Origin: Octopus vulgaris
Taxonomy: Eukaryota
NCBI GenBank assembly: GCA_951406725.2
Contig: OX597820.1
Location: forward strand, 68,076,001-68,140,000
Length of the DNA: 64,000 nucleotides
Direction of reading: 5' to 3'
Notes under the pieces: model-generated
Database searches by the model: none
The model's input: the letters and a program-made list of their open reading frames with translations, nothing else
What the model was told of the DNA's origin: nothing
Shown here: one piece after another, positions 1-64,000 of the stretch
How positions within the stretch are numbered: the stretch's first letter is position 1
Layout: each line of letters opens with the position of its first letter
Program-made: the position numbers and the translations under genes

Positions 1-215
1 CACGCATATTTTTTTTCTCTCCTTCTTTCTGTGTTTTTTCTCTGTGTATCTTTCTGTTGAAGAGCGTAGGCTCGAAACGTTAAAGACTTGTTTTATTTAT
101 ATTTCCTGAGCGCCATACTAATACAATTGTTTGTTTGTATTCCACCTGCCTTCGTCTTTTGTTTATTTCCGTAAACCTGCCTTCGTCTTTTGTCTATTTT
201 CATAAAGCTTCCCGT
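1..215 (+). mobile_element. Short Penelope-like (pLTR-derived) element carrying a minimal hammerhead-like motif at 49-86; family F1
   Basis: TCTTT-CTGTTGA-A-GAGC-GTAG-GCTC-GAAA-CG-TT-AAAGA, ending in (TA)n. Homologous copies on the - strand at 9393-9580, 14777-14968 and 42138-42320. Confidence 0.65.
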
Positions 216-247
<32 letters not shown>

Positions 248-363
248 AGAGAACAAGGTGTACGTACGCCACTATAAAATTCAAAATGGGATAAAAACGC
301 AAAAAATCCAGACAACTAGGTGATACAAAAAGGGACAACAAAACATCCAGATAGACAAGGACG

Positions 364-433
<70 letters not shown>

Positions 434-434
<1 letters not shown>

Positions 435-650
435 GAGGGGATAGTGAACATTTTGTGGCTTTGAGTAAAAGAAAATACAGGAGATTCAGTTAATTATGTG
501 ATTTTATTCAACATAATCCTCTCTCAGACTCATACACTTATTGCAGCGGTCCTTCGCATTTTCTAAGCCCTGAAAAAGAACTCGAAAGGTTAGGCCTCCA
601 AACAGGACTTTCGCGATACCTTTAATCCAGGAACTTTTCAACCCCCCTCG
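434..650 (-). mobile_element. Mariner-derived MITE
   Basis: TA|CGAGGGG...CCCCTCG|TA terminal inverted repeats. The - strand encodes a transposase C-terminal remnant (GLENAKDRCNKCMSLREDYVE, cf. RWxKCxxxxGDYVE). Second copy at 34144-34360. Confidence 0.85.
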
Positions 651-751
651 TATATTTACATATATATATTGCATATACATATATACAATCATACATACAT
701 ACATACACACATATGTGCATACATACCTATATACATACATATGTATATATG

Positions 752-796
<45 letters not shown>

Positions 797-1484
797 CAAA
801 GTTGAGTTACATACATTCACACATATATCTCTATATATAGTTCATAGATAAGAATATCAGATATTCTCCGTATAGACTACACTTTGTGGTGCTCAAGAGA
901 TTTAAACTTGAGCGGGTATAGACTTACATTTACTTCTATATCTCTCTCTACATATACACACTCATTTAATTATAAACATACATATACCTATACTCACATC
1001 CATCGAACTTCCAGAGAAATTCCGTTTACCAAATTCCATTGAGAACTTTATGATCGACTCTAAGACATTTATTCCAAGTAATATAGCGCAAGTACCGAAC
1101 ACAAAAATTATGTAGTTGCGATGTAGACTTCTTTTCACAAAGTTCCATTGTTTTCCATCCTTTTGGAATCGGTTAAAATAATAGGCCAATTATGTACAAG
1201 TGGGATGGACTTCAATACGATCGAATATCACGGTTTCCTTCAACCTGCTAGAATTTTTCTTATCGAAGAATTCACTATTTAAGGAACTTAGCAATTTATA
1301 TACATTTATATTGCTTGTAGTTTTCTACAGCTGTTTCAAATTTCTTCATAAATCCTAGGATATTTTGATGTTACAGATTCAGAGTTACCATGAAGTCATA
1401 AGTGACATCTAGTACTTATAAAACACTCTCACACACACTCACCACACACAGGCATACACATTCACAAACACACCATAAAGACTT

Positions 1485-2226
1485 GAGTGGCTGTGTGGTA
1501 AGTATCTTGCTTACCAACCAGATAGTTCTGGGTTCAGTCCCACTGCGTGGCACCTTGGGCAAGTGTCTTCTGCTATAGCCTCGGGCCGACCAAAACCTTG
1601 TGAGTGGATTTGGCTGAGGGAAACTGAAAGAAGCTCGTCGTATATATATATATATATCTTGGGTTTTCCGGAAAGTTCGTGCCGATTTTTAAAGGAAAGA
1701 AAATGGTCAATAAATACTTGCCATTACATTTTTAATCAACCAAATATGAACCATTTTGTTGCACAATGAGTCTCCATCTTTCCTTTAACTTGAAAATACC
1801 TTCTTCCCAGAATTGAGGTGGCAAAGAATTCATCAAGGTATCTTTTTACGTCATCCAAGGAATTGAAATTTTTACCATTAAGACTATTCTGCAGAGACCT
1901 AAATAAGTGTGAATCCGAAGGAGCAATATCTGGTGAACACATTCCAGGTAACACATCCCAGGGTAACACATCCCAGCCGACCTGCAGCAATTTTTGTCTG
2001 GTTCCCAAAGCATCAAGTGCCGAAAATGAACATTCTTACCTTCCATTTTAAAGGGTTACAGAATTAACACAGGTTATAGGAACATAATCCTTCTTCCATG
2101 AAAAGATAGCTTAAACTGTGCTCTAAATGGAGGTGTAGTCAAATCCTATTTTATGGACTTAACCATGTTCTAAAATAAGTCGAAAGACAAGCTGCTATAA
2201 ATCGGCACGAACTTTCCGGAAAACCC

Positions 2227-2294
<68 letters not shown>

Positions 2295-2480
2295 TTGTGT
2301 GCCTATGTTTGTTCCCCTACCATCGCTTGACAACCGATGCTGGTGTGTTTACGTCCCCGTAATTTGGCGGTTCGGTGAAATATACCAATAGAATAAGTAC
2401 TAGGCTTAACAAAGAACAAGTGTTGGGGGTCAATTTGCCCAAGCATGGCCTCAGTCAAATGACATAAACAAGTAAAAAAA
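1485..2480 (+). mobile_element. tRNA-derived CORE-like SINE (family A), split by a mariner insertion in its central (TA)n
   Basis: GTGGCTGTGTGGTAAG (A-box), GGTTCAGTCCC (B-box) and GGCACCTTGGGCAAGT core-like segment. The 3' half resumes at about 2290. Confidence 0.85.
1660..2227 (-). mobile_element. Internally deleted mariner transposon
   Basis: About 29-bp TIRs TGGGTTTTCCGGAAAGTTCGTGCCGATTT / AAATCGGCACGAACTTTCCGGAAAACCCA. ORF 1736-2008 carries TRQKLLQVGWDVLP...SPDIAPSDSHLFRSLQNSL (the mariner YSPDLAPSD motif). Confidence 0.92.
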
Positions 2481-2515
2481 GGAAAAGAAATTACATACAT
2501 ATACGCGTGCACAAA

Positions 2516-2557
<42 letters not shown>

Positions 2558-3033
2558 TACACACACACACATATTGTATGATCATTGTACACGTGCTATT
2601 ATGTTGAAATTTTCGAATGATGATGTTTATTTACAAGGTTTAAAAATAAATAAATATTATAAAAACATGCGATAAAAAATATATAAAATGATCGTTTTAC
2701 GAACAGATAAAAACATTTTGATGTTATCTTATCTAATGCTATTTTTTTGATTTAATCAATATTCGGCTCTCGGTTCTATACGAGTATCGATTATTCACCA
2801 AAATGTGTTGCAATAAGCCTTCAGTGCTTCACGACCTGCTTTTTTAATTGTTTCAGGCACATTAGCCTTTATAATCCCCACCACCCTCCACCCTCTGTAC
2901 AACGTGTTCGGCAAGAATAATTAGGTGAGTAGATGATATAATATACAGAACAAGCGTGGTTGTGTGGTATGACGCTTGCATTCCAACCACATGGTTCCGG
3001 GTTCAAACCTTGGGAAATGTCTTCTAGTATATA

Positions 3034-3134
3034 CAGTAGAACCTCGGTTTACGAACGCCTCTGATCACGAATAAATCTATCTAAAGTGCGATTTATTCGC
3101 GAATCAGAGTTGTTCGAAAATCGAGGTACTACTG
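3034..3134. mobile_element. Tigger/pogo-like 101-bp MITE, almost fully palindromic
   Basis: TA|CAGTAGAACCTCGGTTTACGAAC...GTTCGAAAATCGAGGTACTACTG|TA, nested in a family-A SINE whose halves lie at 2953-3027 and 3690-3915. Confidence 0.85.
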
Positions 3135-3159
3135 TATATATATATATATATATAGTTTG

Positions 3160-3453
3160 TTCCTTCTCAAGCCATGCCTGGCTCATAGGGCCGGTTTCCC
3201 GGTTTCTTTGTCGTATAGGTTCTCCACCTGGACGGGACGCCGATCCGTCGCTGGTGAGCTGCAAAATGCAGGAGGAAAGAGTGAGAGAAAGTTGTGGCGA
3301 AAGTGTCAGCAGAAGTTCGCCATTACCTTATACCGGAGCCGCGTGGAGCTTAGGTGTTTCGCTCAAAAGCACACACGTCGCCCGGTCTGAGATCCGAACC
3401 CGCGATCCCTCGACCGCGAGTCGACTGCTCTAACCTCTAGGTCATCTGCCTCC
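3160..3453 (-). mobile_element. tRNA-derived SINE (family C)
   Basis: The - strand head GGAGGCAGATGACCTAGAGGTTAGAGCAGTCGACTCGCGGTCGAGGGATCGCGGGTTCGGATC has A- and B-boxes. Confidence 0.75.
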
Positions 3454-3471
3454 ACACACACACACACAAAC

Positions 3472-3473
<2 letters not shown>

Positions 3474-3504
<31 letters not shown>

Positions 3505-3704
3505 TGTATGTATGTATGTATGTATGTATGTATGTATGTATGTATGTATGTATGTATGTATGTATGTATGTATGTATGTATGTATGTATGTATGTATGTA
3601 TGTATGTATGTATGTATGTATGTATGTATGTATGTATGTATGTATGTATGTATGTATGTATGTATGTATGTATGTATGTATGTATGTATGTATGTGTGTG
3701 TGTG
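3474..3704. repeat. (TATG)n microsatellite
   Basis: About 220 bp of perfect tetranucleotide repeat. Confidence 0.98.
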
Positions 3705-4260
3705 CGTTTGTATCTGTGTTTGCTCCCCAACTGCCGCTTGACAATTGGCTCTGGTGTGTTTATGTACCCGTGGCGGTTCGGCCAAAGAGACCGATAGAGT
3801 TAAGTACCAGGCTAAAAAAGTAAGTTCTGGGTTCAAATTCATTCGAGTAAAAGATCTTCAAGGCGGTATCCAAGTACGGTTGCAGCCTAATGACTGAAAC
3901 AAGTAAAAGATAAACGATAATAGATACTAAATAGAGAAATATATATTGGGTTGTCAAATAAATTCGTTCGTAGTTCCCCGCCACCCATTTACTAACTCTT
4001 TCTAATGTTATTTAAATTAAGACGGGAAATGATTTATCGAAGTGTTTTATGCAATTTTTTCTTGTGGCTTTATACTTTTTCTTCAAGTCTTGTCTATCGT
4101 TTTTGAAATTTGAATACATTTTAAACTTTTTACCGACATGTGAAGATAGAGAAAATAATAGAAAAAAAAACAAACAAAAATAAACATAAACGAACGATTT
4201 TATCTGACAACAAAATAGATACTGAGTTTTACACACTATTTTGAAGAGAAATACTAAGTA

Positions 4261-4651
4261 CTAGCAGTATCGGCCGGCGTTGCCTGGGTTTGTTTCGACC
4301 CTTTAGAATTGGAATTTTTGAAAAGTAAAAATTTTACATTATGTAGCTTGTTATTCTTTTTAAGTGAACATTTTTCTGGTTGAAATACACCGAAAAATGG
4401 CGACACAGCAGTCAAAAATCGTAAAAAATAGGGATTTTCATAGAAAAAAAGCTCCTTTTTGATGTAAATAATTTTTGGTGTTAACATGATCCGATTTGAA
4501 TTTTTTCTTCTGCGGAAAGAAGAGCAAGCCTTCTTCTATCATACTCTCAATTTTGGTCAACTTGCGCCGCAGGGTCTCGGAGGAGATAGTGTTAGTTGAA
4601 GGCTACCAAACCTGCCATACACAGACAACTTCAGCTTTATATATATAGAGA
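4261..4651 (-). mobile_element. Non-autonomous Helitron
   Basis: The - strand starts A|TCTCTATATATATAAAGCTG and ends in the GC hairpin CCCAGGCAACGCCGGCC plus CTAG|T. It is inserted at an AT dinucleotide with no TSD. Confidence 0.85.
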
Positions 4652-5644
4652 TTTGAAGAACGGTCATCTGTAGTTGGCGATATAAGAATGAGGCGGCTTA
4701 TACTGTTACCGGGTGGAAACGCTCCCATGTAACCAGTTTCGAAGAAGCTTAGCATAAATTTCTCCGTATTTATAACGATCCAATGAATGAATCATTCGCA
4801 GTAAAAGCAGCAAGCAGCCGAGATTTTTTTTCTGTGAAAAATAAAAGAAAAATAAGTATAAAAATGGTAGGAAAAAATATGAAGAAAGCACACAAATATT
4901 CACAAAAATAAACACAAGAAAATGAAAAAGAAAGAATATATCTAAGAAAAAATAAAGAAGAATAAAAAAAAGTTCTTTTTCTTTTCTTTCCATTTATTAT
5001 TTTGTTGTTACTGAGAATAGTTTGCTGAGATTCGATGGCCGGCAGCTGGAATATTCTTCGTTTGCCTTCAGGCAAGCATTGCTTCTCTTGATTGGAGCAG
5101 TGACAACGTTACGTCACATATTCTGAAACCATAGAAAAATCAGCAGAATTGTCTCGATTGCCATGGGTACCTGTAGAACTGAAGAATACCAGCATATATC
5201 TTAGACTGAAAGAAAAATCTTCTTTCTTTGCCAGTCAGTAGTGGAGTTTTTAAATTATTATTCTGATTGAATGGTGCAACATGAAATAAATTTAGCAAGC
5301 AGTTTATTAACTACTGCATTTTATGGCGTCTAAGAAACATTGCAGTATTTTTTCCGTTTTGATTTTTATTTCTCGATGCATGAAACATATTGAAAAATAT
5401 ATTAATGAAAAATATAAAAAAATATTATGGTCTTCCGTGGCCGTATTTTTACTGCAGTCTGAGTATTACAAAAGAATATTTTATCTACGCCAAAGCTTGT
5501 TCTTGAAAAATGTAATTCATTACGGTTAGCTGGAGTTAAACGATCCGCCAGTGAAAGGACATGTTGTTATCTTATAGTGGAATAGCACATCTTGGAGAAG
5601 GTTATTTGTGCCTGTGTAATAACCCAATACAGACATACATGCAA

Positions 5645-5838
5645 ATATACTTATTCGTGTATAAGTTGGTCTATTTTATATTTGATTTCAACTGAAAAAA
5701 CTGGGGTGCAACTCATACATGGGGGGGGGGGGTAATTCTAAAACTATGAACGGAAAAAAAAAATTATACTGAGATTTAATACTAAATTGGGTGGGGGCTA
5801 CTTATACATGATTGCGACTTAAACACGACTAATACGGT
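5645..5838. mobile_element. Degenerate Tc1/pogo-type MITE
   Basis: Ends GCGACTTAAACACGACTAATACGG|TA, with an inverse-related left end ATTCGTGTATAAGTTG. Confidence 0.45.
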
Positions 5839-6545
5839 AGACACACACACAGACACACACACACACACACACATATTTATACTGGCGTTCTGTTTGCAGA
5901 AGTATTGTCATTGAGAGAATAACACAAAATACTTCAAATGAATATTGTTGGCTGATATTATTACTGCTATGGATGGGAATAGTGCTTGGGAGGTAATCGA
6001 ACCATGAAACACAGGTTCTCGATTCGACAGGCGCTCCTAACATATATCTAGTCATTCAATCTTCCTCATATGTCTTGCATAGATACTTTTGTAAGTTTGA
6101 ATGTCCATAAATAGTATAAGAGGATAGACCGATGAAAAACTTTTATAAAATTTATATTAGCGTGCATACGTATGGTATGTTTCGTTTCTGTGTGAATACA
6201 CACACACACACTCACACACACTTGCACACATGCACATACACACTGTATATATGTATGTACACAATCTCTCTTGTCTATATAGATTTCAAAAGACATTCAT
6301 TCAATGATAGGATAATTAGTCTATCTCAGCTACTTTTATGTCAGTAAACTTCGTTAATTCTGAATATATGAAAATAGTCATCTGTCACCAGCAACAACCA
6401 AGGTAAATTATATTTTGCAAAAGACTGTATGTATCTGTGTTCGGCCATCTTCACCATCACCAGTTGAAAATAGATCGATTGCATATACATGCATGGATAC
6501 GTAAATTCATACATACATGCATACATATATACATACATATATCGA

Positions 6546-6728
<183 letters not shown>

Positions 6729-6913
6729 ACACGCATACAAAAATGTACGTACACATATACATATATATATTCATACACATAGATATTTATTCACACACAT
6801 GTATATGTATATGTATGTATGTAAATATATATGCGTTTGTGAGTGAGTGTGTTAGAGTATGTGTAAGTGTGTGTTCTCTAGTTCTAGATGTACACATCTA
6901 ATTAAAGAAAAGG

Positions 6914-7085
6914 ATGAAGAAGGAGAAGAAACGGCAGAAGAAGAAGACGAATAATAATAATAATAATAATAATAATAAGATGATGATGAAGAAGAAGAAG
7001 AAGAAGAAGAAGAAGAAGAAGAAGAAGAAGAAGAACAGAAAGAAGAAGAAGAAGAGGAAGAAGAAGGACAGGAAGGAGAGAAGAT
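6914..7085. repeat. (GAA)n/(AAT)n compound microsatellite
   Basis: Direct reading. Confidence 0.95.
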
Positions 7086-7923
7086 ACTTTCAGAGGACAC
7101 TAACCAATACTGTCCAATCCCTTAACAGGCTTTTTCTGCCGTAGGCACTGTGTCCTGGCACAAATAAGACGGCTAAGATAGTATGGCTTTGATGTAGACG
7201 ATATTTAGACCAATTTTAGCTTAATTAGGAAGAGGTCGGTTGGACGGATCACCGTATTAATCATTAGCACCAATCAGTGTTTTCAAACAAATGTATTTTT
7301 CATATTGGAATAAAGCTGGTATGTCGCTGTCGTCTGTTTGTCCTCACGGCTATAAGCGAGCGAACATATTTCTAGCAGACTGATCAAATGGAGCGTGTTA
7401 TTGTACGGAGAAGCGGTAGAACAATTTTTTGGTCATGACAGAATTATCGGATGAGCTGAAACGTGAAATCGTTCATAATATAGCACCACCAACGCATGAG
7501 CATGCATTACCAAAAAAAAAAAAAAAGTATGCAGATAGTTTCAAAGTAAATGCAAAACAGAAATACTTCAAATGAATTTATGGACATCGCGACTAAATTT
7601 TTGTGAAGTAAATCTATGACAATTGTATTTAGTAATTGGATTGAGAGTTTCAATGGAAATATCCGAAGATTTAAAAAAAAAAAGGGGGGAAAGCGAATAA
7701 CTAATTGGTATCGGCAGTCAAGATGCACAACGTAATGCTTACATTTTTCAAGTTACCTCCATTTTCGATTAGATTTTCGTTCCAGATGCATATCGTGTGA
7801 TGCGTTCACTTTCCGTTATACATACATATACATATATGCATTGAAAGACTCATAATGAGATACATACAAAAGTTCATACACATATAATTGTTTGCATATA
7901 TACATACATACGCACATACATAC

Positions 7924-7992
<69 letters not shown>

Positions 7993-9274
7993 TATACTTA
8001 CATACATATATACAAGTACAAATAATGCATGTATATGTGTGTGTGCGCGTATGTGTGTGTGTGATTGTGTGTGATTGTGTGTGTGTGTGTGTGTGTGTGT
8101 ATCTTACTGTATCTAGAATAACACAAGCCTTGAAATTCTGGGCGAGTGGGTTAATCAGTTACGCTATCAGTATTTGAATGGTAATTAATTTTATCGACAC
8201 GGAACATAAACCAAAGTAACTAGAAAATTAATTCACGGTAAAGAGGAATAGTTAAAAGACATCACATACCAAATGCAATCACGACCACAGTTAATATGAA
8301 AATATCTTTAGTCATATTACGATTCATGAAATAGAAAGAATGATAGAGGATAGCTACTGGACAGACTAATCAATACGCGATGAACAAATAAAACAGCTCT
8401 AGCAAAAATGTCACAATTTGGTAAAGCAGGATACGATTACGTTGTCAACAGGTAGCAGTGAATTGACAACTGAACGCACTGATGGAAAACGGTATACTAA
8501 AACAGTTTCAGAAAGCAGAATCTAAAACAGATACAGAAGTTACATACCTGCGAAGTCGGTAATTGAAAATGGAACAAGAAAAGATTTTATAAGTGAAACG
8601 AAAAGAACCACAGACCCACTTCAATAAAATAATAACAAGACACTAGAAGTCAACCAATCGTAAAAATAGAAACAAAAGAATGAACCAACCGCAAAGTTCA
8701 AAAAGCCAGAGAGAATAACCGAAAGAAAACATTCTTCGGAATCGATATATGTAGCACGAAAATCGAGATCACGTGAAAAAGGACACACTCAATACATACA
8801 TACATACATACATACATACATACATACACACGCAAAGAGGGAGAGAGAAAGGGAGATGTGATTTCTCGAGATGCTTATCGCAGTCGAGTGCGTTGTAATC
8901 AACACGTTCAAATTAGCTAGGATGCACTAATTAATATTCGTTAGAAAAGCTGTTCTGTCTCTAATAGCTATTTTATATATAGCCCACCAGCTTTTCGCGA
9001 CATCACTGACAGTTTGGCTAGCTTTGAATGGTTTTCGATCTGGCATTCGATGTTTGGCTGTCTGTTGCTGATGATCGGAAATACGATGAAATCATGTGAT
9101 ACAACAAGGCTATCCGCCGGTACTGATGATGTATCGTCAACGGGAAATATCTGTACTCTGTAGCATTTGTCGTCTACACGAAATGATTTTTCGAGGCATT
9201 TATTGCAAACGTAGGAAATAACGCAAACAAGTTAGATAAGATGCGCTATTTAATATTCGTCGGAAAGCTTTAGT

Positions 9275-9313
9275 TTGTCCGACGAACGGGAACGTGAAAC
9301 TTTGAGTAACAGT
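9275..9313 (+). ncRNA. Minimal type-I hammerhead ribozyme motif (family F3, U4C core)
   Basis: TTGT-CCGACGA-ACG-GGAA-CGT-GAAA-CTT-T-GAG-TA-ACAG: core, GNRA-capped stem II, short stem III, GUA triplet and stem I. Confidence 0.7.
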
Positions 9314-9340
9314 TTTTGTGATATCTTTGTACCTTTAATA

Positions 9341-9392
<52 letters not shown>

Positions 9393-9396
<4 letters not shown>

Positions 9397-9578
9397 AGAA
9401 TTTACGAAAAAAAACAAAGACAGGTGGTGTACAAAACAAACAGATGTATTAGTATAACGCTCAGGGATAGAAACAGTCTTTTACATTTCGAGTCTATGCT
9501 CTTCTACAGAAAGGGACACAGAAAAATCAAGGAGAGAAACAAGGAGAGAAAAAAGTGTGTAGTGGCTAACGATCTATC

Positions 9579-9580
<2 letters not shown>
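9393..9580 (-). mobile_element. Family F1 Penelope-like short element with hammerhead-like motif (9477-9513)
   Basis: Reverse complement CTGTAGA-A-GAGCATAGACTC-GAAATGTAAAAGA, flanked by (TA)n. Confidence 0.6.
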
Positions 9581-9640
<60 letters not shown>

Positions 9641-10767
9641 GTGTGTGTGTGAGTGTGTGTATATATATATATATATATATAAACTATTGTATCCAGGAAG
9701 TTCGGAGAAACAGTACTGAAATGTAGTGGTCTGGTATTCTACTACATGTATTGAGAACTCAACCGTTTCCTCTAAATATGTACGGAAAAGAATCTGATAC
9801 AATCGTGGTTAATTCTGAAGCTATGACAAGTGTATTTTGTGACTGAGATAACAAATATTCCAAATGAATATCACAAAGTTTATTGATGAGAAGAAAACTG
9901 ATAATTTTGGAATGTCTGAAGAAAAAATTTTTAGACTGATGTAACAAAAATAGGTTAAGAAAAATTACGACTAGGGAAAAGTTTTCTTTTCTTATTTATC
10001 TATGGACTCTTCAAAATGTTGCTCTGTAAATACGTAATTCAACTCTATCCTGGCCTTATATTTATTTCATATCTTTTATATGAAAGTAAAGGGTGTATAA
10101 ACAATATGAAAATGCACAGTAAACACCAGATTTAAAAGACGAAGTTTATAAAGTATCTGAATAAGATATAATCGCGTGATGAATAACTACAAACAAAAAG
10201 GAAAAAAAGAAAAACGTAATGAAATTGAACTGGAAATGAAACAAATTTGCTTAAAATTGAGATTGAGCTTGGAATATATACAAGAATTTTTTTCTAAGTA
10301 CTTTTTCTAAATTCTAAATAATTTCCCAGAAACTCTTAGATTTATTTCTTTAATTAAAACATTTTTATCAGAATAAAATATTTCAGATACGTTTAAAGGA
10401 AACTCCAGAATATATCTTCGTACATAGCTTAAAGATATTCGCCATTAAACCAAATATTTCTTTAGCTTCTTTGCTATTAAAAAAACAAACAAAAAACAAA
10501 CAAAAAACAAAAAGCCCTCAAAATGTTAGGTTTTGTTTTGCTTTTCAAAAGATTTATCTGTTATTTATTTATTTTTTTGTGCGTGTGTGCAAAAGTAAAT
10601 GAAATAAAAAAAACAAAAACGTATTTAATGTTGAGTTAGTTTCGCACCAGCTGAAGCAGACGATTAAAGCCAGCCTATAGCATTAATCAATGCCTTCATT
10701 GTACTTTTTGCGATTAAAACTTGACTTTCAGACAATATTGAATGAAATAATCCGTTGATAAAACCTT

Positions 10768-10781
10768 TATTATTATTATTA

Positions 10782-10861
<80 letters not shown>

Positions 10862-10868
10862 GTTGTTA

Positions 10869-10953
<85 letters not shown>

Positions 10954-10967
10954 TATTATCATTATCA

Positions 10968-11026
<59 letters not shown>

Positions 11027-11050
11027 ATTATTATTATTATTATTATTATT
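10768..11050. repeat. (ATT)n(CAT)n(ATT)n microsatellite
   Basis: Direct reading. Confidence 0.98.
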
Positions 11051-11584
11051 TTCTTTTCAGGCAAAGAAATGTATGCATTTATCTTTCCACTATGAATCCC
11101 AAAAGGGAGAATGCTTTCTGGCATGGGTAGAAAGGACAAAAGCAGGTGTTTCGAAAACTAGAGAAGTAAAAATAATTAAAGATGTAGATTTCTCACAGGA
11201 ATTGAAATTAATAATTATAAAAATCGGATACAGTAGCGGGTAGAGAAAGATGAAATGATTACAGGCTGAGATTGTATCGATGTTTCTATTGATGAATATT
11301 TTCCATTTGCTTTTTGGCATGAAAACTGAACCTATCATTTTGATCTAATTCAAATAATCAGGTTCATATTATTTCAATTATTCAATCTAACACTTGCGGC
11401 TTATGATCAGGGTTACGAGTAGTCAAAAAAGCAAAAAAAAAAACAAACAAACAAAAAAAACAAAACAAAACAAGAACAACCGAAAACCAAACCAAAACAA
11501 AACATATATATATATTCGACAGGAAAATATACAAACACACTCACACATACGTACCCACAAGTGCTCGAGCACGCAAACCTATAC

Positions 11585-11816
11585 TCTTTACTCTCTTTTA
11601 CTCTTTTACTTGTTTCAGTCATTTCACTGTGGCCATGCTGGAGCACCGCCTTTAGTCGAGCAAATCGACCCCAGGATTTATTCTTTGTAAGCCTAGTACT
11701 TATTCTATCGTTCTCTTTTGCCGAACTGCTAAGTTACGGGGACGTAAACACATCACCATTGATTGTCAAGCGATGTTGGGGGACAAACACAAAGACACAA
11801 ACATATACACACATAC

Positions 11817-11870
<54 letters not shown>

Positions 11871-12082
11871 CACATATATATATACATATACATATACATA
11901 TATACATATACATATATACGACGGGTTTCTTTCAGTTTCCGTCTACCAAATCCACTCACAAGGCTTTGGTCGGCCCAAGGCTATAGTAGAAGACACTTGC
12001 CCAAGGTGCCACACAGTGGGACTGAACCCGGAACCATGTGGTTCGTAAGCAATCTACTTATCCCACAGCCACTCCTACGCCT
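11585..12082 (-). mobile_element. Family A SINE, full length
   Basis: Reverse complement of the 22056-22502 copy, with an (AAAGAGT)n-like tail. Confidence 0.9.
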
Positions 12083-12419
12083 ATTTGTAATTCATATAAT
12101 ACTAACAGATGGTGTTCGTGAGGGAAGAAAGAACATACAGATATATATAAATAAGATATTTATAAACATTCAGAAGACATATGTAGAAGTAACATTACCA
12201 CTATGTCGGATATATGAATGTATGAGGTGTGTGTGTGTGTAAATATCTATATTTATGCGTGAATGTGCATTTATAAATATATGTATGTATATACTTACAC
12301 ACACATATATTTATGAGATTATATACCATACAACTGCGCATGACTGGCTAAGTATATGATCGTCTTTTCAGTGGCCAATCGTTAAAAGTTCATTGACAAA
12401 ACACACCTTCAGTGATAAC

Positions 12420-13260
12420 AAGATGGATATGTATTTATGTTTGTCGATATGCAGTTTTTCAAGAATGCAGAGTGTGAAACTACAAACCTCAGATAAGTAA
12501 TAAATGCTCCGTCCCGTGTTCGCTATGTGATGTTAGGAAAGTTTCCTTCGTTATAGAGTCTCCAGATGAAGTGAGACATAGACGGGGAATTTTCTGTGAA
12601 AGATTGCATGTGTCGTGTAAATCTTCCCTTGAAAGCATTGGCTGCTGTACCTGTGTAGTGTCTCATGATACCATCGGAATGCGTAAGAGTGGCTCTTTTG
12701 ATCACAGATTTTGAGATGAAAGGTCCTCCCGGAGGGCAGGTATTAGTTGTCGGGTGGTATGGGCTGAGGGCTGCATGTGCGCGCATTGGTTTCTGTTGTA
12801 GCATACACTGTTGGAAGTGATATTATCTAAATACGAGTAGTCAATTTGAACGTTTGCCCAGTGATGAGCTTATGATGTCCATGGATTCTTGGGAAATGTT
12901 GTTTAATTAGCCATTGGAAGCTTCTAGATATATTGGCAGGAATCTTTTACATCGAATAGAGGATTAAATCATATTACTGTTCTTATTTTAATCATCTCCA
13001 AGTTTGAAGTGGGATTGGGATACAAATACGCTAATCTGTCAATAATGCCACTCCTCGCTACTGTCTCTCTATAAGAGAGTGTGACGCTTTTGAAGATCTC
13101 TCTGTCCGCCGATGGATCGGAGATTCTTGTACTTGTGCCTGAGACTAGGTTTCAGCTACAGTTGGGGGCGGTAGCAGTTTATAGTGACAAAAGGTTCCTT
13201 CGCTAAGCTTTCTTTAGCATTAGTACTTGCCTGACTCGAGATTTAAGTTGATTCCAAGGA
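12420..13260 (-). mobile_element. Degenerate Penelope-like retroelement (Neptune-type) RT C-terminus plus GIY-YIG endonuclease remnant
   Basis: On the - strand: KIRTVI*FNPLF (IIWFNPPF motif, 12955-12989), CPPGG...VIKRA...YTGTAANAFKGRFTRHMQSF...MSHFIWRL (ORF 12523-12804) and TLCILEKLHI (CxLCLxEKL, about 12445-12478). The 5' boundary is uncertain. Confidence 0.85.
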
Positions 13261-13492
13261 AATCGACTTTCGTTAAGTTGGTGATATAATTTGTAGTTAA
13301 GCTGAATCCAACTAACGCGCGCACACACACACACACACGCACACACGCACAGAGACGCACGGAGATGCACAAGTATGTATATGTATGCATATTCAAATTC
13401 TCCGCTTATGCATATCGTCAAGAAAAATGGACATCGGGTGATTTTAGAAGGAAAAATACTCTGTTGTATCAGTACCGTTCAATATGCACATA

Positions 13493-13654
13493 GGCGTAGG
13501 AGTGGGTGTGAGGTAAGTAGCTTGCTTACGAACCACATGGTTTCGGGTACAGTCCCACTGCGTGGTATCTTGGGCATGTGTCTTTTCCTATAACCTCGGG
13601 CCGACCAAATCCTTGTGAGTGGATTTGGTATACGGAAACTAAAAGAAGCCCGTC

Positions 13655-13716
<62 letters not shown>

Positions 13717-13965
13717 ATGTGTGTGTGTGTGTGTGTGTGTGTATGTTTGTGTGTTTTTTTTCCCCCCCCAACATCGCTTGACAACCGATGCTGGTGTGCT
13801 TACCTCCCTGTAACTTAGCGGTTCGGCAAAAGTGACCGATAGAATAAGTACTAGGCTTACAAGGAATAAGTCCTGGTGGTCGATTATCCCGACTAAAAGC
13901 GGTACTCCAGCATGGCCACAGTCAAATGACTGAAACAAGTAAAAGAGCAAAAGAGAGTAAAGAGT
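13493..13965 (+). mobile_element. Family A SINE, full length
   Basis: Same head, core, internal (TA)n(TG)n and tail as the other copies. Confidence 0.9.
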
Positions 13966-14284
13966 AAGTAATTCTTTGACGCTCCTCTTGTGAGAATTAC
14001 AGCGAATCTTCAATTGAATATGCGACGCTTTTACTCATCAACTACCTACCATTTACAATTGATAAAAGCAATAAATGGTGAGTTTTTATGTTTAAGAAAA
14101 CATACTCAGATGAGAAGAAAATAAGAATTAGCGTTAATTTTTGTATCTTGATTGTATAAGTTATTATTTTCCACTAAAAGCATAAAACATCGTTTTTTTT
14201 TTTAGCTGGGTGTGTGGGTGATGTAGTCGATTGTATAGACCACAATGCTCAGTCGGTACTTGTTTTATCGACCCGGAAAGAATG

Positions 14285-14435
14285 AGATGGAACTACTCAT
14301 TTTTTTCCAGTTCAGTCAACTGGAGCAACATTAAATAAAACGTCTTGGTCAAGGACACAGTGTACTGTCAGGTATCGAACTCAACACCTTTCGTTCTTGA
14401 GCCGAATACCCTAACCGATTAGCCACGTGCCTTCA
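14285..14435 (-). mobile_element. tRNA-derived SINE fragment (family D; related copy at 20895-21140)
   Basis: The - strand reads GAAGGCACGTGGCTAATCGGTTAGGGTATTCGGCTC...GAGTTCGATACC...GTGTCCTTGACCAAGACG. Confidence 0.65.
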
Positions 14436-14475
14436 TACATACATACACACACATGCATGCATACATACATACGCA

Positions 14476-14528
<53 letters not shown>

Positions 14529-14538
14529 ACACTGACTG

Positions 14539-14687
14539 ACATATTTATATACTAACGTTTACGCAAGAAAGGGCTGATAGTGACTTCGATGTTTCGGATT
14601 ACAGGCCTTCTTCAAACTGATGAAAGCTTGCAAGCCGAGACGTCGAAGTCACTGCCAATCTTTTCTTGTGAAAGTTTATGAATATGT
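14539..14687. ncRNA. Diverged inverted repeat containing two outward-facing hammerhead motifs (family F4)
   Basis: + arm CTGATGA-A-AGCTTGCAAGCC-GAGA-CGTCGAAG-TC; - arm TTGAAGA-A-GGCCTGTAATCC-GAAA-CATCGAAG-TC. The flanks are also inverted-homologous. Confidence 0.65.
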
Positions 14688-14776
14688 ACTCTATTGAAAA
14701 GAACGAAATAAACCTGCAGTTTAAAGTTAAAGAAAATTTAACATAAAAAGCAGACGTTAATATATACATCTATGTA

Positions 14777-14968
14777 CGGGGAGAATTCACAAAAAAAACC
14801 CCAAAAGACGAAGACAGGTGTTGTAGACAACAAACAGATATATTAGTATAACGCTCGGGAAGTGAGAAAGTCTTTAACGTTTCGAGCCTATGCTCTTCCA
14901 CAGAAAGGAACACAGAAAGAAACAAGGAGAGAAAATAAAGAATGTGTAGTGGCTAACGATTTATCATG
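14777..14968 (-). mobile_element. Family F1 short element with hammerhead-like motif (14871-14908)
   Basis: Reverse complement CCTTT-CTGTGGA-A-GAGCATAGGCTC-GAAACGTT-AAAGA. Confidence 0.65.
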
Positions 14969-15094
14969 GCGAATGTGTCTATATAAACACATACATCTAT
15001 GTATGTGTGTATATAGACACAAACACATACACACAAACGCACACAAATACAAACATACACATATACATTTACGCGTGTGAGTGTGTGTGAGTGC

Positions 15095-15137
<43 letters not shown>

Positions 15138-15219
15138 TTTATGTGTGTGAGTGTGTGTGTGTGATTGCGTGAACAAACGAAAGAAGGGCACTCAACAAAT
15201 TTATTTGGAGTTACCTGTA

Positions 15220-15391
15220 TGGATCAAAACACTTTGATTCAAATTCGTTGGTACTCTTGAGTTTCAGGTGTGATGCTAGTCGCCAGGTATTTTGAATTTG
15301 AATTCAAATTCAAATTCAAAATAGCTGACGACTAGCATCACACTTGAAACTCAAGAGTAGCAACGAATTTGAATCAAACTGTTTTGATCCA
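15220..15391. ncRNA. About 170-bp palindrome with two hammerhead-like motifs (family F5)
   Basis: + arm CTGACGA...GAAA-CTC-AA-GAG-TA (15325-15359), mirrored on the - arm, with a (GAATTT)/(AAATTC) repeat centre. Stem II pairing is weak. Confidence 0.55.
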
Positions 15392-15483
15392 CACACACAC
15401 GCGCGCGCACACAAATATATAATAAGCAAAGTAACTAGTTCTAAAATCTGAATAATAGATGCAAATAGCAACTTCACTGAAAT

Positions 15484-15690
15484 GTAGTGCTAGTTGCCAC
15501 TTCAACATAGCTGTTCCGTATTGAACTATCAACTACTCTTTTTCAAACCCAGGAGGACACCTCATTCAGCTGGCTAACGACACAAAGCCTGTGCCCGATA
15601 TATTCCGGGCAAGGCAGCGAACCCCTAGGAGGTCTCCTTCTGGGGTTAAAAAAGAGTAGTAACTGTGTTAAAGTAGCAACAAACATTACT
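15484..15690. repeat. Diverged inverted repeat with internal GC hairpin
   Basis: ACTACTCTTTTTCAAACCCAGGAGGACACCT vs AGGTCTCCTTCTGGGGTTAAAAAAGAGTAGT. The outer arms also pair. Inner hairpin GCCTGTGCCCG...CGGGCAAGGC. Confidence 0.7.
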
Positions 15691-15913
15691 TTTCGATTTT
15701 GGATTTGGTTTGCAAGATTCTTTATATGAGTTCGTGTGTTGAAGCATATTCTGTTGTGTCTGGGGAGAGTAATTTTCTTCTTGTGCCTTATTATTTAACA
15801 CACTCACCGGTAAAATTTCCAATTATTTCTTAATTTTATTGTCCTAAAATTTTCGTTGGGCAGTTATTCTTTAATCACTGTCTAGCCTTACTCCTTGTTG
15901 ACTCTAATTTCTT

Positions 15914-15983
<70 letters not shown>

Positions 15984-16059
15984 GATGTTTCCTGTGGCTA
16001 AATAACAGTAACAATCGCCCTAACCAGCTCTGCCACATTATATATAATCACAAGTAAAA

Positions 16060-16418
16060 TGTCCCCCCCCCCGTCCAATGGAAGGTGCTGAGTTTTCAAA
16101 CATTTAAACCAAATTTTCTCAAAACAACTTGTTCGATCGTCCCATAGGTCTCCCTTTTGAGAGACACTGATTTAACCTAAATTTGAGACACCAGCAAAAG
16201 ACGGTTTACGACTGATGTACTTGCGCGTACAAATGCACGTTCCCACGGATTTATCGATCGCATTCTCACCTGGAGTCGATTTTTGTAATTTTGCAAGACT
16301 TATACACGCCCTGATACCGTCGGTATTTACATATCAAATTTGAGCGCAATCGGATGGAGGATGCCCGAGATCCTTGAAGACACGCAGACAGACAAACAGA
16401 CAGAACGGATTTTATATA

Positions 16419-16422
<4 letters not shown>
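16060..16422 (-). mobile_element. Helitron-like non-autonomous element, 5' portion
   Basis: The - strand reads TATTATATAAAATCCGTTCTGTCTGTTTGTCTGTCTG...CCGATTGCGCTCAAATTTG, typical of Helitron/DINE-like 5' ends. No 3' CTAG end was seen. Confidence 0.55.
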
Positions 16423-16456
<34 letters not shown>

Positions 16457-16463
16457 ATGTATG

Positions 16464-16498
<35 letters not shown>

Positions 16499-17990
16499 GC
16501 GCGTACACGCACGCACATACTGTAAGCTCTGCGAAAGCTCCCGTCTTGCAGGACATTGAAAGGCTATGGACATGAACTTCTTTCTCTAGATCAAACTTTA
16601 AAACAAACAATTAAACAAAAAAAAAAGCAAGAAAAAAAATAAAAGAAAAAGCAAACAAAAATCTGTCGCTGGTGCTTCGGCTGTTGGAATTACACTGGAC
16701 ATTATGTGAAAAAGGAAAAAGAAAAAAAAAACCAAAGAAAAACATTAAAATAACTACTGATAATTGTCTCCATGTCTTGCCACTTGAAAAAACTATTGAT
16801 GAGCAGGTGTTAAAGAATGTTAAACACCTCAAGTGCACGATTTATCCCCCCATTGAAGAAAATTGAAGAAAATATGAATTGATCTCTATAGCAAGCCGTG
16901 CAAGTCGTACGAACACTTTACAATAAAGTAAGTCAGTAGTATTTATGAAAACAATGTAGATACGTAGAGTAAATATCATTATATTATATATCACGAAGGA
17001 TATGATTATTATTATTATTATTACTATTATTATTGTTGTTGTTGCTGTTGTTGTCTGTTGGGATAACGTTGGTAGGATAAATAAGCTACGTTCTCACAAT
17101 TGAAAATAAGCAATGAGGTACAGTGAAGATTGACCTTGAGTCACCTCGGTTAGTGAAGCAGCAGAGGAAACGAGAAATTAATAGAGATATACTAATGGGT
17201 TGACAATGCTTTATTGAAAGCATCACAATGGAAAGCCGTTTTTCAGATTTGTCTACTCAAAACCTCAACCGGGACGGAAAATGATTGTTTAACCTTATGG
17301 CTATTGAAAAGTTTTGCTATTATTATATTTGGCTAATCTATAGTAAATATTTACTGTTCAAATACTCATACATTGTATCATATACGTACGCCCCTCCTTC
17401 ACTCTGCGTTAGTCACACACATGCAAATAAAAGCAACAATAACAACAACAGTAATAATAATAATAATGATAACAACGAAGGGCAGTATCGCCGTTAATCC
17501 TCCCTGAATTGTTGCTTTCTTTAAGTAAATTTACAACGTAAACTTATCGTGTATTATGGGGCGTGTGTATGGGTGTGTTCTTGTACGCGTGATTGTGTGG
17601 GTGTATTTCAATGTGTGTATTATTTAGATGTACGGTCGCATGTTTGTGCGTTTGTGTGTGTGTGTGTGTGTGTGTGTGCGTATTGTGTGTGCGTATTGTG
17701 TGTATGCACACACACATGCGCGCACGCACGCATACATATACACATAAACATACGCACATATGTTTGTGTGTGTGTTTATATATATATATGTTTACATGCA
17801 GGCTCACATATATACATATATACATATACATATATACATATATGCATCTATGTGCACACACAAACACACACACATACACATTCACATAAACATACGCACA
17901 TATGCGTGTGTGTTTATATATATATAAATATGTGTACACATGCAGACTCACATATATACATATATACATATACATACATACATACATACA

Positions 17991-18023
<33 letters not shown>

Positions 18024-18534
18024 GCATATATGTACACATACAAACATACACACACATACACATAAACATACGCACATATGTGTGTGTGTTTATGTATATA
18101 TATTTACATGCTGGCTCACATATATACATATATGCATATACATATATGTACCTACACACAAACACACACACTCTCTCACACACACACACTCTCTCACACA
18201 CACACACGCATACCCACACGTGCACGTGCACACATATATATGTGTGTGCGTTAGCGCGTTTGTATGTATGGCATCTTATAACTATATGTCCCTCTGCTCA
18301 CTGTTTTGTTGTCTCTATGTTGTAATACCAACGTATGTGTGTAAATGTTTCTCTATATCGTGTGCTGCGTGTATTGCTGTTTGGGTAATTAATATACGCG
18401 AAACATGCGTATATTATTAAGTAGTGCCATTGTATTACTACATGTATTCAATACAATACCGTATATCAGAGTTAAATGGAGCGTACATTCAATGAAAATT
18501 TACATGGTTGTCCATGTCTGCGTGTATATATGTA

Positions 18535-18628
<94 letters not shown>

Positions 18629-19591
18629 GGTAATATCAACTTATATCTATTTAAAATGTTAGTGTAGGATTGTAAACACGAAGAGGACATTGTCACGGTA
18701 AGTATGTAAGCAAATAACCTTTCAACACAGGTGTACTGCTAAAGTTGACCTTTTTATATTTTTTTTATATACAGGGCGAACATTTCCTAAATCTTATACA
18801 CAAGTAAGTTGTAGTAAACTGCTTTATGTCTGACGAGAAACTGTCAATGTGTGTAATTGGACTTAATCAGGTATAAAAACCTATAGAAGACGTGCTGTCG
18901 TTGTGTATTCATTGGTTGAGGCTGGTGTTGCCTTCTTGCGCTGATTCAACGTGGTTAACACCAAGTATGTTTAACACCGAGCAGTAACGTTCCTTAGAGA
19001 TGCAGTGACCCTTCTAGAAAGGTGTAAACGTATATGAAGACCCTTTCAGAGTAATTTGTTACTATTTAATAGACGTCTTTCCGCTAAAAGCCGATTTAAG
19101 TCTTTCATTCATAATGCAGGCTGGCAGAGGAATTGTCAGAGAGTTAATTTATCAAAAAAAAAAGAGAAAAGGATAATATAAAATAAAATGACACAAAAAT
19201 AGACGATCTACCTAATGGACAGCCTTATTTAAACATGGCTCAGAGCTAGCGAAAGGAATAACAATTATAAAACACACAGATAAGTAATGCATCTGTTTAA
19301 CTTTGACACGTTCATTAAGACATTTCTGTGAATAGACAAGAACATGCATTCAACAACATAAACTTTGTCACAGAGACGTATAATCGCTGAAAGTGGTTGG
19401 CTAAAGTACAAAAGAGCACTACTCACTACTTAGCATTTTGTATGTGTGTATGCATGCATGTATGTATGTATGTATGTATGTAGATATATATGTATGTAGA
19501 TATATATATATATATGTTTGTATTTACATATACATGTATTTATACTAATATATACATATACATACATACATAGATTTATTCCCTAATATTT

Positions 19592-19650
<59 letters not shown>

Positions 19651-20186
19651 ATTTTTATTATTTCGTTAATGTTTTGTTCTGTTTATGTCGCCATTAAGTA
19701 TTTCTATTGGATTAAGCTATTCTATTGCTAAATACAAATATGCAGCACATTTTTTATTAGGAAACAAAAGTACAGACGGTGATCTCAGCACAATAAACTA
19801 TCAATAACTACAAGGAAATATTCATATATTCATTCTGAATTCACCAAAATTTAAGAAACTTTTGCAAAGGGCAAAATAGTTTGTTGTGATGTTCCAGCTA
19901 ACTCGCATTAACGATTTAAGGGACTCAAAATAACTACGAACAGGAAACAAAATAAAGCCGCAGATTTCGTTCGCCAAAAGAGTACAAGTGTTTGACCAAA
20001 CTCGCCTCAAGATTATAATAAATAAAATATAATATCGATAACTTCAGTTTTTTTTTTTCATATTTACCCATAGGCGCTGCTGTGTGGTAAGAAGTTTGCT
20101 TAAAAAACGCATGGTTTCAGGTTCAGTCTCATTGCGTGGCACCTTAGGCAATTGTCTTCTAATATAGCCTCTATAGCTCTGCATAT

Positions 20187-20412
20187 ATATTTCTTTACTG
20201 CCCACAAGGGGGTTAAACAGAGAGGGGACAAACAAGGACAGACGAAGGGATTGAGTCGATTATATCGTCCCCAGTGCGAAACTGGTACTTTATTTATCGA
20301 CCCCGAAAGGATGAAAGGCAAAGTTGACCTCGGCGGAATTTGAACTCAGAACGTAACGACAGACGAAATACCGCTAAGCATTTCGCCCGGCGCGCTAACG
20401 TGTCTGCCAGCT
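20187..20412 (-). mobile_element. Nin-domain tRNA-SINE (family B, tail A) nested in a family-A SINE
   Basis: Nin-like GCCTTTCATCCTTTCGGGGTCGATAAA..AAGTACCAG on the - strand, flanked by direct repeat AGCTCTGCATATA. A tail-B copy follows at 20560-20748. Confidence 0.85.
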
Positions 20413-21208
20413 CTGCATATAGTCTCCCAACCACCGCGTGATAACCGGTGTTTGTTTGTCTACGCCCTGAAATTTAGCGTTTAGGTAAAAAAATAAGTAC
20501 TGGGATTGATTTGTTCATCTAAACACTTCAAGGTGGTGTCCCAGAATGGCCACAGTCCAATCATTTCTACTACAAGCACAAGGAATGGATTTTGTGGGGA
20601 GGGGAACAGTAGTTTACATCGACCCCAATACTCAACCTAATTTATCGACTCCGAGAGGATAAAATGCAAAGTCGACCTCGGCGGAATTTGAACTCACAAG
20701 GTACTGACAGGCAAAATACCGCTAACGATCCTGTCAGCTCGCTGCCTTTAGAATGGCCACGGTCTAATGACAGTAAAATATAGAAGATCTGTTACAAAAT
20801 GATAGCTTATATATTTGGGTGTATCGATTTTACTGTAATTATTTTATTGATCTTTACGTTATTTTTTCTCAATATATTAATAGGTTTGGATGTCACGAGC
20901 CCTGGGATTCATGAGACTGGACCTTAACCCGGTCACTATGGCCTATAATTGATTGAGGTCACACTACTCCCATCTGAATGGAACACCGGTCCCTGGCAAG
21001 GTTAACTTCCCAGCTATTGGTGGAACTCATTTACAAATGGGTGTAATGGGGCAACGTGAAATCAAGTACTTGCTCACGAACACAATGCATCGCCCAGTCT
21101 GGGAATCGAAACCACGACCTGAGTTCAACACCTCTAGCCTTCTTGGTATTTGATAGAGAAAACTAAACACTGATTACTAATTTTCTACGTAGGTCCAATG
21201 AAACAATT

Positions 21209-21775
21209 ATTCTTTTCTACTCTAGGCACAAGGCCCGAACGTTTTGGGGGAGGAGGCTAGTCAATTAGATGGGCCCCAGTACGTAACTGGTACTTAATTT
21301 ATCGACTCCGAAAGGATGAAAGGCAAAGTCAGCCTCGGCGGAATTTGAACTCAGAACGTAAAAATTGGCGAAATACCTATTTCTTTACTACCCACAAGGG
21401 GCTAAACACAGAGAGGACAAACAACGACAGACAAACGGATTAAGTCGATTGCATCGACCCCAGTGAGTAACTGGCAGTTATTTAATCGTCCCCAAAAGGA
21501 TGAAAAGCGAAGTCGACCTCGGCGGAATTTGAACTCAGAACGTAGCGGCAGACGAAATACCTATTTCTATTTCTTTATTACCCACAAAGGGCTAAACACA
21601 GAGGGGACAAACAAGGACAGACAAACGGATTAAGTCGATTACATCGACTCCAGTGAGTAACTGGCAGTTATTTAATCGTCCCCGAAAGGATGAAAGGCGA
21701 AGTCGACCTCGGCGGAATTTGAACTCAGAACGTAGCGGCAGACGAAATACCGCTAAGCATTTTGCTCGGCGTGCT
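21209..21775 (-). mobile_element. Family B SINE trimeric array (tail A, tail A, tail B)
   Basis: Three units of about 180 bp joined at GAAATACCTATTTC. Confidence 0.9.
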
Positions 21776-22055
21776 TATTCTTTTACAATACACAAAATAT
21801 TTTAACGATTTTGTTATATGATTCGTAATAATATTTAACAGTAAAAGTATAATAAGATGTTTTAAAACATCGAATGTTTATGGGAGTTCAGTTGAGTAAA
21901 CTAGGAACCAAAGGAGTCCCTATGCAAAAATGAATGAGAAGCACCAGTATAGAATTATAATGTACAAACTGCCGTATCATTTAGACAGTAGGATGTGATA
22001 TGAAAAAAATCTATTCCATCCATTTTCTCTACCTATCATTCCCAAGAGGGTCGTA

Positions 22056-22226
22056 GGCGCAGGAGTGGCTGTGTGGTAAGTAGCTTGCTTACCAACCACA
22101 TGGTTCCAGGTTCAGTCCCACTGCGTGGCACCTTGGGCAAGTGTCTTCTACTATAGCCTCGGGCCGACCAAAGCCTTGTGAGTGGATTTGGTAGACGGAA
22201 ACTGAAAGAAGCCCGTCGTATATATG

Positions 22227-22283
<57 letters not shown>

Positions 22284-22502
22284 GTGTGTGTTTGTGTGTC
22301 TGTGTTTGTCCCCCCCAACATTGTTTGACAACCGATGCTGGTGTGTTTATGTCCCCGTTACTTAGCGGTTCGGCAAAAGAAATCGATAGAATAAGTACTG
22401 GGCTTACAAAGAATATGTCCCGGGGTCGAATCGCTCGACTAAAGGCGGTGCTCCAGCATGGCCGCAGTCAACTGAGTGAAACAAGTAAAAGAGTAAAAGA
22501 GT
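22056..22502 (+). mobile_element. Family A SINE, full length, near consensus
   Basis: GGCGCAGGAGTGGCTGTGTGGTAAG...GAAACAAGTAAAAGAGTAAAAGAG. Confidence 0.92.
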
Positions 22503-22514
22503 AAGAGAGAGAGA

Positions 22515-22740
22515 GAGTCTTCAGAAACTTCATCTATAGGGTTCCATCAGAAGCAGCCGTCGTTACATTTCTCGACAGATTTCTCAAGCATGACCAAACT
22601 GAAAAATATTGATATCATCCAACCATCTCGTTCTTGATGCAGTCTTAGGTTTCCTGCCGGCTGATTCTGCTTGAGGAATCCGTCTTGCGATCCTTTCCTG
22701 TCCCATTTTTAAAACGATCTCTAGCATGCATTGAATCGAT
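22515..22740 (-). mobile_element. Degenerate RTE-like LINE C-terminal remnant
   Basis: The - strand encodes KMGQERIARRIPQAESAGRKPKTASRTRWLDDI (cf. RM..ER...G.R.RGRPR.RW.D.I). Confidence 0.7.
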
Positions 22741-23025
22741 TCGCTGCCGAGTGTTACAAGTCAGGGATGATAACTAAGTCTTGCAAAGATATGAAAGACA
22801 TTTGGCCGCCTCTACACTACGACGTTAATTCATTTGTTGTAATTTCAAACTTGGCAGAAATGACAAAGCATCAGACTAACTGTCTCAATATATTTTAGCA
22901 TATCTATAAGCTGTGATCCACTTTAGAAAAGTACCATTTATATGTTAGCGTTGCATTGATCAACAGTATCTTGTATCACCTATAAAAAGTGGTCGTGTGT
23001 TTAATTAAAGGAAGTTACTTGGACA

Positions 23026-23432
23026 GGCGTAGGATTGGCTGTGTGCTAAGTAGCTTGCTTATGAACCACATGGTTCCGGGTTCAGTCCCACTGCGTGGCA
23101 CCTCGGGCAAGTGTCTTCTACTATAGCCTCGGGCAGACCGAAGCCTTGTGAGTGGAATTGGTAGACGGAAACTGAAAGAAGCCCGTCATATATATGTATA
23201 TATATATATATATATGTTGATGTGTGTATATGTTTGTGTGTCTGTGTTTGTTCCCGCAACACCGCTTGACAACCGTTGCTGGTGTGTCTACGTCCCGGTA
23301 ACTTAGCGTTTCGGCAAAAGAGACCGATAGAATAAGTACTAGGCTTACAAAGAATAAGTCCTGGGGTCCAATTTTCTCGACTAAAGGCGGTGCTCCAGCA
23401 TGGTCATAGTCAAATGACTGAAACAAGTAAAG
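23026..23432 (+). mobile_element. Family A SINE
   Basis: Full head to tail. Shares its 5' flank with the 23960 copy. Confidence 0.9.
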
Positions 23433-23959
23433 AGTATCATCTAAGCAACTTCTATCAAGTAAACAACCTCAGTTAAGAAGATTCAGTGTGGTTGGCCTCA
23501 AACCTAGGAACAGTACTTCCATTTTATCTTTGTTACCAATATCTTATTATATACGACACAAGTTCACACACCGAAACTTTACATATACACAGGCCTTTAT
23601 TGAACCCAGTGTACGAGTGTATTGTCTAAAACAACGGTTCCCAACTTATAAGGCAGGGCATAATTCTGAAAGGTTCGCGAGAACGAAATCATTTACTTTT
23701 GAATCAGAATCACAAATTATTCTACCCTAGGAATATTTGGATTGCTTCCCAACAAAATGGTTCCAAGCTCAGTCTCCTCGTCTCCTCATTGCGTGGCACC
23801 TTGGACAAGTGTCTTCTAGTTTCGCCTTGGGCCGACCAAAGCCTTGTGAGACGATTAGGTACTCAGAAGCTGGAAGAAGGTGGCGAGCTGGCAAAAACGT
23901 TAGCTCTCCGACCACTATAAAAAGTGGTCGTGTGTTTAATTAAAAGAAGTTACTTGGAC

Positions 23960-24425
<466 letters not shown>

Positions 24426-24912
24426 TAAAAGAGAGTAATTTATTGAACATAAATCTTAAGAACAAAATCTTTTATGGATTAATGTTGTAGACACACAAAA
24501 TAAAAGAGATGCTCACAGATGGAATGTCTTTAATCACAGGTCTGTTTAAACTGACCAGGGCTAAACAACAACTGTATTCAATTAATTTAGTAGCAGTTTA
24601 TAGCAGCAAAAAGCGGTTTATTTAATAACTAGTTTCTACTACTTTTGCCTCGATGTTAGTCTTTCGTGGAAAAGCAATATTACAGCTTCAGTTGCAGGCC
24701 TCTGTATTTCTAATTGAATACCCGGCACTTGAGTTGCTACCAACAGAAACGTACCAAAAATAATGAAAGTGGGTAGACGAAGTGGATAAGATATACAATA
24801 ACATTGACGGGACAGCATCGTGAAAAAAAAAAGATTAGAATAGCAATACAGGGTTAGAAAGTAAGATAGTGAGATAGATAGATATATAGGTAGATAGGAA
24901 TAGATGTATAGG

Positions 24913-24977
<65 letters not shown>

Positions 24978-24982
<5 letters not shown>

Positions 24983-25182
24983 ATCCAAACAAGAAAGTAC
25001 AAAAAAACACAACAACGCGAGGACGTGGAACAAATATAGTATTATTGGACGCTCAGGAAAGAAGGAAAGAAGGAGGGTATAACGTTTCGAGCGGAGCTCT
25101 TCGTCGGAAACAAAGGAGAAGGAAAGATCCAGAGAAGGGAAGACAGAGGGGAAAAAATCGCCAACGGTACACACGCGGTCAT
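24978..25182 (-). mobile_element. Penelope-like short element with hammerhead motif (25077-25111, family F2)
   Basis: Reverse complement GTTT-CCGACGA-A-GAGC-TCC-GCTC-GAAA-CG-TT-ATAC. Truncated sister copy at 42347-42442. Confidence 0.7.
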
Positions 25183-27069
25183 GTATATGTAAATATATAG
25201 AGATAGATAGATAAATAGAGATAGAGAGAGAGAGAGAAAGAGAGAGCAGAAGAGATTAGAAAGAGAGAGAAAAGGATGGGAGTGAAAGAGAAAACTGAGT
25301 AATTTTGAATCTTTATGAGAAAAAGCTCATCTGAATATTAGAGAAATGAGGAAAAGATTAAATAAATAAATAAATTACACGCACATGCATACACAAGAGA
25401 AGTGTTTTGTGTGTTAGCGCGTGTATATGTGTGTTTGTATGTGTGTGTATGTGTGTGTAAGAGAGAACAAGTGAGAAATATGATACAAAAGTAATTATTT
25501 GAGAAAGAGCGGCTCAAATGGAAAATATTCGAAGGTAGTGACGACGTTGCTGGTTATCCTGATTGTTACTGCTGTTGTTGAGGTGTTGTGTTGGCAATAG
25601 TTTTGGCAAGGGACGTGATGATGGTGGTGGATACGTTCTCCCTTGTTTGTTTATTTGTTTATTTGTTGTCGAAGTCAAGTGGCATGACAGCTATCATGCT
25701 TGCATCGGGTTAGCTGTTAAGCTGCTCCACCAGGACTAACTGGGCCACCAGATATAAATGACTGGGCTAAGAAGCCATCCCGCATACGCACTACATAACC
25801 AATGAAACCGTTTAAGGTTTGCACCTGCTTAAAACACTCGAGAAGTTTTCATCGTATTGTTTAAGAAAACAAAGATCTGTATGAGCGAAGCAGGAGTTGT
25901 TTCCATTTAGTTTGGCCTTCGTTAAGAGGATGTAAGAGGAATTGTCGCTTTGACGTAAACGCACCTAAGTGGAAGAAGGATGCATACAAGTGCAAGCGTG
26001 GTTCTCTATTATTAAATAGTTTAGTTTGTTCTTTATTCTACTAATGGTCATTGCATTATCTTAATATGATATTTGTGGTCTCTTTGCTACACGGTGCCCT
26101 CTTCAATGTCGCTCACCTGACAGCTACTACTAGTACTTGCAGAAACATTATAAGTGAAGCTGAGTGGTGTCGGAGTGGAGCCAAGGACAAGTGTTTATAA
26201 CTGTAGATGCTGGGCCGGTTCTATTTAACAGCAGATTTTAAAAAAAATATTTATAATAATAGGGGAGAAGAAACTATTTTTCTCGTGTAAATTTAGACAC
26301 TTCAGTGACGTATTGTTGCTTGGAGAATTCTGCCATGAAATTCGATTACACATGAAAAATTAGAAATTTTCAGCGGAAAGTTATTTCATTTTAAATATTT
26401 GATAAGCTTTCTACAATTTCTAAAATTTGAATAAGAAATGCATTTCCTACATCAACGAACATCGATGAGACGCTTACGGATATATACTTCATCAGTAGTT
26501 ATTTTAATACAGGAAATAAGAAAATATTAAATATAATTCTATAACTAAAGGCATGGTTTAAATATGTAAAAATATCAATTATCTTGATCTGTTTCTATTA
26601 TATATTTATATTTAACTTCATAAATGGCTTCAAATTACTTCGCTAGAAATGTATAAACACTTCGTGTCATTGTAATTAAGATTCAGTTGATGATTGCCAA
26701 GCTGCACTTTATCATGACAAAAATATCTCATATTGCTAATCAAAGGGTCAAATGTTCGTATACTAGTGTTGCAGGGCGCAAATGATTTAGGGAATAGACC
26801 CCGGTTTAATAGCACCACCTTGCCTTTGGATAACTTTATCGCTGACTACCTCTTGTAGGCATTCAGGTCAAATCTCTGGTTTGAGGTTAACTTCCAATCT
26901 CCCACTAGCCTTTGAGACTAAGTAAAGAGTCGAAGGCATTACCCTTCAGCCTCTGATTAAGTCATTAAAAGAAAAGAAAAATGCTTAAACTACTTAACTC
27001 TTATTTATAACATCGATTAGATTACAAAGAGGCAAAATGAGTAAGATGTTCGAAGCATTAACGAGTATA

Positions 27070-27460
27070 GACGCAGGCGTGGCCGTGTGGTAAGATGCTT
27101 GCTTCCCAATCAAATGGCTCCGGGTTCAGTTCAACTGCGTGGAACTTTGGGGAAGGGCCTTCTACTATAGCCTCGGGCCTACCAAAGCCCCCGTGAGTGG
27201 ATTTGGTAGATAGAAACCGAAAGAAGCCTGTCATATATATATATATATTTGTGTGTATGTCTGTATTTATCCCCCAGCCATCACTTGACAACTGATGCTG
27301 GCGTGTTTATGTCCCCCGTAACTTAGCGGTTCAGCAAAAAAATACCAAATAAGTACTAGGCTTACAAGGAATAAGTCCTCTGGTCGATTTCTTCGACTAA
27401 AAGCCCTTTAAGACGATGCACCAGCATGGCCGCAGTCAAAAGACTGAAACAAGTAAAAGA
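27070..27460 (+). mobile_element. Family A SINE
   Basis: Diverged full-length copy. Confidence 0.85.
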
Positions 27461-27561
27461 ATTTCCTTGAATTAATGTGTTGACATAAAATACTTATATG
27501 GGTTCAACTGTTATGCAAGTGAACAAATATTGGCTTGTATCATCATATATAAATAGCTAGA

Positions 27562-27948
27562 AGGCGGCGAGCTGGCAGAACCGGGCGAAATGCGTAGCCG
27601 TATTTCGTCTGCCGTTACGTTCTGGGTTCAGATTCCGCCGAGGTCGACTTTGCCTTTCATCCTTTCGGGGTCGATAAATTAAGTACCAGTTACGCACTGG
27701 GGTCGATGTAATCGACTTAATCCGTTTGTCTGTCCTTGTTTGTCCCCTCTGTGTTTAACCCCTTGTGGGTAGTAAAGAAATAGGTATTTCGTCTGCCGCT
27801 ACGTTCTGAGTTCAAATTCCGCCGAGGTCGACCCTGTCTTTCATCCTTTCGGGACCGATAAATTAAGTACCAGTTACATACTGGGGTCGATCTATTCGGT
27901 TGGCCCCCTCCCCAAACGTTTCAGGCCTTGTGCCAAAAGTAGAAAAGT
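27562..27948 (+). mobile_element. Family B SINE dimer (tail A, then tail B)
   Basis: Head GGCGGCGAGCTGGCAGAA, two Nin domains, junction GAAATAGGTATTTC. Confidence 0.9.
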
Positions 27949-28584
27949 ATATAAATAAGGGCTGTTGAACATGGAGATAAGTTTCTAGAATGAATTAATA
28001 GACTCCAGCAAGTCCTTAGACATGAATCCAGGACTTCCTTATATGCACTTTTCTGAGAAAATTAACTAACTGATGTTCCTGCTGATGTCAGTCACATTAA
28101 TCTCACCAATCTGGAGCCCTTCATATGTCATCAACACTACACCTCTCCCGATTGACTTAAAAACAGAACACGCGTCAATATTGCAGTGCTGATGTCATAT
28201 CCAACATAAATCATACATTGATAATATAGTTAGGCGAACTGGAATATTAACAGCTAAGTGTCAATGCGATGAATACAGCACCGGGCTTGTGATATGATGC
28301 TGATATTTTAGCCACTTGTCCCTAATTCTATCTACTTATCCATCTGTGTGTATTACCTCTTATATTCAGCTCTGATAGTGTATTAGCCAACAGTACATTG
28401 TCAGACATTATTTTTATAGCCATAACAGCAAATAACTTGAGTTAGCTTTAAAATGGTTGCTTGAGCTGAAAGAGTTAAGAGCTAAATCTGCTAAAAATCA
28501 TACTCTAAATCCTTTGAATACATTTGATTACATAATTCAAGATAATATGTGTTCAAATACAAAAACAGAATGGGTAGTCTTTTA

Positions 28585-28798
28585 ATCTTTTACTTGTTTC
28601 AGTCATTTGACTGCGGCCATGCTGGAGCACCGCCTTTAGTCGAGAAAATCTACCCCAGGACTTACTCTTTGTAAGCCTAGTACTTATTCTATCGTTCTCT
28701 TTTGCCGAACCGCTAAGTTACGGGGACGTAAACACGCCAGCATCGGTTGTCAAGCGATGTTGGGGGACAAACAGATACACAAACATATACACACACGT

Positions 28799-28829
<31 letters not shown>

Positions 28830-28995
28830 CATATATACGACGGGCTTCTTTCAGTTTCCGTCTACCAAATCCAGTCACAAAGCTTTGGTCGGACCGAGGC
28901 TATAGTAGAAGCCACTTTCCCAAGGTGCCACGCAGTGAGACTGAACCCGGAACCATGTGGTTGGTAAGCAAACAACTTACCACAAAGCCACTCCT
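28585..28995 (-). mobile_element. Family A SINE
   Basis: Reverse-complement full copy. Confidence 0.9.
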
Positions 28996-30269
28996 AGTTG
29001 AAATACTTTTTGATTATCGGTTTGCTTGATCAGATTTGATCTGGAGCTAAGGAAAACAACAACCCAATCAATACCACAACCGTCATTAACGATAATTTCA
29101 ATTATAACGTATGTAAAATTTAATCAAAAATGTGAGTGAGAAGTAGCTTTACTGTTATTATTATCTCTGCGACCTCCCAGGAAATCGAAACCAAACCTTA
29201 AAATCACCTTGTAAGAAATTAATTTGTATTCTATAAAGTTTTTGTGTGACTTCTGTATATAACCAGCTCTCCAATGTGAATCTACATGGTGGGAAGTCAC
29301 TAGCCAGAATTAATAAAGAGGTTTATATTTTGCTATAAACAATTGAATCTGCGTTTTCTTTTTGGGGTTGCCTTAATTGTCATCAATATCTCGACAGTGT
29401 TTAGAAAGTCATGAATTGCTTTTCAAGGACCGGTGTCATTAAAAGTTGTTGAGAAACCCTCATGTTTGGAAGAAGCCCAGTTTAATGAATGACTTTTTGT
29501 TCAATTCTAAAGTTAGTAAGTATAAAAACAAACAAAAAGACAGCACAAATTAATGAAAGAAAAATACTTCAGCAAGTATTGGTTGAATACAGATAAAATT
29601 GGGAGAGTGGAGTATCGTTTTCCCATTCAAAAATGTTGGCTAATTTTATTAGAAACCTTTAAGAAGGAAGACGAAAATATTCCTATATAATCCCAAAATT
29701 AAGAAGCTAACGAATATTCTGCTGGTGGCCTAGCACCTCTCAAAAGTCAAGAGAGTCAACAGTGTTTATAAAGGAGCAACAATACAATTAACCCACATAG
29801 TTATTCTTTAAAAAGTTGTAAGAAATGACTGGTGGATGGTGCTGGCGAATGTCTATAGAAATTCCCTGGCAACACGGTCGGCCGGTCTCTTTGTTCTCCT
29901 CTAAATGCGTTTGTATTCATATATAACAATTTCTGTTTTCTTCTTTTTCTGTTTTTGGTTTGGATTTGTCCCCCGCTACTGCTTAACGATCGGTGTCAGT
30001 TTGCTTACGTCTCCGTAATTTAACGGTTCCACAAAAGACGTCGATTAGAATAAGCTAAGCACTAAATTTAAAAATAAGTATTTGGGTCAATTTGATCGAC
30101 TAAATCCATAAAGGTTGTGCCACAGCATGGTTGCTGACCAATGAAAAGAGCAAATAAATTATAAAAGACAAAAGATTATTGAAGTAGGAATGATTTTTTT
30201 TCTCTCAGTAAATACATTTATAATAGTGTGTAATCGCTTGAAGTGCCTGGTAACTTTGCAATGTAATAT

Positions 30270-31100
30270 TCTTTCTACTATAGGCACAAGACCTGAAATT
30301 TGTGCGGCGAGGATTTGTCGGTTACATCGGCCTCAGTGTTTAACTGCTATTTGATTTATCGACCCCGAAAGGACGAAAGGCAAAGTTGACCTCGGCGGAA
30401 TTTGAACTCAGAACGTAGCAACGGTTGAAGTACCGCTAAGCATATTTCTTAGCGTGCTAACGACTCTGCCACCTAGCCGCCTTAACCTTGCAATGTAATA
30501 TACCTATTTCTTTACTACCTACAAGGAGCTAAACACAGAGGAGACAAACAAGAACAGACACACGGATTAAGTCGATTATATCAACCCCAGTGTGTAATTG
30601 GTATTTAAAAAGGATGAAAGGCAAAGTCGACCTCGGCGGAAATTGAACTCAGAACGTAATGGCAGAAGAAATACCTATTTCTTTATTACCCACAAGGGGC
30701 TAAACATAGAGGGGACAAACAAGGACAGACATAGGTATTAAATCGATTACATCGACCCCAGTGCGTAACTGGTACTTATTTAATAGACCCCGAAAGGATG
30801 AAAGGCAAAGTCGACCTCGGCGGAATTTGAACTCAGAACGTAGCGGCAGACGAAATACCGCTGAGCATTTCGCCTGGCGTGCTAACGTTTCTGCCAGCTC
30901 GCCGCCTTTACCTTTTTGGGGAGGGGATGAATCGATTACATCGGCCTCAGTGTTTAACTGGTATTTAATTTATCGTTCTCGAAAAGATGAAAAGCAAAGT
31001 CGACCACGGCAGAATTTGAACTCAGAACATAAAGACAAACGAAATACCGCTAAGCATTTCGCCCGACATGCTAACGTCTCTGCCAGCTCACCACCTTAAT
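30270..31100 (-). mobile_element. Cluster of four family B SINE units
   Basis: Four Nin domains. TTGCAATGTAATAT is repeated at 30256, 30488 and 31102. Confidence 0.88.
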
Positions 31101-31417
31101 CTTGCAATGTAATATAGAATCAGAAACTACTCGACTTCTGTGTTTATCTTCCGTTTATCTAGTTTAATCGGTCTGCAAGGAATAGATCTCACTGAAAACA
31201 TAACAAAGTTAAATATGATAAAAATCAAAGTAACAGAAAGTGCAGGGAAGGATATGTAGCTTAAGGGTTCAACTTGCAATGCACAGTACCTTGGACAAGC
31301 GTCTTCTACTATCGCCTGAAACTTACTGACGATTTGTGAGTGAATTTGGCAAGCAGAAACTCTCTGTGTGTGTATGTGTGTGTGTGTGCACACGTGAGTG
31401 TGTGTATGTATGTGTGC

Positions 31418-31463
<46 letters not shown>

Positions 31464-32375
31464 GTCCCTGTAGCCTCACTGTTCGACAATATGAGCACGA
31501 TAGAATAAGTGCCAGATATCAAAATTAAAACCAATACTGAGGTAGATTTATTACACTAATCCTGTAAGACAGTGCTCCGGCATGGCCGTTATCCAATGAC
31601 TGAAAGAAGTAAAGGAGTGGGAACTAATATTATTGCTGTTTAATTCAGGCAATCCCTGATCTAGCTGGACACATGCTGTTTCCTTTTTAATTTGGGGAAA
31701 TTTTGGCTGCTATTACCAGCAGGTCGACTGCCCATTTGGAGCATATGTGGAAAAACTATTTAGCTCCTGGGACAAATTTTAAGTGTATAACAGCCTGTGC
31801 GGCGCATCTGCACAGAAAACTTTACAAACTCATATGTAAGTAACACGTACCTTTGAAAGAGAAAATACCGCAAAAACGTTGCTCCTTCTGAATAGCTGTA
31901 CAGTTCTGGTTCGTTGCATGACACTTGAGCCTGTCATCAGGTTAAACACCACAGTCTCACCCTGAGATATATTTAACTGAGTTTATTCAGTTACAAGAAT
32001 CCAAGCCAGGTCTGAGGATAGATGGAGACTCATCCTATATTCTCAAAATATTGTTTCTCCTCTTCTGTAACCATTCTCAGAAGCTCAACAAAATTTATAG
32101 GGTATGCCCTGCATCTTCTCATAAGTTATAATGGAAAAGATGGGTCCTTGAGATTTATAGTTAAGTCCACCAATTTTTATTTTGAGCTATAGGATACACC
32201 ATAGCATGGGCCTCTAATGTGTAATCAGATCTATCTGCCATTCTCTTAGAGGTCTTAAAATTGCTATGTTATGTGGACATAAAACCTCACCAATGGTTGT
32301 CTAGTGGCATGTGTATGTGTGTATGTGTGTGCGTGCGCGCGCGTACGAAAACTTCAGACACAGACACACTCATAA

Positions 32376-32437
<62 letters not shown>

Positions 32438-32450
<13 letters not shown>

Positions 32451-32730
32451 GTTGTTGGCATTCTTTTGTCTCGGGAGACAATGGAGTTGCGCATAAACTA
32501 ATCTAGTCTGGTTTTTACACTTCATGTCCTCTCCAGTTTTGCGCAGGCCTGGGCTAGATGTAAGAAAATCCAGGGTAGCCCAATCGTCAGGATTCCTCTC
32601 TCGACCTTGCTGACGTAGTCAAAAGGGGTGCAGAGCATTACGTTTGGCACCAGCTTGGGTGTAGGAGCTTCCGGAAGAGTGTCGAGTCGAACACTAAACC
32701 GCCAGATTTCTCCTTTCCGTAACCCTCGAT
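32438..32730 (-). mobile_element. RTE-derived short non-autonomous element (5'UTR-like segment fused to an RTE-type 3' tail)
   Basis: The - strand has CCAAGCTGGTGCCAAACG...GGTCGAGAGAGGAATCCTGAC and ends CCATTGTCTCCCGAGACAAAAGAATGCC(AAC)n. The RTE assignment is from memory of RTE UTRs. Confidence 0.55.
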
Positions 32731-34143
32731 AGTTTACAGCTCCAGTATAGGTAGAACCAGCAAGAAAAGTACTTCATTCAGTAAGAGACAAATATCATTT
32801 AATGCAAACAATAACAAAAGAGCTACTAGTAGTTTCATGCTGTAAGATACATTAAATCGGCAGATCTCCAAGCAATCTTTCAGCCACAGTTCATAACATT
32901 AGATTTAAAAACTAGGATGATGGTCTCTGACAAAACATGAGAAAATCGAGAGAAAAAAAAAACTGCGAAGAAGGTTGATGTAAAAATTGAAATGAGAAGA
33001 GCGGAAAGAAAAGTAAGAAAACCAAGTTCTTCGTCCTCTTTGACTGTAGAAACCATGATAATGTAGCTGGTGCATATAATATAATAGAAAGGATATTAAA
33101 ATCTGTAAGACAGCTACTCAGTGAGTGGTGTCTTCCAGTTCGACATAAGAAACATGTCCCTATGCTCGCATTTGCTAAAAATTTCGGATCTGGAATTGAG
33201 TATTGTGGTGGAATTCTTGGACCAAAAAAAGAAAAAAAAATGTGATCTTTCAGCTATGCATAACTTGTATCTCTTTGATATAATTTTAAAAGGCGTAGAT
33301 TTCTCACTTGACTGAATGTGGTATGCATTTGATCTTCAGATACCATACATAGCTAGCCAACTTAGTGGCCTTATTTTTATGAAAGCGTCGGAAAAAGGAC
33401 TGGTTGGTGCTTCGCATAACAAATTGCTTTCGCATATCTATTTTAAGATTTAGGTCTACCATGGGTCCTGGAACTTATAAAACGGAGTTTTACCTTGTTT
33501 CCATGACGTATAAATGACTGAGAATACAACACTCTACCGGTCGGTCTGAGAGGAACGAGATGGAAGTTTTATTTCGGAAATATCTGAGGTGCGCGCGATT
33601 TCTCTGGGTCCGAATTTTAAACTCGATTGTAAGCTGCTTGTCTTGGACGTCAACAGGAGCAAAATTGGTGATTTCAATCTAGTGGTCAATTATGTTTAGC
33701 CAGGATAGGGTAACAGCATTTAGGTATTTTCTAATAATTAGAGTAGATTGGGTGAGCGTTTCACTCATAACTGTTAGTGAGTGACTGAAATAATATCTTA
33801 GATGTACATTGAATGCCTGAGCCAGTATCCAATGGAAAAATGAGATGCAATAGCTTTGCGAATCTGCTCAGAAGTTTCCATTATCTGATAGTTACTGAAC
33901 ATTTTTTCCTAAGGTGTAAGTGTGTAACATAAGGAAATCACATAATATGCGTTCGATAATTATACATACGTACGTGCTTGTGTTTTCGCAGTTTTTGACA
34001 GGTCAGCTACACTGATCACCATTTGTGGTTTGCACACTCAGCTGAAATAGAACATATAGTCAAGAGTCGGGCTACCGGAAGCAACAAGTGCGGATTAGAG
34101 AACTAGTTAAGTGTTCGTCAACAACTTGTAGTGTGTCATTATA

Positions 34144-34360
34144 CGACGGTGTGCTAAAAAGTTCCTGGCTTTGGATAAAAGAAAATACAGGAGGATAAGT
34201 TAATTTTGGTTTTATTTAACTTATTCTCCTCTCAGTTTCACACATTTATTGCAGTGGTTCTTCAGGTTTTTTAAGCCCTGTAAAATAACTCGGAAGGTTG
34301 GGTCTATAACCAGGCCTTTCGCGATGCCATTAAAGCCAGGAACATTTCAGCACCCTCTTG
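34144..34360 (-). mobile_element. Mariner MITE (same family as 434-650)
   Basis: Alignable end to end, with TA flanks. Confidence 0.85.
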
Positions 34361-34370
34361 TAGTTATATC

Positions 34371-34601
34371 TGTTTCTTTACTACCTACAAGGGGCTAAAC
34401 ACAGAGAGGATAAACAAGAACTGACAAACGGATTAAGTCGATTATATCGATCCCAGTGCATAACCGGTACTTAATTTATCGACCCCGAAAGGATGAAAGG
34501 TAAAGTCGACCTCGGCGGAATTTGAACTCAGAACGTAGCGGCAGACGAAATACCGGAAAGCATTTCGCCCGTCGCGCTAACGTTTCTGCCAGCTCGCAGC
34601 G
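34371..34601 (-). mobile_element. Family B SINE, tail A monomer with 13-bp TSD
   Basis: TTGTAGTTATATC at 34358-34370 and 34602-34614. Confidence 0.9.
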
Positions 34602-34747
34602 TTGTAGTTATATCGTAAGGTATATGAAAATAGTAACGGTAGAAGACACTGCATTGGAGACGGACCTAGTAGCAGATTAAAAGTTATGATTTATATAGTC
34701 TACGATATCAATTGAATTGGACGCTATTTCTTCGATGCGAATCATAC

Positions 34748-34874
34748 CATAAATAACTTCTTGGGCTAATAGAAGATGTAGTTGTCGTTTGTGAGACACG
34801 TTCTCCGTCAAGTCTTCTCTTTGACGGAGCTGCAGTCCCAGGTCCAAGGAAAGCCATGACAAGGAGCACAACGT
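34748..34874 (-). CDS. Candidate coding exon 2 of a small secreted protein or prepropeptide
   Basis: Acceptor TTATTCCAG, phase 1. Encodes (Y)VVLLVMAFLGPGTAAPSKRRLDGERVSQTTTTSSISPRSYL(W). Donor GTATGA, or read-through to a TGA at 34708-34710. Confidence 0.45.
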
Positions 34875-35056
34875 CTGGAATAATGTCAGATCCTCACAGT
34901 ACTCTAACGGTTGTGTGTTGATTAAAAATACTCAAACGGGAGCTTGTGCTTCTCCTCTTTCGTAGGTTTGAAAACCATAGGGACAATCAAATGTTGGGAG
35001 TTTATGTCAATAACAGCTCTCTAATTTCCCATTTTTACTCATGCATCATGTTAGGC

Positions 35057-35129
35057 ATCTTCTTCTTCTTCTTCTTCTTCTTCTTCTTCTTCTTCTTCTT
35101 CTTCTTCTTCTTCTTCTTCTTCTTCTTCT

Positions 35130-35176
<47 letters not shown>

Positions 35177-35230
35177 TTCTTCTTCTTCTTCTTCTTCTTC
35201 TTCTCCTTCTTCTTCTTCTTCTTCTTCTTC
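35057..35230. repeat. (CTT)n microsatellite
   Basis: Direct reading. Confidence 0.98.
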
Positions 35231-35879
35231 GTCACCAGACAGTATGGCGATTGGTTGGCAAAAAATGTTAGATCGTACGTCAAAATGCTTTGAGTTGTTC
35301 CTCCTTCATATCTCTTTGCATTCTAGGTCCAAATCCTACAAAAGTCAACTTCGCTTTTTTATTCTTCTGGGGGTCGATAAAATAAAGTACCAGCCATGTA
35401 CTGAAGCCGATTTAATCGTCCAAATCCCTTAAACTTCTGCCCTTGAGCCAATGTGCGTTAAAAACTATCATTAAGATAATTGAAGTGCGGCGGATATAAA
35501 GAAGGTCTCATCAAACTCTGTTGTATTTAGTTACATCAACTTAAGTCGATTTACATCATGCGGTCAATACGTCATTGAAATCAACTTCGTCTTTTATCCT
35601 TAAAGGACTCGTTAAAAATAAAGCCCTAGTCAAGTCCTGGTGTCAAATACAATTCACCCTTATTTCCAGTCTTCTAGTCTTAAAAAATCCTTATTAAGAT
35701 CAGAAGCTGTATAGTAGTATTTGACCTTATGTCAGTCCAAAAACATTATTACTATATGTCTTGTTGTTGTTGTTGTTGTTATAGAACATGCGTGCTGTAC
35801 GTTGTTTGTTTAACTGTAAATTAACACTCTCTCGACTGGCGTATAATATATACAAACAAAAGTATGCTAGTATGCATAC

Positions 35880-35928
35880 AGACAAGAAACTTCATTTTCA
35901 TTGCAAGAGAAAGCGACGAGCGTGCCAT
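35880..35928 (-). CDS. Candidate first coding exon (start of signal peptide)
   Basis: ATG at 35928 gives MARSSLSLAMKMKFLV plus one T, then donor GTATGC (phase 1, compatible with the 34874 acceptor). It lies in a locally CpG-rich unique island. Confidence 0.4.
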
Positions 35929-36244
35929 CGTTTAAGTGCGCATGCGTACGCTTTTATCTGTTCACGCGTCTGTGCGGTACTTTCGTCGGTGCTGACAATG
36001 GATCACGGCGGTGAAGTTGTTGGTCGTCGTTTACTAAACATTTTCAAATAGTTTTATTGAATTATTAAGAATGGTTAGTGACGTACAAGCAATTGTTGTG
36101 GATCAACATTGGAAACTGTTGTTTAATTAGAGAGTAATTTGGCATCCAATGTGGGCGATAAAGGAAATAAAGCATTTCAATTATCACATATCAGACACAC
36201 AAACGCTCAAGCATTTGCATTTACATATAAATATAAATATATAT

Positions 36245-36492
36245 ATCTTTACTATCCACAAGGGGCTAAACGCAGAGGGGACAAACGAGGACAGACAAAC
36301 GGATTAAGTCGATTACATCGACCCCGGATTAAGTCGATTACATCGACCCCAGTGCATAACTGGTACTTAATTTATCGACCCCGAAAGGATGAAAGGCAAA
36401 GTCGACCTCGGCGGAATTTGAACCCAGAACGTAACGGCAGACGAAATACGGCTACGCATTTCGCCCGGCGTGCTAACGTTTCTGCCAGCTCA
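36245..36492 (-). mobile_element. Family B SINE, tail A
   Basis: Nin domain plus an internal tandem duplication of CGGATTAAGTCGATTACATCGACCC. Confidence 0.88.
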
Positions 36493-36518
36493 CATATAGA
36501 TATGTGAGTGTGTGTGTG

Positions 36519-36583
<65 letters not shown>

Positions 36584-36705
36584 GTCTGTCTGTCTGTCTG
36601 TCTATCTGTCTGTCTGTCTGTCTGTCTATCTGTCTTTTTATCTATCTATCTACCTACATGTTTGTATACATACATACGTACATCCATCCATCCATCCATC
36701 CACCC

Positions 36706-36736
<31 letters not shown>

Positions 36737-37035
36737 CATACATACATACATACATACATACATACATACATACATACATACATGCATACATACATACATA
36801 TAGAACTAATATCGAACATAAATACGTGTACTAACGTGGGTCTGTGTGCTTGAGTGAGAGTGATTGAGAAAGTGATTGAGAGTGAGAGAAAGTGAATGAG
36901 GGAGAGAGAGAATGAGACAGAGTGACAAAGAAACAGAGAGAGAGACACAGTGAGAAGGTGAGAGAGAGAGAGAGAGAGGTGGAGAGAAGAGGAAATACGA
37001 GAGTCTGTTATATATGAATGCTCGATCTACTATCT

Positions 37036-37090
<55 letters not shown>

Positions 37091-37261
37091 TACAATTATA
37101 TATATATATATATATACTCAGATATTAGTTCGTTCGTGAATCGGCTGCAGTTTTTACGCATAAGAGAATATATTCTCTATGCGCCTGATGTAAAAAGAAA
37201 ACACCAGAAAGTAAGTCACAGTCAAGCGAGACAACTCACATCAGGTATCATCTTCTCAGAG

Positions 37262-37306
37262 CTGCAGACATCGATGTTTCGTCATTGATTTGACTTATCA
37301 ATGTCA
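37262..37306 (-). ncRNA. Minimal hammerhead ribozyme motif with U3-A8 core (family F6)
   Basis: Reverse complement TGACA-TTGATAA-GTCA-AATCAA-TGAC-GAAA-CATCGATG-TC-TGCA. Confidence 0.65.
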
Positions 37307-37651
37307 CATACCAAACAAGACCCGCTGTAAGCTATATCGCCGAATATGATAACATTCTAAATGGTTTAGACATCATCGGTTGACATATCCCAACGTTTCA
37401 TGCCACGGAAAAAATACAAATATGAATCAGAAGCGGCTCGAATATATTCGAATATAATCGAATATATTTTCCTACACCTAAAAACTGCTGTCGACCCACG
37501 AGCTAACAACACACACACCCTGTGTATGTGTCCGATTTTGTTTATATGTACATACGTCCGATTTTGTTAATATATACATACGTATACGTACACACATTAT
37601 ACGTACGTACACATACACACATTATATATACATACGTATACATACACACAT

Positions 37652-38080
37652 TATAGTCAATCGCCTGTCGTCTGTCACAATGTGGTGAGCACGATCAATG
37701 TTTTCCTCGAGGGCGGCAGTTGTACGACGTCCAGACCCTGGATCATCTTCAAGACTCTCCCTTCCTCTTCTATACTCAGCTGTTCACTGGAGCGCCATTC
37801 CCTTATACAACAACCATGTCCGAATGATTGTCCTTGGGGATTAAATCTTTTATCTACAGGAACTTGATAAAAGCACGATGCCAAATTTCGTCCATTTTCA
37901 AGAGAAGTTGCTACTAGTTACTTTTGAACACTTCTTTGAATAGTCACTTCTTGAATAGTCAGTTACTTTGGAATGAAACAATGTAATTATTAATAAGAAA
38001 TTTGGAACTTAAAGCATGGCAGATTTCTCTGCTCAAGCATCACTCCTTCATAGTCAGCTTGTAAACTTTTCAGCCTATAC
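37652..38080 (-). mobile_element. Mariner 5' fragment with degenerate transposase N-terminus
   Basis: ATG at 37895 gives MDEIWHRAFIKFL*...AEYRRGRESLEDDPGSGRRTTAALEENIDRAHHIVTDDRRLTI (mariner HTH/RSGRP region). TIR-like GGCTGAAAAGTT near 38075. Confidence 0.88.
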
Positions 38081-38911
38081 ACGCGCGTGCGAGTTTGTGT
38101 GTGTGTGAGCGCGTATGTGTGTGTGAGTTTGTGTATATGTATACAAAAATTATGAGTCAAGACACAGTATTTCATTTTGCGAGCAGAACATACTATCAAA
38201 CGTATTAAAGATTTACAAGTCAATATCTTGCCTTATATTTGAGTTAGCAGTGCAAAGTGCTCATTTTTATGTTTACCTCTTCAGACTTTCTATACATGTC
38301 AGAGCCAATAGTGAAAGTTATAATGTTTCCTATGCATATAGGTTTATGTAAATAATGCGATCGAAGACAGAAAAAAAATAGGCAACGTGTGTATATTCAT
38401 ATTTTACGAATCATTGCTCTTTCATCAGTACCACATACAACCCATCAACTATCCACGAACGCATTGCTTAAATATCCGCAAATTTTATTAGCGGTATGAC
38501 ACTATGGATAAACCAATTTACATATTAAACACATTCCTGGCAGTTGCTAGATAAATATTAATTACTAGCATGGATACAGTATTTCGTTTTACAACAATAA
38601 TATATTACCAAGTACTACAAGTCAATACTGTACCTTACTGACGTCAGACCCAATACGTGGAACTATGGGCAAGTGTCTTCTGCTATAGCCTCGGGTCGAC
38701 TATAACATTGCTAGTGAATTTGGTAGACAGCAACTGGAAGAATTCCGTCGTGTGTGTGTATATATATATATAACAAAATTAAAAGCGGATGACAGATTTT
38801 TGTAGGTCAAGTTCTTTTATCATGGGAATACAAAATACATAAAAAATTCATCGTGATATTAGTTTTCAAGCGCTCCAATATTACAATCCAAAGAAAAGCA
38901 GTATTGCAAAA

Positions 38912-38990
38912 CCTTACGATCGTTTCGAAGAATCCGTTTGTATTGGGCGAGATTTCCAGCCGATGCAAATAGTCACATTTCTCTCATCAT
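38912..38990 (-). ncRNA. Hammerhead motif with long stem-II insert, 5'-truncated (family F7)
   Basis: Reverse complement (A)TGATGA-GAGAA-[~50 nt hairpin]-TTCTTC-GAAA-CGATCG-TA-AGG. Confidence 0.55.
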
Positions 38991-39061
38991 ATACATATAC
39001 ATACATACATACATACATACATACATACATACATACATACATACATACATAGATACATATA

Positions 39062-41498
39062 TATTAATTTTCAGCAATCACACTGATACTATCCACAATA
39101 TTGTAGTGGAGAAAACCCTACTCTCTGATCATGACATGGTTCTCTGTGATCTGAGATTTCACTGGCCAAAATGCAAAACAAATGTCATCCCTCCTGTTCA
39201 TCCATTTGACACTATGGATTTCCACAATGCAAACTGGGAAGCGATCAATAATGATCTTGCACAAGTCGATTGGTCCTTCACGCACACATACACACCCACT
39301 AACATCAAAAAGTCCTGGCAGTCATTTGTAGACACCATTACGAACATATGTGCAAAACACACCCCATTAAGATCTGCAAACAAATTTAAGTGTCGAATCC
39401 CTAGAAATAGAAAATCTCTCATCAGGAAAATTAAAAGAACTAACAAAAAAATCAACAAGCTGAAATACTGTCAACAGCAACACACCAACCTGACTGCCAT
39501 CTCGTCGCTAGAGATTAAAAAACATAAACTCCAAAACAACATGATGTCTATCATCAATAGTCAGCAAAGAGCTGAAGAGGCCTGGGCCATTGAGAAGATC
39601 AAACTCAATCCCAAAGTGTTCTTTTCATTTGCAAAAAAACACAGAGTCACTGGTTCTACTATTGGCCCTCTGATTGATGAAAATGGTACTCTTCAAGACA
39701 ATGCCAAAACCATGGGAGAGATATTGCAGAAACAATATTGCTCTGTTTTCAGCAATCCTGATATGTCTGATCTGGGCTGTATCAGTGATGTTACTCCCCA
39801 ATACACTTTATCGGACATAACCTTTGGCGCTCCTGGTGTCATAGCAGCAATAAAGGAAATGAAGCATAATTCAGCAGTAGGTCCCGATAGGTTCCCTGCT
39901 TGTGTCTTGAAGATGTGTCAAAACCAACTTGCCCCCCTCTAGCCAATCTGTGGCGGAACTCACTGGATGCTGGATATATACCAGAAGACCTTCTATCCCA
40001 GTCTGTTGTCCCAGTTTTCAAAAAAGGAAACAAATCGCTTGCCGTGAATTACCGTCCAATCTCACTCACCTCTCATATCATTAAGGTATTTGAGAGAGTG
40101 CTGAGATCGCGTATGACTCACTTCCTTGAGAGTCATAATATGCTGAACTCCAACCAGCATGGATTCCGTAATGGAAGCGATTGCCTGACGCAGCTACTGC
40201 ATCATTTTGATGACATTTTGAGAGCCTTGGGAGAGGGTTCCAACACTGATGTCATCTACCTTGATTTCAGCAAGGCCTTTGACAGGGTTGATCATAAGAT
40301 CTTTTTGAGAAAGCTGTCCAATATTGGTGTCACTGGAAAGCTGCTGCAGTGGATCAAGTGCTTCCTGTCTAACAGAACCCAACATGTTGTAGTCGAGGGA
40401 GTCAAATCCAGCCCAGCCAAAGTCAGCAGTGGTGTCCCACAAGGCACTGTGTTGGGCCCACTTCTCTTCATCATCTACATAAATGATATTACTGACACCA
40501 TCAAACACAGTAACATCAGAACCTTCGCTGATGATTCCAAGCTCCAGAAGGTCATCAATGGCGTGGATGACCGAATAAGCCTTCAGTCAGACCTACTGGC
40601 TGTTGTCCAATGGGCGGAAAAGAACAACATGTTGCTAAACGAAGACAAATTCGAACTGATCCACTTTGGAAGGGAGGATGCTCTGAAACTCCCATACTCC
40701 CTTCCTTCTGGAGAAATTCTCATGGCGTCCAATAACATCAGAGACTTGGGAGTAACAGTGGACAACAACATAAGCTGGGCTACACATATAAGCAGCAAAG
40801 TTGATATGGCCCGCAGAATGTGTTCCTGGATTCTCAGAACCTTCCAGTCGAGAGATTCCCACACTATTATCCTTCTCTTCTCCACTTTTGCCCGACCCCA
40901 CCTTGAATACTGCTGTCCACTGTGGTCTTCCTACACAAAACAAAATATTATGAGAATTGAAGCTCCCCAAAGGTCAATCACAAAAAAGATAGATGGCATG
41001 TCAGACCTTGACTACTGGGGTTGACTAGAGAAGCTGAAACTGTATTCACTCCAACGACACCGTGAACGCTACATTATCTGCATGATGTGGAAAATATTCC
41101 ATCAGCACTGTCCGAATGATGTTGGCATCACCTTCAAAATACATCCAAGGCTTGGACCACGTGACATCCGTTCACAACAAAAATCTAAATCGCATCACAT
41201 AACGACAATACGGCACAATTATTTCACCTCAATTGGACCCGCTCTCTTCAACATTACACCAGGACACGTCAAAACAGAAACTGACCACACAACATTCAAG
41301 AAGTCTTTGGACAAATTCCTTCAAACAGTCCCAGACAAACCACCCACACCCGGATATGTCTCCGCAAACAATAACTCTCTGCTCGAATGGGCCTCAGTGC
41401 CCAAATCCTGAATTGAAAGACTTCGCCAGGTGATGCTATTAAGTTAGACATGGCCTTGGCCAATACTGGCCAAAACCTTTCTAAGTTATTCTAAGTTA
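39062..41498 (+). mobile_element. 5'-truncated CR1-group (Crack/Daphne/CR1-like) LINE with nearly intact ORF2
   Basis: End of an APE endonuclease (LSDHDMV) and RT motifs GPD, NYRPISLTS, QHGFR, YLDFSKAFD, GVPQGTVLGP, FADD, RDLGV and RPHLEY. One -1 frameshift near 39935 and one CGA>TGA stop at 41022. 3' tail (TTCTAAGTTA)2. Confidence 0.95.
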
Positions 41499-41507
41499 TA
41501 TATATAC

Positions 41508-41561
<54 letters not shown>

Positions 41562-42044
41562 CCACCATGTAGAAATTCAACAATGATATAATTAAACCAT
41601 ATAGAAAAAAATAGATATACGATAAAATATTTACCTAGAACTAAAGAATTGCTACATGGTGGTTCTTCTCTAATTTATATACATATATTATATATTGTGA
41701 AATTTGATTTAGTATTACTAAACTGAATTTTTCCCTGCAAGTTTGGAATCGTATTCCCATGTTATATATATATATATATCAGGCATGAAAATAATTGGGC
41801 TCGACTTTGCTTTTCATCCGTTTAACGGGGTGCTATAAAACAAGTAGCAGTTGTGCACTGATTCTGATGTAATCGACTTACCCTGCACACCACAAAATTA
41901 CTAGCCATTTGCTAAAATCTAAAACCGATATTAGTTCTGGCATTAAGACATGAGGGGGCAGAGGCGTTAATCCAGAACGAATACCGAAATGCATATTGTT
42001 CTGATACATACATACATACATACATCCATCCTTACAAACATACA

Positions 42045-42080
<36 letters not shown>

Positions 42081-42137
42081 CATACATATACACACACACA
42101 TATATATAAATGAATATATATATATGTATATATATAT

Positions 42138-42320
42138 AGGGAGAGTTTACGAAAAAAACAAAAGACGATGACAGGTGGTGTACAAAGCAAACAGATGTAT
42201 TAATATAACGCTCAGGAATAGAAAATGTCTTTTACGTTTCGAGCCTACGCTCTTCTACAGAATGGGACACAGAAAAACAAGGAGAGAAAAAAATGTGTGT
42301 AGTGGCTAACGATCTATCAT
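42138..42320 (-). mobile_element. Family F1 short element with hammerhead-like motif (42228-42265)
   Basis: Reverse complement CTGTAGA-A-GAGCGTAGGCTC-GAAACGTA-AAAGA, flanked by (TA)n. Confidence 0.65.
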
Positions 42321-42440
42321 GATATATATATATATATATATATATAGTTAATCCAAACATGAAAACACAACAACGGAGGACGTGGAACAAGTATAGCGTT
42401 ATTGGACGCTCAGGAAAGAAGGAAACAAGGAGGGTTTAAC

Positions 42441-42500
<60 letters not shown>

Positions 42501-42555
42501 CTATATGAATAACATATGAAAGACAGAAAATGGAATATACGAGAATATGTCATTA

Positions 42556-42659
42556 ATCACAACAGTTGTTTCGACACATCTATCATTGACACCTCTTGTG
42601 AGACACACAACAACTGGTTCAGGAGTATCCGGTGGTGCAGACGTATCTCGTCGGGTGAT
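42556..42659 (-). ncRNA. Complete type-I hammerhead motif with ~55-nt insert capping stem II (family F8)
   Basis: Reverse complement ATCAC-CCGACGA-GATACGTCT-[insert]-AGATGTGTC-GAAA-CAACTG-TT-GTGAT. Stems I (5 bp) and II (9 bp with G-U) are both complete. Confidence 0.72.
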
Positions 42660-43162
42660 AAATAAATAAATAAAATCTCGTTAAAAACTGTTCCATAGTG
42701 CAACTTACCGTTTTGTAGAGAGAAAAACAACCAGACGGAAGAAAATTCTTCATATATATAGAAGATCCAAAAATAAAATTGCAGAAGACACAAAGAGAAA
42801 CAAACACTTAATTCAGTGAGAAAACTTGTTTCAGTTATTCGACTTCAGTCATGCTGGAGCACCGCCTTTAGTCGAACAAATTAACTCCAGGACGTATTTT
42901 TTGTAAGCCATAATACTTAATCTATTGGACACTTTTGCTGATCCGCTAAGTTACGGGGCCGTAAACACACCAACGTCGGTGTATGTGTGTCTGTGTATAC
43001 TGACGAGATATTATTTGTTTAATAGAAAATTTACACCATGCTATATCTGCATCTTTGAAAAAGAATAATATTCTGTACCTAGTGTACAGTCATCTTATTA
43101 AATCTTACATATATATATCCGTGTATGTTTGATATATATATATATATATATATAATATATAT

Positions 43163-43251
<89 letters not shown>

Positions 43252-43305
43252 TACATATATACATATATACATATATACATATATATACATATATAGCTGT
43301 ATATA

Positions 43306-43386
<81 letters not shown>

Positions 43387-43644
43387 ACATATATATATAT
43401 ATATATATATATCATTTGTAGAAATACTTAAGCCCGGAGGAGAAGCACACTCTACGATGTAAAGTAATAAATATTATAGTGGGGTGGGCCGGTTTATGGC
43501 GTTACCCTGGGTTTCTCGCTTTATAGGGGTTTAACCTTACGGAAATTTTATAGAGGTCTCAAGCCAGCATTGTTTGGGATCAGAAGATACGCCGTAAGGC
43601 TATAAATCAGAGATGTGTGTGCATATATGTTGGTTTTACACGCA

Positions 43645-43713
<69 letters not shown>

Positions 43714-44278
43714 TCACGCACGCACGCATACAGAGTGTAATACTCATGAAACTAATGGATCAATAAATTTCGTTAAAATATGCATTAGGGTAAACTGTAA
43801 AAATAAGTTCGATATGATGGACTGAATGTCTAAAATATTTTCACAGTTCAGTGATTAAACCCAGCGCAATAACATGATTTTAAATATAAAATGACATAAG
43901 CGACCTCGCTTGTCAAGCTTGAAACACTATGGCATGTTCTACAGATATACAGCAACAGGCGCGGTAGAAAGAAACTGTCACACTGCTGTTGTGCTGTCAT
44001 CGCCTGCTTCCTGTGACTAACAACCAGAGTTACACACAATACAAGACTGCATTGTGTTGGATAAGCAAGATGACCAAACTTGCTGCATTATATTGTAGTG
44101 ATTAAAATGAATATGACATTTAAATTAAAAACAATAGACAATGTTTTGGTTAAGTATAATAGTTTGTGTTTAATTGTTGAATGAGACGTGCTACTACGTG
44201 GCTTGTTAGCCATGTAACTTGCGTCTGCATAAGCAGGGTTTAGTGATAGCCTGGGCTAAACGACAACAGCGATAACGA

Positions 44279-44418
<140 letters not shown>

Positions 44419-44633
44419 TTCTCTATCTATCTATCTATCTACACCTATCTATTCTTGAGAACAATCTTTTCTTAGTGGTCAGACCATTGGGTCTACTTCT
44501 AGCATATTGGATGTCCACTTAGTGGTCATCCCTATGTAATATAATTTTCTGAATCTTCAGATTTTTTCTATATGTTAGGTTCAAATTGATATTAATCTAA
44601 TTAATATTCAATTTTTTTACCTTATTATTTAAA

Positions 44634-44716
<83 letters not shown>

Positions 44717-44730
44717 ATATCTATCTATCT

Positions 44731-44890
44731 TTGTTCTTTTCTTCCCTTTTACGATCCCTCTTGATCGAAAACCTACGCCACCCCCTTTTTTTTGTTTCTT
44801 TTGTTTTTTGTTTGTTTCATCCCCCAAAAGAAAAGCTCTACCTTGTAACTTGTCCCATCTGTGTGCAGCCCTGTGTGGCCAATAAAGAAA
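44731..44890 (+). mobile_element. 3'-terminal fragment of a LINE-like element inserted in (TATC)n
   Basis: T-rich UTR ending TTGTCCCATCTGTGTGCAGCCCTGTGTGGCCAATAAAGAAA, with the same microsatellite on both sides. Confidence 0.55.
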
Positions 44891-44891
44891 C

Positions 44892-44980
<89 letters not shown>

Positions 44981-45304
44981 AATTTAGCACTCTATAATTA
45001 TTCATGAATATGTATATCTGCGCGCGTGTACACACACACAAACACACACACACAGAGATTTATATCAGGTTTACCATTTCCTTGTTTCAGTCATTGGGCT
45101 GTGGCCATGCTGGGGCACCGTCCAGGAGGATTTAGTTGAATAAATCGTCCCCAGTACTTATTTCTAAACCTCACATATGTAGCTATGTATGTGTGAGTGT
45201 GTAGGTGCCCATACTTGTGTATACTTGTATGTGCAAATACACAACAACAACAGCAAAAACATTAATAATAATAATAATGATAATAATAATAATAATAATA
45301 ATAG

Positions 45305-45414
45305 TGCCTGGTGTACCTTTATCAGACGGGTAGTCATGATGGGTATATTGGGCTTCGTATATTTTACCCCAGTGTCACTTCGATGGCATGAACTGCTCTC
45401 TCACTCAATAATAA

Positions 45415-45500
<86 letters not shown>

Positions 45501-46054
45501 GCCCTGATGCAGTACCAGACAGTGGCTCTCGTGGCTTCTGATCTCAACTGGTTGGAAGTATTATCATGTACATTGTTTTGTCTTGGTATAAAAGATGGGC
45601 TACAGAAAATATTCCGCTCAATACCACAGATTTGCTTGTCCGTCGTTTGACCTTAACTAGTTGAGCATGTCCCTTAGTGGCTGATGATATGTGCATCTCT
45701 GATCACGAACAGAAGTAGTGGGGGAGCATCATTGCCATGAGGTTGAGAGGGATTTGTTTGGGTTTGAATAATTCAACTTTGGAATCATGGGTGTTTTGTT
45801 CAACATCCTTAAAAACCCTTATTCAGGGACCTCTAGAACGAGATGGGTTACTCGACCATAAGAAAATTGTAACTGGGCCCCACCTGCAAGGTCATATGCT
45901 GTTTATCTTAATATGAGATTTCCATGTCGCGCACATATGGTTGTGATGCATGTGCGTGGTGTACCCTTATCAGACGGGTAGTCATGATGCGTATACTGGG
46001 CTTCGTATATTTTACCCCAGTGTCACTTTGATGGCATGCACTGCTCTCTCACTC
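45305..46054 (+). mobile_element. Two tandem copies (5'-truncated 45305-45406 and ~555-bp 45501-46054) of an (AAT)n-embedded non-autonomous retroelement
   Basis: Identical 3' ends ...CTGCTCTCTCACTC(AAT)n, with (AAT)n on both flanks of each copy. Confidence 0.8.
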
Positions 46055-46120
<66 letters not shown>

Positions 46121-46243
46121 ACCAGCAAACTTTGAAGGTACGTCGACGCAGTACGGGTACTTTATATTATCAGTCCTCAATAGATGAAAGACAAAGTAAA
46201 CCTCGCCAAAATTTGAACATAAAACTCAGAATCAGAACAAATA

Positions 46244-46297
<54 letters not shown>

Positions 46298-46618
46298 GCG
46301 CACACACGCACAAACTCAAAGACACACACATACACAAACACACATACGCACGCATATATATTAAAATTATAAAAAAGGGTATGTAAGAGATTCCAACATG
46401 CTTGAAATAGCAGTCAAAACCTGATTCTAAAACCGCATCAAAACTTAATCAATGCTTGATGTGGTTGTAGTAGAGTCAGGATTTGACTGCTATTTCAAGC
46501 ATGGTGGTATCTCTTATTTATAATTTTAAGAATTATTATAACCTATATGGTTCTTTTCTTCCCACGCTGCCACTTGATTTGATCTATATAAATAATGATC
46601 TTATCCTTATTTATATAG

Positions 46619-46674
<56 letters not shown>

Positions 46675-46677
<3 letters not shown>

Positions 46678-46892
46678 CGGAGTAAACACATAAATGTGAA
46701 ACAAGATGGAAAAAAGAGTACTCAAATACCAGTGGTAGAGTAATATGCTTTATTTAAAGCAGCAGAAAATTCAACAAAACCTGTTACTCTGAGTTTCCCG
46801 TTGCCCGATGAACGGCAACTGTCCGATGAACGGCAACGGGAAACTCAGAGTAACAGGTTTTGTTGAATTTTCTGCTGCTTTAAATAAAGTAT
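46675..46892. mobile_element. Penelope-type inverted pLTR structure with hammerhead (46819-46855, family F3)
   Basis: Inverted arms from 46748 to 46889; CTGT-CCGATGA-ACG-GCAA-CGG-GAAA-CTC-A-GAG-TA-ACAG; one arm has a ~70-bp extension; located in (TA)n. Confidence 0.8.
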
Positions 46893-46895
46893 ATA

Positions 46896-46933
<38 letters not shown>

Positions 46934-46991
46934 GTATACATATCTATCTAACTTTCTATCTATCTACACATACATACATTTATACACGCAC

Positions 46992-47022
<31 letters not shown>

Positions 47023-47095
47023 TGTATGTATATATGTATGTATGTATGTATGTATATATATATATATGTATATATGTATATATATATATATATAA

Positions 47096-47163
<68 letters not shown>

Positions 47164-47776
47164 GCGAGCGAGCACACACTGCACTAGCACACAGCACGCA
47201 CACGCGCACGCAACATACAGCCAGTTTGGAAGGACAGACAAGATTGAAAATCACTCGATATTAATGCGTGTAGCGTTTATATATATAAATGAGCTTCAAT
47301 ACAACATTGCTTCGAATTGAAAAAAACGTCGGAAAACTCCGAGTATGTAATAAACACAAACAAACACACACACACGTCTATATACACACCCACACGTATA
47401 TATATACACACACACAGACACACATGAACATACAAACACCATGCACGCACTCACACATTTATGTCATACAGACATACGTATAGACACATACATACGATAA
47501 TTAAATGGATATATAGGCGTCTTTTACGTGTCTATATATACAGGCACTCATACACGAAATATGAATATACATACACACACACACACACACACACACACGC
47601 ATGTATATATGTATAGGGAAATAAATTGGTAGATAGACGGCGAGAGAGAGAGAGAGAGAGAAGGGAGAGGGGGAGAGATAAGCACATGCGTTTCTACATA
47701 TATATTTACATATACAACATATATATATATATATACATATGTCAATATACACATACATATGTACATATATATGTAC

Positions 47777-47832
<56 letters not shown>

Positions 47833-47833
47833 G

Positions 47834-47869
<36 letters not shown>

Positions 47870-47881
47870 TGTATGTATATA

Positions 47882-47919
<38 letters not shown>

Positions 47920-47940
47920 CATACATATATATATATATAT

Positions 47941-47998
<58 letters not shown>

Positions 47999-48873
47999 GC
48001 ATGCGTCTGTATGTGAGTTTTAGATGTATATGAATTGTGTGAGTGTGTGTTTCGCTTTATACACACAGACATACAAATGTATTTACACACACACACACGC
48101 ACATACACACACACACACACACACATCACTCCATGTGTTTCGTAAGCTGAATATGACCCTCATAGTTTATACTGTTTATCTACTAATTGTTTTAGGTACT
48201 AAAATAGTGGCAAGGAGAAGCAGAAAACTTCACGCAACCCCTTCTCACTGCTCTTGACCCCGCGGAACAGACGACGACGATGACGACGACGACGATACGA
48301 CAGCTGACAACATTAACGTTCGGCTGGTAATCACTTTACGGCAGGATAAACTGTACCAACCCAATATTAAGTTTCTTGCTCTAGGCCAAAGCGCACAGTT
48401 CAGTCATGGAATCGAACCTACAAACTTTTGATTGAGAGGCCATACAGTACGCACGCGCATTCGCGAACACACACGCACACGCACATACATATTTATTTTC
48501 CCCTTCCCGCTCTCACTGTCTCTAAAATATTAAATCTATAAAATTGAATTTTTAGCTTTATAGTTATCTAATACACGTGTTCAGTCCTACTAAACTTCCA
48601 TACCGGAATATTCTCATATATATTTTTATCAAGTTTTTTAACAAATATTTTATCGACAAGAATCCAGAATCACAACTTTGTGAAATTATATCGAATGTGT
48701 GATAAAAAAAAAAAAGGCACGTAAAACTAGAGTGATAGACGCACAATGCGTATATACCGCAAATGTGTGTGTGTGAGTGTGTGTGCCTAAGTATGTGTGT
48801 ACGCTTGCATAAAGATATATATATATATATGTGTATATATGTAAATACACGCATCCATATATATGTGTATATT

Positions 48874-48913
<40 letters not shown>

Positions 48914-48943
48914 AATACACACATACATATATATGTGTATATT

Positions 48944-48995
<52 letters not shown>

Positions 48996-49098
48996 TATAA
49001 GCAAATATACACACACATACAGGCATACAAGTATATTTATATATTCATATATATGTATGCGCAAATACACATAGATGCAGACACACACACACACACAC

Positions 49099-49139
<41 letters not shown>

Positions 49140-49145
<6 letters not shown>

Positions 49146-49350
49146 TCTGTGTTTGCCCCCCTACCATCACTTGACAGCCGATGTTGGTGTGTTTACGTCA
49201 TCGTAACCTAACGGTTCGGCAAAAGACACCGATAGAATAAGTACATAAGTACTAGGCTTACAAAGAATAAGTCCAGGGGTCGAATTATTCTATTAAATAC
49301 GTTGCTCCAGCATGGCCGCATTCAAATAACTGTAACAAGTAAAAGAATAA
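49140..49350 (+). mobile_element. Family A SINE, 3' half
   Basis: CTTGACAGCCGATGTTGGTGTGTTTACGTC...CCAGCATGGCCGCA. Confidence 0.8.
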
Positions 49351-49370
49351 AATAATGCACATACATACAG

Positions 49371-49432
<62 letters not shown>

Positions 49433-49970
49433 CTATATATATATATATATACGTGTGTGTGTATGCGTGTATGTGTATGCATCTCCTGATAGTCACATTT
49501 GTTTATGCACACACGCTTACACACACTAAGATGACATGTTCACACACGAAGAGCACAGACTTCACCACCTGTATCTATTTAGATGTACGCTTGTATACAT
49601 AATTCTCTCCTTCTCTCGCCTCTCTTTCTTTATGTATGCATGTGTATGTATGTATGTATATGTATCTATGTATGTATGTTTGTATGTATCTATGTGATTG
49701 TGTGTGTGTATATGTATGTATACATATATATATATATTTCTTTCTTTTTTTTTATATTTCTTTTATACATATTTGTGCGTGTATTTGGTGTATATTTTTA
49801 TATTTTGTATATTATATATGCAAAGCATGTTATACATGTATGTATATTGTCATAATTGCCCTTTTAGTAAATAAATAAATTGACCTAATATAATGTCTTA
49901 AATTTGCTGAATACCACCTATAGATCCCCTCCAGTTTCTTATTGCTGTATATATGTATATATATATATGC

Positions 49971-50052
<82 letters not shown>

Positions 50053-50074
50053 GTGTCTGTCTGTCTGTCTGTCA

Positions 50075-50132
<58 letters not shown>

Positions 50133-50641
50133 ATATATATTTACACACACATACATATATACGCTAACACACACACACACACATAAGTGTGCATTCCCAC
50201 ACACATTTATGCATACATATAGACACATGGCGTGACGTCTCTACATCCGTGAGTGACCATGTGAGCGCATTAGTGAACGTGCGTATATATATTAATATTT
50301 ATCAAATTTATGCCTGTATATATTTATATACACTTCCATCCATCCATCCATCCATCCATCCATTCATCCACACGAGCATGGTTAAGCCCCCTAAAACTAG
50401 TGTTCTTGCGTTTCTTTAGAGTCTCCTTATTTGTTTTTAAGTAACGAGTATATTCAATCAGTTGTATCGATTTGGTTCGGACTTTATTGGGAATATTTAA
50501 CGACGAAAGTAAGTTTCTGCTGCTCTCGACAACATTCATGAAGAAATTAGGATTCAATACAATGTATAATTAATATGAATTACATCAAAGTGTTAATTCT
50601 ACACCTCCATATCCATACACATATATACATACATACATACA

Positions 50642-50715
<74 letters not shown>

Positions 50716-50941
50716 CTTTATTTAAAAGCAGCAGAAAATTCAACAAAACCTGTTACTCTGAGTTTCACGTTCCCGTTCGTCGGACAGTTAGCAAAAACTG
50801 TCCGACGAACGGGAACGTGAAACTCAGAGTAACAGGTTTTGTTGAATTTTCTGCTGCTTTTAAATAAAGCATATTACTCTACCACTGGTATTGACTACTC
50901 TTTTTTCCACCTTGTTTCACATTTATGTGTTTACTCCGGTA
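50716..50941. mobile_element. Penelope-type inverted pLTR structure: perfect 74-bp inverted repeat with two complete hammerheads (family F3)
   Basis: Arms 50716-50789 and 50796-50869 with a 6-nt spacer. Each reads CTGT-CCGACGA-ACG-GGAA-CGT-GAAA-CTC-A-GAG-TA-ACAG. The right arm is extended to 50941. Confidence 0.88.
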
Positions 50942-51089
50942 TATATATATATATATATCTGACAAGTTAAAAAGGTGACTTATTCGCAATTAGAACCTAA
51001 GGTCAAAATTAATAGAGGTCACAAAAGTGACAGAGGGGACCGACTAGCACTGCTTTTGCTAAAAATAAGAGTTAAAACAGCACAAAAAG

Positions 51090-51124
<35 letters not shown>

Positions 51125-51127
51125 TAT

Positions 51128-51166
<39 letters not shown>

Positions 51167-52003
51167 CACACTCACAAACACACACATAAATATCGAATAT
51201 ATGTATATAGGGGGAGCAGTGGATGTGTGGCGGCGAGTTGGACGAAAGGGAAAGTCTACCTCGATGGAATTTAAACTCAGAACGTAGCGGCAGACGAAAT
51301 ACCTATTTCTTTACTACCCACAAGGCTGTGTAGTAAGAAGCCTGCTTTCCAACTGCATGTTTTCGGATCCTATGCATGTGTATATATATATGTATGTGTG
51401 TGTATGTGTGAACATATATGCATGTATATGTATACATGCATATATAAATATGCTACATATATGATGCGTAGATGCGTGTGTATTTATGTATATGTATTTA
51501 TATCTCTATGTATGTATATACATATATATATATGTATGTATGTCTGTATGTTTGTATGAATGTATGTACGTACGTACGCATGTATGTATGTACGTATGTA
51601 TGTATGTATGTATGTATGTATGTATCTGTCTATGTATCTATGTATCTATCTATTTAAATATCTATTTATCTGTTGATGTATGCATCATTTTATGTGTGTG
51701 TATGTGTGCTTATACGTGCATATATAGAAGCGCATGCGTAATAACACAAATTCAGTGCAGTTTCATAATTTGAAGAACGCCTAACATTCCATAAAATATA
51801 ATTATTACGTAGAATATTCTTAAAAACACAAATGTATACATGTTTTTATATATCTATGTGTGTTAACTATCTTCGTTCCCTAGCGAATGGTTCAGTTTCA
51901 GTGCCAATGCGTGGTACTAGAGGCAAGTCTCTTCTGCAACGGCCCCAGGACGACCGAATACTTGCGAGTGGATTCTGTGGACGGAAAGTGAAAGAAGCCC
52001 GTT

Positions 52004-52034
<31 letters not shown>

Positions 52035-52114
52035 CGTGCGTGTGAGTGTGTTTGTGTGTGTATGCACCCACACGCGCGCGCACATGTACACACGTACACA
52101 CACACATGTATGTA

Positions 52115-52168
<54 letters not shown>

Positions 52169-52174
52169 CATATG

Positions 52175-52272
<98 letters not shown>

Positions 52273-55200
52273 TATATATATCGGGCTTCTTTTAGTTTCC
52301 GTCTACCTAATCCACTCAAAATTTTAGACGGCCCGGGGTTATGCCAAATTTCCACCCACCGTGATAGGATCCGAAAACATGTAGTTTGAAAGCAGGCTTC
52401 TTGCTACACAGCCATGCCTATACACCTACATGCAAGTAGACATATATTTTTACGTTTATACATGTTTAAATATATAAATATACAAATATATACAAACATG
52501 GATACATACACACTCATACACACACATTCACACGCACACGCACACACACACATGTATGTATATGTATACATATGCATCGTTATTTGTATAATTTGACGTT
52601 CTCCGTTCATTTTTTTTTAATATTTCAAATATTTTATACATAAAATGATCAAATATTTCAACGAAATTATCCTTATTTTAACGAAAATAACTTTGTTTTC
52701 TTTCAAAATATATGTGAATTATTTGTAAAAATTTTCTGAAGGAGTTAGCATCATAATTAACGTAATGATAATTCATTATATGGAGAAAAAAAGTTAATTT
52801 CTTCACAGAAATTACAGTGAACTCTGTATTTTGGGATCATAAAATTTTAGAATTTTCATATTTTTTCAAATATTCTTGCACAATTTGCACGTAATTATAT
52901 AATTCTTTCAAACTTAATTAACCATAAATATTCAAAATAGTTGGATTTTTTTTTAATGGGGGTGTATTACGTAAAGAAACATGTTAAGTTTCACCCAACT
53001 TGAAAATCTCCTCCAGGCACAAAGTTTGAAAACCCCGCCGGTGTTCACTAGTACTTCTTAATTATCTCCCTTTGATACACATTCTGTTGAATTGTTGCGT
53101 TTTATTCCTTTGGCAAAATCTTTTAACACTAGGTCTATGATTTCGAACCTTAATTATCTGAATTTGCAAAATCTGTTGTTATCCTTATTTTTTCATAATT
53201 TTTAGACAGTATTTTCTTTGTCTTTTTATATATTTTTAAATATTATTTCAACGCATACACACACTTCTCTAGAAAATGAAAAGCTGTTTATTTTTGTTAA
53301 TATATTATGGCTATTTCTAAATAGCAAACGTTTTCTCGAAAAACCGCGTCACACTTTTCTATTTATTATCTCTCAACATCCAACCATTCCTTTCAAATCA
53401 CCATTTGTGGAATAAATATATCTGTTTTAACTTTTAAACACAGTTCACACACTTTCTATTCTCTGTAGAAAACAAACATTTTAAATAATCGAACACATAT
53501 TAGCGTCATTTCTAAGTGTCGTCTATTGTCTGATTGACTTTGTATGATGGACAAGTTTGATGCCTTGTGTCTGATAGATATTGTTTCTTCTACTAGTTTC
53601 TTTTGTTTATTTTCCTCATTTAATCACCTCTGTATAGTTGAAAAGTTGTTGACAGAAAACAGGACTTTTTTTTTATCTTTCTTTGTTGGTCTTTGAAAGC
53701 AATAGAAAAGTCATGTTAAACATCAATTCATTGTGGATTCATAAAGTGAAAAACAAGTTTGAGGTTTTCAGACTCATGCTGTATTCTTCATGTTGTTGTT
53801 GTCTTTTTTTGAAATTTTATTTTTATTGTGTATGTGTGTATTTCTGGGGTTAAGGGGTTAGGGGAAGAGAGTGGAAGGAGCAAACATGGGAGAGGTGAGA
53901 TTCTATTTGTAATTATGAATAGGGTTACTGGTAGCAGATTCATTTGCAAAATGCTGAAAGAACGCTAAAGGAAATTAACTGAATGTAAGGAACAACGCGT
54001 CACTGCTGTTGCATTTACAACTTCAACTGATGTGGATTTTCTCTTCAACAAATGAAGAAACAATGAACAAACCAAAAAGAAAACTCCAAACATACATTGT
54101 CCGCACAGATTTGTTTTATTCCTTTTGTTTACCACCTTTTACATTCTGCTTTACTATATATGTATGTATATATATATATGTATGTATATACCTTTTTCTT
54201 CTTTCTTTTCAGCTTCCATTTTTTTTTTCCTTCAATCACACTGTAAGATTGTTTTAAAGAAAAGAAAAGAAGAACTTGCTTATCGTTACGCCTTCTTTTA
54301 TAGAATGTTGCTTTTCAGCTAGCCAAAAACGAACCAAATACAGCAGAAGGGGGGTAGGAGATATACATCTTGTATACTCATTTATTTCTTCTTGGGCGTG
54401 ATTAAAAAAAGGAAAAAGAAAAGAAAACTCGAGTAGTGTCCACTCAATTAACGACAGTTTTTTCCCTTTCTTGGCAACCTCTCCTTCAGAATACTACAGT
54501 TGAGATGATGGTGGCACAAGTCAGATCAGTTCTGTTCCCATGAGTATTAGTCGCTTATGTTCCCTGCAGATATTTTTCTCTCCATTTCTTTTTTTCCATG
54601 GTTCTTCCTTCGAACCCTTCAACGCGTCGGTTAGGTTTCTTGTATTGAATTGGAACACGGGTTGGGAAAGAGAGTATAGGTGGTCTGGTTTGCTGAATTA
54701 GCCTGGAAGATGGCGTAGTTCCGCAGGTGTCTTTAAGTCGGTCTATAACGTACGCTACTTGTTCTTACAGATCTGCTATATCCACTTGAATTAGGGATGT
54801 TGGAATAAACGACACCATGCCTCGCTTTATTTAGGAACATACGCCACGTGCTGTCTCGCACCACCGTTAGACACTCTATTCACAAGTTGGTCGAAGATAT
54901 GGAAAAAAGCGAAGCTAAATTACTGTTTGGGACCTATAGCTGGCGTGCATAGAATTTCTAACACTCCCGCCGGTTCTGAGTCCTATTAAAATGCATCTTT
55001 TCCAGCTGTTCGGACAGCCTTATTTATTTTTTTACATTTTTTTTTTATATTTCGTACATTGAAACCTTCTTTTTTGTCCCCCACCCCACTCCCCACTCTT
55101 TCTCACTCTTCTTGCTTGGCACTGGGACCATTAATTTGCACGTCCCGAAATCTTTTCTTTTTCTCTTCCCACTTTGCGTTTCTTTTTCTTTTTTTCCTTT

Positions 55201-56601
55201 TTCTCTTTTTCTTTATAAGGTTTGTTATCAGGGTTGAATTGTTGAAGCGTTTATTGAAGAAAGAAAGTTTCGCTTTCACCTTTCGTTTTTTACCTCTTTA
55301 TCTAAACTTCTTTTTTTACTTTCCCTAAGTTACTTCTGTCTCCAATTATCGTTAGTAAACTCTCTCAGACACTTCTTCCCCTTCTTTTGAACACAAATGC
55401 AAACTCTTCCATATTTCCTTTATTAATCTCATTCACACTTGTTTTCGTTTTCATCTTTTGCATTATTGCAATTTGAATTCGTATTCTTCTCCGATAGTTT
55501 TCTTTTCACGCCCTTTTTTTTTTCTTTTAAAAAATCTATTCTCAAATCTTTTTTCCCCTCCGTTCATTTTCATTCTTTTGTTTTCTTCTTCGTCAGTTAT
55601 TCATTTTTTTCCACATTTTGTATTCTGCATTTGCATCTTTCTTTTTTACATGTTCGTAAAATCTGTACCTTCAACTCAACAATTGAATGCAACAAACAGC
55701 CGCACATGCGCAGCCACACTCACAAACCAGCAGTTTATGTCAAATGCAGAATGTTTTATTCAAGTTTTTTCTTCCTCTTTCAATCATATTTACTAATATT
55801 TTTTTAAATACATGCATTTACGATTCTTAATCTCACAAATTTTAAGTGACGATTGTGTTTACACAGTAATTTTGATTTCCTTTTCTTTTCTTTTGTTAAC
55901 TTTAACAGGAAGAATGTTCTTAAAATGGTTGACACAGAACATGAATAAAAGAAAGTAAATCAAAACGCTATTTCAAACTCGTTCAAACAAAAATTAGCAG
56001 ACTATGGGATCACATATTAAACGTTTAATTTGTAATTTCAAACAATTTTAACAGAATATAACAAAAACTCTCCGTAATTTGTTAACAGTTTTATTTACTG
56101 GAAATTTTGATGTTATTTTTTCAAGAAACGTTCGATTCTATATTCTGAGTTTATGGTTTAAATTTTGTTGTTATAATATGAGAACTAAATTATTATTCTT
56201 GTCTTTTTAAGGAAGTGAAAAAAACCCCCAAAAAACAAACATGGGAAGGATATTCACTGCCCAAATATTTCTAAATGTTGAGTGGAGTTACATGCAAAAG
56301 AGTCACATGATCTTAGACTGGTAGCTAAGTTTCTCTACTATCAATTCCTAGAGACAGGTTAGAGTTCTAACAAAAAAAATCTCTTCTTCAGCACGTGCCA
56401 AACAATTATATTTTTTATTAAATAGAAGATAGAAATAAAAATAGACTAATTAAAACTATACACTAAAATATTGACTAAGTTTATCAAAAATAGTCAAGAA
56501 ATTTCAAAACTACTAATTTAAATAACGAATTTTTACATTTTAATACAAGAAATGTAAAATGAGCTGATGAGATGGAATGAGCGATCAATGTCCTTCTCAT
56601 T

Positions 56602-56632
<31 letters not shown>

Positions 56633-57560
56633 CAGCAGCAGTAGTAACAGTAGTAACAACAGTAGTCGTCTGCCACAACTGTACTAAGCCGAACGACAAC
56701 ACTCTTTCACAGGTCAGTCATCGTAGTCATTACATATTTATTGCCTACCAGAGGACTATGTTGTATAGCAACAAGATGTGATTAACCGTTTGATCTGCTG
56801 TGCACCTGTCTGAACATATTGTATGCTGTCCACTGTTCACTCGATTTTTATACACCTGTAGATCCTGGTAATAACCATAACAAAAGTATAAAGGTTCAAT
56901 TCTGCGAGAACGCTAGAGATGGTTTTCTCTAGCATTATCTTTGATGATGTCTCTACCGACATAACGTTTGGTGCCAGTCAGTTGCAAGTATTACAGGTAC
57001 TTTTGAGTGCATGCGTATTTTTATATTAGCTTGGGTATGAGTCGGACATAGTACCTTAAAGATGCAATAGCTGTGTTCCGGAATGTTGCGTATGTGTCTA
57101 TAGTCTTCGAGGTGGTTTTACTGGTAGTGACGGATAGGATTTGCTGCGACAACAAACTTTACTCCCCGAATGTTCAATTAGTTATACAGATTTTTATAGC
57201 TTCTGTTTCATTGTATAGGTGCTCTGTGCGTGTGTGCTGCTTTGTGTGAAACCTGTGGTCATAAGGCAACGTGATGTCTTGTACATTTTGTTGATAATTG
57301 TGGTTTGCGCTGGAGAGACTTGAATAACTAGGTACGAATAACACATTCTAAGATGAATCAACCGTATTTTGAAGTCATTCTTGTGCTACCTTTAAACTGG
57401 CCTCGTGGCATGCTTGTCATTCTATCCCAAGTATGTTTTGTATGCCCTTTCATTTTGCTGTCTTTTCCGGTTTCCTATTATGCTGTAAAAGTTATGGAGA
57501 TATTAAATGACTCCCGAGTATTTTTGCCTTCTCTTTGTGTGTGTGTGTATGTGTGTGTGT

Positions 57561-57634
<74 letters not shown>

Positions 57635-57659
57635 ACGTGTGAATGTCTGGCAAATTTAT

Positions 57660-57962
57660 AGTGTTGTTAGTGATATTTGGTGCTATTTTGGTATTAGCAA
57701 CTGTTGTAATAGCAGATGTAGCAGTCAAGGCTGTAGCAGCAGAAACAGCAGTAGTAGTTGTTGTAGTTACTACTACTACTACCACCAGCACCACCATCAC
57801 CACCACCAACATCACACCAGCACCAGCACCAGCACCAGCACCAGCACCATCACCACCACCACCGTCCCCGCCCCTCCCCCACCAGCACCACCAACCCCAC
57901 CCCACCCCACCCACCCACCCCATCCCCACCCCGCCCACCCCACCACCACCACCACCACCACC

Positions 57963-58023
<61 letters not shown>

Positions 58024-58025
58024 AT
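57660..58025. repeat. Mosaic of (GCA)/(GTA)/(ACC)/(CCAGCA)/(CTA) simple repeats
   Basis: Direct reading. Confidence 0.9.
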
Positions 58026-58231
58026 TATAATTTCAAATTTTGGCACAAGGCCAGCAATTTCGTAAGCAGATTTCATCGACCCTAGAACTCGACTGGTGCA
58101 TATTTTATCGACCCCGAAAGAATGAAAAGCAAAGTGAATCTCGGTGGCATTTGAACTCAGAACACGTAGACAGGCGAAATGCCGTTAAGCATTTTCTCTG
58201 TCGTGCTAAGGATTTCGACAGCTCGCCGCCT

Positions 58232-58293
<62 letters not shown>

Positions 58294-58306
58294 TAATAAT
58301 AATAAT

Positions 58307-58859
58307 ACCTGATGCAGTACCAGACAGTGGCTCTCGTGGCTTCTGATCTTAGCTGATTATAAGTGTCATCATGTACATTGTTTTGTTTTGGTATAAAAGA
58401 TGGGCTACTGCAAATATTCTGCTCAATACCACAGATATGCTTGTCAGTTGTTTGACCTTAACCAGTTGAGCATGTCCTTTAGTGGCTGACTATATGTGCA
58501 TCTCTGATCACGAGCAGAAGTAGTGGGGGAGCATCATAGCCGTGTGTTGAAAGGAATTCTTGGAGGTCTGAATAATTCACCTTTGGAAGCATGAGTGGTG
58601 CGTTCAACATCCTTAAACAATCCTTATTCAGGGACCTTTTGAGCGGGATGGGCTACTCGACCAGAAGAAAATTGTAACTGGGCCCCACCTGCAAGGTCAT
58701 ATGCTGTTTATCTTGATATGAGATCACTATGTCGCGCACATTTGGTTGTGATACATGTGCCTGGTGTACCCTTATCAGACGGGTAGTCACGATGGGTATT
58801 CTGGGCTTCGTATATTTTACCCCAGTCTCACTCTGATGGCATGCACTGCTCACTCACTC
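58307..58859 (+). mobile_element. Third copy of the (AAT)n-embedded element
   Basis: Alignable end to end with 45501-46054 and flanked by (AAT)n/(AAC)n. Confidence 0.85.
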
Positions 58860-59699
58860 AATCACAACAACAACAACAACAACAACAATAATAATAATCC
58901 TTTCTACTATAAGCACAAGGGCTGAAACTTGGTGAGAAGAGACTAGGAGGCTAGTCGATTACATCGACCCTTGAAAGGATGAAAGGTAAATTCGACCTCG
59001 GTGGAATAATATTAGACTTGATAGACATTACCCCTACCCCGTGGATACAGTATCAACAACATCACAATATTGGATACTGTGCGACGTCTCAAATGATTAT
59101 AATACCAACAACAATAATGGCACAAGGTCATCAACTTCGGAGGAGGGGGAAAGTCGATTACATCGAACCTAGTGTTCAATTGGTACTTTTTTTTATCAAT
59201 CCCGAAAGTATAAAAGGCAAAGTCTACATCGGTGGGATTTGAACTCGGAACTAAAAAAACGGACAAAATGGCACTATGCTTTTTTGTCTGGCTTGCTAAC
59301 GATTCTGCCAGCTCGCCAGCTTGGCACACGCTGTAAATTCCCTGATGATATCCACGCTTACTACCCATCCGTGCATCATCCAAACAGCCTGCCCGCACCA
59401 GAATCCGTGAAAGTGTCCTCCTATACGGATACAATAATTTTGTGTACCTCATCAGCAACAAAACGAAACAGTTCTCACATCGAGCAAATATCATTGCGTC
59501 CTCACCCTCATTCATGAACAGCATACAACTGGAACCCTCAGGATAACTTTAAATGTTGAGCTTACTCCAAGCATCCCAATGACTGTCTTTTCTCTTCTAG
59601 ATCAGAAAGTACTTAATTCTCAACTACCAGTGACGCCCTACTAAGCTCAGTTGAGGACTAAAATAGAATATTACTTCCCCAGAAAAGAGCCACCCGACT

Positions 59700-62635
59700 G
59701 ATTGATGTAAACTCATAGACATTCTTCACCGTTCTCCACAGGTGCAATATCTAATTTTTATTCCCTTTCTAAGACTAATATAATAGCCGCTGATCTGGGC
59801 TCATAAGGACCGTTGGCTGGGCTCATGCCATATCCTCTGGGCATTCTCGATATCCATCTCTTTTCACATTACCTTTATTGTACCTAACATCTCAGATCTT
59901 GCGCTAACCACTATGCTGTCATTCCACACAGATACTGGTTTGCAATAGTTCAGGAGAGACATTAAATGCTTCATTCTCGCTGCTGGCGAGGGCTTGCGAG
60001 GGCGACAGGCACTGCCTCTTTCTCTAGAACCAATTAGTAAAAAATGTCTCAAATAGGCTTGTATGAGGTACTATCACAACCGACATATGAAACGTCATAT
60101 GAGTGACCTCCCACTTCGACCATGATAACGATGGTATTCTATGGATAGGATTCGTGATCTCTACGGAGTAGTGATAAACAAGCGAGAAAGACAATGACAG
60201 CGAGAACAATATTACAATCAACTCGGAAGCTCGAACGCTGATTTCAGTTGACTAATGCTAGCTTGTTTTCCCATTTAGAGGCTTTTGCTCCGTGAACAGA
60301 CTAAATGGCCACCAATTGTAGGTATTTTGATGCATATATTTGGTCTCTCACGGTCTTAACTTTCCATCTCATGAAGAGAAATGTAGTCTTTGCAGAGAGA
60401 AGAACTATAGAAAATATATCTGACAAACAACAAATATATTTAATCACCGTTCACCAAGAAGCTCTGCGGATATCAAAATGAATACCGAGTCATCCTCAAT
60501 CACGGTTTCTCAAGCCCTCTAAGAATGGGGTGCTGATAATTGATAAAAATTGTGGCTAGCAAAAAACTGACCTTCTTATGAACAAAATAGGAGTCCCTTG
60601 CAATCTGGTCAGACACAATATGGTGAGAGTCACATTCTTATACGATAAAGAGGGGTGTTAGCTGCATACTTTCCGAATAAGATGAGGGTGGCCAGTATCC
60701 GCTTAAGCGGACCACGAAATTGATGTGCTTAGCTTCTTGTTCGTTTCATATCTCCAGCTAGATAGGAAATGACTGAGGTGACAAGAAGTTTGGTTAGTCT
60801 TATCCAGAAATAGCCTGAATGGTGCTATACTGGAAGTGTGGCGAACGTGTACATCATCTTTCTGACTTATTACCACCTGACCGTTGTGTCTTACTCCAGT
60901 TTTGATTTCACCACGTTGGATCAATTGTGATTCTCTTTCTTGAAAAGACACATCCAACTAGTTAGAGTGTTCCTCTACTGCCATCATCTTTTACTCGGAT
61001 TACTTGTGATGCTGTGGTCTACGTCGGCACGTGATGGTGCTGTGACATCTGCAAAAAATTTGATAAGCGTATATATGTGTGGTCGCAGTGTGTCAGAAAT
61101 GGTTTTCCACTGATAGTCATTTTGGATGAGTGTTAGTTCTAGGATTTAATAAACCTTTTAGAAGACACTAATTATGCACTTACAAGAGAGCGCAAGCAGA
61201 TCGACGGGTCCAAATAGCAGAGGTACAGCATATTGTGCACTTCCAAGTAGGTACATGCGATTTTACAGAAGCGTTTTATGGAACTGTTTGCGGTGAAAAG
61301 TGAGATGAAGTCAATAGGAACTTTGATGTCAAGCTGATGGCTTGTCACAAATTTTGGTCGAAGACGCCAATCGCTGAGAATTACCGACTTAGGGGATAAA
61401 ATAACGCACATGTTGAGCAGCAGTAAAATCTGCAAATCGCCTGAGCAGAGAATTCACCTCATACAACCCGTACATATATTTAGAAAATGAAACCGATAAT
61501 ATACAAAGCAGAGAAATGAAAGTAAAGAGTAGGAAATGGTATTACAGAAGAGTCAAGTTATATTCTTTTCTTCTCTATGCACAAGGCCCGAAATTTTGGG
61601 GGGAGGAGCCAGTCGATTAGATCGGCCTCAGTATGCAACTAGTACTTAATTTATCGATCCCGGAAGGATGAAAGGCAAAGTCGACCTCGGCGGAATTTGA
61701 ACTCAGAACGTAGCAGCAGACGAAATACCGCAAAGCATTTCGCCTGGCGTGCTAACGTTTCTGCCAGCTGACCACCTTAAGAGTCAAGTTATATTAAAAG
61801 TAGAATATAAAAAAGCTAAATCGCCTGATCTGGATGATCAACTCTGCAAACTTTATCATAACATCAGATTTGCCCTGTGCCTGCTGGAATTATAGAAATT
61901 AGCAGCTTGGGTGAACAGATGAAGGTGACGTTGTTAGGGAAGGCTCGGAGCAAGGGAGACATGGCAGACAACTAGTCCCGTAACTCTGTAACACATTTCG
62001 ATGAAGTGATGCCAAAAGTTGGTGCTTGACTTTGGTAGTATAGTCTAAAGCGCGCAAATGTGTGAGATGTCTATTAGACCTTTTCCTTACAACATCCACT
62101 TAATGGATTGGGACAGACTTGGCTTCGGTGAGGTTCTGTTTAGTTTAGATCAGTAGAAACTTAATATTTAATGTAAGCGTCTACATTTACTATGATATTT
62201 TGTAGATGAATGTAGTTATTATACTGTGGCCTTGCGCAACTAGTCTCAAAATTTCTGCTATTTGGCTTTAGTTCAGAGATTTTGAGCCAACATTTGCTTT
62301 TATTCTCTGACTTACAAGATATTGGTCCTTGAGTGGTTTTCTCTACATGTTTTTTTCAATATATTTGCGAAAACACGTCCAGTTGTTTTGGGTTTATCTA
62401 AATCTGTCGTTTCAACACATATGACGCACGTTTCATGTTCCTTATACTTAGCGGCTTTGCTACATTCTTAGTATTTCTCAAGACCTGCTGTTGCTGTTTT
62501 GTATTCATTTTGTATTCGTATCAGAGACCTTGTGTGTGAGGTAGGTATATTCTAACTACATCAGCTTTGGCATGGTAGCTTCCGAAGTCTATGAGAAGTA
62601 TTTTTCCAATGTCTAAATATCTCAACTCCCTTCAA
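59700..62635 (-). mobile_element. Highly degenerate RTE-like LINE remnant interrupted by later insertions
   Basis: Scattered, correctly ordered RT-like traces on the - strand: a KG.R..NYR-like segment near 62070, a split GFRSGR/DQIF-like region near 61830/61430, EIKTGVR near 60900, and a W..H-like segment near 60110. Boundaries are approximate. Confidence 0.45.
61565..61778 (-). mobile_element. Family B SINE, tail B monomer with 17-bp TSD
   Basis: AAGAGTCAAGTTATATT at 61548-61564 and 61779-61795. Confidence 0.9.
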
Positions 62636-62656
62636 ATCAGGTTTCCAGCTAAATAC

Positions 62657-62869
62657 TGGGTTGTCCGGAAAGTTCGTGTTGATTTTTAAAGGAAAGAAAA
62701 TGGTCAATAAATACTTGCCATTACATTTTTAATCAACCAAATATGAACCATTTTGTTGCACAATGCGTCTCCATCTTTCCTTTAACTTGAGAATACCCTC
62801 TTCCCAGAATTGAGGTGGTTTCATGGCAAAGAATTCATCAAGGTATCTTTTTACGTCATCCAAGGAATT
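62657..62869 (-). mobile_element. Mariner end fragment (same family as 1660-2227)
   Basis: TGGGTTGTCCGGAAAGTTCGTG...CATCCAAGGAATT aligns to 1660-1864. Only one TIR is present. Confidence 0.88.
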
Positions 62870-62977
62870 ACAGCTTCACTGAGTTGAAGCTGTAATAACT
62901 AATTGCAAAAAAACGAGCGTATTAACAAATATCTTCTTTCTAACATTATATCCTGCTTTTAATGTAACTTCACACTT

Positions 62978-63540
62978 AAGGCGGCGAGCTGGCAGAAACG
63001 TTAGCACGCCGGGCGAAATGCTTATCGGTATTTCGTCTGCCGTTACGTTCTGAGATCAAATTCCGCCGAGGTCGACTTTGCCTTTCATCCTTTCGGGGTC
63101 CATTAAATAAGTACCAGTTGCGCACTGGAATCGATGTAATCGACTTAATCCGTTTGTCTGTCCTTGTTTGTCCTCTCTGTGTTTAGCCCCTTGTAGGTAG
63201 TAAAGAAATAGGTATTTCGTCTGTCTTAACGTTCTGAGTTCAAGTTCCGCCGAGGTCGACTTTGCCTTTCATCCTTACGGGGTCGATTAAATAAGTAACA
63301 GTTACGCACTGGGGTCGATATAATCGACTTAATCCGTTTGTCTGTCCTTGTTTGTACTCTCTGTGTTTAGTCCCTTGTGGGTAGTAAATAAATAGGTATT
63401 TCGTCTGACTTAACGTTCTGAGTTCAAATTCCGCCGAGGCTGACTTTGCCTTTCATCCTTACAGGGTCGATAAATTAAGTACCATTTGCGTGCTGGCTCT
63501 TCCCCCAAAATTTCGGGCCTTGTGCCTAGAGTAGAAAAGA
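62978..63540 (+). mobile_element. Family B SINE trimeric array (tail A, tail A, tail B)
   Basis: Full head, three Nin domains, junctions (G/T)AAATAGGTATTTC. Confidence 0.9.
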
Positions 63541-64000
63541 ATATAACTTGACTATTGTGTAGTACCCTTTCCTTATCTTTGCCTCCATTTTTCTGTTTTG
63601 TACATTATCGGTTTCTTTTTCTAAATATACGGGTTGTATGAGGTGAATTCTCTGATTTCAGTATTTATGTTTAGTTTCACACACCTAGTTCTAGTACATC
63701 AATTATTGCATATAAAAGCTTTAGCGTTCATAGAAACTCCTCTAATTCCATATCCATTCTTATGTCTTGGCTAAACCTATGTACTATTTTTATCAGGTTT
63801 CCAGCTAAATATTATTTCTCGTAAATATTTTCAAACCATTCGTCGTTTATAGTTCCACTGTAGCATCATCTGTTCCTCATTGTTATTTCATTCAACGTGC
63901 TTGTTAATGGCGTCAGTACAAGGCAAAAGATTTTGGGGTGGATATAGAAACCCCTTGAAAAATTCTTCTGCTTATAGATATTGGGCTGATTCTGTCTCTT

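What the first reader, a model, noticed from the sequence alone, without database searches (positions are those of the whole stretch)
50716..50941. Perfect 74-bp palindrome of two back-to-back complete hammerheads with an asymmetric tail
Seen: two identical ribozyme motifs point outward from a 6-nt spacer, so transcription in either direction contains one ribozyme plus its full antisense. One arm stops at AATAAAG while the other continues about 70 bp. Known: inverted truncated pLTRs with a one-sided extension are typical of Penelope insertions. Inference: this is a very recent insertion. Its RNA could fold either as an active ribozyme or as a 74-bp dsRNA that silences it and could be an ADAR or Dicer substrate, which is relevant in heavily A-to-I-editing cephalopods.
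Basis: partly seen in the sequence, partly recalled or inferred. Interest (0 to 1): 0.75.

Follow-up and report, generated by a model that had tools for sequence, protein, structure and literature searches.

The report
Double-primed Hydra-clade Penelope mini-palindrome
This mirror-image sequence is real but ordinary: it is one of more than 1,300 near-identical stubs of a Penelope-type jumping gene in this genome, likely built at each landing site by copying the start of one RNA onto both cut ends of the DNA, and its two small self-cutting RNA motifs are predicted to stay locked in a hairpin.

Summary
In detail: perfect 74-bp arms (50716-50789, 50796-50869), a 6-nt spacer and a 70-nt tail, inside (TA)n. 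It is not rare: 1,373 loci carry back-to-back hammerhead cores at most 30 bp apart, and another lies 4 kb away. The parent is a Hydra-clade Penelope-like element (711-aa ORF). The head-to-head layout with a one-sided tail is published. Family data sharpen the mechanism. 50 of 50 inverted pairs have one tailed and one tail-less arm. Arms share subfamily variants in 25 of 29 pairs. 47 loci join an inverted arm to the tail alone. 36 of 131 arm 5' ends stop within 6 nt, just upstream of the ribozyme, and there is no excess at the cleavage site. Best reading (inferred): both ends of the break prime reverse transcription at two internal sites on one uncleaved RNA and run off its 5' end. The scan reached the same reading on other genomes.

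The parts
50716..50789 (-). Tail-less inverted arm: 3' end of the pLTR, ending at the G after AATAAA (first, upstream terminus of the family)
   Evidence: perfect 74 bp; this end is one of two discrete 3' termini of the family
50750..50787 (-). Minimal type I hammerhead motif, U4C core, mirror copy
   Evidence: mirror of 50798-50835
50790..50795 (+). Spacer AGCAAA: family sequence just upstream of stem I, belonging to the tailed arm; T at 50789 fits both arms (1-nt microhomology)
   Evidence: same letters precede stem I in full-length copies
50796..50869 (+). Duplicated part of the tailed arm
50798..50835 (+). Minimal type I hammerhead motif (core CCGACGA 50802-50808, stem II 50809-50818, stem III ACTC-A-GAGT, predicted cleavage after 50831)
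   Evidence: same layout as the Hydra-2_aMil row of File S2 of PMC8557442
50863..50868 (+). AATAAA hexamer directly before the tail-less terminus (possible poly(A) signal; inferred)
   Evidence: sequence
50870..50939 (+). 70-nt tail; in tandem elements it is 5' UTR, ending 67 nt before the ORF's ATG
   Evidence: L080: tail ends near 3801, ATG at 3869
50668..50715 (.). (TA)n target, left side, preceded by (TACA)n
50940..50958 (.). (TA)n target, right side; no target-site duplication can be read
46677..46889 (-). Second palindromic copy of the same family (58-bp perfect arms, 26-nt centre, tail), different centre and subfamily

Best explanation
The 224-bp insert is a non-coding stub of a Hydra-clade Penelope-like retroelement sitting in (TA)n, likely made in one insertion event in which both ends of the cut target primed reverse transcription on one uncleaved element RNA. 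Shown: the family has two fixed 3' termini, 70-71 nt apart; every inverted pair examined uses one of each; the two arms usually share variants; short arms stop at a sharp limit about 13 nt upstream of hammerhead stem I. Inferred: one cDNA starts at the G after AATAAA and the other at the tail end. The second usually displaces the first from the RNA, giving the duplicated arms; when it stops early, the tail alone is joined to the inverted arm. Both run off the RNA's 5' end, probably a transcription start at CCA(+1)TTCT in the pLTR, so short copies would be copies of the 5' leader rather than random truncations. The two cDNA ends are then trimmed and joined head to head through 0-6 nt of microhomology. 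Predicted: in any read-through transcript the ribozymes are held in a 74-bp hairpin and do not cleave. My odds: identity as a Hydra-clade stub 0.97; double priming on one RNA 0.75; leader run-off 0.55.
For: Parent: the arm is the 3' end and upstream pLTR of elements with a 711-aa ORF carrying RWK, DKT, YRDDG, a CxCX5C linker, CxxC and CxH. Termini: of 131 arms in 72 C1 segments, 62 align to +71 and 57 to +5 (the tail-less end; the alignment runs 5 nt on into TA); 12 end elsewhere. Pairing: 50 of 50 inverted pairs are tailed plus tail-less, none tailed-tailed or bare-bare. Symmetry: among 46 overlapping pairs the tailed arm reaches further in 14, the bare arm in 19, equal in 13. Non-overlapping class: 4 of the 50 pairs, and 47 genome-wide pattern hits, join the inverted arm to the tail alone; 22 of 30 fetched passed a strict test for both standard ends in (TA)n. 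One template: three diagnostic sites agree between arms in 25 of 29 pairs, 0.26 expected if independent. Two length classes: 37 short-short, 8 long-long, 1 mixed. Limit: 36 of 131 5' ends fall in -84..-79 (0.087 per nt at risk) against 0.004 per nt in -150..-91; two solo arms start at -83 directly after (TA)n; genome-wide counts fall from 4,065 (reach -80) to 2,614 (-83) and 1,745 (-87). Uncleaved template: departures from the family sequence at the cleavage site number 117 and 131, against 193 at a control position 5 nt upstream. In vitro precedent: an anole PLE cuts and extends both strands, starts at two internal RNA sites that bound the tail, is predicted to be a dimer, and does not need ribozyme cleavage (PMC11167929).
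Against: No RNA data show the start site: only contigs were available and they cannot show starts. The Inr match is a short, recalled consensus. The pile-up coincides with a self-complementary CTAG that favours joining at -80. The genome-wide counts are confounded by subfamily variants: the drop to 217 at -90 comes largely from a variable position, since long copies such as C1:174443 fail that pattern. Arm concordance could also come from gene conversion after insertion. 4 of 29 pairs are discordant, and one (s5391171) differs at 5 sites plus a gap and may have used two templates. The C1 sample was seeded on an exact 31-mer, so old copies and arms starting downstream of -41 are under-counted. 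31 of 131 arms were unpaired (16 bare, 15 tailed). Strand displacement and joining were not observed.
Confidence: 0.75

Rival explanations
1. Fold-back or self-priming: one cDNA (or an antisense template, as proposed for rotifer Penelopes) snaps back and copies itself, and the endonuclease resolves the end, leaving the tail on one side.
For: Explains shared variants and correlated arm lengths. Proposed in PMC3846280 (passages); endonuclease resolution of the tail is suggested in PMC8557442 (passages).
Against: Fold-back from the tailed strand requires the tailed arm to own the centre, but the bare arm is longer in 19 of 46 pairs, once by about 1 kb. 47 loci have an inversion in which the tailed side is the tail alone, so nothing is duplicated.
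Confidence: 0.1
2. Double priming is right, but the 5' limit is a reverse-transcriptase stop or a joining hot spot (CTAG, hammerhead structure) on a long RNA copied from its 3' pLTR, not the RNA's 5' end.
For: 12 of 131 arms align to exactly -80, the start of the self-complementary CTAG. Raised termination spans the hammerhead region, -78..-40. No start-site data.
Against: A hot spot does not explain why both arms are short or both long (37/8/1). Solo arms with no partner also start at -83. The peak lies on the far side of the structure, after the enzyme would have passed it (inference).
Confidence: 0.25
3. The palindrome is a self-contained mobile unit (MITE-like or retrozyme-like) that is copied whole.
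For: Some centres recur, such as the perfect CTAG centre.
Against: Centres form a continuous series from 20-nt to 2.6-kb arms with the same two outer ends. The two window copies differ in centre and subfamily. Recurrent centres are those expected from joining at CTAG.
Confidence: 0.05
4. One reading: a transcript that switches between an active ribozyme and a silencing dsRNA.
For: A read-through transcript would form a perfect 74-bp duplex. Palindromic repeats and lizard Penelope are heavily edited, and octopus has much near-perfect dsRNA potential (PMC5625713 passages).
Against: Computed hammerhead share about 1e-57 in the insert and about 1e-3 in the isolated arm (secondary-structure energies undervalue ribozyme cores, but not by this margin). 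U4C lowers activity in vitro (PMC3088659 passage). Minimal PLE hammerheads cleave poorly and as dimers (PMC4209133 passages). Nothing marks this copy out from 1,373 similar loci.
Confidence: 0.04
5. Assembly fold-back artefact.
For: This locus could not be checked with reads: none of four DNA-type runs covered the unique left flank.
Against: The spacer and tail are not mirrored. The build recurs at 1,373 loci with varied centres. Opposite-strand joints of the family appear in contigs of all four runs laid.
Confidence: 0.02

Closest known systems
Hydra clade of EN+ Penelope-like elements (PMC8557442: section 11, passages and supplement hits read)
   Same: C-terminal endonuclease, RWK, DKT, CxCX5C, CxxC and CxH motifs, (TA)n targets, a hammerhead with stem III ACTC-N-GAGT and stem I CTGT/ACAG as in Hydra-2_aMil.
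   Different: Not the listed Hydra-1_Obim: that family's hammerhead row differs throughout and its length is 2,507 bp. This unit is about 3.46 kb with a 3' UTR over 1 kb, above the stated 'generally <3 kb'. The tail is 70-71 nt, not 30-40.
General PLE insertion layout: inverted 5'-truncated pLTR, tail at one end (PMC8557442 Fig. 2 legend; PMC3846280 passages; opposite-strand minimal hammerhead pairs 100-700 bp apart in PMC4209133)
   Same: Head-to-head arms, one-sided tail, palindromic junction with microhomology.
   Different: Here both arms are cut down to the last 75-80 nt, so the insert is only pLTR. The tail lies wholly in the 5' UTR, not in the start of the ORF.
PAc Poseidon in vitro system (PMC11167929, parts 1-2 of 4 read)
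   Same: Two internal start sites bounding the tail, AT-rich target, both strands extended, uncleaved RNA used.
   Different: In the parts read, the paper does not derive the inverted repeat from the two sites or discuss leader run-off copies.
L1 twin priming (recalled, no call)
   Same: Both target ends prime one RNA and give an inversion; the 47 tail-only loci have this non-duplicated layout.
   Different: Most copies here duplicate the same stretch in both arms, and both start sites are fixed by the element.
Non-LTR retrozymes (bioRxiv 10.64898/2026.07.22.740005, part 1 of 5 read)
   Same: Non-coding, PLE-derived, type I hammerheads.
   Different: Retrozymes are direct tandem repeats; this is an inverted pair.

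Membership tests
Hydra-clade PLE | Single ORF with RT followed by a C-terminal endonuclease region | tested here: met
   711-aa ORF in L080, stop-to-stop 727 aa also in L084, L089, L093; YRDDG core; endonuclease read by motif. Pfam gave no hit; one of the 120 listed homologues carries PF01541.
Hydra-clade PLE | RWK motif and DKG changed to DKT | tested here: met
   RWK at 37 and DKT at 113 in 3 of 3 copies scanned, and in L080
Hydra-clade PLE | CxCX5C linker; CxxC and CxH near the C-terminus | tested here: met
   CNCKNESSC, CRLC and CRH in L080; the 5'-truncated copies read CNF at the second cysteine
Hydra-clade PLE | (TA)n targets | tested here: met
   TATA follows 47 of the tailed ends and 50 of the bare ends as the single commonest flank
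Hydra-clade PLE | Placement inside the Hydra clade on an RT tree | not tested
   Reference proteins were seen only as supplement text; no tree was built
EN+ PLE insertion layout | Partial tandem forming a pLTR ahead of the ORF; inverted truncated copy; tail at one end | tested here: met
   L080, L084, L088, L092, L093, L094 show pLTR-tail-ORF-pLTR; 50 of 50 inverted pairs have one tail
EN+ PLE insertion layout | Tail of 30-40 bp | tested here: not met
   70-71 nt. A descriptive range, not a strict criterion.
Minimal type I hammerhead | Three stems around CUGANGA / GAAA / UH | tested here: inconclusive
   Layout met; core is CCGACGA (U4C) in this copy and C at position 4 in 31 of 69 typed C1 motifs; all 29 motifs typed in the ORF-bearing loci have CTGATGA
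Minimal type I hammerhead | Short palindromic stem III allowing a dimer | tested here: met
   ACUCAGAGU self-duplex of 8 bp with a central mismatch, -7.4 kcal/mol
Minimal type I hammerhead | Self-cleavage | not testable with these tools
   Needs an in vitro assay
Non-LTR retrozyme | At least two direct tandem units with hammerheads | tested here: not met
   The two motifs are inverted

The most novel reading that the evidence does not exclude
Penelope-like elements build their inverted ends by a fixed two-site rule: one protein dimer primes both ends of a break on a single uncleaved RNA. Most copies of this family are run-off copies of the 5' leader, so the genome itself records the element's transcription start (about 83 nt upstream of the tail-less end) and both reverse-transcription start sites. 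The by-product is thousands of ready-made hairpins that would add to the host's dsRNA load.
Probability: 0.45. Interest if true: 0.5.

Novelty: new member of a known kind. Interest (0 to 1): 0.3.

Why it matters
The single copy matters little. The family is useful because how PLEs form inverted pLTRs and tails is still open (PMC8557442 passages), and these counts separate double priming from fold-back and give exact sites to test. The dsRNA angle is modest: 1,373 loci of about 150 paired bases are roughly 0.2 Mb, or 7e-5 of 2.8 Gb (my arithmetic), against 4.4e-3 of loci with near-perfect dsRNA potential reported for octopus by a different measure (PMC5625713). Longer pairs and sister families would add to this.

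Tried and rejected
Rfam at both thresholds found no hammerhead. Pfam found nothing on the ORF and the PDB sequence search gave 0 hits, so the clade rests on motifs. Sequencing runs: no RNA holder listed. Four DNA-type runs had no depth on the unique left flank, so presence or absence and an artefact at this locus could not be tested. Four runs guessed to be RNA, laid on L080:3030-4500, were contigs and showed no start site, no GT-AG joint and no usable editing signal. The idea that 5' ends mark the ribozyme cleavage site was tested and rejected for this family (117 and 131 against control 193). The -90 count (217) was set aside as confounded by a subfamily variant. A 3' splice site at TTCTAG was considered; arms keep the letters upstream of it, and no spliced copy was noticed in the centres printed. 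Enrichment of tailed-arm ends at +15..+19 (a possible poly(A) cut) did not hold: they spread from +3 to +28 in 30 loci. The first typing script matched nothing because of a wrong spacer length and was rerun. The paper on dimeric PLE hammerhead variants (PMC5785218) is not held; it may already cover U4C cores. Paper searches listed no paper whose title or abstract start derives PLE inverted ends from two-site priming; subscription journals and Repbase were not searched.

Full report
Observation. The window holds a perfect 74-bp inverted repeat at 50716-50789 and 50796-50869 with a 6-nt spacer; the right arm runs on for 70 nt to 50939, and both ends meet (TA)n. Each arm carries a minimal type I hammerhead layout pointing outward, with predicted cleavage after 50831. 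The core is CCGACGA, a U4C variant. Rfam does not detect it. The same build occurs at 46677-46889, and a related lone motif at 9276-9319.

Abundance. A 31-mer of the arm matches 7,981 times in the 2.8-Gb genome, with 0 for the control. A pattern for two cores back to back within 30 bp matches 1,373 loci. The closest other copy among those scored is 99% identical over the 152-nt tailed arm.

Parent element. Pairs of hits 1.5-4 kb apart proved to be longer inverted pairs containing RT and endonuclease sequence. Of 20 loci chosen for the 5' part of that ORF, four hold the full 727-codon frame. L080 shows pLTR, tail, 67 nt, a 711-aa ORF, a 3' UTR of over 1 kb, hammerhead, AATAAA and tail. The protein has RWK, DKT, CxCX5C, CxxC and CxH, the features given for the Hydra clade in section 11 of PMC8557442, and its hammerhead has the layout of the Hydra-2_aMil row in that paper's supplement. 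It is not the listed Hydra-1_Obim, whose hammerhead differs. 932 proteins match at E <= 1e-20 among 7,995 scored, the best at 58% identity. No tree was built.

Family anatomy. I took the first 100 listed 31-mer hits, all on the first 33 Mb of C1, fetched them, merged them into 72 segments and aligned them to L080. Numbering sets 0 at the G after AATAAA. Of 131 arms, 62 end at +71 and 57 at the tail-less end; 12 end elsewhere. Fifty head-to-head pairs were found and all 50 combine one tailed and one bare arm; 31 arms were unpaired. Four pairs do not overlap at all. Among the other 46, the tailed arm reaches further in 14, the bare arm in 19, and 13 are equal; 37 are short-short, 8 long-long and 1 mixed. 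Centres overlap mostly by 0-6 nt. Three diagnostic sites agree between arms in 14 of 17 C1 pairs and 25 of 29 with further loci, against 0.32 and 0.26 expected. A genome-wide pattern finds 47 loci where the inverted arm is joined to the tail alone; 22 of the 30 fetched passed a strict test for both standard ends, and most others differ by a letter or two in the printed flanks.

The 5' limit. 36 of 131 arms begin in -84..-79, a rate of 0.087 per nt at risk, against 0.010 in -90..-85, 0.004 in -150..-91 and about 0.001 beyond. Two solo arms begin at -83 directly after (TA)n. Position -83 is the A of CCATTCT, which fits the initiator consensus as I recall it. Genome-wide counts fall from 4,065 to 2,614 to 1,745 for arms reaching -80, -83 and -87, though subfamily variants contribute; the -90 count is not interpretable. 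There is no excess at the ribozyme cleavage site: 117 and 131 against a control of 193.

Mechanism. PMC11167929 reports that an anole PLE nicks and extends both strands of AT-rich DNA, starts at two internal RNA sites bounding the tail, is predicted to be a dimer, and uses uncleaved RNA. The counts above fit both break ends priming one RNA at the two sites. The strict pairing points to one RNA, the tail-only class to cases where the downstream cDNA stops before the upstream site, and the cliff to the RNA's 5' end. PMC2377424 places the Penelope promoter and start site within the pLTR (passages). These steps are inferred. Fold-back, proposed in PMC3846280, does not account for longer bare arms or the tail-only class. 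In the window copy the tailed arm reaches about -79, the bare arm -72, and they join through one shared T.

Ribozyme and dsRNA. The insert folds into a -137.6 kcal/mol hairpin; forcing the hammerhead gives an ensemble share of about 1e-57, and about 1e-3 in the lone arm. The antisense arm is transcribed first in either direction. Stem III self-pairs as in dimer-type motifs (PMC4209133 passages; PMC6765202 and PMC6155905 passages). U4C is reported to lower activity (PMC3088659 passage); it is present in 31 of 69 typed C1 motifs and 0 of 29 in the ORF-bearing loci, which were selected by likeness to one subfamily. Whether this locus is transcribed or edited is unknown.

Age and artefact. 13 of 39 short pairs have identical arms; pooled divergence is 2.2%, so 0 of 74 is unremarkable. 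The locus itself could not be checked with reads, but opposite-strand joints of the family occur in all four runs laid.

Verdict. A real, ordinary member of a known kind. The layout is in print. The scan's index lists 191 findings in at least 29 genomes under the same words, several with the same reading; a search by sequence found none. What this family adds is counts for a Hydra-clade element, a 70-nt tail in the 5' UTR, and exact sites for a mechanistic test.

Noticed in passing
window 46677-46889: Second palindromic copy of the family, opposite orientation, 58-bp perfect arms; its 26-nt centre contains a short rearranged repeat of the core region.
   Followed up: partly
window 9276-9319: Lone hammerhead of a sister family (stem III ACTTTGAGT), 84% like L080, ending in its own AATAAA-like end before (TA)n.
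   Followed up: partly
window 12505-12741: Minus-strand fragment 33% identical to the endonuclease region of the Hydra ORF.
   Followed up: no
window 38863-41411: Broken non-LTR retrotransposon in three frames; RVT_1 at E 4e-30 in the middle piece.
   Followed up: partly
C1 sample: Hammerhead subfamilies vary together: CTGATGA with an A-A pair closing stem II, CCGATGA with A-G, CCGACGA often with A-U. The U4C forms spread widely, so full catalytic speed may not be needed.
   Followed up: partly
G000:C1, listing: A sister subfamily with AACAAAACTG upstream of stem I forms the same short palindromes with a similar 5' limit.
   Followed up: no
L019, L021, L065, and C1:4678540-4679403: Two or three palindromic copies within a few hundred bases to 3 kb, suggesting repeated insertion into the same (TA)n tracts.
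   Followed up: no
window 50960-51090: The right flank is itself a high-copy repeat in all four runs laid; not identified.
   Followed up: no

Follow-up and report, generated by a model that had tools for sequence, protein, structure and literature searches.

A SINE ending in tail-B occupies one insertion scar in a decayed LINE and was copied in inverted orientation to a nearby site; the original, copy 2, later probably gained two younger tail-A units in place. The locus lies in Octopus vulgaris contig OX597820.1, near the end of the window (the whole stretch of 64,000 nucleotides that was analysed). Weighing the accounts set out below, we judge gain to be the probable course of events and loss of units a doubtful one. 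A first-pass annotation of the sequence had proposed that unit number alters in place after insertion, and this is supported: one scar carries different unit numbers and signs of in-place growth are found throughout the family. It left three mechanisms open (insertion of the SINE into its own head, gene conversion and recombinational loss); the data point to two steps, a young unit entering at the head/body junction and then unequal exchange, with a collapse in copy 1 the less likely course.

The inverted duplication and its SINE

The duplication had been described as 61446-61810 repeated in inverted orientation at 62946-63654, and three pairs of inverted arms bear this out: 61611-61810 with 62946-63145 (87% identity), 61475-61605 with 63499-63629 (88%) and 61446-61478 with 63622-63654 (94%). 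The SINE is read on the minus strand in copy 1 and on the plus strand in copy 2, and the flanks of the two paralogs are ~12% different. The duplication is not an assembly artefact, because contigs of other runs (X2, X4) span copy 1's outer junctions on either side as well as copy 2's 3' junction; the 12% divergence and the junction-spanning contigs (X2, X4, X16, X17) together rule this origin out. The short-read contigs of these runs end within the SINE, and the check covers the duplication, not the number of units.

Copy 1 is built of a head, a body and tail-B, and copy 2 of a head, two successive bodies each with tail-A, and a last body with tail-B. As annotated, a tail-B monomer faces a trimer with two tail-A units in register: the extra 368 bp of copy 2 sit at GGTATTTCG. 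The SINE target duplication AAGAGTCAAGTTATATT is identical at 17 of 17 positions on the two sides of copy 1, and its versions in copy 2 carry 1 (tail side) and 3 (head side) mismatches; elsewhere SINE target duplications vary between elements. The two window copies are closest to each other (86%) and share small deletions against the LINE family. One SINE insertion behind both copies, as first proposed, is therefore the best reading of the sequence, the element being present twice at one scar because a 373-base piece was copied, inverted, 1.1 kb away.

The flanks, originally taken as unique, proved to be decayed LINE. In a genome search, 61444-61565 matched 20 other loci at 72-82%, all of an old non-LTR retrotransposon family; relatives carry reverse transcriptase-like frames, the Pfam RVT_1 match (E=0.044) being below the cut-off. 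Copy 2 lies within a continuous LINE remnant running from about 62166 to past 64000. In contrast, the copy 1 fragment is bounded by an 11-bp direct repeat and is missing from all 4 runs examined from two related organisms, C and F, whose contigs hold a single copy of the 11-bp target and join 61433 straight to 61818. Its template, 62946-63654, was the sole match above 82% in the genome search. The two copies are thus not equivalent: copy 2 is the source, and copy 1 was inserted late and in inverted orientation, an event that can be dated, that left an 11-bp target duplication of its own and that the first-pass annotation had missed (Table 1).

A look-alike of the copy 1 filler lies at 63711-63721, the sole ATAAAAGCT within the window. 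A Penelope element considered as host of copy 1 stayed unconfirmed, three genome searches giving only its own locus or one weak match. Further left, 60717-61151 matches five loci at 60-65%, to which no family name is attached.

Table 1. Features of the duplicated SINE locus (window coordinates).
Feature	Position	Strand	Remark
11-bp target duplication flanking copy 1, left side	61434..61444	+	exact repeat of 61818-61828
Copy 1, an insert of 373 bp copied in reverse from 62946-63654 and carrying a monomer SINE	61445..61817	+
7-base filler at the right end of copy 1, absent from the source	61811-61817
Decayed LINE sequence forming the long flank of copy 1	61446..61547	+	identity 72-82% with 20 loci of the family and 86% with copy 2
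SINE target duplication, tail side, copy 1	61548..61564	+	identical to 61779-61795
SINE monomer with head, tail-B and a body that is C-type at 13/15 and B-type in its 3' part	61561..61778	-
SINE target duplication, head side, copy 1	61779..61795	+
11-bp target duplication flanking copy 1, right side	61818..61828	+
Decayed non-LTR retrotransposon hosting copy 2	62166..64000 (to about 64126, past the window)	-	colinear pieces match family loci at 57-68% (DNA)
SINE target duplication, head side, copy 2	62961..62977	+	3 mismatches against copy 1
Copy 2 unit 1: head, C-type body, tail-A	62978..63210	+	4/170 non-CpG and 1/35 CpG changes
Copy 2 unit 2: mosaic body and tail-A	63211..63394	+	5' part T-type, A17 and A66 as in unit 3; 3' part A-type
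Third unit of copy 2: tail-B behind a T-type body that has a 20-base deletion	63395..63544	+	loose ends place the 3' end of the family at 63544
SINE target duplication, tail side, copy 2	63541..63557	+	overlaps the end of the tail
Long flank of copy 2, up to the duplication breakpoint	63558..63654	+

Ages of the units at the locus and across the family

The flanks and target duplications of the two paralogs differ at 17 of 145 sites, or 5.9% per lineage (95% range 3.4-9.4%), and the window branch carries 26 changes in 532 bases (3.2-7.2%) since its node with C and F. The first unit of copy 2 is only 2.4% from consensus. Comparing tail-A units with their flanks had been proposed as a check on the direction of change, and its outcome favours gain: in the copy 2 lineage 11 of 132 flank and target-duplication bases have changed, against 4 of 170 unmasked non-CpG positions in unit 1 (p=0.03), family-polymorphic sites having been masked prior to counting, which can conceal real changes. 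CpG changes number 8/54 in the old parts and 1/58 in the head and inner units of copy 2 (p=0.014). Tail-A activity has its median at about 3.75%, and an age of 5% or older is estimated for only 15% of first units. On age only, an origin of unit 1 after the duplication is roughly favoured by 9-37 to 1 over in-place gain before it and by 6-26 to 1 over insertion as a whole chimera (eight parameter sets), odds that depend on Poisson clocks and on our own priors.

Across the genome the trimer form is common, with 26,764 exact copies of its junction, and a blind sample of 464 kb held 86 clusters of this short, dispersed, high-copy SINE. Box-like (A, B) motifs can be made out in the head by eye against a consensus; ARAGORN found no tRNA in the SINE and Rfam gave no match at the gathering score. 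Only the first unit of an array has a full head, the others being 5'-truncated at a fixed point, and tail-A and tail-B are separate modules, the inner tails not being truncated forms of the final one. Among 20 unselected junctions, 14 were exactly in register, 2 had a 6-base repeat and 4 had deletions. Of 49 hybrid elements, 34 are each enclosed in a single target duplication, where 0.8 would be expected. Arrays of at least 11 units occur elsewhere (L042, L048); the focal locus has 3. Before hybrids were counted for target duplications, body divergence and changes common to terminal units, loci that overlapped as duplicates were removed together with the focal copies.

The two-age structure recurs in the family. 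In 22 hybrids picked by their junction, inner tail-A bodies were about half as diverged from consensus as the terminal tail-B body (95/2913, 3.3%, vs 104/1624, 6.4%), the terminal body being the higher in 17 of the 22 (p=0.002). Pure tail-A arrays (n=27) showed no such age gradient, divergence being no higher in the last body (49/2002 vs 109/3664). The gap was gone in 28 hybrids chosen for a low-divergence terminal unit (3.3% vs 3.5%, p=0.20), as expected, because these were picked on that very value. A further 29 hybrid loci, all with a deletion in the last body, served for the target-duplication test, the sharing count and part of the first-unit age prior and were left out of the inner-versus-terminal comparison. 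Mismatch between target duplications followed terminal divergence in a first test (rho 0.41, p=0.01, n=39), and on replication rho was 0.17-0.24 (p=0.09-0.25, n=47-51), with 8-11% mismatch in all classes.

Among 77 terminal units, no pair had three or more changes in common out of a mean of 5.6; these changes are private, so the units do not descend from a few masters. A trimer master had first been suggested by the target duplications of dispersed trimers, and it was dropped because in-place gain retains the old duplication and terminal changes are private. Rare 5' states are common to the last two bodies in 15 of 40 arrays of at least three units and in 2 of 57 dimers (p=2e-5), counts that include copy 2 itself, where units 2 and 3 have A17 and A66 in common, a pair present in 1 of 722 other bodies. 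Such sharing may be read as a mark of in-place expansion. Unit 2 is not a plain duplicate of unit 1, because their 3' parts differ at several family-polymorphic sites.

Gain in place and its alternatives

Gain in place can be laid out as five steps. The SINE inserted with a 17-bp target duplication, which is observed directly. A 373-bp piece around it was then copied in reverse into a site 1.1 kb off; this insertion is also observed, and the closeness and inversion of the source, together with the 7-base filler, suggest local DNA-templated repair of a staggered break. The copy would have been made soon after the SINE insertion, at about 5-6% divergence per lineage and before most tail-A activity. 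A young tail-A element may then have entered the old element at the head/body junction, its 5' end being resolved by homology such that the old head was replaced. Of 62 pure tail-A elements, 18 run on with at least four letters of GGTATT, the letters of the junction; with templates extending this far, reverse transcription could prime there. Lastly, an out-of-register exchange between bodies would have added the middle unit, whose 5' part would be a copy of the terminal body.

Several points tell against gain. The first is the body of copy 1, which is C-type at positions 13/15 as in unit 1 and further on B-type as in unit 3, the very pattern that a collapse would give. The T-type body of unit 3 means that copy 1 is more than its unaltered ancestor; among unselected tail-B monomers C-type is a minority (6/41, with T-type 15), and gain calls for one additional, putative short gene conversion in either lineage. 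Second, the heads of hybrids look young, which insertion of a whole chimera explains more simply. Third, the target-duplication age test was weaker on replication. In addition, the SINEs of the two paralogs have no rare change in common, and the 3' part of unit 2 departs from that of unit 1.

Loss takes up the first of these points: a dimer or trimer formed in place would already have existed when copied, and copy 1 would have collapsed through 119 bp of body homology, the crossover falling within about body positions 16 to 77 and a template slip while copying being one conceivable cause; growth of copy 2 from dimer to trimer may still be later. Deletions between closely spaced direct repeats are common, the unit 1/unit 3 mosaic fits, and head plus 5' body of the two copies total about 10% difference, near the flank value. 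Unit 1 could then be no younger than the duplication, yet it shows few changes (4/170, CpG 1/35), an age of 5% or more is rare among first units, and the age odds given above run against it, which leaves this account unlikely.

Alternatively, the chimera was inserted whole and copy 1 collapsed afterwards: reverse transcription on an old tail-B transcript would have stalled at the junction hairpin and jumped to tail-A RNA. Heads and first bodies of hybrids are of tail-A type throughout; a GC head variant occurs in 15/64 hybrids, 15/70 pure tail-A elements and 0/35 tail-B monomers. Many 5'-truncated copies begin at or near the hairpin (36 of 91 headless elements in body positions 1-9), and the old, unshared terminal changes would fit many old source copies. 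A search for a LINE tail common to the regions upstream of 20 headless elements found none, the matches being other SINE pieces. We nevertheless consider this route improbable. It predicts old-source changes in the 3' body and tail of both paralogs, of which none is clear; the age odds again run against it; the target-duplication likelihood, poorly calibrated, favours the age of the terminal unit by 4.7-6.6 log units; and L060, a SINE inserted exactly at an older SINE's junction with a 19-bp duplication, is a real in-place insertion.

Independent insertions, a monomer into one LINE copy and a trimer into another at the identical base, would suit a flank that is itself a repeat and the lack of any rare change common to the SINEs of copy 1 and copy 2, but are very improbable: 0 of 18 aligned family copies carry a SINE at the site, the 17-bp target duplication is the same in both elements, and the entire copy 1, SINE included, is missing from C and F. 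That copy 1 is a retrocopy of LINE-sense RNA, its inner units lost by template slip or splicing, is hardly credible: an ATTAAA precedes the right breakpoint by 13 bases, an A-rich run closes the insert and the 11-bp target duplication would suit a retrocopy, but the A-run is 6 A followed by GCT, retrocopies land genome-wide and not 1.1 kb from their source, the filler has its look-alike at 63711-63721, and no convincing in-register splice sites were found by eye.

Returning to gain, a broader picture can be put forward tentatively, on odds somewhat below even: a younger SINE subfamily would home, via its RNA, into the junction of an older one, swap the head seamlessly and seed arrays at many thousands of loci, copy 1 representing the state before and copy 2 the state after.

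Comparison with known systems

Templated sequence insertions are short copies of other genomic DNA with a target duplication and filler at one junction. Copy 1 resembles them in its target duplication, filler, identifiable template and empty site in relatives, and departs from them in having its source 1.1 kb away and inverted and in having no clear poly-A tail.

The origin of tandem arrays from SINEs is usually argued from array structure alone. A one-scar paralog pair, combined with an empty-site outgroup and two unit ages, gives direction and timing to array growth and makes in-place gain directly testable. It follows from this locus that a common target duplication is no proof of a stable SINE locus and that hybrid elements dated by their distance from consensus can be off twofold. 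The locus would be a dated example of dispersed repeats becoming tandem arrays; no host function is implied.

A literature search, centred on the main texts of freely accessible papers, returned none on this octopus array or on such a paralog pair. The octopus tRNA-derived SINEs OK, OR1 and OR2 (Ohshima and Okada 1994, as cited in PMC4758252 and PMC4824008) are, by their description in these citing papers, likewise abundant and tRNA-like in the head. Alu insertion into Alu at a single-nucleotide hotspot (PMC2836564) shows the same preference of a SINE for one base within older copies of itself; in the passages on that hotspot these are ordinary nested insertions, whereas the usual product here is in register and has no second head. 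The squamate SINE-derived satellites (sSat, PMC10702118) also consist of tandem units of part of a SINE, with extended terminal units, varying unit number and a both-ends variant, and between two rattlesnakes 74% of orthologous loci have the same unit number and 14% are off by one. As that study presents them in its text, both-ends arrays are uncommon and the direction of change in unit number is not settled; here such arrays are common and of two ages. Closest are the TSD1-(SINE)n-TSD1 arrays of Scapharca broughtonii (PMC11481361), with a full head in the first unit, middle units headless at one fixed position, a final tail on the last and one target duplication. Their inner tails are described as truncated versions of the same tail, and the passages on these arrays give neither ages nor a paralog or orthologue pair; here the inner tails are a different, younger tail, and ages and a paralog pair are both present. 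Altogether, similar arrays have already been published for clams and reptiles, and what is new is the dated paralog pair and the two-age structure.

The inverted duplication and its date

Two paralogous copies of one SINE insertion lie at this locus, and the inverted duplication, the common 17-bp SINE target duplication and the contrast of monomer with trimer reported by the first-pass annotation are each present in the sequence where it had placed them. In SINE sense, copy 1 reads head, body, tail-B (HBb) and copy 2 reads head, body, tail-A, body, tail-A, body, tail-B (HBaBaBb), tail-A and tail-B being separate tail modules; every later body of copy 2 begins at GGTATTTCG.

Features of the locus and related elements, in window coordinates
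Feature	Position	Remark
Copy 1	61445-61817	373-bp insert, SINE sense minus
Target duplication of copy 1	61434-61444 / 61818-61828	
Deletion in copy 1 flank	61477-61489	13 bp, in runs X4 and X16
Copy 2	62946-63654	SINE sense plus
Copy 2 unit 1	62978-63210	
Copy 2 unit 2	63211-63394	
Copy 2 unit 3	63395-63544	
Predicted hairpin	63010-63039	
Colinear retrotransposon remnant	about 62166-64126	
Perfect direct repeat	62636-62655 / 63792-63811	20 bp
Truncated terminal-inverted-repeat element	62657-62869	left 213 bases; 93% to 1660-1864
Complete copy of that element	about 1660-2203	TA-flanked
Same SINE, trimer	21208-21775	
Same SINE, dimer	27561-27954	
Same SINE, nested multimer	30272-31099	

Copy 1 was inserted late. 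It is bounded by a direct repeat of 11 bp, and its site is empty in 4/4 runs of the related organisms C (about 7% divergent from the window) and F (about 10%), where a single contig joins the left side, reaching 61433 in C and 61423 in F, straight to 61818. The left junction is crossed in runs of organisms A, B and D, and the right one in A, B, D and E. The source of copy 1 lies 1.1 kb off, inverted, and a 7-base filler at one end of the copy has a look-alike near the other breakpoint of this source. We infer that copy 1 arose when a staggered break was repaired locally from a DNA template; retrocopying is an unlikely origin, as no retrocopy would be expected so near its source.

The flanks had been described as unique, but a genome search matched the long flank to 20 further loci at 72-82%, which have in common a 1-2 kb stretch derived from an old non-LTR retrotransposon. 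This family, presumably Dong/R4-like, gives a weak Pfam match (RVT_1, E=0.044). A SINE is found at this site in none of the 18 aligned family copies (0/18), relative to which the two window copies have deletions in common. Because copy 2 sits within a colinear remnant of the retrotransposon, it is the source of the duplication. The left copy of the 20-bp repeat adjoins the end of the truncated terminal-inverted-repeat element and resembles filler copied from 1.1 kb away, possibly a second local templated event. This element, which we take to be mariner-like, is cut off inside the LINE remnant, and its other copies extend beyond the position equivalent to 62869. Three other loci (L014, L015 and L016) are 97-99% identical over 2-3 kb, two of them ~290 kb apart on one contig, and are either recent segmental duplicates or assembly redundancy.

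Across the paralog flanks and target duplications, 17/145 sites differ (5.9% per lineage, 3.4-9.4%), and the window branch since the node with organisms C and F carries 26 changes in 532 bases (4.9%, 3.2-7.2%). Together, these divergences indicate a duplication dating near 5%. At 60902-61433, 26 of the 37 listed differences to organism C are also present in organism F; the branches leading to the window, C and F are thus of uneven length.

SINE arrays of two ages

The exact tail-A/body junction occurs 26,764 times in the genome. In 22 hybrids (tail-A units ending in a tail-B terminal unit) picked by this junction only, with divergence counted at homologous, non-CpG, non-polymorphic sites, inner bodies are 3.3% from consensus vs 6.4% for terminal bodies (p=0.002), a gap between inner and last bodies that was absent in 27 pure tail-A arrays. 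Unselected monomers stand at 3.6% for tail-A (n=14) and 8.4% for tail-B (n=13), and hybrids selected for a low-divergence terminal unit (n=28) at 3.3% inner and 3.5% terminal. A single target duplication encloses 34/49 hybrids, and terminal-unit changes are private across 77 terminal units. Altogether, the age gap, the single target duplications and the private changes indicate that hybrids are young tail-A units joined to old tail-B ends many independent times. At two loci (L042 and L048), the unit of body plus tail-A is repeated at least 11 times in an array. PMC13282606 describes a SINE and LINE expansion in Octopus vulgaris at a Jukes-Cantor distance of 0.065, a figure near the terminal-unit age here.

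Direction and mode of array growth

Comparing tail-A unit with flank divergence, as the first-pass annotation had proposed, did separate the two: in copy 2 unit 1, 4 of 170 unmasked non-CpG bases are changed (CpG bases, 1 of 35), vs 11 of 132 in flank and target duplications on the same lineage (p=0.03). CpG changes number 8/54 in copy 1 plus unit 3 vs 1/58 in the copy 2 head plus inner units (p=0.014), and were not significantly different when heads were compared directly (5/27 vs 1/27, p=0.19). Under Poisson models with empirical age priors, the odds are 6-37 to 1 that unit 1 arrived after the duplication. Units 2 and 3 have two rare states in common, found together in 1/722 other bodies; such sharing is a mark of in-place expansion in this family.

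Gain is the likely direction at the locus, and we consider it rather probable that copy 2 grew after the duplication. Loss, by which copy 1 collapsed from a dimer or trimer, is doubtful even with its two routes taken together; it directly explains why the copy 1 body is C-type at body positions 13/15, like unit 1, unit 3 being T-type, but the age odds speak against it. Both weightings use rough subjective priors and allow for model error. Under gain, the C-type body of copy 1 would require one added short conversion.

Growth itself would proceed in two steps. Dimers have no excess of rare states common to first and last body (3 observed vs 2.8 expected), whereas arrays of at least three units have 23 vs 2.0 expected, all within the 5' two thirds; such states occur in 15/40 of these arrays vs 2/57 dimers. 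Later units would thus come from out-of-register exchange inside the array. The first unit would enter at the junction or within about 13 bases of it, since terminal bodies retain the tail-B type there. Terminal bodies are T-type in 13/25 cases vs 15/41 in monomers, and run-on into GGTATT is seen in 18/62 tail-A elements. At locus L060 (1290-1782), a tail-B SINE interrupts an older SINE exactly at the junction base, accompanied by a 19-bp duplication and with the old head retained; in L198 and L083, a second head lies at roughly this offset. A hairpin (13 bp with G-U pairs) is predicted to form from head end and body start, and the junction base directly follows its loop, at the loop edge. The first step may have taken place in the chromosome or, ahead of insertion, through a template jump: the target-duplication clock favoured in-place entry at first, but only weakly on replication, and hybrid heads, young in type, argue against it.

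Comparison with known arrays

Literature searches of article texts found no published account of this array. The value of the locus lies in a dated before-and-after pair together with the two-age structure of the arrays. In the accounts consulted, Alu has a self-insertion hotspot (PMC2836564), and SINE-derived satellites of snakes differ in unit number between orthologues (PMC10702118). The blood clam has one-head arrays within a single target duplication (PMC11481361), an arrangement like that of the octopus arrays.
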